Of a stretch of 64,000 nucleotides of DNA, positions 1 through 64,000 are shown one piece after another. This DNA is from Eledone cirrhosa (Eukaryota): contig OZ024743.1 of NCBI GenBank assembly GCA_964016885.1, forward strand, positions 201,066,001-201,130,000. Direction: 5' to 3'. The notes under the pieces are model-generated. The model searched no databases. It was not told where the DNA came from and saw only the letters and a program-made list of their open reading frames with translations. A program made the translations under genes and the position numbers. Numbering within the stretch: the stretch's first letter is position 1; every line of letters begins with the position of its first letter.

Positions 1-448
1 TCAGTGTTTTTTACAGATACAATAACAAAACCAAAACAACCAAAAAACCCCCAAAATATCAAAATCAGCCACACTTTATCTTGGACAGACTTCTTTCTAA
101 TGTGTGTTGACAAAATTGACATGTAAATTGCAGATAGACAGCAAGTTGCCAGTTAAAAATATATATTAAAAAAAAACTCTGTAAAACGTGCTCTCACATT
201 TTAACTTAATGGTTATAAAAATATGTTTTTTTAAATGTTATTACTCTTTTATTTTCTATTCATTTTTTTTTATTGGCTGCAGTCATTAAACTGCAGCCAT
301 GCTGGGTGGGGCAGCACCCTAAAGGGATTTTATTCGATCCTATCGACCCTAGTATTTATTTTATCAAGTCTGGTACTTATTTTATTGATCACATTTTTTT
401 TGTCAAAATATTAAATTACAGAAAACAGACACAGACTTAAATGGAAAA

Positions 449-700
449 ACACAGAGAGAGATGGTGACATGGTCTAAAGACAAAAATAGATTGTGACATT
501 GTCTAATGACAGAGATAGACTGTGACATGGTCTAAAGACAAAGATAGACTGTAACATGGTCAAAAGGCAGAGAGAGACAGTGACATGGTCTAAAGACAGA
601 GATAGACTGTGACATGGTCTAAAGGCAGAGATAGTCTGTCACATGGTTGAAAGACAGAGAGAGACTGCGACATGATTTAAAGACGGAGATAGACTGTCAT
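449..700. repeat. 29-bp minisatellite, ~8.5 diverged units (consensus gtgacatggtctaaagacagagatagact)
   Basis: gtgac anchors at 464, 493 and 522 give a 29-bp period. Confidence 0.85.
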
Positions 701-1821
701 AGTCATTTGGAGAGAATAATCTCAAACAAGATATATTTTTCCTGAAGCTCTCCATAAAGTTGAAGTCTTCAGTTATGTGGCTAAATCTCAGTTATATACA
801 CATATATAGATACATATACACACTCACACACACACATATATATATCTTACGCTTACAAACAAACTGCTTTCTACTCAATGTGACAAATTAGATATCATTT
901 CAAAGCGATTAAATCAGGGACCAAACACTTACACTAACCTTAATTAGTCACACTACACTTGATAGTTAAATGATCTGCAGTCATAACAATTTTCTGACTT
1001 AATGGATCCACATTACTATAGTCATGTAAGTTTAGGCTTCCAACAGTCACATCTTATACAAGGACCTTAAATATATATATATATACATATATTATTATTA
1101 TAATTATAATAATAATAATAATAATAACAACAACAACAATAATAATAATAACAACAAACAGAAGTCCTCATATCTTCCAATGTATGTCAAGACTAATGGA
1201 AAGTGTATTTTAATATGATATATGAAATTACTTGCTAAGGGAAATATCATAACATCATATGATATGCGTTATTTCTTAAGTGATAAACTTCTTACAAAAA
1301 CGAAAACTAAGCATGTGAATTATTTGTGTTTCTTCTTAAAGGCTAAAAACTATATATAGGGATAGTTAACGAATCAAGTTTATTGGATTACAGGAATGGA
1401 ATTGTATTGACAATTTTAAATTTTATGCCTGAAAACCAATAGTTATTATAATGTAGACTATAAAAAAATTGTCTTAAATATCAAACTGGAGACATACCAT
1501 GTTGATAATTGATTTTGATAGTAGATTAGAAATATATCAGGCTGTGAATTATTTAGTGAGCCAGGATCAGACAACAAAGACTTGTGAAATATGAGAGTTC
1601 ACAGATGTAACTAAAGAAGGTTAACATTTTTTAAAAGTAATCCCCAAATATTTTGACATTGGTGAGACCAACTGAACTCATGTAGGCATAGCAATACACA
1701 TGAAAATAATTTACACAAAATTGTATACAAATCATTAACAAGAACTTGAGATGTCAAAAGAACTACAAAGCTGGAAAGACAAAGACCGTTGTTGTTGTTG
1801 TTGTCGTCATCATTATCATTA

Positions 1822-1960
1822 AATCCCACTGAGGTTAACTTTACTTTTCATCCCTCCGAGTTTGATAAAGTAAAGTACTAGTTAAATAGTGGGGGATCAA
1901 TATAATCGACTGTAACCATTCCCCTGCCTCAAAACTTCTCATTTTGTGTCAGCATTAGAA
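1822..1960 (+). mobile_element. partial tRNA-derived SINE (family A-like, 5' truncated)
   Basis: aaatcccactgaggttaactttacttttcatcc...gataaagtaaagtac matches the family A body. Confidence 0.6.
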
Positions 1961-2324
1961 GTTGTTATTATTTGGGGGTTTTGCTGTGACAGACAACTTT
2001 ATCAGAGCTTCATTATACATTAATCTGTGTGATTCTTCTCCTTTTCTTCGCCTACTTATTCCTGAAATGGTCGTGGGAGTAGAGTCCTCAAACACTCCCT
2101 TCAGTGGGTCTTGTCAGAAGCAACTATCTCCAACTGATCCAGTTGGATCCCCAAGTGAGACTAGCCAAGTTCATGGATGTTATCCAACCATCTTGCTCGA
2201 GGTCTACCCCTGGATCTCATGTCAGTTGGTTTTTGCCCATAACATTTCTTTCCTGAGACATTCTAACCACATGCCCATAGCATTAAGTAATCAGAAGAAG
2301 GGAGGTAGGTGTAAAAGCCAAACT

Positions 2325-2560
2325 CGCTGTCTTCAATTTGGTATTCATGCCAACCCTTACCTATAGACATGAATCCTGGGGGTGTGTGTGTGTGGGGGGG
2401 GGGGGGGGGGTGACCAAAAGAATACGATCACAAATACAAGCAGCTGAAATGGAATTCCTCGGAAGAGTCTTTGGAGTAAAGTTACTCCAAGAATTCATAG
2501 CTCGAAGATCAGAAAGTCACTCCAAGTAGAGACACTACTTCTCCAAATAGAGAGATCTGT
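2325..2560 (+). mobile_element. old RTE (BovB/Expander-like) LINE RT C-terminal fragment
   Basis: translation PTLTYRHESW...RIRSQIQAAEMEFLGRV resembles the RTE LxYGxESW...IxAxEM motif. Confidence 0.55.
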
Positions 2561-2948
2561 GTGATTATTTTTCAAAAAATATACACAAGCTGTATGTGTC
2601 TAGTTTAAAATATGGTACACCATATAACTGAGTGATGTAAGAAACAACTAAATGGGTTGGTGTCAGGAATGGCATTCAGCTGTAAAACATTGCTCCACAA
2701 AATCCCATCAAACCCATGCCAGTATGGAAAATTATACACAAAAATGATTATGATGATATGTAGTAGAGAAATAGCAATTTGAATGAAACATTCAAATGAG
2801 GATTCTCTCTATACTCAAACTTCTATTATTACACATGTACAGTCCTTCAATTCTAGGAAAATATGTAGTTTTCATGTCTGGCACTACCATTAAAATTAAC
2901 GAGGCAACTACCTAAAGTGAAAATTTGAGAAATTCATATTATTGAACC

Positions 2949-3113
2949 TTAATCTGTTAGCATTTAAACCGGCTGTATCCGTCCAGAATTCTTTCCCCTT
3001 TTTGAAACCAGCCATAACCATCAGTTCACACCAATGTTAAGATATTGTTCTTAAAATAAACAATAACATCTTCAAAATCTTGTAGACTTGAGATTATGTG
3101 AGATAAAGCCTTT
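2949..3113. mobile_element. TTAA-flanked piggyBac-like MITE fragment
   Basis: ttaa+tctgttagcatttaaaccgg; reverse complement of the right part of 31862-32050 and 35212-35408. Confidence 0.55.
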
Positions 3114-3114
3114 A

Positions 3115-3585
3115 CCTTCTTCTTCTTCTTCGGCTGAGTTTACACTCGCAAACATTCAGCACGCTTTCTCCAATCGTCCTGGTTGAGCATGACATTTCTC
3201 AGTTCATCGATGTTATCAATGCTGGAATCTCTCAGCAGGGTATCAATGAATGAGATGGCCTGTCTCCCGTGCTTCTTCGTCTGACCGCCGGTTTCCAGAG
3301 TACAAGTTGTGATGCTACCTCTTCTGGATGACGGATGCAGTGCTCAGCCAGTTTCATTTGTCTGCAGGCAACCTTTTTGAGATTGGTGGTAGTGATCTGT
3401 ATAGTTCTTTATTTGTCAGCTTCTGTTTCCAAGAAATGTTGAGAGCCATTTTCAACATCCTTGTGTAACGTCTGTCAAGTCTCTTGTATAACATTTTGTC
3501 AATAGTCCATGTTTCACTGCTGTAAAGCAGGATGGACTCAACAGTTGCTAAGAAGAGGTGCTCCTTGATTTTGTAGTTTAGGTCC
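3115..3585 (-). mobile_element. 5'-truncated RTE-like LINE (distinct family, (GAA)n tail)
   Basis: ORF 3354-3638 contains LFLATVESILLYSSETWT...LDRRYTRMLKMALNISWKQKLTNKELY; (TTC)n at 3116-3131. Confidence 0.75.
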
Positions 3586-4290
3586 CTCTCACACACAATA
3601 CTAACCTTATCTCTATAGTGACCAGCTCTCTCCCCCAATGCTGACCTTCTGTCTCATTCAATACTAACCTTCTGATGCTATGGTGTTTCTTTTTCAACTC
3701 TTCAGTGCTGAGCCAATCTCTCTGAGTCAAAAGTACTTTCTATCTAGAGTGCTTACCATCTATGGAGCACAGCGCTTCTAGGCTTCAACACTCACCAGTA
3801 GTAATAAATCAGTGCAGAGGCAAAGTTAATCCATGGAATCTAATTTCAGAGCATTAACCATTAATAAGACGAGAGAAAAAGCGAGTAAAGGGAGTGAGGC
3901 ATTATTCCCCCACCTCCACACACACACCATACACACCCTCCTCTGTATCTTCTTTGCTCAAGTGCTCTGATGAAAACTAACAAATGAAATAATATACACT
4001 GAGAGAGAGAGTTCTATGAACAAAAAAAAACATTTAAGTCAAGAAATAAAAGCATAATAAACAAAAATGTAAAGTAATTAAAAACAAATAATGAGGAAAA
4101 GGAAAATAAGAAAATAAATATTATTTTATTTGCCATAAGGGCAACAATACAGCACAATACAAAACCAATCCTACACAAATAAACAAACACATTATAACAT
4201 AAATGTTTGTATAAGGTTACAAATATAAATATATAAATATATAATCATAACATATATATATGCTATATACATAATTATAACATATACATG

Positions 4291-4333
<43 letters not shown>

Positions 4334-4375
4334 TAAATATTTAATTATGACATATATGCTGTATATATAGATGTG

Positions 4376-4436
<61 letters not shown>

Positions 4437-4696
4437 GTATATATATTTTTATATCTATATATATATATGTATGTATATATATTGTATATTATTATCATCA
4501 GAATTATTTTATGTCTGCATTTTCATGCTGAGGATGGTGGGAGGGTGGAAGGATCGTCATAGTTCAAGTCAGTTCTTATTTGGAGTTACTGCTCTCCTAG
4601 ACAGGCTGGGAACCATGTCTCACTTGTACATTTTATTTCTGACATAGTTTCTAAGGCTAGATGCAGTTCCTTTTGCCAACTACCTTAATGATTAAT

Positions 4697-4870
4697 ATAA
4701 TTGTTTCTACTTTTGGCACAAGGCCAGCAATTATCCCAGTGCATTACTGGTACTTTGTTTTATCGACCCTGTAAGGAAGAAAGGCAAAGTTAACCTCGGC
4801 GGGATTTGAACTCAGACTGTAAAGGGACATAACAATGCTGGAAAGCATGTCGTCTGACCCTCTACTGATA
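4697..4870 (-). mobile_element. tRNA-derived SINE family A
   Basis: B-box gagttcaaatcccgccgaggttaactttgcct on the minus strand; more than 10 copies in the window. Confidence 0.85.
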
Positions 4871-5310
4871 TTTTATAGAATATAATGAAGGTATTTTATC
4901 ATGAAACCAACACTAGAGTGGGTGGTTTACCACTGGCAAGACTAAAGACAACTCTCTATGTCATATTATCTTTATATGTTCTTTAACCAATACCAGAGAA
5001 TTGCTTGATCCGTCTTCTCTGTCTTGTCCCAATACATTCATTATTCTCTTTCTCACACAATAAAATGTCTACGGGGTGGTGGTAACTTTTCTGACTGAAG
5101 AGCAGATTGATAATAGAGTCGGGTCTATAACTTCTATGGGTTCTCCTGAACCAATCCCCTGCAAAATGTACATAACAGGTTGATACAGAATAAGAATCTA
5201 AATACATGTAAATGAAACTTCATTGTTCTGATTAATATATACACTCTGTCTGTGCATTGAGTGCCTGTTCTGGTACCACCACCAGTAATTCACTGAATAA
5301 CCTACACTAT

Positions 5311-5560
5311 ATCATCATCATCATCATCATCATCAGCGTTTAACGTCCGTGTTCCACGCTTGCATGGGTTTGGACGGGGGTAGTCCCACTTGAGGCAAGA
5401 GTGATTGTCTTGCTCGCATAGGACTGTCTGGCAGGTTTTCTACAGTTGGATGCCCTTCCTAACACCAACCACATTTACAGTGTGGGTCTGGGAGGTTTTT
5501 ACCGTGTTGCCTACACGGCCACATTACAGCGTGGACTGTGTGTTTTTTTGTCGTGACACC

Positions 5561-5562
<2 letters not shown>
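5311..5562 (-). mobile_element. RTE LINE 3'UTR fragment (main family)
   Basis: near-identical reverse complement of 54086-54338; (CAT)n tail; truncated end abuts (TA)n. Confidence 0.9.
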
Positions 5563-5658
<96 letters not shown>

Positions 5659-6004
5659 TACATATATATATAAACACACACACTCACATATATATATATA
5701 ATCTAGTCACAAACTGTCCTATAAGAGCAAGACACTGTCACCTGACCCAACTTGCTTCTAATGGGAAAACTCATCTAATCCATGCTAGCGTGGAAAATGG
5801 TTGTTAAACGATAATAATGATGATGATGATGATGATATATATTCCTGCTATTTCAAGTGTTAACCTAATATATTCCTTCCATATACTGTAACGATTGTGT
5901 TGTTATTTCTCTTTACCTTTTACATATACATATACACACACACACATATATATATATATATATGTATATATATACACACATACACATATATATATATATA
6001 TATG

Positions 6005-6095
<91 letters not shown>

Positions 6096-6352
6096 TGATA
6101 TACATGCTGAACTTTCTTCTGGATGGAATTTGCAGAAGTTCTTCCTGATGCATGCTAATATGATATGTCATATATTGTCATGGATCATGTGACTAGCTTA
6201 TGATGTAATTGTGTTATATAAAACTTTCAACTTTTATTACTCTTCTCCTCTTTCAGTCTTCTGATGACTTACTACACTTCTCGAGACAAGGGCTGTTTGC
6301 ACAAAACTCTGTAACATATGTCTATCTAATTCTAGTTCATAAACTGTGTGTG

Positions 6353-6390
<38 letters not shown>

Positions 6391-6398
6391 TATATATA

Positions 6399-6441
<43 letters not shown>

Positions 6442-6447
<6 letters not shown>

Positions 6448-9400
6448 GGAAAAAATGAAACGATATTTCATTTCCCACTCTTAGTACGGCTGTTACTTAA
6501 ATATAAGTATGTACACGTACATACATATATGTATACCGACGTACAGTAGTATGTATATATATATATACATACATGCACACATATATATATGCACGTATGG
6601 ATTCACCGAACATTTATTATAATGCTCGGTGTGTTTGTAAACAAACATCCCGTATTAAGCCGTAGTGTCTAGCAACCACCGTTGCTCGTTTGTTCAACAC
6701 TGACAAAGGAACGCTGTACTAGTTTCAAGCTTGTTAGCTATCGTCAGCAACGTATACCTTCCTGCCAGATTGTTGAACGTATATACTTACCTTATGCATA
6801 TTAACGGCTGAGTAGCCCAATATGCATATCGAGTGGGTTAATCGGCCGGGTGCACCGAAAACGATAAACGGAAAAAATGAAACGATATTTCATTTCCCAC
6901 TCTTAGTACGGCTGTTACTTAAATATAAGTATGTACACGTACATACATATATGTATACCGACGTACAGTAGTATGTATATATATATATACATACATGCAC
7001 ACATATATATATGCACGTATGGATTCACCGAACATTTATTATAATGCTCGGTGTGTTTGTAAACAAACATCCCGTATTAAGCCGTAGTGTCTAGCAACCA
7101 CCGTTGCTCGTTTGTTCAACACTGACAAAGGAACGCTGTACTAGTTTCAAGCTTGTTAGCTATCGTCAGCAACGTATACCTTCCTGCCAGATTGTTGAAC
7201 GTATATACTTACCTTATGCATATTAACGGCTGAGTAGCCCAATATGCATATCGAGTGGGTTAATCGGCCGGGTGCACCGAAAACGATAAACGGAAAAAAT
7301 GAAACGATATTTCATTTCCCACTCTTAGTACGGCTGTTACTTAAATATAAGTATGTACACGTACATACATATATGTATACCGACGTACAGTAGTATGTAT
7401 ATATATATATACATACATGCACACATATATATATGCACGTATGGATTCACCGAACATTTATTATAATGCTCGGTGTGTTTGTAAACAAACATCCCGTATT
7501 AAGCCGTAGTGTCTAGCAACCACCGTTGCTCGTTTGTTCAACACTGACAAAGGAACGCTGTACTAGTTTCAAGCTTGTTAGCTATCGTCAGCAACGTATA
7601 CCTTCCTGCCAGATTGTTGAACGTATATACTTACCTTATGCATATTAACGGCTGAGTAGCCCAATATGCATATCGAGTGGGTTAATCGGCCGGGTGCACC
7701 GAAAACGATAAACGGAAAAAATGAAACGATATTTCATTTCCCACTCTTAGTACGGCTGTTACTTAAATATAAGTATGTACACGTACATACATATATGTAT
7801 ACCGACGTACAGTAGTATGTATATATATATATACATACATGCACACATATATATATGCACGTATGGATTCACCGAACATTTATTATAATGCTCGGTGTGT
7901 TTGTAAACAAACATCCCGTATTAAGCCGTAGTGTCTAGCAACCACCGTTGCTCGTTTGTTCAACACTGACAAAGGAACGCTGTACTAGTTTCAAGCTTGT
8001 TAGCTATCGTCAGCAACGTATACCTTCCTGCCAGATTGTTGAACGTATATACTTACCTTATGCATATTAACGGCTGAGTAGCCCAATATGCATATCGAGT
8101 GGGTTAATCGGCCGGGTGCACCGAAAACGATAAACGGAAAAAATGAAACGATATTTCATTTCCCACTCTTAGTACGGCTGTTACTTAAATATAAGTATGT
8201 ACACGTACATACATATATGTATACCGACGTACAGTAGTATGTATATATATATATACATACATGCACACATATATATATGCACGTATGGATTCACCGAACA
8301 TTTATTATAATGCTCGGTGTGTTTGTAAACAAACATCCCGTATTAAGCCGTAGTGTCTAGCAACCACCGTTGCTCGTTTGTTCAACACTGACAAAGGAAC
8401 GCTGTACTAGTTTCAAGCTTGTTAGCTATCGTCAGCAACGTATACCTTCCTGCCAGATTGTTGAACGTATATACTTACCTTATGCATATTAACGGCTGAG
8501 TAGCCCAATATGCATATCGAGTGGGTTAATCGGCCGGGTGCACCGAAAACGATAAACGGAAAAAATGAAACGATATTTCATTTCCCACTCTTAGTACGGC
8601 TGTTACTTAAATATAAGTATGTACACGTACATACATATATGTATACCGACGTACAGTAGTATGTATATATATATATACATACATGCACACATATATATAT
8701 GCACGTATGGATTCACCGAACATTTATTATAATGCTCGGTGTGTTTGTAAACAAACATCCCGTATTAAGCCGTAGTGTCTAGCAACCACCGTTGCTCGTT
8801 TGTTCAACACTGACAAAGGAACGCTGTACTAGTTTCAAGCTTGTTAGCTATCGTCAGCAACGTATACCTTCCTGCCAGATTGTTGAACGTATATACTTAC
8901 CTTATGCATATTAACGGCTGAGTAGCCCAATATGCATATCGAGTGGGTTAATCGGCCGGGTGCACCGAAAACGATAAACGGAAAAAATGAAACGATATTT
9001 CATTTCCCACTCTTAGTACGGCTGTTACTTAAATATAAGTATGTACACGTACATACATATATGTATACCGACGTACATTAGTATGTATATATATATATAC
9101 ATACATGCACACATATATATATGCACGTATGGATTCACCGAACATTTATTATAATGCTCGGTGTGTTTGTAAACAAACATCCCGTATTAAGCCGTAGTGT
9201 CTAGCAACCACCGTTGCTCGTTTGTTCAACACTGACAAAGGAACGCTGTACTAGTTTCAAGCTTGTTAGCTATCGTCAGCAACGTATACCTTCCTGCCAG
9301 ATTGTTGAACGTATATACTTACCTTATGCATATTAACGGCTGAGTAGCCCAATATGCATATCGAGTGGGTTAATCGGCCGGGTGCACCGAAAACGATAAA

Positions 9401-9824
9401 CGGAAAAAATGAAACGATATTTCATTTCCCACTCTTAGTACGGCTGTTACTTAAATATAAGTATGTACACGTACATACATATATGTATACCGACGTACAG
9501 TAGTATGTATATATATATATACATACATGCACACATATATATATGCACGTATGGATTCACCGAACATTTATTATAATGCTCGGTGTGTTTGTAAACAAAC
9601 ATCCCGTATTAAGCCGTAGTGTCTAGCAACCACCGTTGCTCGTTTGTTCAACACTGACAAAGGAACGCTGTACTAGTTTCAAGCTTGTTAGCTATCGTCA
9701 GCAACGTATACCTTCCTGCCAGATTGTTGAACGTATATACTTACCTTATGCATATTAACGGCTGAGTAGCCCAATATGCATATCGAGTGGGTTAATCGGC
9801 CGGGTGCACCGAAAACGATAAACG
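6442..9824 (-). repeat. 8 tandem 422-bp hammerhead-containing units (left arm of palindromic retrozyme-like array; ribozyme sense on minus)
   Basis: aaacggaaaaaatg recurs at 6444, 6866, 7288 ... 9398, with a final partial aaacg at 9820; only one substitution seen (9078 g>t). Confidence 0.97.
6707..6763 (-). ncRNA. type I hammerhead ribozyme (first of 8 minus-strand copies: 6707, 7129, 7551, 7973, 8395, 8817, 9239, 9661)
   Basis: minus strand ACGUUG-CUGACGA-U-AGCU-AACA-AGCU-U-GAAA-CUAG-UA|CAGCGU. Confidence 0.85.
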
Positions 9825-9830
9825 TGTACG

Positions 9831-12527
<2,697 letters not shown>

Positions 12528-12700
12528 CGAAGGAATTGTGGTAAGGAACCAGATGGACCATAACGCACCAGAGTACTCAATACTTAGGGTAGTAGAGTGG
12601 GAAATAGGAAAAAGTATGACCCCGACGTTAGAGCTCAAGCCGTTTCGACGGCTTCAGCTCTGCCGTCGGGGTCATACTTTTTCCTATATATATAATTATA
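12528..12700. mobile_element. fold-back element in (TA)n (hairpin ~12605-12686); relatives at 13470-13680 and 51137-51220
   Basis: taggaaaaagtatgaccccgacg ... cgtcggggtcatactttttccta; shared agctc.gccgtcggggtc motif. Confidence 0.6.
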
Positions 12701-12718
12701 TAAATATATATATATACA

Positions 12719-12814
<96 letters not shown>

Positions 12815-12884
12815 GATATATATATATACACGTACACACATATATATATGTGTATTTGTATATATATTTATATACATGTGTGTG

Positions 12885-12944
<60 letters not shown>

Positions 12945-13227
12945 TATATATATAGTTTCTCACATCAAAGGCACTCTGAAATTGTTCAGTGAGTCTGCTC
13001 TCATTAACATATACTTAATAAGACATCCTCTCATAAACAGTAGACGTATGACAGTAGATACGCAGTATTATTTCACTTCACAGTCACACTGCATCTAAAG
13101 CTAAAAGGAACACATGCCTTTTGGGATTTTTAAGAATAGAACAACTAAAGTGTTGCATATTGAACCAAACACATACATTCACAAACATACTAATACTTCA
13201 TAAGTTGATATTATGTGTATACAATGA

Positions 13228-13420
13228 TAATAATTGTTACTACTTTTGGCACAAGGCCAGCAATTATTCCAATACATTACTGGTACTTTATTTTATCGAC
13301 CCTGTAAAGATGAAAGGCAAAGTGAACCTCGGCGGGATTTGAACTCAGACCGTAAAGGGGCGTAACTCTATGCTGCAAAACATGGCGTCCGACCTTCTGC
13401 CGATACTGCCAATCCCCCAT
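13228..13420 (-). mobile_element. tRNA-derived SINE family A
   Basis: matches the other family A copies, including A-box tggcagtatcgg and B-box gagttcaaatccc. Confidence 0.85.
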
Positions 13421-13877
13421 CCTTTATAATAATAATAGTTATACTTGCATATATATAATATATATATAATTATAAGGAAGATAGGGGTAATATTGTGTAT
13501 TACCCGATTTATATAAATCAGGATGGATTCAGTTTGAAACTGGTTAGACCATTACTCAACAGACTTGATACTTGTGGTAGTAGAATATGGTTATATTATA
13601 AAGAGTCGGGACCCCAATGGCTTCTAGCTGTTGAAATGGCAAGAGCTCAGCTGTCAGGGTCCCGATTCTTTATATGCAGGTGTATGTTTTTTTCTCCCCA
13701 ATTCTTTTTCTCATTTTCCCCATTCTTTTCTCTCATCAATCTTTACTTGCTATCTCTTCTTGCTATTGCAAATGTTAAACTTATATATTTTCTCCATGTA
13801 CCATGCTGTTTGTTTTATTTCTTTATTATTTTTGTTATTACTTTTACATATATATACTTTTACATATATATATATCT

Positions 13878-14350
13878 AAAAGTTGTTGGAAGCCACGGAG
13901 TGGGGAGATCCAAGAAGACCTGGGATAAGGTGATAAAAGCAGACCTTGCCCAATTGCACTTCTCAACGGCGAGGACATAGGACTTCGACTTCTAGCGTCA
14001 TGCAGTAATACAGAAGACCTGACTTCCCACAAGAACAAGCTGAAGCCGAAGCATATAAACAATATGTCCCCATCCCCTGCCACTGCAAAGTGGTCGTGGA
14101 GGTGTCACGACAAAAATCACCCGGCCCACACTGTAACGTGGACGTGTAGGCGCCACAAAAAAAAAAGCACCCAGCACTTACTGTAAATGAGGTTGGTGTT
14201 AGGAAGGGCATTCAGCTGTAGAAATCAAGCCCAAATCAGTTCCTGTATGAGCAAAACAAGGTCACCCGACCTAATATTGCCCACAACAGGACAACTTGTC
14301 TAATCCATGCTAGCGTGGAAGAATGGACTTAAAACGGTGATGATGATGAT
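13878..14350 (+). mobile_element. 3' end of second RTE LINE subfamily
   Basis: GSHGVGRSKKTWDKVIKADL; 3'UTR homologous to 25800-26135; (GAT)n tail. Confidence 0.8.
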
Positions 14351-14584
14351 GTATATATATATATATATATATATACGGGATAACAGGTTATCGTTATAGG
14401 CAGTCCACTTAGATGTAGTCCAGTTAGAGTACTCCATACAAAGTATTGGAGATCGATTGACGCAACATCAAGCGAGTAGTGAACTCTAGTCCTAACAGAT
14501 CAAAGAAACAATTGTCAGCAATGTGAATAAAGCCCTTATTGTATAGCCAACCATGTTACTCTTCTTTCTTAAATTATATATATG

Positions 14585-16451
14585 ACTGGCATAGCAGCAT
14601 CATCATTAACTGCTACAAGGGTAAAGGAGATGCACTAGATAGGGGTAACTATAGAGGCATTAAATTAATCGACCAGGTCATGAAGGTCACAGAAAAAGTA
14701 ATAGTGCAACTAATCAGAGAGTGAATTGATCTAGATGAAATGCAGTTTGGGTTTGTGTCAGGTAAAAGTACCACAGACGCTCTTTTCATTGTACAACAAC
14801 TACAGGAGAAGTACCTAGCTAAAAGTAAACCCCTCGACTTAGCTTTTGTAGACCTGGGAAAAGCCTTTGACAGAGTCCCCCGCTCCATTATCTGTTGGGC
14901 TCTTAGAAAACTAGGTGTTGATGAATGGCTTGTGAGAGCTATACAAGCCATGTATAAAGAAACAGTCAGCAAGGTTAGAATTAACAACGAATATAGTGAA
15001 GAGTTTAACGTAAAAGTTGGTGTTCATCAGGGCTCCGTTCTTAGCCCCCTACTATTTATTATTGCCCTTCAGGCTATAACAGAGGAGTTCAAGATCGGCT
15101 GCCCAAGGGAACTCCTATACGCAGATGATCTAACGCTCATAGCTGAATCGATGGCTGAACTAGAGAAGAAATTCCAAACATGGAAGCATGGCCTAGAATC
15201 AAAAGGCCTTAAAATTAACCTGTCTAAGACTAAAGTTCTAGTTTGTAGGAAGGAAAATAGGGCACTAGTCCCATCTGGGAAATGACCATGCTCAGAGTGT
15301 AGGAAAGGAGTAGGCAGAAACTTCATTTTATGTCCCAAATGCAAAGTATGGGTGCATAAAAGATGTAGTGGGATCACAGGTAAGCTAACTAAGAATATAG
15401 ATTTTATATGTGGCCGGTGCTCTGGTGCAATAAGTAGCAGCAAGTTCCCACAGAATACTAGCTCATTCCATTGCACAGATGGTTCTATAGAAATAGTGTT
15501 ACCTGGGTGACTAAATCAGCAGTGGTGGAGGGTGTTCTGAAAGTACAGTAGCTAGATTCAGAACGGGATGGAAAAAGTTCAGAGAGCTTATACCACTATT
15601 GGCCGCTAAAGGGTTCTCTCTAAAAATGAAAGGCAGGCTGTATGATGCCTGCATACGAACAGCCATTTTGCATGGCAGTGAGACCTGGGCATTGTGTGCA
15701 GAGGATATACGCAGACTGGAGAGGAACGAAGCTTGCATGCTCCACTGTATGTGTAATAGTAATATACGTGAACGGCAAAGCATAAACGAACTAAGGGAGA
15801 AATTAGGAATAAGAGGGATCAGATGTTGTTTACTCGAGAGAAGACTACGTTGGTACGGTCACGTGATGCGCATGAAAGACGACAGCTGTATAAAAAAGTG
15901 CAGGGCGATAAAAATAGACGGTAGCTACGGAGTAGGCAGACACAGAAAAACCTGGGACAACTTGATAAATTCCGACCTCACACACTTACACCTCTCCAAG
16001 ACAATGTCACTGGACCGAGATCTTTGGCGCTACACAGTAATACAGAAGACCCACTTTGCCTAAGTACAAAGCGAAACCTACAGTCAGTAGGCACCTCTAA
16101 CAAATATACACCCCCGTCCCACTACCCCAACCCCATCTACACCTTTCATTTCAATGTAAAGTTATGTTGGTACCACAACATCCAGTCCAAAACAAATGAG
16201 GTCATGTAGGTGTCACGACAAAAAACACACAGTCCACGCAGTAATGTGGCCATGTAGGCAACACGGTAAAAACCTCCCAGTCCACACTGTAAACGTGGTT
16301 GGTGTTAGGAAGGGCATCCAGCCGTAGAAAACCCACCAGGCAGTCCTATATGAGCAAGACAACCAATCTTGCCTCAAGTGAGAAAATTCCCGTCCAAACC
16401 CATGCAAGGGTGGAAGATGGATGTTAAACGATGATGATGATGATGATGATG
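14585..16451 (+). mobile_element. 5'-truncated, disrupted RTE LINE (main family)
   Basis: RT motifs QFGF, AFVDLGKAFDRV, GVHQGSVLSPLLF, YADD; stops and frameshift; (GAT)n tail. Confidence 0.95.
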
Positions 16452-16717
16452 ATATATATATATATAAGTTAAAACAATGAAATAAAAAATTCAAGTCATT
16501 AGAGATATACTTCACTGCTTTACGATCGTTTCTAGATGATGATAATACATTGTAGCTATACTCAGTAATTGATCTATGTAAGGTTATTTACAAACTATCA
16601 TTTTATTGTTTTCCGAGATTTATCTTAACCTACAACATTTTCAACATATGGATTACATCGAGTTCTTCATCCAGAATAGACCCCACAACTTACTGTAGAT
16701 ACCTCTGTGTGTATATA

Positions 16718-17061
16718 TCATCATCATCATCATTTCATTTTACGTCCACTTTTTCCCTGCTTGCAAGGGTGGGACGGGAACTGATTCTGGCTTGATTTCT
16801 ACAGTTGGATGCCCTTCCTAACACCAACCTCATTTACAGTGAGTGCTGGGTGCTTTTTTGCCGTGGCACCTCCACGACCACTTTACAGTGGAATGATAGG
16901 GACCCCAGTCCCTATCATCTCATTTCTACAGCTGAGTAAACTGGAGCAATGTGAAATAAAGTGTCTTGCTCAAGGAAACAACACATCACCCGGTCTGAGA
17001 ATTGAACTCACAACCTTTCGATTGCAAGGCCAATGCTCTAACCACTAAGCCATGTGCCTCC
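16718..17061 (-). mobile_element. tRNA-derived SINE family B (tRNA head, V-domain-like segment, RTE-like 3' tail)
   Basis: head tggcttagtggttagagc...gagttcaattc; ggttggtgttaggaagggcatcc; tail cccacccttgcaagcagggaaaa shared with the LINE 3' end at 37465-37500. Confidence 0.85.
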
Positions 17062-17062
17062 A

Positions 17063-17502
<440 letters not shown>

Positions 17503-17709
17503 ATATATACACACACATATAAATATAAATACATTTGAAAACACAACACACATACCATACACACTTATAGACATAAATTTGTGTAATTTTTAATTTTGGA
17601 GACTCTCTAACCTCTTCTACATATATTCAGAAACATGGAGAGAATAATGGAGATTAATTCATGAATGACCCATTATCTAACTATGTTTGTATGCTGCGAA
17701 GGTTTCTCT

Positions 17710-18081
17710 GACTGTTGGTGTTATTGTGTGGTTTGTTGCTGTTGTGGATGTTGTTGATGAGGCTACTGTTGTTGTTGTGGTTATTGTTGCTGTTGTGGGT
17801 GTCGATGTTGTTGCTGTTGTTGTTGTGGTTATTGTTGTTGTTGTTGCTGTTGTTGATGTTGTTGCTGTTGTGGTTGTTGTTGCTGTTGTTGTTATTGTTG
17901 CTGTTGTGGATGTCATTGATGTTGCTGCTTTTGTTTTTGTTGTTGTTGTTGCTGTTGTTGCTGTTGTGAATGTTGTTGATGTTGCTGTTGCTGTTGTTGT
18001 TGTTGTTAATGTCACTGCTTTTGTTGTTGTTGTTGTTATTGTTGTTGTTGTGAATGGTGTTGATGTTGCTGCTGCTGTTGC

Positions 18082-18115
<34 letters not shown>

Positions 18116-18243
18116 AAAGTCCCTGCTTTTGTTGTTGTTGTTATTGTTGCTGTTGTGAATGTTGTCGATGTTGCTGCTGCTGTTGTTGCTGTTGCTGTTG
18201 TTGTTGTGGTTATCGTTGCAGTTGTGAATATTGTTGATGTTGT
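17710..18243. repeat. degenerate (GTT)n/(GCT)n triplet low-complexity repeat
   Basis: gttgttgctgttgtg motifs; gives poly-T/N/V/L ORFs in several frames. Confidence 0.85.
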
Positions 18244-18743
18244 AGCGAAGCAACACCTGTTGTGTGCTTGGGAACAGCTATGCAGAGTTACCTGCACATA
18301 GCTCTGATGTCACAAACTGACGTCACCAAAAACAATTCACTCTCCGGCGACGACTTGCGAAGAGACAGCACGCATCATTTTGGAGCTGACTGCTGCCTAT
18401 GAAGAGATGATTTCTGCTTTTTCTCTCTAGCGATGACTTCTGCCTTCTCTCCCTAGAGATGACTCCTGCCTATGAAGAGATGACTCCTGCCTTCTCTCTC
18501 TCTTCTTTATACGCTCCAGTCTTGGAGTCGAGACCAAGTCACCAACTACACCATCACAACACGTGGTAAAATATTTCTATTGTGTTATTATTGACTCCTG
18601 TGATATAAAACTTTGTACAAATACGCACCAGCCATTCTTATTCTTTTTAATATTTTTATAAGTAATATGTCTGGGTGTTCAATCGAGGATTGAGGTTCAA
18701 TCCTGGCCCATGAGATACACGTAAGGTGTCATATTATTCTTTA

Positions 18744-18929
18744 GGGCAGGGAATTGGCGGTATCGGTAGAGAGTCGGACTCCATGCTTTCTAGCATAGTT
18801 ACATCCCTTTACAGTTTGATTTCAAATCCCGCCGAGGTTAACTTTACCTTTCATCCTTACGGGGTCGATAAAATAAAGTACCAGTAATGTACTGGGTAAT
18901 TGATGGCCTTGTGCCTAAAGTAGAAACAA
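18744..18929 (+). mobile_element. tRNA-derived SINE family A
   Basis: tggcggtatcggtagag...ttcaaatcccgccgaggttaac...agtagaaaca. Confidence 0.85.
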
Positions 18930-19114
18930 ATATATATATACACCAATACCAGTCATCTAAAGTGGTTGACCCCAATTATGGATTACAAAGCATTCTAAAA
19001 ACTTCTAAAAACTTCTAGAGACTTCTGCTATATGGGTAACCCCATTTAATTATTTAACATTCTTGAGCACCATTTCCTTGCCCTTTAGAACACTCCAACA
19101 TTATTTTTTTTTTG

Positions 19115-19247
19115 TTACGGCCCTTGCCATTCTGAGTTCAAATCCCGCTGAGGTTAACTTTGCCTTTCATCCTTACGGGGTCGATAAAATAAAGTACCAG
19201 TAATGCACTGGGTAATTGTGGCCTTGTGCCAAAAAGTAGAAACAATT
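19115..19247 (+). mobile_element. tRNA-derived SINE family A (5' truncated)
   Basis: gagttcaaatcccgctgaggttaactttgcc...agtagaaacaattat. Confidence 0.85.
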
Positions 19248-19690
19248 ATTTTTTTAAACGCAACCTTCGAACATTATACATTGCTGTTGTGGTTGTTGTT
19301 GTAGCAGATATGGTTTTTGATGTTATGAATGTTGTCATTACTGTTGTTATTGTTGCTATTGTAGATGTTGTTTCTGTTGTTGTTCTGTTGCTATCAGCTC
19401 TGTGTGATACCATATTGTCCAGTACAGAACAGTAATTCTTATGTATTGTTTCCATATATAATTGTTTCCCTACATGTGGCCTTCAACCCTCATTGTTTCT
19501 AAATCATTGTTAGTGTAATAGAACTTGTCATATCACTGGTAATTGCTTATGCATGTATGATATGTGTGCATGTGTATATGCATTGTATGTTTGTATATAT
19601 ATATATATATATATATACATACATACATACATTGCATATACACATGCACACATATCATACATACATAAGCAATTACCAGTGATATATATA

Positions 19691-19771
<81 letters not shown>

Positions 19772-19903
19772 GAATGTATATGTATGTTGTGTATATATAT
19801 ATATGTATAAGTCTAATATGTATGCATATGTGTGTAAGTGAATACGTATGAATTTATTTTTCTCTCTCTTTGTCCTACTTTTTCCCTTCCATATATAACA
19901 TAT

Positions 19904-19937
<34 letters not shown>

Positions 19938-19939
<2 letters not shown>

Positions 19940-20269
19940 ATCATTTCATCATTCATTTCATTTTATGTCCACTTTTTCCCTGCTTGCAAGGGTGGGACGG
20001 GAACTGATTCTGGCTTGATTTCTACAGCTGGATGCCCTTCCTAACACCAACCTCATTTACAGTGAGTGGTGGGTGCTTTTTTGTCGTGGCACCTACACGA
20101 CCACTTTGCAGTGGAATGGAAGGGACCCCAGTCCCTATCATCTCATTTCTACAGCTGAGTAAACTGGAGCAATGTGAAATAAAGTCTCTTGCTCAAGGAA
20201 ACAACACATCACCCGGTCTGAGAATTGAACTCACAACCTTTCGATTGCAAGGCTAATGCTCTAACCACT
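19938..20269 (-). mobile_element. tRNA-derived SINE family B
   Basis: near-identical to 16718-17061. Confidence 0.85.
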
Positions 20270-20326
20270 ATTTATGTATATATATATATATATACATAAA
20301 TATGAATATAATTATATGTATATATA

Positions 20327-20359
<33 letters not shown>

Positions 20360-20576
20360 TTAAAAGAATAGAGGTGTAACACACAAGTTATTATATATTG
20401 GTAAACGGAATAGAAAATGCTGACAAATTGTTCACAGTGAAAAATAGTTTAATTAGGAATAAGTGAGAATTAGTAATAGTATTGGTTAGTATTCAGTTTT
20501 GGTTTTAAGTTTTACCGGTTGCGCATTTCTAATGCTTTTCAAAAGTAATTTTGAGATAGAGCGTCCGTGATGTTTG

Positions 20577-20626
<50 letters not shown>

Positions 20627-20636
20627 TATATATAAT

Positions 20637-20830
20637 TTAATTTAGAAATGGTTTCTACAAGACTAGAACTGCTTCATTCGAAGGAAATCATCAACCTGAT
20701 GATTTCCTTCGAATGAAAGAGTGTCTAGTCCTGTGGATGTCATTTCTATATTATATTTTGCATATACTCTACTAATGTATTGAGTACCTTTTTACTGTCA
20801 TTCCCTTTGATTGAACCCGGGACTCACACA
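20637..20830. mobile_element. fold-back element with hammerhead-like core (family C; other copies 27329-27460, 27674-27787, 50221-50420)
   Basis: palindrome 20643-20748 centred on catca-acc-tgatg; CTGATGA-tttccttcgaat-GAAA; shared tail actctactaatgtattgagtacc. Confidence 0.65.
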
Positions 20831-20865
20831 CTATCACACACATATTCTCAGACCAGATGATGTGT

Positions 20866-21160
20866 GTTCAATTCTCAGACCGGGTGATGTGGTGTTTCCT
20901 TGAGCAAGACATTTTATTTCACATTGCTCCAGTTTACTCAGCTGTAGAAATGAGATGATAGGGACTGAGGTCCCTATCATTCCACTGTAAAGTGGTCGTG
21001 GAGGTGCCACAGCAAAAAAGCACCCAGCACTCACTGTAAATGAGGTTGGTGTTAGGAAGGGCATCCAGCTGTAGAAATCAAGCCAGACTCAGTTCCCATC
21101 CCACCCTTGCTAAGCAGGGAAAAGTGGACGTAAAATGAAATGATGAAATGAAATGATGAT
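20866..21160 (+). mobile_element. tRNA-derived SINE family B (5' truncated)
   Basis: reverse complement of the 16718 copy. Confidence 0.85.
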
Positions 21161-21162
21161 AT

Positions 21163-21369
21163 AATAGAAATAGAAGCTTTTGTTGTATTTTTTACCAAAG
21201 AAATTTTAGCCTGATAGTGGGATTTAGAATCCTCTAAGAGATAGAAAAAGATGTGTATTGACATACAACATCAATACTCATCTTTTTCCAATTCTTAGAG
21301 GGTTCTATACTCCACTATCAGGCTAAAATTTCTTTGGTCAAAAATACAGCAAAAGCTTCTATTTCTATT
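21163..21369. repeat. ~205-bp imperfect hairpin (fold-back or MITE-like)
   Basis: aatagaaatagaagctttt...aaaagcttctatttctatt; inner arms aaattttagcctgatagtgg / ccactatcaggctaaaattt. Confidence 0.8.
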
Positions 21370-21405
21370 TTCAAACTCGCTCGCTGTTTCAAAACACACT
21401 TACTT

Positions 21406-21555
<150 letters not shown>

Positions 21556-22054
21556 TATATATATACACACACACATAGATTTTTCAACAAAATCTTTGGC
21601 CCACAAGAATGAATGAAGATGCTAATTAGCAGGTATGCAAAAAATCTTCACACTTTGTCACACTCATATTAGGATACTACACTGTTTACCATTTAACTAC
21701 CCATAACTCTTTAACTATCTTTTTAAACTCTTATCGTCCTGTACCATATCAAATCACATTAGTAAGACATTCTTAAAATGTACTATGACTGATTCACATT
21801 GAAATATTTGAATTAACAAATCTGTTTTTAGATATTCATTGATAAATCATTTCATGATGTTAAGACTTAATAAAATACAGAATATAAAATCTTAATTCTC
21901 TCTGAAATATTTATAAGATATTAACTGTTTTAAATGTGCTTTTTTACAAAAGATGTAAATTAGACTAGATCTAATGTAGTTGCCGGGATCTGCTATAATT
22001 TCAAAATAATCCAGAATTTAGAAGGATTTATTTATATTATTAATTTCTCATCAT

Positions 22055-22187
22055 TACGTCCCTTTACGATCTGAGTTCAAATCCCGCCGAGGTTGACTTA
22101 GCCTTTCATCCTTACGAGGTCGATAAAATAAAGTACCAGTAATGCACTGGGTAATTGCTGGCCTTGTGCCTAAAGTAGAAACAATTA
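22055..22187 (+). mobile_element. tRNA-derived SINE family A (5' truncated)
   Basis: gagttcaaatcccgccgaggttgac...agtagaaacaatt. Confidence 0.85.
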
Positions 22188-22655
22188 ATTTCTCCTCATT
22201 ACATTTGTGTTTGGAGGTTAATTTAACAAAGGATCTTACATAAAACAGATTATAAACATTTTAAAATGAATGTTTCCCATCATATAACCAGGGTCAGTGT
22301 CAGGCGTTTTTTGTATCAAAATGGTTAAATTACATCATGAAAATGTAAAGGCACATTGAAAAATGTAGGCAATAATATATTAAAACACAGGATAGTGTCT
22401 CACTTATACGTTCTATATTAGGCATGGTTTCTATACTTTACACAATGTACTGGGTGCAATTCATTTTAGCAGTAGCAGTAATGGTTTACAGAGTGTAATG
22501 GGGTGCAATCTATTGTGGTATCACTACCAGAGAGGGTGTCATTTACACAGCAAGATGTTGTTTTATTTTAAGGTTTTAATCACTAAATCCTTAATAAAAT
22601 ATATATATATATATACACACACATTTATACATACATACACATATATATATATATG

Positions 22656-22694
<39 letters not shown>

Positions 22695-22711
22695 ATATAT
22701 ATATATATATG

Positions 22712-22750
<39 letters not shown>

Positions 22751-22759
22751 ATATATATA

Positions 22760-24967
22760 GGTAGGAGGAGAGTAACATGGTGGTGGTGGAACAGTAAGGT
22801 GGAGGGGTCAATTAAGGCCAAAAAGCAGGCTTGGAAAGTATGGCGGGATGGGGGAAGCAGAGAAGACTATCAAGTGGCCAGGAGGGAAGCTAGGAGACAA
22901 GTGTACTTCGCAAGAAGGGAAGCAGAGGAAAGAAAGTTCTACAACGCGAGGACCAAAAACGTGAGGTGTTCAGGATTGCTAGGCAATGTGTCAAGGAATA
23001 CCGTGATATTGTCGGGGAGAAGTGTGTACTTAATGATGACGGCATACTTGCCATCAACGATGCTGATAAGAAGGTAGCTTGGAAGTGTCACTATGAAAGG
23101 CTACTAAATGACGAGAATAAATGGGAGAAAGACAGTCTCCCCCCACATCGACCCAATAGAGGGACCAGCAGTGTTAGTCGAGGGTAGTACAATAAGTAAG
23201 GCAATCAAAGATATGAAGACGGGTAAGGCGGCTGGGCCTTCGGAAATAGTTGCCGAGATGCTGAAAGCATCTGGTACGGTGGGACACACCATGGTCACCT
23301 GGATAGTTAACCAAGTCGTACAGAATGGGGTTGTTCCGAAGGACTGGCGTAGCAGCATCATCGTTAACTGTTATAAGGGTAAAGGAGATGCCCTAGATAG
23401 GAGTAACTATAGAGGCATTAAATTAATCGACCAGGTCATGAAGGTCACGGAAAAAGTAATAGCGCATCTAATCAGAGAGAGAATTGATCTAGATGAAATG
23501 CAGTTCGGGTTTGTGTCAGGCAAAAGTACCACAGACGCTCTTTTCATTGTACAACAACTACAGGAGAAGTACCTAGCTAAAAGTAAACCCCTATACTTAG
23601 CTTTTGTCGACTTGGAGAAAGCCTTCGACAGAGTCCCCCGTTCCATTATCTGGTGGGCTCTTAGAAAACTAGGTGTTGAAGAATGGCTTGTTAGAGCTAT
23701 ACAAGCCATGTATAAAGAAACAGTCAGCAAGGTTAGAATTAACAACGAATATAGTGAAGAGTTTAGCGTAAAAGTTGGTGTCCATCAGGGCTCTGTACTC
23801 AGCCCCCTACTATTTATTATTGCCCTTCAGGCTATAACAGAGGAGTTCAAGACTGGTTGCCCATGGGAACTCCTATACGCAGATGACCTAACACTCATAG
23901 CTAAATCAATGGCCGAGCTAGAGAAGAAATTCCAAACATGGAAGCACGGCCTAGAATCAAAAGGCCTTAAAATTAACCTGGCTAAGACTAAAGTTCTAGT
24001 TTGTAAGAAAGAAAATAAGGCGGTGGTCCCTTCCGGGAAGTGGCCATGCTCAGTGTGTAGGAAAGGCGTAGGTAGAAACTCCATTTTGTGTCCCAAATGC
24101 AAAGTATGGGTGCATAAAAGTTGTAGTGGGATCACAGGTAAGCTAACTAAGAACATAGATTTTACATGTGGCCGGTGCTCTGGTGCAATAAGTAGCAGCA
24201 AGTGCCCACAAAATACTAGCTCTTTCAACTGCGCAGAGGGTTCTATAGAAATAGTGGACAGCTTCCGTTACCTGGGTGACAAAATCAGCAGTGGGGGAGG
24301 GTGCTCTGAAAGTACAGTAGCTAGAGTCAGAACTGGATGGAAAAAGTTCAGAGAGCTTATACCACTATTAGCCGCTAGAGGGTTCTCCCTAAAAATGAAA
24401 GGCAGGTTATACGATGCCTGCATACGAACAGCAATGCTGCATGGCAGTGAGACCTGGGCATTGTGTGCAGAGGATATATGCAGACTAGAGAGGAACGAAG
24501 CTTGCATGCTCCGCTGGATGTGCAATAGTAATATACGTGAACGGCAAAGCATAAACGAACTAAGGAAAAAATTAGAAATAAGAGGGATCAGATGTTGTTT
24601 ACTCGAGAGAAGGCTACGTTGGTATGGTCACGTGATGCGCATGAAAGACGAGAGCTGTATAACAAAGTGCAGGGCAATAAAGATAGACGGTAGCCACATC
24701 CAGGCCGAAACAAATGAGATCGTGTAGGTGTCACGACAAAAAAAACACAGTCCACGCTGTAATGTGGCCGTGTAGGCAACACGGTAAAAACCTCCCAGCC
24801 CACACTGTAAATGTGGTTGGTGTTAGGAAGGGCATCCAGCTGTAGAAAACCCGCCAGATATTCCTATGCAAGCAAGATAATCACTCTTGCCTCAAGTGGG
24901 AAAACCCCCGTCCAAACCCATGCAAGTGTGGAACACGGACGTTAAATGTTGATGATGATGATGATGA
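22760..24967 (+). mobile_element. 5'-truncated RTE LINE (main family), RT ORF 23108-24727, deletion of C-terminus and start of 3'UTR at ~24697
   Basis: 539-aa ORF with full RT motifs and PHD-like finger; (GAT)n tail; starts right after (TA)n. Confidence 0.96.
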
Positions 24968-24985
24968 TATATATATATATATATA

Positions 24986-26135
24986 AGGTTCTTCTAAGCA
25001 GACGAGAAAACAGAACCCAGATTCCCTCAGGGAAATGGCCTTGCTAAGTATGTAGGAAAGGTGTAGGTTAGAACTCCATTCTCTGCCCCAAATGCAAACA
25101 ATGGGTACACAAGAGATGTAGTGGGATCTCAGGAAGCTTAACTAAGAATGTAGGCCTCATGTAGCAGCTGTGCTGAGACAGCAAGCAGCAAACGGTCACA
25201 GGAAACAAGCACCACCAAACTCTGAGAGGGCTCTGTAGAAACAGTAGACAGCTTCTGCTACCTAGATGACCAAATTAGCAGCGGAGGTGGGTGTTCAGAA
25301 AGTACAATAACTAGGGTAAGAATGGGATGGAAGAAGTTCAGGGAGCTAGTGCCACTGCTAGCTGCAAATGGCTTTCCCCTCAAAATGAAAGGCAGACTGT
25401 ATGATGTGTGTATACGAACAGCAATGTTACATGGTAGTGAAACCTGGACGCTGTCTGTAGAAGACTTGCGTAGATTAGAAAGAAACGAAGCCTGCATGCT
25501 CTGATGGATGGGTAATAGTAATATACGCAAACGGCAAAGCATAAACGAGTTGAAAGAGAGACTGAGCATAAGAGGAATCAACTGCTGTGTGCAGGAGAGG
25601 AGGTTGCATTGGTATGGATATGTGATGTGTATGAAGGATGACAGCTGCGTAAAGAGGTGCAGAACACCAGAAGTCAATGGAAGCTGTGGAGTGGGGAGAC
25701 CCAAGAAGACCTGGAATGAGGTGATAACAGCCGACCTTACCCAATTGCACCTTTCAAGTGATGACACACGACCGTGACCTCTGGCGTCTCGCAGTAATAC
25801 AGAAGACCCGACTTCCCACAGGTACAAGCTGAAGCTGAAGCATATAAACAATATGCCCCCACCCCCGCCCACTGCGAAGTGGTTGTGTAGGTGCCATGGC
25901 AAAAAAGCACCCAGCTAACACTGTAAAGTGGACGTGTAGGCACCATGGAAAAAAAGCACCCAGCACTCACTGTAAATGAGGTTGGTGTTAGGAAGGGCAT
26001 CCAGCTGTAGAAATCAAGCCAGAATCAGTTCCCGTGTGAGCAAGACATGGTCAGCCGACCGGACACTGCCCACAACAGGACAACCCATCTAACCCATGCT
26101 AGAGTGGAAGAATGGACGTAAAACGTCATGGTGAT
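24986..26135 (+). mobile_element. diverged second RTE LINE subfamily, 5' truncated
   Basis: GWKKFRELVPLL...GSETWTL...GRPKKTWNEVI; 3'UTR shared with 13878-14350. Confidence 0.9.
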
Positions 26136-27258
26136 ATGTACATATAGACATATACACTTATATGCACACATACGAGCACATACACATGTATATAAATAGA
26201 TATATATATATATATATATATATAGACATATATACTCACACACACGCACCCGTATATATATATAAGGAGAATATATATTTATAATGTCTTCTCCAGACGT
26301 ATCACACATTTTAATTAGTACAAATTACAGATTTGCTTAATGAAGAAGTTATTTCCTTGTAAGATTGATATAAAAATGCCTCAAAATTAAAAGGAAAAAA
26401 ACTAAATATATAGAATAAAAATATAAAGAGACTGAAAAAGTAAATACATTAAGATTTTTAAAAAAATGATGTATTATTTATATTAGAATAAGATGGGTAG
26501 ACAGTAAATTATGTCATCATCAAAGATTTTGTATTTATGTTAAGATTTAGTCATTCACTATCACCAAGAACCAAACCTTGAAATGAGATTTTAAAAATAT
26601 ATTTATATATTGCTCCACCCTATCTAAAGATAATACCATGAAACCATAACAAAATCCTCTCCTCTGTCATCTTGTACGTATGTGTGGGTGTTTGTTGATG
26701 AGTATATGTGTGAGTGTGTGGGGGTGTGAGGGAAGAGGATGGAAGGGTAGGTGTAATGGTTCTTGTTAAATCAATAGGAAAATTTGCTTCTTGTCAAAGA
26801 TTGGTTTCTTTGGTATCAATCCTTTCCTTATAGTACTTTCAATGAAAAATCCTAACTATGATTTTGAAAATATTCAAAGATTGGGAAGGATTGAGTAACA
26901 TAACTAACTTCCTCAGTGTTAGGTTGGTGTTTTGAACATAGGATAACAAAGTTACTTACATTAAACCACGAAAGAAGCTTTCCAAATAAATATAATCACA
27001 TTTCAAGTAAATATAAAACATTGGCGAGCTACTCTGCTAGTATATATATAAACACACATACATAAGCACACATATATATATCATTATTATCACCGTTTAA
27101 CGTCCATTTTCCCTCGCTAGTATGGGTTAGACGAGTTGTCCTGTTGTGAGAAATGCCAGGTCAGCTGACCATGTCATGCTCATACAGAACTGCTTTTGGC
27201 TTGGTTTCTACAGCTGGATGCCTTTCCCAATGCCAATCACATTTACACACACTCACAT

Positions 27259-27320
<62 letters not shown>

Positions 27321-27457
27321 TATATCATGTTTATTATAGGAATAGCTTCTACAGCACTAGGTAGTCCTGCAGAAGCCATTTCTATATTAAACATAGTGTC
27401 TACTCTCTACTAATGTATTGAATGCTTTACTGTGGTTACCTCTGATTGAACCCAGAC

Positions 27458-27508
<51 letters not shown>

Positions 27509-27798
27509 TCATCATCATCATCATCGTTTAACGTCTATCTTCCAAGCTAGCAGGGGTTTAGACGGGAATTGTCCCACTTGAGGCAAGATTGGTTGTCTTG
27601 CTCGTGTAGGACTGTCTGGCAGGTTTTCTATGGCTGGATGCCCTTCCTAACACCAAATATATATATATATATATTTAATATAGAAATGGCTTCTACAGGA
27701 CTAGAACTGTATCATTAGGGTGAAATCATATATGTATTGAGTACCTTACTTACTGTGGTTACCCCTGATTGAACTCGGTATAAACATATATATATATA

Positions 27799-28098
27799 TA
27801 TTATTCTGAATATTAATAAATGAAGACATTCACATAATTCAACAAATCTCAACATCTTCATTAAATTTAAGTTTATCATGTTATTATTTGTGGTATATAA
27901 ATGTTGAGATTTGTTGTAATAAATCACTGCCAATACTGGAATTGAACCATCAACACTGTTGAGGTATGTCATACATCAATTCATGTATTTTATCTGACGA
28001 GGACGTACTAAAAAAACAACACAGTACCTTCGAAATATATATAGTAAAACATATTTTGATTATGTGAATGTCTTCATTTATTAATATTCTGAATAATA
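27799..28098 (+). mobile_element. fold-back element carrying a hammerhead ribozyme (family B1)
   Basis: 38-bp terminal inverted repeat with one mismatch; follows (TA)n; hammerhead at 27983-28052. Confidence 0.7.
27983..28052 (+). ncRNA. type I hammerhead ribozyme (family B1)
   Basis: ttttat-CTGACGA-ggac-gtact...agtac-cttc-GAAA-tatata-TA|gtaaaa. Confidence 0.7.
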
Positions 28099-28190
28099 TT
28101 AATAACTCTAGAAAACTTCAATGTAGAGTGTTTTTAATCTATTGTAAAACTATATTCATTTAGTAATCAATGAACCATATTAATTTTTGG

Positions 28191-28243
<53 letters not shown>

Positions 28244-28950
28244 CAGTTCCCAGCTACCAAATTCCACTCATCTGTGATTGGTCAACCTGAAGCTATGGAA
28301 GAAAACGCTAGATCAATGTTTTGTTCATACAGCTGGACTGAACCTATGAACATGTGGTTACAAAGCAAACTTTTTAACCACACATACTATACAATATGAA
28401 AACAAATAGAAAAATAAATAATATAAACCCATTTATTGTAAGGAAATGGTTATATAAATGGTTAAATAGTTGAATGGTTTCTAATTATTATAATTTATAT
28501 CTCCTTCTCCTTTGTTGCAATGTAGGTATCTCTCTCTAAGAGAGAAAAATTAATTTTCACAAGGAATCTTGTGTAATCAAGTAAAAATGCCTGGCTCTTC
28601 ATCCAACATCCATTTGTCATCATATGTGAGTTCATTGGTTGACCTTTTCTACAGAAGCATTTTATTACATAGAATAAAGACATATATAAGAAATAGAAAA
28701 GACACGGTTATCATTTGTGTAAATGTCAAAAGTGAAGATGTTGCTGCTGTTGTTGCTGTTGGTGCTGCTCTATGAAGAAGGCAACATTATTAAATTCTTC
28801 ATAAAGCTAAGAAGAGACTAAAGACAAACTGTCATTCATTAACTCTGACATAAAATTGTGAGATATGTAATGTGATCCAATCTTTTCATTGTATGTGTGT
28901 GTGAGTGGTGTAGTGTACTATACTTGCATGTACATATATATATGTATATA

Positions 28951-28995
<45 letters not shown>

Positions 28996-28997
28996 CT

Positions 28998-29141
<144 letters not shown>

Positions 29142-29352
29142 AGTAATAATAATAAATGTGAAGACTAAAATCCAAAGAGGGCTCGATAAGGATAAATATA
29201 TATCAAATATATAAGAACCGTAGAGCAAATATTTATTAAAATAACAGATTAAAGTTTAAGCAAAGAATCGCTGCTTTCACCCTTATATATATATATATAT
29301 AGAATAAGAAAAAGCGAAGTAGTTTCAGATGTTAAAGTCGTTTAATGATAAT

Positions 29353-29426
29353 GCTGTGATACATATTTCAATGATGACAGTGGCCACACGGTTCGGTGCG
29401 CCAGTGCCGTGACATCATCGGACAGC
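29353..29426 (-). ncRNA. hammerhead ribozyme motif with long stem II (one core change, CCGAUGA)
   Basis: minus strand gctgt-CCGATGA-(long stem II)-GAAA-tatgta-TC|acagc; perfect 5-bp stem I. Confidence 0.6.
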
Positions 29427-29614
29427 TTGTTACATAATAAGGTTATGTTTCCGAGGCAATCCAAATTGAATCTACATGAGAACGGACAAAACATGTGCTC
29501 TTGGGTTCTTCGCCTGTTCCCATATATCTCATTTTACATATGTATCATATTTTACATATGTATCTCAACTGTCTTGATGGTTCAAGACAGTTGAGGTATG
29601 TCGGGAATCAATTT

Positions 29615-29684
29615 ATGTATTTTATCTGATGAGGACGTACTGAAAAAACAGCACAGTACCTCCGAAATATATATAAAAAAACAT
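29615..29684 (+). ncRNA. type I hammerhead ribozyme (family B1, second copy)
   Basis: CTGATGA-gga-c-gtactg...cagtac-c-tcc-GAAA-tatata-TA; short fold-back upstream at 29560-29600. Confidence 0.7.
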
Positions 29685-29893
29685 ATATTTTGATTATGTG
29701 AACCTCTTCATTTATCAATATTTTGAATAATATATATATATATATATCATTTCATTCATTTCATTTTACGTCCGCTTTTTCCCTGCTTGCAAGGGTGGGA
29801 AATATATATATATATATGTAATAATATACAAATGTTTATGTATATGTATATGTGTATTTGAGTATGTGAGCAATTTATAAATACTCCCATACA

Positions 29894-30081
29894 AATAATT
29901 GTTTCTACTTTTGCCACAAGGCCAACAATTATCCAGTACGTTACTGGTACGTTTTTTTAACGACCCCGTAAGGATGAAAGGCAAAGTTGACCTCGGCGGG
30001 ATTTGAACTCAGAATGGAAAGGGCCGTAACTCTATGCGTCAAAGTATGACGTCCGACCCTCTACCGATACTGCCAATCCAC
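29894..30081 (-). mobile_element. tRNA-derived SINE family A
   Basis: full-length match to the family A copies. Confidence 0.85.
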
Positions 30082-30477
30082 CAAATAATGCATACAGAGA
30101 TTAACAAAATTAGAATAAATTTTTATAGGAATTCTATTGTAAATTTTTATCTGATTTTACTTCTACCGAATTTGCTTTCATTTTTTTTTTATTTTCTTTT
30201 ATCCTTACAGTGAAGAAAATGTTATTCTTTGATTCTTAGAAGCAGTACTATTCAATTTTAATCTTCCTTGAACAAATGAACAGTGATTTGGTTCACTCAG
30301 AAGTAAGTTCTGCAATTTAGTTCTGTGATTCTTGAAAGACTGCAAAGACTATTTTGATAAAGTTATGTTTATATTTGTGTTCATCTGTGTATGTGTGTAT
30401 ATGTGTGTGAAGTGTATTATGAAGGAAACCTATGTAGACACAGGCACATAGGCATATATGTATGTGATATTGAGAAA

Positions 30478-30790
30478 GTGAAGGTGCATGGCTTAGTGGT
30501 TAGAGCATTGGGCTTGCAATTGAAATGTTGTGAGTTTGATTCTTGGACTGGGTGATGTGTTGCTCCAGTTCATTCAGCTGTAGAAAAGAGTTGCAATGTC
30601 ACTGGTTCCAAGCTGTATCAACCATTGCTTTTTCCTTGGACTACATCTGTGGCATGGAGAGGAGAGACTGGAATGCATAGGTGACTGCTTGTTTTCTACA
30701 AACAAACCTTGCCCAGGCTTGTGCCTCAGAGGGAAACTTTCTAGGTGCAAAACCATGGTCATTAGTGACCATGGTGGCCTTCTGAATTGA
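30478..30790 (+). mobile_element. older tRNA-derived SINE with a family-B-like head
   Basis: catggcttagtggttagagcattgggcttgcaattgaaatgttgtgagtttgattc. Confidence 0.65.
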
Positions 30791-31861
30791 GAAAGTATAA
30801 TTACACAACAAACACACCACAAACATACACAGAGATGCACATAGACTTTGACTTCCATTAATTCTAGCAATGAATGCTCCAGTTATTTGCTCAATGGAAC
30901 AGTCTGCTCATGTAATTAACATGCAAGAGATTGAGCATTCTACAGATATGTTTACCCGTAACATAATTCTCATGAGATTCAGGGTGAAACAGGAGTGACT
31001 AGTACAATTACAGGTATGGTATGGTATGGATTTGTAACTCCTGAGGAGTTATAGGGGCGCCATATTGATATACAGTGTTTCTACGGCATTTTTAAAAACC
31101 TGGTGGAGTCCATCCCCTCTCCAGGCCTGAATACAGTAGATAGAGAGAGTGAGAGAAAGGAAGTGAGAAAGAGATATAAAGGAAGAATTGACCCCAATAC
31201 TTGACTGGTACTTTTTTTATTGACCATGAATGGATGAAAGACAAGGTTGACCTCGGCGGGATTTGAACTCAGAAAGCAGAGAGTCAAAATGAATACTACA
31301 AATCATTCTATCCGACATTTTAACGACTATGCCAATTCACCACCTACAATTACAGGTACAATTCATTTTTTTCCATCTCTGTGGACTGGAGCCATATGAA
31401 ATAAAGTGTCATGCTGAAGAACAAAATGCACAACTGGGAATGGAACTCACAACCTTATGATCATGAGCAAAACACCCTAATCACTAAGCAACATGATTGC
31501 ACAAAATCCCACATGTTCTTTTATAATACATGGCACAGTAGTTACACAATTGACTTCTCAATCATGCTGTGCTGAGATAAATTTTACTGCATAGCACCTC
31601 AGACAAATATTGTTTATCATAGATTAAGGGAAAATTGTTAAATAGAAATTGTGTTGAAGGATGCTTTTCAGATGTATTATAGCTTGAGCTGGGATGGATT
31701 AAGTTCTTCTTAGACACTGAGCAGTTAAAATATTATGATGTAGTCCTCTTCTCATATATAAAATCTGAAAAAAAAATGTTTTGCCTAACAAATACATTTA
31801 ATTTGAATAACATGGTTCCTCTCATCACGTGATTCCCTAAGCATGTGTTTATTTTACTTAA

Positions 31862-32050
31862 TCCTTTAGCATTTATATTACTCTATATTTACTATTGCAT
31901 TTTCACATAATATCGAATCTATGAGATTTTGATATTATTTATTTTGAGAACAATACCTTAACATAAGTATGAGCAGCCAGTTATGGCTGGTTTGAACAGA
32001 AAAAATGAGAGAATTTCTGGCCGGATATGGCCGGTTTAAATGCTAAAAGG
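31862..32050. mobile_element. piggyBac-like MITE with TTAA target duplications
   Basis: TTAA-tcctttagcattta ... taaatgctaaaagg-TTAA. Confidence 0.7.
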
Positions 32051-32329
32051 TTAATGGCTAATCCAGCACTGAATTTCATATAACTGAAGGCTCTTCTCAG
32101 CTCTTTGTTTGTCATGATTCTTCCTACTGGATGCTCTTCCTAATGCCAACCACTTTACAAAGTGTACTGGGTGTATTTTATTATTGTATCAAAACTCAGA
32201 AAGTTGTAGGTCACTGACTTAAATGGAATGCTCTCACGACTGTATGAGAGAAGAGAGGAGGATATCTTTTCTTGAAGCCAACTTAATTAGAAAGTGAGAA
32301 TAGGCAGTGGAGTAAGAAAGAAGATAAGT

Positions 32330-32512
32330 ATAATTGTTTCTACTTTAGGCACAAGGCCAGCAATTACCCAGTGCATTACTGGTACTTTATTTTATCGACC
32401 CTGTAAGGATGAAAGGCAAAGTCAACCTCGGCAGGATTTGAACTCACATCGTAAAGGGACGTAACTATGCTGGAAAGCATGCCGTCCGACCCTCTACCGA
32501 CACTGCCAATCC
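32330..32512 (-). mobile_element. tRNA-derived SINE family A
   Basis: full-length match to the family A copies. Confidence 0.85.
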
Positions 32513-32599
32513 AAGTATAATATCATGGATGTAGGATATGTGTGGTGGGAGTAATGGAGGTTAGAATGGGTAGTGATGATGAGAATAGCTACTAAACAG

Positions 32600-33268
32600 T
32601 TCTGACAAACAGGACAGAGATGGGTATCAAAACTGTTCCCTCACTCTACCTATAGTCCAAACCAGCGTTTCTCAACCAGTATGCCCCGGAACCCTAGGGT
32701 TCCGCAAGAGGTCACTTGGAGTTCCGCGAGAAACAGTGATAAAAAACCCAATGCATTTTTGAGTAATTTTTGTTTAATTTCATATTCATAATTTTACAAT
32801 AAAAGTACGGCATATTGCTGGAAAAACCTTGGTTATTATGATAAAAGCTTCAAACTACGATAAAAATATAAAAGAGATAGATGTTAATAATGGTGTATGA
32901 TAATTTTTATGCAATGGTTCCCTGAGACATGAAAACTATTTCAAGGGTTCCACAAGAGTAGAAAGGTTGAGAATTGTTGGTCAAGACCTTGCTCCCTGTG
33001 ACATTTGGTTGTTCCACAACATGAAGGAGAACCTCTGTGGTAGTTGTTTTAAAGCCATTAAGAAGTTGAAGGAGGTTGTGATAAGGGGCCTGGACACCGT
33101 AACTTTGAAGTACTTCCATAGGGTCTTCACCGAGTGGTTGGGGTATTACACCATGTGCATTGAAATCAGAAGATCCTATTTTGAAAGTGATTAGAGTTTT
33201 ATACTTCTTTGAAATTAATAAATGTTTCTTCTTCTGAAGTCTAAAAACTTCCTGAATGTACTTTGTAT
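32600..33268 (+). pseudogene. mariner transposase 3' fragment plus right TIR, interrupted by a hAT MITE
   Basis: YSP | DLAPCDIWLFHNMKENLCG...W...CIEIRRSYFE matches the mariner YSPDLAPxD C-terminal region; ends ...aatgtactttg-TA. Confidence 0.8.
32663..32979. mobile_element. hAT (Charlie-like) MITE
   Basis: TIRs cagcgtttctcaacc / ggttgagaattgttg; 8-bp target duplications gtccaaac and gtcaagac. Confidence 0.75.
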
Positions 33269-33393
33269 ATGTGTGTGTGTATAAACGAGATATGGAACCC
33301 CACCTTGTTGGGGAGGTCAGTAGCTTTGCTTTAGTACTAACTTGGTAAGTGCAGACCCAGCCAGCCCTTGCTAGCAGGGAGAATGGTTGTTAA

Positions 33394-33429
<36 letters not shown>

Positions 33430-33705
33430 TATGTATGTATGTATGTATGTATGCATGTATGTATGAATGTATGTATGCGTGTGTATGTATGTAGATATGT
33501 ATGCATGTACATATGTGTGTATATGTACATACGCACGTATGTATGTACATACGTATGTGTGTGTGTAAGTATGTATGTACGAACATATGTATATATGTAT
33601 GTATGTATGTAGATATGTATGTACGTACGTATGTATGTACGTATGTATATATGTACGTATATATGTATGTATGTATATATGTACATATGTACTTATGTAT
33701 GTATT
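33394..33705. repeat. (GAT)n followed by (ATGT)n compound microsatellite
   Basis: direct reading. Confidence 0.9.
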
Positions 33706-34370
33706 AGTACAGTAGTGACTGTTTCTTTAGCAGTGTCTTTGTAAAATGATTTCTATCTTAGAATGTCATAAACACACAAATAACAAAATGAATCAACCGA
33801 AGAAAGAAACAGCCACAAATTCAACAATTTTTCCAGATTTCAGTTGAGAAAATCACAACACTATATTGTCCTGCATTGTGGTCATACACAATTTTTTTTT
33901 GTCTAACTTTTTTACTTAAATGAAACTATATCAAACAAAATATCCCTTTATGAAGTCTATATGGTCTTACAATTTGTGTCATAATATTTCTATCCAAACA
34001 CTGTTGCTTCTTTGAATTCTTATATTCTTCGTTTCTCTAAAAATTCTTCAGTAATTAGAAAATGTTAGATAAATAAATTTTTTCTTTTCCTTTCTCTAGA
34101 TCCAATCTCATTTTAGAATGTGTGTTTGTATGTGTTTTTGTTTTTATTTTTTGTTTTGATACTCACATATTGTGACCTGCAGCTATAATTAAGATTATCT
34201 ATAACACACAAACATTTGTCAACTATCCTCCTATATATTTCTGTAGCATATTAATTAAATGTGTATTTTTTTGTATTATTGTTGTTGTTGTTGGTGTTGT
34301 TTATTTTGTATATTTATATCTTTCTATGGTAACATAAATTGTATAGTTCAACAAACACACACTTATATAT

Positions 34371-34456
<86 letters not shown>

Positions 34457-34577
34457 TGTACTGACAATTTAACAGAGACAACATACAGTAGAAAGACTCT
34501 ATAGTTGTATTGAGGACAGGACTGCCTCCTCTGGTGCTTTTGCTAGGATAAAATGCACCCAGTGTACTCTGTTAATA

Positions 34578-34998
34578 ATAATTGTTTCTACTTTTGGCAC
34601 AAGGCCAGCAATTATCCCAGTGTATTACTGGTGCTTTATTTTATCGACCCCAGAAGGATGAAAGGCAAAGTTAACCTCGGCGGGATTTGAACTTAGAATG
34701 GCAAGGGACGTAACTCTTTGCTGCAAAGCATGGCATCAGACCCTCTACCGATACTGCCAAACCACCGCCTACTCTGTTAATAATAATGATAATAATAATA
34801 ATGGTTTCTACTTTAGGCACAAGGCAAGCAATTTGAAGGGGGGGGGGACTATGAAATCGACCCAGAGCATTACTGGTGCTTTATTTTATCGACCCCGTAA
34901 GGATGAAAGAGAAAGCTAATCTTGGCAGGATTTGAACTCAGAACGCAAAGGGCCACAACTCTATGCCACAAAGCATGTTGTCCGATTCTCTACTGATA
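34578..34998 (-). mobile_element. two adjacent family A SINE copies (34578-34769, 34799-34998)
   Basis: both contain ttttatcgacccc...ggatttgaact. Confidence 0.8.
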
Positions 34999-35211
34999 AC
35001 AACAACAGCAACAGTAAGCATTATAAAATTAACATTTCCCCCATCTTGTTGAAGATATATTGTATGGAGATGAAGTCTGTAATGGAGCCCCTAAAGCCCA
35101 GTGAATTACAGAATTACACTAGTGCTATTGGCATGGTGAAATGCACCAAATACACTCTATAGAGTAGTTGGGGAATTAGTGGAAGCAACATAGATTCAAG
35201 AGGATCCCTAA

Positions 35212-35408
35212 CCCTTTAACATTTACATTAAAGGCTTTATCCCACATTATTATCTCACATAATATCGAATTCACAAGATTTTGATGATGACATTATTTAT
35301 TTTGAGAATAATACCTTAACTTTGGTATAAGCAGCTGGTTATGGCCGGTTTGAATAGAAAGAGGTGAGAGAATTCTGGCCGGATACGGCCTGTTTAAATG
35401 CTAACAGT
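35212..35408. mobile_element. piggyBac-like MITE (same family as 31862-32050)
   Basis: ccctttaacattta ... ggcctgtttaaatgctaacagt-TTAA. Confidence 0.65.
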
Positions 35409-35898
35409 TTAATCCTGCCAAGGACATAGCTATGTCTCTTGTGCCTTGCCATGATAAAATGCATTCGGTATACTTTGTAAAGTAGTTGATGTTACAAATA
35501 TAATCCAACCATAGAAATCAAACCAAAAATGGAACATATGAATGAAATGTGGTCCTCTCACCCATTTAAGATTCTTGGTAACTCTGAATAAAAACTAACT
35601 CAGACTATGATAATCCATGTAGCTCAAACCAGTATGAAATATGGATATGAAAGGATATTGACCACTCACACTGGTATGTATTTAATCAACTATTAGCATT
35701 TTAACACAATCCAGTCAGTTTCCTCTTTGATTATTGGAAATTGATATATTTTGTGTCTTATGGGTATAAGAGGATGATGTGAGAGAGAAGGGGGATAGAG
35801 ACAGAGAAAGTTAGTTAAGTTTTTAAAGTAACAGGTATACATATAAAAAAACAAACAATATTCACTGAGATTTTTAGTGGTCTACATCAGTAAAAACT

Positions 35899-36211
35899 GA
35901 GGCTGGATTTAATGGGGGTGGGGAAGAGGGGGCAATTGCCCCGGGCCCCTTATAGTGGAGGGGGGGGGGAACCCACCAGCAATGGCCATAACAATTTATT
36001 TGTGCCCTCAGCTCGGGTTTTTAGTTTTAGGATGGTTAGATTTTTAAAAATTTAATTCCTGTATGTATAACTTTTCAATTCCAATTACTTGAACCAAGCA
36101 GACTTTGATACGTAAAATTAGTGGTTTGCCATGTATTCTAATTTTTTGTGTATAAGGCCCCTTCCCCAAAGCTGAAGTGCCCTGGACCCCCATGGTCTAA
36201 AATCCAACCTT
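35899..36211. mobile_element. degenerate non-autonomous DNA transposon
   Basis: imperfect TIRs aggctggattt / aaatccaacct with GC-rich subterminal ggggcaattgccccgggcccc. Confidence 0.4.
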
Positions 36212-36805
36212 GATTGTATTTATTGATAACACTCAATGCTCCATCAAAGAAGGAACCAAAAACGCTGGGAACTTCTCTCCAAACAGCATACAAATTAATC
36301 CTTTCATTACAGTATTTCTTTTGAAATATACTATATTTAAAATAATTAATGATAATTTGAAAGTGGTTTGCTAAAATTATGAATCATTTCATTATTATAA
36401 CAGTATTTGTAACATAATTTTAAAAACGGTTTTTTGATCAAGTTATGATGGAAAATGATAATTTAAATAGAAATAATGTAAATACTAAAGGGTTAATATT
36501 GAAATGTTTCCCGAATTTGTCATTGAATTATATAGGAATGATCTGGACAAGGTGGCACACTGTATTTTTGAGCAAAATGATTAATCTCATGCTGCTTTTC
36601 AGGATATAATTGGTTTTCCTATTATTAAAAGAGTTGAGAAACCTCCTATGTGTAGATAGTCAGCTAAAGCTTCATAACTGTGAATTGTAAATTTAATTTT
36701 TCTTATTTTATTTCAACACAATGATTTCTGATAAATCAACATTTGTATGTCCATTTACAGAATATTTCATTCAGTTTGATTTCTGATTATCATTATCAGT
36801 TAGCT

Positions 36806-36990
36806 TGGATTGGCAGTATCGGTAGAGGGTCGGACGCCATGCTTTGACGCATAGAGTTACGGCCCTTGCCATACTGAGTTCAAATCCCGCCGAGGTTAAC
36901 TTTGCCTTTCATCCTTAAGGGGTCGATAAAATAAAGTACCAGTAATGTACTGAGTAATTGCTGGCCTTGTGCCAAAAGTAGAAACAATTA
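36806..36990 (+). mobile_element. tRNA-derived SINE family A, full length, with target duplication
   Basis: attatcagttagctt occurs both before and after the copy. Confidence 0.88.
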
Positions 36991-37438
36991 TCAGTTAGCT
37001 TTCAGACTTAATTCATTGCTCAGTTTAACGTTACAACCAGGTGCTTGTGTACTTTCAGCTGTAGTTCACTCAGTTGAAAGCTTTTGAGCCAGGTCTCTGA
37101 TCTGCAGTTAAGTCCGTCTCACCAGTCACGACCTTTCTCTGACTAATAAATAAATAAATAACAATAAAAATAAATAGAAATAGAAACAGAGCCCCACCAA
37201 TTAAAATGTGCTAATTATTTAAACTTTAATTATTCTGATAACTTATCTTAAATATTTAGGCATGCAACTTTTAATATTCATCACCAATAATTATTTAGAA
37301 CACACATTTATCCTTTCTGATCCATATTAAGATATTAATGCTGAGATACACACACAAACACACACAAATACATGCACACACACACAAACATATACACACA
37401 TACACTTTTATATTGTGCAGTGAAGATGAAATATATGA

Positions 37439-37833
37439 TATCATCATCATCATCATCATCATCATTTTATGTCCGCTTTTCCCTGCTTGCAAGGGTGGGA
37501 CGGGTCTTATTCAGCACAGCATCTCTCCACTCGCCACGGTCCTTCGTCATCTCCACCGTGAGCTTCAATGATCTGAGGTCTGTTCTCACCACCTCCGCCC
37601 ATGTTTTTCGTGGTCTACCTCTACCACGTCTTCCTTCAACTGGCATTTCCTGGCACTTCTTCACCCATTGGTCATCCTCCATGCGCATCACATGTCCATA
37701 CCACCTCAGTCTCCTCTCCCGCACACTACATTCTATCCCTCTCAGACACAGTTTCTCTCTCAACACATTTATACTGGGTCGTTCACGTACATTTACACTG
37801 CACATCCAACGGAGCATGCTTGCCTCATTTCTC

Positions 37834-37838
<5 letters not shown>
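37439..37838 (-). mobile_element. 3' end of third RTE LINE subfamily (source of the SINE B tail)
   Basis: ERNEASMLRWMC...RRLRWYGHVMRM...GRPRKTW; 3' end shared with SINE B. Confidence 0.9.
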
Positions 37839-37869
<31 letters not shown>

Positions 37870-37874
<5 letters not shown>

Positions 37875-38140
37875 AAAGTCTGTCTTGAGCTCATTTGGTC
37901 GGTGCTTATCCCGGTTTCATGGCGTGAAGCGACTGAGAGTACAAGACTCCCCCTGGACAGGACGCCAGTCTATCGCAGGGTTAAACCTCCAGCTATTGCT
38001 GGTACTCATTTTCAGCTGAGTATACTGAGCAATGTGAAATGAAGTGTTTTGCTCAAGAACACAACATGCAACCCAGGAATCAAACCCACGACATTATGAT
38101 CGTAAGTCCAACACTCTTACCACTAGGCCACGTGCCTCCA
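37870..38140 (-). mobile_element. tRNA-derived SINE (variant family)
   Basis: minus-strand head ggaggcacgtggcctagtggtaagagtgttggac...gggtttgattcct; body related to SINE B. Confidence 0.7.
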
Positions 38141-38259
38141 CATATATATATACATAATAATAATAATAATACAAGGATGAGCGGTTACTTTTTCATTACA
38201 TTTATTGTTGGTGACACACATTTCGCTACTGATCAGTAACTCCGCGTTACACGTACTGG

Positions 38260-38294
<35 letters not shown>

Positions 38295-39811
38295 ATATTT
38301 ATCCCTCCTCATAATGGTGCCTTCTAGTTCCACACTGTAAATATGGTTGGTGTTAGGAATAGCATCCAGCTGTAATAATCCTGGCCAAATTTACAGTTCC
38401 GTCTGAGCAAGTTATGGCGTGGCCAATCTAACCATACTGATGGCATGGACGACCCATCTAACTCATGTAAGCATAGGAAGTGGATGTTAAATGGGGATGA
38501 TGGTGATGATGTATATATAATGAAAGCGGAATAATCCACTACTATTTTATTAAAGTGCATCAAGCTCAAAGTATTATTTAGGTCAACAACATGCAGGAAT
38601 CAAAGTCAAAGGTATAGTCCAAAGAGTTAAGATACTTGTAGATGAAGACAATGGAAACTGTAGAGCATAAATAATTAATGCAAAAGTAAAACCAAGGTTG
38701 TTATTCAAGTTCCATCTTTAGTTTCTACAATTGTTTCTATGGAAATTAATGTAGCACCAGTAGAAAGAATGAAACAATTAATCAGTCAAACAATTAATAA
38801 TTCATAATTTAAAAGTCACTCAAACATAAATCCCTATTTCATCAGGATAACTTGAGAAATATAGTTTGATGTTTGCTATCTCCCATCCTCCAGCCAGTTA
38901 CAGCAATTCAAAAAATTGCCATGGATACTGCCCAATGCATCCCGAAAAAACATTAAAATGAACAAAAGTGGAGTGTAGGCATTGAAAAGATGAAGAAGAT
39001 ATTCTTAAAAATGTGAATTTGCTATTAGAAGAAAAAAAGGTGCTTCAATCCTTTTCTTCTCCTTTTCTGTGCACAGGACCAGAACCTGGGTACTTATTGC
39101 CTTAAGTTAACATTACATTGTGTACAGCCCTCTCCCAGTTATGTGCACATTTCTTTCAAATAAAATAATTTCAAGTGAAAATTTTGTAAGTTAACAAACC
39201 TAGCTTTTGATATATCTTACTTTGACAATACTAAGAGGATTATTAAGCCTGCATTTCCCACTGCACAGTCAACACTCACCTATGCCAAATCACGTGACAA
39301 GTCATAACACGACGCAAACCTCTCCAGCATATAGGATATTTCCACAATGCCGCTACATAGCAAAGACGTTAAGGGATTTATTTACTGATCACAGGAAATT
39401 ATTATATATTTAATTATTATGTATATAATTGTAATCTGTTATGGTGCACTAATGTGCCTCTCTGAGGTCTGTTCCCAAGGTGGCTTCATAGTGGGTCTAA
39501 TGACAGCACTGGCCCTCACTGTACTAAATATAATCAATGAGATTAGAGAAGACCCTTAGTATGTAGTTTATCTTTCATAAAATCAATGAAATAGAAAAAA
39601 CAAGTTTAGAATAATATCTAGTAGATTATGCCATCTCTACAAATAATATATGTAGGAAAATCTATAGGGTTGAGGGGTGATAATAACAGTGAGATAAAGA
39701 GATGTAAGAGTTTAAAATAAATAAGTATGAATATATCTAGATAAATATTGTTTATATTTATTACATGAATACATGCATCAATGCACCATTATATGTGTGT
39801 GTGTGTAGATA

Positions 39812-39849
<38 letters not shown>

Positions 39850-40063
39850 ATACATATGTATGAGTTTGCAAATATATACATGTATGCATGTGTATAAATA
39901 TATATATATATATATATGTATATATATGTATGTGTATATATGTATGTGTGTATATATATGTACACACATATATATATATTTATATATATATATACATATA
40001 TATGTATGTATGTATGTATATATATGTATATATATATATATGTATACATATATATATACATAC

Positions 40064-40095
<32 letters not shown>

Positions 40096-40101
40096 ATATA
40101 T

Positions 40102-40658
40102 ATCATCATCATCATCATCATCGTTTAACGTCCATCTTCCACACTTGCATGGGTTTGGACAGGAGTTTTCCCACCTGAGGCAAGAGTGGTTGTCCTGCTC
40201 GTATAGGACTGTCTGGCGGGTTTTCTATGGTTGGATGCCCTTCCTAACACCAACCACATTTAGAGTGTGGACTGGGCGGTTTTTACCTTGTTACCTACAC
40301 GGCCACATTACAGCGTGGACTGTGTGTTTTTTTGTCATGCCACCTACACGTCTGGCGGGTTTTCTATGGCTGGATGCCCTTCCCAACACCAACCACATTT
40401 ACAGTGTGTACAGGGAGGTTTTTACCGTGTTATCTACACGGCCACATTACAGCGTGGACTGTGTATTTTTTTTTTGTCATGACACCTACACGACCTCATT
40501 TGTTTTGGACTGGATGTTCTGGTATCAACATAACTTCACATTTAATGGGGGTGGTGTGGATGGGGTGGGGGTGTATTTCGTTAGAGGTGCCTACTGACTG
40601 TAGGTTTCGCTTTGTACTTAGGCAAGGCGGGTCTTCTGTATAACTGTGTAGCGCCAAC
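40102..40658 (-). mobile_element. RTE LINE 3'UTR fragment with internal ~120-bp duplication
   Basis: gtctggcgggttttctatgg...cacctacacg repeated at ~40211 and ~40350. Confidence 0.88.
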
Positions 40659-40675
40659 AGTTATATATATTTACA

Positions 40676-40718
<43 letters not shown>

Positions 40719-41610
40719 AAATACACACACACATATACACACAGATATATATATATATAAAAACAGAGAGACATAAATGAAGAAGCCAGATGTGAAAACT
40801 ACAACAGTAAATGTCTAAGACATAAAACTTGTCTACTGATAGACACAGCGATTCAGAGATAAGTGTTTTCAATCAATAACTGCCAACGATATTTCACACT
40901 TTACTGGCTCTTTACTCACTGTTACGCTTCAAAACATACATAAATACCTCATCATAGCTACTGATAGATACACTAACATTACAGCCATTACTTGCTTCCA
41001 CCAACCCCTCAGCCACCATATCCACCACCACCACCACCATCACCAGCATCATCACCACCGCCAGCAAGACTAAGCAAGCTCAAGGATGTTATCCAATCTT
41101 GCTCATGGTCTACCTCTGTGTCTCCTGCTATTTGGCTTTGCTCATAAAATCTGTAGACATAGTTCAGGAGCTGTGCTCACTCAATTTGGAGAAGTGGTGG
41201 TTCTAGTTGGAGCAACTCCCAGATCTCTAATATATGCAAACTATTATTGTGCTCTCTCGAATCAGAGAAATGGTGGCTAGCCAGAATGATTCCCTGATCT
41301 CCAATATATATAAACTATCGAGTAACTTTACACTAAAGCCCCTTTGGAGAAGCACCATTTTTGCCACTTGTATTCGCGATCATATTTTTTGGTCATTACC
41401 CATGATTCATGACCATTGGACAGACATTATTGAAATAATTTTGATGTTTGTCATTCTAGTGTTGGTCAATCATGGCTTAATAGATTAAATCATTAAATCT
41501 ATCAGTCAATAGTGGCAAATATTTATATTTGTGTATTGGATTAATGTGTGTTTTTTAGGGAAGTGGGTGTTTTATTTTAGCATTTGAAAGTATGCTTTTA
41601 GTCAGTTAAG

Positions 41611-43590
41611 ATCATCATCATCATCATCATCATTGTTTAGCGTCCATTTTCCACGCTAGCATGGGTCTGGACGGGAATTGTCCACTTGAGGTAAGATTGG
41701 TTGTCTTGCTCAGGACTGTCTGGCGGGTTTTCTACGGCTGGGTGTCCTTCCTAACACCAACCACATTTACAGTGTGTACTGGGAGGTTTTTACTGTGTTA
41801 CCTACACGGCCACATTGCAGCATGGACTGTGTGTTTTTTTGTCGTGACACCCACACGACCTCATTTGTTTCGGACTGGATGTTGTGGTACCAACATAATT
41901 TCACATTTTAGGGGGTGGTGTGGATGGGGTGGGGGTAGTGGGACGGGGGTGTAGTTTGTTAGAGGTGCCTACTGACTGTAGGTTTCGCTTTGTACTTAGG
42001 CAAGGTGGGTCTTCTGTATAACTGTGTAGCGCCAAAGATCTCGGTCCAGTGACATTGTCTTGGAGAGGTGTAAGTGTGTGAGGTCGGAATTTATCAAGTC
42101 GTCCCAGGTTTTTCTGGGTCTGCCTACTCCGTGGCTACCATCTATTTTTATCGCCCTGCACTTTTTTTATACAGCTGTCGTCTTTCATGCGCATCACATG
42201 ACCGTACTAACGTAGTCTTCTCTCGAGTAAACAACATCTGATCCCTCTTATTCCTAATATCTCCCTTAGTTCGTTTATGCTTTGCCGTTCACGTATATTA
42301 CTATTACACATCCAGCGGAGCATGCAAGCTTTGTTTCTCTCCAGTCTGTATATATCCTCTGCACACAATGCCCAGGTCTCACTGTCATGTAACATTGCTA
42401 TTCGTATGCAGGCATCATACAGCCTGCCTTTCATTTTTAGAGAGAGCCCTTTAGCGGCCAATCGTGGTATAAGCTCTCTGAACTTTTTCCACTCCGTTCT
42501 GACTCTAGCTACTGTACTTTCAGAGCACCCTCCCCCACTGGTGATTTTATCACCCAGGTAACAGAAGCTGTCCACTATTTCTATAGAACCATCTGTGCAA
42601 TGGAATGAGCTAATATTCTGTGGGCACTTCTTGTACCAGACTACCGGCCACATATAAAATCTATGTTCTTAGTTAGCTTACCTGTGATACCACTACATCT
42701 TTTATGCATCCATACTTTGCATTTGGGACATAAAATGGAGTTTCTACCTACTCCTTTCCTATCCACTGAGCATGGCCATTTCCCAGATTTTCCTTCCTAC
42801 AAACTAGAACTTAAGTCTTAGACAAGTTAACTTTTGATTCTAGGTTAACTTTTGATTCTAGGCCATGCTTCCATGTTTAGAATTTCTTTTCTAGTTCTGC
42901 CATTGATTCAGCTATGAGCGTTAGATCATCTGCATATAGGAGTTTCCATGGGCAGCCGGTCTTGAACTCTTCTGTTATAGCCTGAAGGGCAATAATAAAT
43001 AGTAGGGGGCTAAGGACGGAGCCCTGATGAACACCAACTTTTACGCTAAACTCTTCACTATATTCGTTGTTAATTCTAACCTTGCTGACTGTTTCTTTAT
43101 ACATGGCTTGTATAGCTCTCACAAGCCATTCATCAACACCTAGTTTTCTAATGGCCCACCAGATAGTCGAGTGGGGTACTCTGTCAAAGGCTTTCTCCAA
43201 GTCAACAAAGACTAAGTATAGGAGTTTACTTTTAGCTAGGTACTTCTCCTGTAGTTGTCGTACAATGAAGAGGGCATCTGTGGTACTTTTACCTGACACA
43301 AACCCGAATTGCATTTCATCTAGATCAATTCGCTCTCTAATTAGTTGCGCTATTACTCTTTCTGTGACCTTCATGACCTGGTCAATTAATTTAATGCCTC
43401 TATAGTTTCCCCTTATGTTGGCCATCTGCAGCCGAAACAAAGAGGAGGAGTCCTTGTCTTTTCGTCCGGCAGCATTTGTCGTTATCTTTGGCATTGTCAC
43501 TGAGTGTCCAGATTTTTTCTTTTCAAACTCTCCAGAATTCCGTAGTCCATCCATCATATCAAAAGACAACCAGGTAAGTCATAGGTTAAG
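41611..43590 (-). mobile_element. disrupted RTE LINE (main family), probably internally deleted and retaining a 5' piece at 43413-43590
   Basis: RT ORFs 42877-43569 and 42207-42653; (CAT)n tail at 41611. Confidence 0.9.
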
Positions 43591-43706
43591 ATATATATAT
43601 GTATATATATTAAGAAGATCCCATATAGGGTGAAAGCAGAAATAATTCTTTGCTTAAAATTTAATCTGTACAAATAATAAATATTTGCTCTACGGGTTTA
43701 AATATA

Positions 43707-43744
<38 letters not shown>

Positions 43745-43874
43745 CCTTATTCAGCCCTCTTCAGATTTTGGTGTTTGTATTTATTATTACTATATGTAAA
43801 TAAAGTACCAGTAATACACTGGGTAATTGCTAGCCTTGTATCAAAAGTAGAAAGAATTATTACTATATGTGGAT

Positions 43875-44068
43875 TGGGCGGTGGATTGGCAGTATCGGTA
43901 GAGGGTCTGACGCCATGCTTTGCAGCATAGAGTTACGGCCCTTTATAGTCTGAGTTCAAATCCCGCCGAGGTTAACTTTGCCTTTCATCCTTACGAGGTC
44001 GATAAAATAAAGTACCAGTAATACACTGGAATAATTGCTGGCCTTGTGCCAAAAGTAGAAACAATTAT
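43875..44068 (+). mobile_element. tRNA-derived SINE family A, preceded by a duplicated 3' piece (43798-43865)
   Basis: ggcggtggattggcagtatcgg...gagttcaaatccc...agtagaaacaattattactat. Confidence 0.88.
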
Positions 44069-44073
44069 TACTA

Positions 44074-44104
<31 letters not shown>

Positions 44105-44467
44105 GGAAGAAAACTTACTCCAACATTTGATTTAATTTTAAATCTTTAATTTTTAACTTTTAACTCCTATTAATTCTTTTTAATTTTTTATTTCAATACT
44201 CAACATTTGATAAGATGAATTTTAATAATACATCGAAACTGGTAATACTTTATATACTTTATATACATTATACATATCTTTTTTAAAAAAGAATTGTCCC
44301 TCTCATTTTTTCAATAATGTTATCTTTTCAATAATGTCACTTTGACAAATCAAAGAAAGGATAAAAAAAGAAAAACAGACCCTTAAATATATTTTCCGTA
44401 CTATTTCCATTTTCTCTATATCCACTGTTTTGTATAGAACCTTACTTCCCTTTTCTAATATATATAT

Positions 44468-44791
44468 ATCATCATTTTACGTCCCCTTTTTCCCTGCTTG
44501 CAAGGGTGGGACGGGAACTGATTCTGGCTTGATTTCTACAGCTGGACACCCTTCCTAACACCAACCTCATTTACAGTGAGTGGTGGGTGCTTTTTTGCCG
44601 TGGCACCTCCACGACCACTTTGCAGTGGAATGATAGGGACCCCCAGTCCTATCATCTCATTTCTACAGTTGAGTAAACTGGAGCAATGTGAAATAAAGTG
44701 TCTTGCTCAAGGAAACAACACATCACTCGGTCTGAGAATTGAACTCACAACCTTTCGATTGCAAGGCCAATGCTCTAACCACTAAGCCATG
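44468..44791 (-). mobile_element. tRNA-derived SINE family B
   Basis: near-identical to 16718-17061. Confidence 0.85.
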
Positions 44792-44849
44792 TATATACAT
44801 ATATAAGAAATAGGATTTCGCTTCAAGCATAGCTTTATACAATATGTAT

Positions 44850-45616
<767 letters not shown>

Positions 45617-45835
45617 TATGAGATACACACACATATATATCATCACCACCAGCATCCTCACTATCTCTGTTTAACATCTATATGAAATTTGAAATATACA
45701 TAAGGATCTGACAATTTTCAATATTTGAAATGGTTGATTTGTAATTTATTACCATTTAGATTAAATTTCTTCTCCATAAAGTCTGTTTCATTTAATTTCA
45801 ATTGCCACAAAGCATTTTGTTGATCCTTTGTTTTC

Positions 45836-45931
<96 letters not shown>

Positions 45932-46070
45932 GGTGGTGGTGGTGGTGGTGGTGGTGGTGGTGGTGGTGGTGGTGATGATGATGACGACGATGATGACAAT
46001 AATAGTAATGATGATGATGATGATGATGATGATGATAATAATAATAATAAAAATAACAACAATAATAATA
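45836..46070. repeat. compound (AAT)n(GAT)n(GGT)n microsatellite
   Basis: direct reading. Confidence 0.95.
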
Positions 46071-46554
46071 AGATCTTCATCATCATCCTAATCATCGTGT
46101 GCTCTTTATGTATGGGGTGAATGTTAATAGTGCTGGCAGTAAACAAACAGCTGCTTCTGGGTTGTAATTGTATTTTCATAGAGACAACTGTTTTCTGGGG
46201 AACCATTTTGAATTTAGCATATTTTTCTAAGTGGCAATTGAAATTAAACAAAACAAAATATTTTCAGACAAAATCTAATTTAAATGGTAATAAACTGCAA
46301 AATATATATTTCAAGTATCATTGAAGAAAGTCAGATTTTAATATATCCTCAACAGGATGAAAGGTAAAGTTGACCTCTGCAGGTATTGAACTCAGAGTTC
46401 AGAAAGCTGGAATGAATAATACAAAGCATTCTATTTAATATCCTAAAATCAAATCTTGCCAAAGTCAACTTTGCCCTTCATTCTTTCAGGGTCAATGAAA
46501 TACCCCCCCCCCCCCCCACAAATAATAATAAATCTGCCATTTTACCTGTATTAG

Positions 46555-46930
46555 TGATGAAAACGATGATGGCACTGATGGTGATGATGACAATGATGAT
46601 GATGATGATGGTTATAATGAGTTTGATGATGATGCTTTTGACAATGATAAGATGATGATGTTGTTTATGATGTTGATGATGTTGGTGATGATGATGGTGA
46701 TGTTGATTATGATAATAACTACAATTATGATGATGATGGTGATGATGATGATGATGATGGTGATGACAATAAGGATGCTGATGATTATAATGATGATGAT
46801 GATGTTCGTTATTATGATGACAATAAAGTTGATGATGATGATGATGATGATGATGTTCATTATTATGATAACGATGATGATGATGATGATGATGATGAAA
46901 ACAATGACTAAGATAATGATGATTATGATG
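46555..46930. repeat. degenerate (GAT)n repeat
   Basis: direct reading. Confidence 0.9.
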
Positions 46931-47795
46931 GCTATAAAGTTATAGTTATTATTTTTTTTGAAGTTGACAAAATAAAACAAATTGCATAAAAGAAACAAAT
47001 CTCATAAGAAGTAAAAATAAAAAATCTTCTATATCCCTTTTCTTCTCATCTTTCAAGAAATGATAATCAAGAAAACAGAAACTTTGCAATGTTTATATTT
47101 GATTTTATCTAATACTCGAAATTGTGTAAGGTTGTGGTCCTATTGAGAAAATTCTCACCAGAAATATAATAGTATATAACTAGTTCTACAGTTCATTGAC
47201 TGCTTTAGCATGTAATATGATTCTTTAGATGTTTAAGGCATCAAGTAAAAGAAGAGCAAAGGAACTGATCTAAAAAAATAACAGAAAAGAAAACAGAAAA
47301 GATACAAAAAGGGGTTTCGAAAAAAAAAAAAAATAAATAAACAGAAATAAAAAAATAAAAGAAGTGGATAAAAACAGACTGGCAAAAAATATTGAAATAA
47401 AGAAACCATGTCAAAATAAAAAAAGGGAACAGAAAAAATTTGAAAAAAAATAACGGGAAAGAACAGAAAAGAAACATGATGGGTGTGGAGATGCAAGCAT
47501 TAGGATAAACAAAAGAAAACTAAAACAAAACCAACAGAAATAGTATAAGTGTGTGTTACAAGGGGGAAAAACAGATAAAAAAGTGGAAAACAGAAAAACT
47601 AAATCAGACATGATTTCCTTTGCTTGCTGACGGTCAATTATTTCAATGGTCAATGACATGCTTTATACTTCATTACACTTCACTACCTTCTCTTACATGT
47701 ACAGCAAATACACACCATACACACAGATAGGAAGCTAACAATATTCATATTTTAACACTCTTAAGTAATAAGTAATGCTTGTAAACTTATAAGCA

Positions 47796-49847
47796 CATCA
47801 TCATCATCGTTTAACGTCGATGTTCCACGCTTGCATGGGGTTGGACGGGAGTTTTCTCACTTGAGGCAAGAGTGGTTGTCTTGCTCGCATAGGACTGTCT
47901 GGCGGATTTTCTACAGCTGGATGCCCTTCCTAATACCAACCACATTTACAGTGTGGGACTGGGAGGTTTTTACCGTGTTGCCTACACGGCCACATTACAG
48001 CGTGGACTGTGTGTTTTTTGTCGTGACACCTACACGATCTCATTGGTTTCGACCTGGATGTTGTGGGACCAACATAACTTTACATTGAAAGGGGCGGTGT
48101 GGATGGAGTGGGGGTGGTGGGACGGGGGTGTATTTTGTTAGAGATACCTACTGACTGTAGTAGGTTTACTTTGTATTTACTTTGTATTACTGAGTACCGC
48201 CAAAGCTCTCGGTCCAGTGATATTGTCTTGGAGAGGTGTAAGTGTGTGAGGTCGGAATTTATCATGTCGTCCCAGGTTTTTCTGGGTCTGCCTACTCCGT
48301 GGCTACTGTCTATCTTTATTGCCCTGCACTTTGTTATACAGCTGTCGTCTTTCATGCGCATCACGTGACCATACCAATGTAGCCTTCTCTAGAGTAAACA
48401 ACATCTGATCCCTCTTATTTTAATTTTTCCTTTAGTTCGTTTATGCTTGGCCGTTCACGTATATTACTATTACACATCCAGCGGAGCATGCAAGCTTCGT
48501 TCCTCTCTAGTCTGCGTATATCCTCTGCACACAATGCCCAGGTCTCACTGCCATGCAACATGGCTGTTCGTATGCAGGCATCATACAACCTGCCTTTCAT
48601 TTTTAGGGAGAACCCTTTAGCGGCTAATAGTGGTATAAGCTCTCTGAACTTTTTCCATCCAGTTCTGACTCTAGCTACTGTACTTTCAGAGCACCCTCCC
48701 CCACTGCTGATTTTGTCACCCAGGTAACGGAAGCTGTCCACTATTTCTATAGAACCCTCTCTGCAATTGAAAGAGCTAGTATTTTGTGGGCACTTGCTGC
48801 TACTTATTGCACCAGAGCTCCGGCCACATGTAAAATCTATGTTCTTAGTTAGCTTACCTGTGATCCCACTACATCTTTTATGCACCAATACTTTGCATTT
48901 GGGACATAAAATGGAGTTTCTACCTACGCCTTTCCTACACACTGAGCATGGCCATTTCCCAGAAGGGACTGGCGCCTTATTTTCTTTCCTACAAACTAGA
49001 ACTTTAGTCTTAGCCAGGCTAATTTTAAGGTCTTTTGATTCTAGGCCGTGCTTCCATGTTTGGAATTTCTTCTCTAGTTCGGCCATTGATTCAGCTATGA
49101 GCGTTAGATCATCTGCGTATAGGAGTTCCCATGGGCAGCCAGTCTTGAACTCCACTGTTATAGTCTGAAGGGCAATAATAAATAGTAGGGGGCTAAGAAC
49201 AGAGCCCTGATGAACACCAACTTTTACGCTAAACTCTTCACTATATTCGTTGTTAATTCTAACCTTGCTGACTGTTTCTTTATACATGGCTTGCATAGCT
49301 CTCACAAGCCATTCGTCAACACCTAGTTTTCTAAGAGCCCACCAGATAATGGAACGGGGTCTCTGTCGAAGGCTTTCTCCAAGTCGACAAAAGCTAAGTA
49401 GAGGGGTTTACTTTTAGCTAGGTACTTCTCCTGTAGTTGTCGTACAATGAAAAGAGCGTCTGTGGTACTTTTGCCTGACACAAACCCGAACTGCATTTCA
49501 TCTAGATCAATTCTCTCTCTGATTAGTTGCGCTATTACTTTTTCCGTGACCTTCATGACCTGGTCGATTAATTTAATGCCTCTATAGTTACTCCTATCTA
49601 GGGCATCTCCTTTACCCTTGTAACAGTTAATGATGATGCTGCTACGCTAGTCCTTCGGAACAACCCCATTCTGTATGACTTGGTTTACTATCCGGGTGAC
49701 CATGGTGTGTCCCACCGTTCCAGAGGCTTTCAGCATCTCAGCAACTATTTCCGAAGGCCCAGCCGCCTTACCCGTTTTCATATCTTTGATTGCCTTACTT
49801 ATTATACTACCTCGACTAACACTGCTGGTCCCTCTATTGGGTCGATA
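47796..49847 (-). mobile_element. 5'-truncated RTE LINE (main family)
   Basis: RT ORF pieces 49323-49556 and 48415-49305 with YADD and PHD-like finger. Confidence 0.95.
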
Positions 49848-49866
49848 CATGTTTATATATATACAT

Positions 49867-50204
49867 GGCAGCACAAGGCTTAGTGGTTAGAGCATTGGCC
49901 TTGCAATCGAAAGGTTGTGAGTTCAATTCTCAGACCGGGTGATGTGTTGTTTCCTTGAGAAAGACACTTTATTTTACATTGCTCCAGTTTACTCAGCTGT
50001 AGAAATGAGATGATAGGGACTGGGGTCCCTATCATTCCACTGCAAAGTGGTCGTGTAGGTGGCACGACAAAAACCACCCAGCACTCACTGTAAATGAGGT
50101 TGGTGTTAGGAAGGGCATCCAGCTGTAGAAATCAAGCCAGAATCAGTGCCCGTCCCACCCTTGAAGCAGGGAAAATGGATGTAAAATGATGAAAATGATG
50201 ATGA
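49867..50204 (+). mobile_element. tRNA-derived SINE family B, near full length
   Basis: ggcttagtggttagagcattggccttgcaatcgaaaggttgtgagttcaattctc... Confidence 0.87.
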
Positions 50205-50220
50205 TATATATATATATACG

Positions 50221-50420
50221 TTTAATATAGAAATGGTTTCTACAGGATTAGAACTTTTTAATTTGGAGGAAATCATCAGGAAAGCTTTCCTGATGATTTC
50301 CAAATGAAATAGTTCTTGTCCTGTAGAAGCCTTTCCTATATAAACCTCTGTCATCACTCTATATATGTATTGAGTACCTTATTTATTGAGGTTACGGCTG
50401 ACTAAACTCGGGAACAACAT
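50221..50420. mobile_element. family C fold-back element
   Basis: palindrome centred on tcatcaggaaagctttcctgatga; tail gtattgagtacc. Confidence 0.65.
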
Positions 50421-50961
50421 ATATATCATCTTCAATGTTTTACGTCCATTTTTCCACACTAGCATTTATATGATTAATTATGAAAGATTATGAAAATGGG
50501 AAGCTATTTTTATGCAGTCATATATTTAAATATTTATAGTTAACCCATTCAAGCGTAGAACAACAGACATAAAATGTTGATAATAATGACCATGATAATA
50601 TATTTAGTTGTTGGGTAAGATTTTGTAAAGAAAAATGATATCATATTACGATACATGCATATATTTATATATATATATACATATAAATAGTCGATTGACT
50701 TTTGTCAAATCAGACCGAGGAAAAAATGTTTCCATTGGTCTTTCCAAATGCTAATACTATCTATCGGTCGCATCTCCAGGTAGAAGGAGCAACGTGAAAT
50801 AAAGTGTCTTGCTTAAGGACATAACGCATTGCCTGGTCCGGGAATCGAACTCACAACCTCACGATTGCGAATCCAATTCTCAAACTACTCAGCCATGCGC
50901 CTTCACTATATATATATATATATGTTTGTGTATCATATACATAAGAATATATATATATTTA

Positions 50962-51058
50962 CAGGGTGTCCCAAAAAATGTATAGATACTTCAACAGTAT
51001 TCTAAAAAATATTGCCTGTATCGGTAATCAAAGTGTGTATACATTGTTTGGGGACACC

Positions 51059-51061
<3 letters not shown>
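50962..51061. mobile_element. 100-bp Tc1/mariner-type MITE
   Basis: TA-cagggtgtcccaaaaaatgtata ... tatacattgtttggggacaccctg-TA. Confidence 0.85.
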
Positions 51062-51139
<78 letters not shown>

Positions 51140-51216
51140 GATCAAGTGTTCGGAACTAGCTGTCAAAATGGCCGGAGCTCAGCCGTCGGGGTCCTGACAC
51201 TTTTCCTATATATAAC

Positions 51217-51289
<73 letters not shown>

Positions 51290-51328
51290 ATATTAAATAA
51301 ATGGAAACTATATTTATAAAACCATATT

Positions 51329-51393
51329 TATTTTATTATATATATTTCAAGGGCAACAAAGACAACATTGGTATGCTTTCATCAGATAAAATA
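51329..51393 (-). ncRNA. type I hammerhead ribozyme (family B2) in a (TA)n-flanked insert (51283-51500)
   Basis: minus strand tattttat-CTGATGA-aag...ctt-GAAA-tatata-TA|ataaaata; 8-bp perfect stem I. Confidence 0.7.
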
Positions 51394-51497
51394 CAAAGTT
51401 TGTTTTATAAATAGAGACGCACCTATGTTGAGTGCTCTAAATCAGTTATAAACATTTATGTTTGTCGGACTGCCAACAAATTAAATACAACTTCTAG

Positions 51498-51532
<35 letters not shown>

Positions 51533-51536
<4 letters not shown>

Positions 51537-54338
51537 GGGAACACACAAGCCAGGTAGATTATATCCTTACCAGAAGACGTGACAGAGTGTCTGTTGTAAA
51601 CACTAAATCCCTCCCCCATGAAGAATGCACCTCCCAACATAGACTGATAATTAGCGACCTCATAGTCAGGACGAGACGTACCCGACAGCAGAAGAGGACT
51701 ATCCTCAGGAGGAAAATATGGAAACTAAAGGACCCCACAGCCAGAAATAAATTTCAAAGCATATTACTTGATGCTTTCGACAGTAAGGAAGAGCATCTAG
51801 AATCGGACAATATAGAGGGACAGTGGAAATTTCTGAAAGCAAACCTGCTGTTGGCGACAGACGAAGTCTGTGGCTGGAGCAGGCCTGTAGGCAGGAGGAG
51901 AGTAACATGGTGGTGGAACAATAGGGTGGAGGGGTCAATTAAGGCCAAAAAGCAGGCTTGGAAAGTATGGCGGGATGGGGGAAGTAGAGTAGACTATCAA
52001 GTGGCCAGGAGGGAAGCTAGGAGAGAAGTGTACTTAGCAAGAAGGGAAGCTGAGGAAAGAAAGTTCAAGCATGTTCTACAACGCGAGGACCAAAAACGTG
52101 AGGTGTTCAGGATTGCCAGGCAATGCGTCAAGGAAAACCGTGATATTGTCGGGGAGAAGTGTGTACTTAACGATGATGGCATACTTGCCATCACCGACAC
52201 TGATAAGAAGGTAGCTTGGAAGTGTTACTATGAAAGGCTACTAAATGAGGAGAATAAATGGGAGAAAGACAGTCTCCCCCATATCGACCCGATAGAGGGA
52301 CCAGCAGTGTTAGTCGAGGGGAGTATAATAAGTAAGGCAATCAAGGATATGAAGACTGGTAAGGCGGCTGGGCCTTCGGAAATAGTTGCTGAGATGCTGA
52401 AGGCATCTGGCACGGTGGGACACACCATGGTCACCCGCATAGTTAACCAAGTCGTACAGAATGGGGTTGTTCCGAAGGACTGGCATAGCAGCATCATCGT
52501 TAACTGTTATAAGGGTAAAGGAGACGCCCTAGATAGGAGTATCTATAGAGGCATTAAATTAATCGACCAGGTCATGAAGGTCATGGAAAAAGTAATAGCG
52601 CAACTAATCAGAGAGAGAATTGATCTAGATGAAATGCAGTTCGGGTTTGTGTCAGGCAAAAGCACCACAGACGCTCTTTTCATAGTACGACAACTACAGG
52701 AGAAGTACCTAGCTAAAGGTAAACCCCTCTACTTAGCTTTTGTCGACCTGGAGAAAGCCTTCGACAGAGTCCCCCGCTCCATTATCTGGTGGGCTCTTAG
52801 AAAACTAGGCGTTGACGAATGGCTTGTGAGGGCTATACAAGCCATGTATAAAGAAACAGTCAGCAAGGTTAGAATTAACAACGAATATAGTGAAGAGTTT
52901 AGCGTAAAAGTTGGCGTCCATCAGGGCTCTGTTCTCAGCCCCCTACTATTTATTATTGCCCTTCAGGCTATAACAGAGGAGTTCAAGACAGGCTGCCCAT
53001 GGGAACTCCTATACGCAGACGACCTGACACTCATAGCGGAATCAATGGCCGAGCTAGAGAAGAAATTCCAAACATGGAAGCACGGCCTAGAGTCAAAAGG
53101 ACTTAAAATTAACCTGGCTAAGACCAAAGTTCTAGTTTGTAGGAAAGAAAACAAGGCGGCGGTCCCTTCTGGGAAATGGTCGTGCTCGGTATGTAGGAAA
53201 GGCGTAGGTAGAAACTCCATCTTATGTCCTAAATGCAAAGTATGGGTGCATAAAAGATGTAGTGGGATCACAGGTAAGCTAACTAAGAACATAGACTTTA
53301 CATGTGGCCGGTGTTCTGGTGCAATAAGTAGCAGCAAGTGCCCACAAAATACTAGCTCTTTCAATTGCGCAGAGGGTTCTATAGAAATAGTGGACAGCTT
53401 CCGTTACCTGGGCGATAAAATCAGCAGTGGGGGAGGGTGCTCTGAAAGTACTGTAGCTAGAGTCAGAACTGGTTGGAAAAAGTTCAGAGAGCTTATACCA
53501 CTATTAGCTGCTAAAGGGTTCTCCCTAAAAATGAAAGGCAGGTTGTACGATGCCTGCATACGAACAGCAATGTTGCATGGTAGTGAGACCTGGGCATTGT
53601 GTGCAGAGGATATACGCAGACTAGAGAGGAACGAAGCTTGCATGCTCCGCTGGATGTGTAACAGTAATATACGTGAACGGCAAAGCATAAACGAACTAAG
53701 GAAAAAATTAGAGATAAGAGGGATCAGATGTTGTTTACTCGAGAGAAGGCTGCGTTGGTATGGACACGTGATGCGCATGAAAGTCGATAGCTGTATTACA
53801 AAGTGCAGGGCAATAAAGATAGACGGTAGCCACGGAATAGGCAGACCTAGAAAAACATGGGATGAGCTGATAAACTCAGACCTCACACACTTACACCTCT
53901 CCAAGACAATGTCACTGGACCGTGACCTTTGGCGGTACTCAGTAACAGAGAAGACCCGCCTTGCCAGTAGGCATCTCTAACAAACTACACCCCGTCCCGC
54001 CACCACCCCCACCCCATCCACACCACCCCGTTCCATGTAAAGTTATGTTGGTGCCGCGCCATCCAGGCCGAAACAAACGAGATCGTGTAGGTGTCACGAC
54101 AAAAAAACACACAGTCCACGCTGTAATGTGGCCGTGTAGGCAACACGGTAAAAACCTCCCAGACCCACACTGTAAATGTGGTTGGTGTTAGGAAGGGCAT
54201 CCAACTGTAGAAAACCTGCCAGACAGTCCTATGCGAGCAAGACAATCACTCTTGCCTCAAGTGGGACTACCCCCGTCCAAACCCATGCAAGCGTGGAACA
54301 CGGACGTTAAACGTTGATGATGATGATGATGATGATGT
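51533..54338 (+). mobile_element. longest and best-preserved RTE LINE copy (5' truncated within the APE endonuclease)
   Basis: begins right after (TA)n with SGEHTSQVDYIL; ends in (GAT)n. Confidence 0.97.
51587..53980 (+). CDS. RTE LINE polyprotein fragment: APE C-terminus, reverse transcriptase and PHD-like finger (797-aa uninterrupted frame; not a true start)
   Basis: SQHRLI (APE SDH-like), YRGIKL, QFGF, FVDLEKAFDRV, GVHQGSVLSPLLF, YADD, FRYLG, WYGHV, GRPRKTW. Confidence 0.93.
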   Translation: MSVVNTKSLPHEECTSQHRLIISDLIVRTRRTRQQKRTILRRKIWKLKDPTARNKFQSILLDAFDSKEEHLESDNIEGQWKFLKANLLLATDEVCGWSRPVGRRRVTWWWNNRVEGSIKAKKQAWKVWRDGGSRVDYQVARREARREVYLARREAEERKFKHVLQREDQKREVFRIARQCVKENRDIVGEKCVLNDDGILAITDTDKKVAWKCYYERLLNEENKWEKDSLPHIDPIEGPAVLVEGSIISKAIKDMKTGKAAGPSEIVAEMLKASGTVGHTMVTRIVNQVVQNGVVPKDWHSSIIVNCYKGKGDALDRSIYRGIKLIDQVMKVMEKVIAQLIRERIDLDEMQFGFVSGKSTTDALFIVRQLQEKYLAKGKPLYLAFVDLEKAFDRVPRSIIWWALRKLGVDEWLVRAIQAMYKETVSKVRINNEYSEEFSVKVGVHQGSVLSPLLFIIALQAITEEFKTGCPWELLYADDLTLIAESMAELEKKFQTWKHGLESKGLKINLAKTKVLVCRKENKAAVPSGKWSCSVCRKGVGRNSILCPKCKVWVHKRCSGITGKLTKNIDFTCGRCSGAISSSKCPQNTSSFNCAEGSIEIVDSFRYLGDKISSGGGCSESTVARVRTGWKKFRELIPLLAAKGFSLKMKGRLYDACIRTAMLHGSETWALCAEDIRRLERNEACMLRWMCNSNIRERQSINELRKKLEIRGIRCCLLERRLRWYGHVMRMKVDSCITKCRAIKIDGSHGIGRPRKTWDELINSDLTHLHLSKTMSLDRDLWRYSVTEKTRLASRHL

Positions 54339-54372
54339 ATATATATGCATATGTATATAAATATATATATAT

Positions 54373-55087
54373 ATCATCATCATCATCATCATCATCATCG
54401 TTTAACGTCCATCTTCCACGCTTGCATGGGTTTGGACGGGGTTTTCCCACTTGAAGCAAGATTGGTTGTCCTGCTCGTGAAGGACTGTCTGGCGGGTTTT
54501 CTACGGCTGGGTGCCCTTCCTAACACCAACCACGTTTACAGTGTGGAACTGGGAGGTTTTTACTGTGTTACCTACACGGCCACATTACAGCGTGGACTGT
54601 GTGTTTTTTTGTCGTGACACCTACACGACCTCATTTGTTTCGGGCTGGATGTTGTGGTACCAACACAACTTCACATTGAAGGGGGTGGTGTGGATGGGGT
54701 GGGGGTAGAGGGACAGGGGTGTATTTTTGTTAGAGGTGCCTACTGACTGTAGGTTTCACTTTGTACTTAGGCAAGGCGGGTCTTCTGTATCACTGTGTAG
54801 CGCCAAAGATCTCGGTCCAGTGACATTGCCTTGGAGAGGTGTAAGTGTGCATTGCCTTGGAGAGGTGTAAGTGTGTGAGGTCGGAATTTATCAAGTCGTC
54901 CCAGGTTTTTCTGGGTCTGCCTACTCCGTGGCTACCATCTATTTTTATCGCCCTGCACTTTTTTATACAGCTGTCGTTTTTCATGCGCACCAAGTGACCT
55001 TACCAACGTAGTCTTCTCTCGAGTAAACAACATCTGATCCCTCTTATTCCTAATTTCTCCCTTAGTTCATTTATGCTTTGCCGTTCA
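54373..55087 (-). mobile_element. RTE LINE 3' fragment, tail-to-tail with the previous copy
   Basis: (CAT)n tail; reverse-complement homology; 26-bp tandem duplication at ~54824-54875. Confidence 0.93.
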
Positions 55088-55351
55088 TATATATATATAT
55101 ATATGTAGGTGTGTATATGTATGTGTGTGTGTGTGTTTATAAATACAAATACTTCTGCTGAATCTATTTGATTCTGGCAATTCCATGGTTGATGTGATTC
55201 CTCTTCATCTTTCCTGCTGTGATCCAGTAAAGATATTAATACATATTTTATTTAATGTAATGCAGAGAAATCAATTGTAACCATCTCAATGGCCATGCAC
55301 TAGCACGCACACACACACATACAAATATACATGCATATCTGTGTATGTGTC

Positions 55352-55397
<46 letters not shown>

Positions 55398-55459
55398 TAC
55401 ACATATATTATATTATGGAATACTGTTGGCTTTTTGCTACAATATTTTCTATACCTTTC

Positions 55460-55519
<60 letters not shown>

Positions 55520-55717
55520 ATGTACATACATATATGTATACAGACGTACAGTAGTATGTATATATATACATACATGCACACATATATATATGCACGTATC
55601 GGTTTACCGAACATTTATTATAATGCTCGATTTGTTTGTTTGTAAACAAACAAACAGCCCGAATTACGCCGTACAGTGTTTAGGCAACCATGTCACCTTT
55701 TTGTTCAACACTGACAC

Positions 55718-55775
55718 AGGGACGATGTACTAGTTTCAAGCTTATTAGCTATCGTCAGCATCATATACCTTCCTG
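55718..55775 (-). ncRNA. type I hammerhead ribozyme (diverged locus, left arm)
   Basis: minus strand tgatg-CTGACGA-tagctaataagctt-GAAA-ctag-TA|catcg. Confidence 0.8.
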
Positions 55776-56317
55776 CCAGATGGTTGAACGTCTGAAAGTA
55801 TATACTTTCCTTATGCATATTAACGGCTGAGCAGCCTAATTTGCATATCGAGTGAGTTCAGTTGGCCGGGCACACCGAAAACGATAAAAGAAATAGAATG
55901 AAACAAAATTTCATTTCTCACTCTTAGTACGGCACTTACTTAAATGTAAGTACGTATGTATGTATACGTACATACATATATGTATACAGACGTACAGTAG
56001 TATGTATATATATACATACAAATCGAGCATTATAATAAATGTTCGGTAAACCAATACATGCATATATATGTGTGCATGTATGTATATATATACATACTAC
56101 TGTATGTCTGTATACATATATGTATGTACGTATACATACATACTTACATTTAAGTAAGTGTCGTACTAAGAGTGAGAAATGAAATTTTGTTTCGTTCTAT
56201 TCCATTTATCGTTTTCGGTGTGCCCGGCCGACTGAACTCACTCGATATGCAAATTAGGCTGCTCAGCCGTTAATATGCATAAGGAAAGTATATACTTTCA
56301 GACGTTCAACCATCTGG

Positions 56318-56376
56318 CAGGAAGGTATACGATGCTGATGATAGCTAATAAGCTTGAAACTAGTACATCGTTCCTG
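56318..56376 (+). ncRNA. type I hammerhead ribozyme (diverged locus, right arm)
   Basis: acgatg-CTGATGA-tagctaataagctt-GAAA-ctag-TA|catcgt; predicted cleavage after 56365. Confidence 0.85.
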
Positions 56377-56750
56377 TGTCAGTGTTGAACAAAAAGGTGA
56401 CGTGGTTGCCTAAACACTGTATGGCGTAATTCGGGCTGTTTGTTTGTTTACAAACAAACAAACCGAGCATTATAATAAATGTTTGGTAAACCGATACGTG
56501 CATATATATATGTGTGCATGTATGTATATATATACATACTACTGCATGTCTGTATACATATATGTATGTACGTATACATACATACTTACATTTAAGTAAG
56601 TGCCGAACTAAGAGTGAGAAATGAAATTTCGTTTCATTCTATTCTATATATATATATTTATATATGCAAAAGTTCTATTTAAATTGTTGGGATACAACAA
56701 GCAAATATTATTATAACTGATATAAAGCATTCGACAAATATTTGGAGTAG

Positions 56751-56979
56751 ATATACAATATTAATAAATGGAAACTATATTTATAAAACCATATTTATTT
56801 CATTATATATATTTCAAGGATACCAAGTTAAATCATGGTATGCCTTCAGACAAAATACAATATATAACAGTTTTACAAATAGATATTGACGTACCCTTTC
56901 AAAAAGGTATCCTTGAAATATATATAATGAAATAAATATGGTTTTATGAATATAGTTTCCATTTATTAATATTGTATAT
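56751..56979. mobile_element. family B2 fold-back element (74-bp inverted arms; hammerhead core with a 3-nt deletion)
   Basis: arms 56751-56824 and 56906-56979; homologous to 51283-51400. Confidence 0.7.
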
Positions 56980-57057
56980 TTATATATATATTTATATATT
57001 TATATATATAGAGATATATATAGATATTTATATATGTATATATATTTATATATATAT

Positions 57058-59480
57058 GTAGAAATGCTTGAGCGTAAGGAGGTTGATGTTTGCTGTATCC
57101 AAGTCACCAGGTGGAGGGGTGGGTCTGCTAGATTCATTGGTGGGTAAAAAACGATGCTATAAGCTTTTCTGGGTGGGAAATGACAATGGGCTGGGTGGAG
57201 TAGGAATCATGGTAGCAGAAAAATGGGTAGATAAGATAATACACGGAAATAGAGTGGGCGACAGAATAATTAGAATAAGACTTGTCCTAAATAGAACTGT
57301 GACAGTAATATCTGCGTATGCACCCCAATCTGGACTGCCTGGCATTATAGAAGACAGATTCTATGAGATATTGATGCGCACTACCTCCCAAATAACTGAC
57401 AGTGACTACATAATTATTGCTGGCGACCTAAATGGTCACATTGGACAACATTGTGACGGCTATCACGGAATCCATGGAGGCTATGGGTTTGCTACTAGAA
57501 ATGAGGAAGGCTCCAGAATCCTGGAATTCTGTGACGCAAATAACCTAACTATCTGTAACACTAACTTCAAAAAAACGAGACAATCACTTGATCACCTATA
57601 GATCAGGGGAACACACAAACCAGTCAGATAGATTATATCCTTACCAGAAGACATGATAGAATGTCTGTGGTAAACACTAAATCCCATCCCCATGAAGAAT
57701 GCCCCTCCCAACATAAACTCATAGTCAGGACAAGACGTACTCAACAACAGAAGAGGACTATACTCAGGAGAAAAAAATGGAAGCTAAAGGACCCCACAGC
57801 CAGTAATAAATTTAAAAGCATATTACTTGATGCTTTCGACAGTAAGGAAGAGCAATTAAAGTCTTACAATATAGAGGAACAGTGGGAATACCTGAAACTA
57901 ACCTGCTGAAGGCGGCAGATGAAGTCTGTGGCTGGAGCAGGCCTATAGGCAGGAGTAGAGTAACGTGGTGGTGGAACAGTAAGGTGGAGGAGTCAATTAA
58001 GGCCAAAAAGCAGGCTTGGAAGGTATGGCGGGATGGGGGATATAGAGAAGACTATCAATTGGCCAGGAGGGAAGCTAGGAAATGAGTGTACTTTGCAAGA
58101 AGGGAAGCAGAGGAAAAATGTTCAAGCATGTTCTACAACACGAGGACCAAAAATGTGAGGTATTCAGGATTGCTAGGCAATGTGTCAAGGAAAACCGTGA
58201 TATTGTCGGGGAGAAGTGTGTCCTTAATGATGATGGTGTACTTGCCATCACAGATGCTGATAAGAAGGTAGCTTGGAAGTGTCACTCCGAAAGGCTACTA
58301 AATGAGGAGAATAAATGGGAGAAAGACAGTCTTCCCCACATCGACCCAATAAAGGGACCAGCAGTGTTAGTCGAAGGTAGTATAATAAGTAAGGCAATCA
58401 AAGATATGAAGACAGGTAAGGCGGCTGGGCCTTCGGAAATAGTTGCTGAAATGGTGAAAGCATCTGGAACGGTGGGACACACTATGGTCACCCGGATAGT
58501 AAACCAAGTCATACAGAATGGGGTCGTTCCGAAGGACTGGCGTAGCATTAACTGCTACAAGGGTAAAGGTGATGTCTTAGATAGGGGTAACTATAGAAGC
58601 ATTAAATTAATCGACCAGGTCATGAAGGTCACAGAAAAAGTAATAGCGCAACTAATCAGAGAGCAAATTGATCTAGATAAAATGCAATGTTACATGGCAG
58701 TGAAACCTGGGCATTGTGTGCAGAGGATAGAAGCAGACTGGAGAGGAACGAAGCTTTCATACTCCGCTGGATGTGTAATAGTAATATATGTGAACGGCAA
58801 AGCATAACGAATAAATTGAGAAATTAGGAATAAGAGGGATCAGATGTTGTTTACTCGAGAGAAGGCTACGTTGGTACGGTCACGTGATGCGCATGAAAGA
58901 CGACAGCTGTATAAAAAAGTGCAAGGCGATAAAAATAGACGGTAGCCATGGAGTGGGCAGACCCAGAAAAATCTGGGACGACTTGATAAATTCGGACCTC
59001 ACACACTTACACCTCTCCAAGACAATGTCACTGGACCGAGATCTTTGGCGCTACACAGTAATACCGAAGACCCGCCTTGCCTAAGTACAAAGAGAAACCT
59101 ACAGTCAGTAGGCACCTCTAACAAAAATACACCCCCATCGCACTACCACCACCGCCATCCACACCACCCCTTTCAATGTAAAGTCATGTTGGTACCACAA
59201 CATCCAGTCCTAAACAAATGAAGTCGTGTAGGTGTCACGACAAAAAAACACACAGTCCACGCTGTAATGTGGCCGTGTAGGTAACACGGTAAAAACATCC
59301 CAGTTCCACACTGTAAACGTGGTTGGTGTTAGGAAGGGCATCCAGCCATAGAAAACCCGCCAGGCAGTCCTATACGAGCAAGAGCACCAATCTTGCCTCA
59401 TGTGGTAAAATTCCCGTCCAAACCCATGCAAGCGTGGAAGATGGACGTTAAACGATGATGATGATGATGATGATGATGAT
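57058..59480 (+). mobile_element. RTE LINE with APE endonuclease region and a large internal deletion removing most of the RT
   Basis: GVGIMV, VISAYAPQ, IAGDLNGHIG, NEEGSRILEFC; junction at ~58686 joins DKMQ to the LHGSET region. Confidence 0.93.
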
Positions 59481-59648
59481 ATAAATATATATATTTATTT
59501 AACTTAAATGTCTGTATAGAGCTAGTAAGCCATGACAGACTGATGCTGAGAATAACTGCTACATGGATGTTGGGATCCAGTAATAGCATAAGGTATCTGC
59601 TAAGGAGTGATGAGGGAAATACGGACTTGGATATACATATATATGTGT

Positions 59649-61225
59649 ATCATCATCATCATCATCATCAACGTTTAACGTCCGTGTTCCACGCTTGCAT
59701 GGGTTTGGACGGGGGTTTTCCCACTTGAGGCAAGAGTGATTGTCTTGCTCGCATAGGACTGTCTGGCAGGTTTTCTACAGTTGGATGCCTTTCCTAACAC
59801 CAACCACATTTACAGTGTGGAACTGGGAGGTTTTTACCGTGTTGCTTACACGGCCACATTACAGCGTAGACTGAGTGTTTTTTGGTCGTGACACCTACAC
59901 GATCTCATTTGTTTCGGCCTGGATGGTGTGGCACCAACATAACTTTACATAGAAGGGGGCCGTGTGGATGGGGTGGGGGTGGTGGGACGGGGGTGTATTT
60001 TGTTAGAGATGCCTACTGACTGTAGTAGGTTTTACTATGTATTTAGGTAAGGCGGGTCTTCTCTATTACTGAGTACCGCCAAAGGTCTCGGTCCAGTGAC
60101 ATTGTCTTGGAGAGGTGTAAGTGTGTGAGGTCGGAATTTATCAGCTCGTCCCAGGTTTTTCTAGGTCTGCCTATTCCGTGGCTACCGTCTATCTTTATTG
60201 CCCTGCACTTTGTTATACAGCTATCGACTTTCATGCGCATCACGTGTCCATACCAACATAGCCTTCTCTCGAGTAAACAACATCTGATCCCTCTTATTTC
60301 TAATTTTTTCCTTAATTCGTTTATGCTTTGCCGTTCACGTATATTACTATTACACATCCAGCGGAGCATGCAAGCTTCGTTCCTCTCTAGTCTGCGTATA
60401 TCCTCTGCACACAATGCCCAGGTCTCATTGCCATGCAACATTGCTGTTCGTATGCAGGCATCATACAACCTGCCTTTCGTTTTTAGGGAGAACCCTTTAG
60501 CGGCTAATAGTGGTATAAGCTCTCTGAACTTTTTCCATCCAGTTCTGACTCTAGCTACTGTACTTTCAGAGCACCCTCCACCACTGCTGATTTTGTCACC
60601 CAGGTAATGGAAGCTGTCCACTATTTCTATAGAGCCCTCTGCGCAGTTGAAAGAGCTAGTATTTTGTGGGCACTTGCTGCCACTTATTGCACCAGAGCAC
60701 CGGCCACATGTGAAATCTATGTTCTTAGTTAGCTTACCTGTGATCCCACTACATCTTTTAGGCACCCATACTTTGCATTTCTGACACAAAATGGAGTTTC
60801 TACCTACGCCTTTCCTACACACTGAGCATGGCCACTTCCCGGAAGGGACCGCCGCCTTATTTTCTTTCCTACAAACTAGAACTTTGGTCTTAGCCAGATT
60901 AATTTTAAGGCCTTTTGATTCTAGGCCGTGCTTCCATGTTTGGAATTTCTTCTCTAGCTCGGCCATCGATTCAGCTATGAGTGTTAGGTCGTCTGCGTAT
61001 AGGAGTTTCCATGGGCAGCCGGTCTTGAACTCCTCTATTATAGCCTGAAGGGCAATAATAAATAGTAGGGGGCTGAGAACAGCCTTGATGGACGCCAACT
61101 TTTACGCTAAACTCTTCACTATATTCGTTGTTAATTCTAAACCTTGCTGACTGTTTCTTTATACATGGCTTGTATAGCTCTCACAAGCCATTCGTCGACA
61201 CCTAGTTTTCTAAGGGCCCACCAGA
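59649..61225 (-). mobile_element. 5'-truncated RTE LINE (main family), tail-to-tail with the previous copy
   Basis: ORF 60043-61098 with YADD and finger; truncation abuts (TA)n. Confidence 0.95.
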
Positions 61226-61271
61226 TATATATATATACATATATATATATATACATGTACACCCACACATA

Positions 61272-61491
61272 CAGGGGTGGGGGTGCTGAAAATTTCCTGG
61301 CTCTGGGTAAAAGAAAATACAGGAGGTTCAGTTAATTATGATTTTATCCAACCTATTCCCCTTTTAGATTCACACACTTATTGCAGCATCCCATAATTTT
61401 TTATAAGCACTATAAAAAGAACTTGGAAAGTTCGGCCTCCAACTACTCTTTTACTATACACTTAAAGCCAAAACTTTTCAGCACCCCCTCA
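61272..61491. mobile_element. mariner-type MITE
   Basis: TIR-like ends gggggtgctgaaaattt / aacttttcagcaccccctc; TA flanks. Confidence 0.65.
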
Positions 61492-62412
61492 TATATGATA
61501 ATTTTCTACACTTTCCTTCTATGGAATTCCACTCACAAAGTGTTTGATCAACCCAAGGCTATAATAAAATACACATGCCCAAAATGCTACACTACAGGCT
61601 TGAACCCAGAACCACAGAGTTGTTAAGCAAACTCCTTAACTACACAGGCATGCCTGTTATATAAATATATTTTTTGTATTACTTTTACTTTTATTTTTAT
61701 CATATTTTTACCATTTTTAAAACAATAATAATGATATAAGAAAATATATACAAATATAATTTCTTGTTTTTAAAGTTAGAAACAGATTTCTGAAATTAGA
61801 TTTAATAATTAGATTTGTTGTTTTATCTTTAAATAACTATTTTTTCCCTTTTGTCATTTTTTTCTCATTTGTGCCATTTGTTAAAATAACGGAAATAAAA
61901 GAAAAAGAAATATTAAAAGAAGAAAAAAACATTAAAAAATAACATCTTTTGTTTTTAATGAAGTTTTGAAATAAAATCTATAGTTTTTCATTCTTGAAGG
62001 AATTTTTATTAGAATATTGATATTAAATAATCCTTTTTCTTTAAATGCTAGCTATAATATGACTTCTGGACAGGAAAATAATGAAAAGAACTCTGTATGA
62101 CTACAGAATGTTTTAGTCTTGCTTAATGTTGTGTTAAGAAAATAAAAAATAAACAAAAAAAAAAGAGGAACCCAGAATAGGTGGAAGTGGGGGTAAATCA
62201 TTGTTAAATTAGTTTTCGTAAAGAATTTCCTGAAAAGGAATTTGAAATACACCTGGGATATTTTAGAATTTATTGGAATACAGTTTTCTTCTTCCTGCCA
62301 GTATTTTTAGAGTTTGCTCTAAGAAAATTATTGAAAATAGTTTATAATGAAAGTAGGTTTTTTTTAATATGCACACACACACACACACATATATATATAT
62401 GTATTTAAACAA

Positions 62413-62446
<34 letters not shown>

Positions 62447-62454
62447 ATATGTAT

Positions 62455-62485
<31 letters not shown>

Positions 62486-63177
62486 CGTAAAAAGTATCTA
62501 AATGTGTTACTTAAAGTTATAGTTCCATCCACCATGATTTTATGTAAGTGCCTTTGTTATGTTTTGTTCCAAATAGCACATAAAGAATGAGAAAATTAAT
62601 TATATAACTAAATCACCCAAAATTTGTGAATATTTTCAAAATGATTTGAAAATCATTAAAAGTGTTTTTTTTTCAGAAATATGGTTAACACAATACACCA
62701 CTTCACACCACCAATAGCAAGCTTGTTCCCTAAAATACCATAAATGCATAATTTCCCTGTATTTTTTATTTTTACACCTAGATGTCATGTTGTAAGTACA
62801 TTGCCAAGTTTGGTAGTAAGGATGTGAGGGTAGAGACTTCAACTAAAGAGATGATAGGTTCTCACATATTGCTTGAATTATTGGTATACCAGCCTGGCTG
62901 AAACTGCCCATGGTTTTGTATTACAAAACTGCAAATTTTAAACTGTTCCTCCTTATATTAAAACTTTATGTAAGAATTTTTTTGTTATGTAATGTTCCAA
63001 ACATTAATTTAATAAATAAAAAATTATTTTACTAAAGTTTCCCAATTTAGCTTTTAGTATTTTCAAAATTAATTGAAACACGGTTTTTCATTTAAATATG
63101 AGAGTGAAAGAGTTAAAATAATAGAAATACAAATATAGTTAGTTTAAACACACACACGTGCACACACACATACACAC

Positions 63178-63224
<47 letters not shown>

Positions 63225-63720
63225 TACATCTGTAGGCAGGATTCTATCCTAGAGCATTTATTAACACATTGTCTTAAGAACTCCTAACTCTTATGTGACA
63301 GCTCCAGATACAATTAATTGCAAGATTTAGGCATATTTGGTGGTGGTGATGGTGAAGGTGGTTTACAGGATATTTTTTGTAATATTTGTCATAACATTTA
63401 AGAATTACACCACTGAAAATTACAATATCGCTGTTAGCTTCTTAAATGTAAGGAATAGAGACTGATAAAAACAATTATGGGAGAGGGATAATTTTGTGAG
63501 TATAGGAAACATGCTTTACATAGAATTTATTTTGTTTTAATGAAGTTTTGCATGGAATTCTATCACTTGAGACATGACAAACCTATAAATTTTCAAATAT
63601 TTCAAATAGCAATGCTCAAGGTAAACATTCGGTAAATTTTAGATCATTGATTAGTGATAATTTAATTTGAGGTAGAGACACAGTTGGTTATGTCAGTAAA
63701 TAGGGTATTACACTACAAAG

Positions 63721-63957
63721 TTAACTCTTTTGATACTAACCTGACCAAAACTGGCTCTGGTTCAATTATTCAGAACCAGCCATATTAAATGGTTCCAATT
63801 TAAATATAATTTTTTTTAACATAATTTTATATCAGATCCATATGATATGTTACTGATTAATTAATCAAATAATAGTTTTAGTAAACCTCTCAAAATCTTT
63901 CATTAAGTAATTGAAATAGAGAGGTTTTCATAAGAAATATGGTTAAGAAAAGGTTAA
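63721..63957. mobile_element. degenerate TTAA-flanked MITE (related copy at ~62875-63116)
   Basis: ttaa-ctctttt ... aaaagg-ttaa; shared aacctgaccaaaactgg and aattgaaa motifs. Confidence 0.4.
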
Positions 63958-64000
63958 ATAAATCAACATCAGCATTAGACATCACCCTAAAAAGAAAATG

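Follow-up and report, generated by a model that had tools for sequence, protein, structure and literature searches.

Head-to-head insertion of a hammerhead-bearing repeat into a (TA)n tract of Eledone cirrhosa: a candidate non-LTR retrozyme with the end pattern of Penelope-like elements

Introduction

Metazoan non-LTR retrozymes consist of tandemly repeated units that are non-coding and a few hundred nucleotides long (PMC7229834; 10.64898/2026.07.22.740005). As described in the available text of these reports, each unit contains one type I hammerhead, the monomer is highly self-paired, and the copies occur as dispersed monomers and multimers alongside Penelope-like elements (PLEs). Retrozymes have been proposed to be non-autonomous PLEs, and the enzyme that moves them is a stated open question (10.64898/2026.07.22.740005). 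The Eledone cirrhosa family analysed here is like them in all these respects, but its hammerhead is of the small type with a palindromic helix III; moreover, the available text of the retrozyme reports does not describe arms placed head to head, a pair of fixed 3' ends or targeting of TA tracts, and in that of PMC7229834 the words "inverted" and "microsatellite" occur 0 times. The locus of interest carries one hammerhead per arm and falls outside what Li et al. call active, namely two consecutive units (10.64898/2026.07.22.740005, available text).

The family also resembles EN+ PLEs (Penelope/Poseidon, Neptune, Naiad), as far as the cited parts of the literature describe them, in 5' truncation, partial tandems and an inverted 5'-truncated copy (PMC8557442, PMC3846280, PMC4209133), as well as in a one-end tail, microsatellite bias, a minimal hammerhead and two start sites (PMC8557442, PMC3846280, PMC4209133, PMC11167929). 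In PLEs the inverted 5'-truncated copy often has its tail at one end only (PMC8557442; PMC3846280), the bias for microsatellites is published, and the making of tandem-inverted insertions is a stated open question (PMC8557442). A small hammerhead with a palindromic helix III, thought to be active as a dimer, has been described for PLEs, as have pairs of minimal hammerheads on opposite strands, 100-700 bp apart (PMC4209133). In contrast to these elements, the Eledone unit has no ORF, its tail is ~60 nt where PLE tails are 30-40 nt, its arms are made of whole repeating units, and our searches found no homologous autonomous partner. Non-autonomous Chlamys elements such as MRC1 are likewise comparable, being PLE derivatives with pLTRs and multicopy head-to-tail insertions; they differ in that their 3' end resembles autonomous families and that their clade is reported to be without canonical hammerheads (PMC8557442, in the part cited).

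Biochemical work gives these comparisons a mechanistic frame. A purified PLE protein, predicted to be a dimer, was found to nick AT-rich DNA on both strands and to extend both, starting within the RNA at two sites, one on either side of the tail; in the experiments cited, hammerhead cleavage was unnecessary for insertion in vitro and the start site did not differ between the two strands (PMC11167929).

Results

A fold-back insertion with one tailed end

The window is the whole stretch of 64,000 nt analysed here (contig OZ024743.1, positions 201,066,001 to 201,130,000; coordinates below count from its first letter). Positions 55507-56645 form a fold-back. In self-BLAST its arms show 93.4% complementarity across 55499-56594, and there is a direct repeat whose period is 442 nt. 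The element lies in a (TA)n target tract that is seen on both flanks (55463-55506 on the left, ~56645-56657 on the right). The left arm (55507-56020; 514 nt, 1.16 units) has the ribozyme sense on the minus strand, an inner 5' end at unit position 154, numbered from the cleavage site, and an outer 3' end at a site that we call E1, without a tail. The right arm (56014-56645; 632 nt, 1.43 units) has the ribozyme sense on the plus strand and runs from an inner 5' end at unit position 89 to an outer 3' end at a second site, E2. It includes the ~57-nt "tail" between the fixed sites E1 and E2 (56589-56645, plus strand), which is present at the right end only. The arms meet head to head (5'-5') at 56014-56020 with a 7-nt overlap containing one mismatch; the exact microhomology is 3 nt (56018-56020). 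A preliminary description had already reported such a fold-back ribozyme unit in (TA)n with these arm orientations, and both observations hold.

A related young array of the 422-nt subfamily, with 8.0 + 6.0 units head to head, is present at 6442-12383 as a separate insertion, and its unit is 84% identical to the 442-nt unit. Junction mapping confirmed that the junction at 56014-56020 is unlike that of the array. The different subfamily and the own junction agree with the proposal that the two are independent insertions. The endpoints were also said to differ; the outer ends are instead the same two sites, swapped left to right, with E2 left and E1 right in the array and E1 left and E2 right in 55507-56645.

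No frame of at least 200 aa was found within 55507-56645 in a scan of the window, and frames of at least 150 aa at its relatives were either simple repeat or owned by neighbours. No frame combining RT and GIY-YIG lies within the element or is contiguous with it. None of the public contigs spans the junction at 56014-56020 in a comparison that skipped repeats, and organisms B and C gave short matching pieces only, at 95%.

A minimal hammerhead in each arm

Each arm contains one minimal type I hammerhead motif: at 55723-55763 on the minus strand (core 55758-55728, predicted cleavage 3' of 55728) and at 56330-56370 on the plus strand (core 56335-56365, predicted cleavage 3' of 56365). Both motifs have a CUGAYGA core (CUGAUGA in the right arm), a short stem II, GAAA, a palindromic helix III and a 5-bp stem I; one CpG-type change in stem I of the left arm leaves a U-G pair. 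Pairing of stem I is kept across subfamilies, and one of its positions is U-G, A-U or G-U, a case of covariation. Rfam gave no match at the gathering score; below the cut-off of 52 bits, Hammerhead_HH9 matched weakly at 56317-56388 (20.4 bits, E 0.042). Because this match is weak and below the cut-off, the putative ribozyme is called from the core motif, the predicted fold and the covariation. Rfam matches to miRNA families at the E-value level were rejected as artefacts of TA/CA-rich hairpins.

The monomer is 70% paired as a predicted circle, and the predicted circular fold has z scores of about -7.3 for the 442-nt unit and -8.0 for the 422-nt unit relative to 40 shuffles. When two copies of the motif were cofolded without constraint, the catalytic dimer through helix III was not recovered. 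Since 55507-56645 has a single hammerhead per arm, this copy cannot release a monomer in cis and is most likely a dead-end product.

Further hammerhead observations were made in passing. In the minimal hammerheads of several PLE families (L081, L099, L100 and relatives), U and A replace the usual C3-G8 pair, and helix III is palindromic in these three and in related hammerhead variants. The same genome contains another family of tandem hammerhead repeats of ~300 nt (L120, L121, L160, L169, L231). An octamer, ATGCAAAT, is found upstream of the hammerhead in the 442-nt subfamily, at 56247-56254 (+) and 55839-55846 (-), and the 422-nt array subfamily differs from it by one letter. It is possibly a promoter element.

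An abundant family with several subfamilies

Searches of the genome for other copies found many. A 31-nt motif pattern was matched exactly 24,001 times, while its reversed control had 0 matches, and a relaxed pattern had 28,573, against 11 for the control; this abundance is not due to chance. With the right arm as query, 3,821 candidates were obtained for the 442-nt variant, in line with the dispersed mobile family that had been proposed, and the 40 that were scored are 97-98% identical, self apart. We collected 52 distinct cleavage-to-cleavage monomers of 418-538 nt, which fall into several subfamilies; that of 55507-56645 is a 442-nt group, distinct from the 422-nt group of the array. The latter includes 100% identical copies on several contigs and appears to be extremely young. 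Arrays reach 16-18 near-identical units.

The insertion had been described as older and diverged. Compared with the majority of their own subfamily (46 related copies), its arms differ at 5/311 and 7/310 sites (1.6% and 2.3%), 7 of the 12 changes being of CpG type, and at 10/310 sites they differ from each other. Judged from these sequences, 55507-56645 is indeed probably somewhat older than the 422-nt array. The 16% gap between the two, on the other hand, appears to separate subfamilies and not to reflect decay, since the arms lie only 1.6% and 2.3% from the majority of the group to which they belong. We read 55507-56645 as one insertion, modestly aged, of a repeat that is non-coding, has a 442-nt unit and carries a minimal hammerhead motif; it is an ordinary and probably inert copy.

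Fixed 3' ends, scattered 5' ends and a pairing rule

When 30 loci were mapped on the unit, 3' ends fell at two places and 5' ends anywhere. The two 3' sites, E1 and E2, are ~60 nt apart and both run into (TA)n, as do most called ends; their position is ambiguous by a few letters at the (TA)n border. The same two sites were found across subfamilies in 106 records (2 from the window, 29 best hits, 55 from C1, covering the first motif-bearing loci of C1, and 20 young arrays). Circularly permuted termini had been expected, a view that we reject because 3' ends are at two fixed sites and only the inner 5' ends vary. Fixed linear termini, the outcome named as contrary to permutation, are seen at the 3' ends, with two sites, but not at the 5' ends.

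In 40 of 41 contiguous two-armed copies, one end is E1 and the other E2 (p 1.9e-11 against 50:50); the count is 49 of 50 if nine copies with an internal TA run are included. For these counts, which include one local-duplicate pair, three copies with broken tails were set aside, 6/106 records gave no end call, and two loci known to be two-armed (L003, L017) were scored as single. The sole exception, L030, is a compound locus. The C1 set comprises 23 two-armed copies and 32 single-end calls, a share that is biased, probably low, as samples were picked by similarity or intact motif.

We mapped 48 junctions, and all are different, one local duplication excepted, which supports the earlier argument against an assembly artefact as the source of this recurring architecture. 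The 96 inner 5' ends scatter over the whole unit, and the arms mostly overlap by 0-5 nt or are joined by short templated filler. Either arm can be the longer one (E1 in 26/48, E2 in 22/48). A by-eye count showed that 42/48 E1 arms read through the cleavage site. No pile-up of 5' ends was seen there: 4/96 lie within 12 nt, and three 5' ends listed at position 1 continue into the ribozyme. Linear cut monomers were rejected as template, the pile-up that they predict being absent. With 42/48 E1 arms crossing the cleavage site, a circular or multimeric template is plausible; the crossing arms together with the missing pile-up indicate that the template is an uncut multimer or a ligated circle. A local duplication is seen at L159:1026-4758, where the junction is identical in two fold-back copies that lie 2,586 nt apart.

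The two arms of a copy fall into one subfamily, and private variants are common to both arms in L169, L143, L167, L173 and L172. In three copies (L016, L024, L026) the short arm is little more than the tail. The shared subfamilies and variants and the tail-only short arms argue for one shared template for both arms. In the young loci L179 (G000:C1:392883500-392892500) and L168 the arms carry different variants, and variants switch partway along one arm. This pattern suggests template switching or a heterogeneous multimer template, and a single monomeric circle does not explain it. In L1 twin priming, both nicked target strands prime, with inversion as the result. The three copies with a near-tail-only short arm are like its products; the Eledone insertions differ from them in that the arms overlap in sequence, that each arm can have many units and that there are two defined starts.

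The same end pattern in autonomous Penelope-like elements

The genome contains many elements that combine an RT with a GIY-YIG domain at the C terminus; a search for GIY-YIG frames with PF01541 gave 10,596 candidates. In a young family, intact frames of 775 aa are numerous, score identically and are arranged both head to head and in tandem; the family appears Neptune-like from its CxxC linker (compare PMC8557442, in the part cited). A second PLE family, with 713-aa frames, gave 86,050 candidates. Both families are inserted in (TA)n and have two 3' ends, with tails of ~55 and ~88 nt, and a by-eye count found one arm at each of the two 3' ends in 12/12 and 14/15 two-armed copies of these two autonomous families. 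The 775-aa family moreover has a hammerhead of the same type as the 442-nt unit.

Sequence homology to the unit was not detected in two young families or downstream of the PLE frames compared. There was no significant word match in the 775-aa family, and nothing above 2.5 in 12 regions downstream of PLE frames save a single z of 4.1 at L091, which we rejected as helper homology, being one of 24 comparisons. No autonomous PLE homologous to the unit was found among 40 of the 10,596 GIY-YIG candidates and in two protein searches. Units near PLE frames in L091, L092, L170, L169, L017 and L020 were rejected as helper-linked, being separated by (TA)n or on the wrong side, and we read them as co-insertions into the same tracts. 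The most plausible candidate helper is the Neptune-like 775-aa family, given its intact young frames, its hammerhead type and its 55-nt tail.

Several arrangements around these frames deserve mention. The 775-aa family has an upstream 476-aa frame at G000:C4:322578000-322605900 (L245-L247) and other loci, and its head-to-head tandem arrays have a period of ~4.2 kb. At L221:2000-4867 only a few TA separate a unit array from the 5' region of a 713-aa PLE frame that is intact; this was seen in one of five upstream regions inspected. We regard this arrangement as a nested insertion or a template switch.

Discussion

The family has the features of a non-LTR retrozyme that can be checked in sequence, as given in the cited parts of PMC7229834, PMC7761336 and 10.64898/2026.07.22.740005: an apparent type I hammerhead in each unit (with the HH9 match of Rfam below cut-off), tandem units of a few hundred nucleotides (418-538 nt in the family, with one hammerhead per arm at the locus), no coding capacity, and a stable self-paired monomer by prediction. 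It also shows the features of a non-autonomous PLE, namely 5' truncation of variable extent accompanied by an inverted copy that is itself 5'-truncated, a fixed 3' end with the tail on one side only, and an AT-rich or microsatellite target; the RT and GIY-YIG frame of an autonomous PLE is lacking. In our best reading, the family is a non-LTR retrozyme, that is, a non-autonomous Penelope-like element. The retrozyme class, the inverted arms and the one-sided tail are already published. For the one-sided tail, the main texts hold qualitative descriptions only, and in open-access main texts we found no quantified E1/E2 rule in a retrozyme together with a match in PLEs of the same genome.

We consider it likely that the insertion was written by a Penelope-like RT-endonuclease acting in trans, with one arm started at each fixed 3' site. 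A source copy would be transcribed into a multimer that stays uncut, or that is cleaved by dimeric hammerheads and ligated into a circle. Both strands of (TA)n would be nicked by the PLE protein, which probably acts as a dimer; from one nick cDNA would be primed at E2, from the other at E1, aided by the TA-like letters there. Each cDNA would extend a variable distance along the repeating template, and the cDNA ends would be joined via 0-5 nt of microhomology or short templated filler. Double priming is the simplest model because of the in vitro PLE data and the E1/E2 pairing rule. Several results speak against this reading: no homologous autonomous element turned up among those searched, the arms of L179 and L168 differ in their variants, the Rfam match is below cut-off, cofolding failed to give the dimer, and in vitro insertion needed no hammerhead cleavage and started alike on both strands (PMC11167929).

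Other routes to a fold-back have to be weighed against this one. A cDNA might snap back, prime itself and copy itself into an inverted arm, self-priming having been proposed (PMC3846280, in the part cited). Variants often common to sister arms would fit, as would a few palindromic junctions in which both arms end at one position (L168, L143, L115); most junctions, however, are asymmetric with 0-5 nt overlap, either arm can be longer, and the inner units of L179 and L168 are not mirrored. Snap-back also leaves the strict E1/E2 pairing without a reason, and we judge it unlikely. Copying of a circular RNA from random starts would permute both ends circularly. It accounts for the scattered 5' ends and for most arms crossing the cleavage site, and arrays of 16-18 near-identical units fit a circular template, but 3' ends fixed at two sites across subfamilies, common to 55507-56645 and the array at 6442-12383, make it highly improbable.

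We give equally little credence to the idea that the copies are no separate family but solo pLTRs, the 5'-truncated ends of an autonomous PLE. PLE insertions are heavily 5'-truncated, and their hammerhead pairs on opposite strands have the 100-700 bp spacing mentioned above (PMC4209133, in the part cited); yet arms longer than one unit enter another unit and never an ORF, arrays of up to 18 units included, and on the side of a unit where a PLE frame would be expected, none adjoins it. That the fold-back is an artefact of assembly or long reads, or a DNA-level inversion in a satellite, is least credible of all: the arms differ at 10/310 sites and carry different defined ends, and copies of this architecture are spread over many contigs, their junctions being distinct, while the lack of a public contig across the junction, repeats being skipped there, is uninformative.

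Returning to double priming by a PLE protein in trans, we tentatively propose a stricter form, in which Penelope-type integration is obligately asymmetric: one complex would hold one RNA on both sides of the tail, prime one cut target strand per side and copy a repeating, circular template both ways. If true, the near-invariant E1/E2 pairing would be a direct genomic footprint of asymmetric double priming, and the mobilisation of animal retrozymes would be tied to PLE machinery with sequence homology unneeded. The rule of one arm per start site is sharp and testable by in vitro priming. The family also offers a resource, with tens of thousands of short insertions, identical copies on multiple contigs and intact young PLE frames alongside.

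Other features of the window lie near the insertion. A second, unrelated fold-back occupies the same TA tract at 56656-56990 (arms 56748-56824 and 56906-56982). One of its ends has a long tail and the other is short; it matches 23/265 records. Its relatives (L150) carry a minimal hammerhead in intact form, and in the window copy the core of this motif is damaged. Long frames and fragments that resemble LINE-type reverse transcriptase/endonuclease by eye were noted at 23108-24724, 51485-53977, 57060-58804 and 60046-61101.
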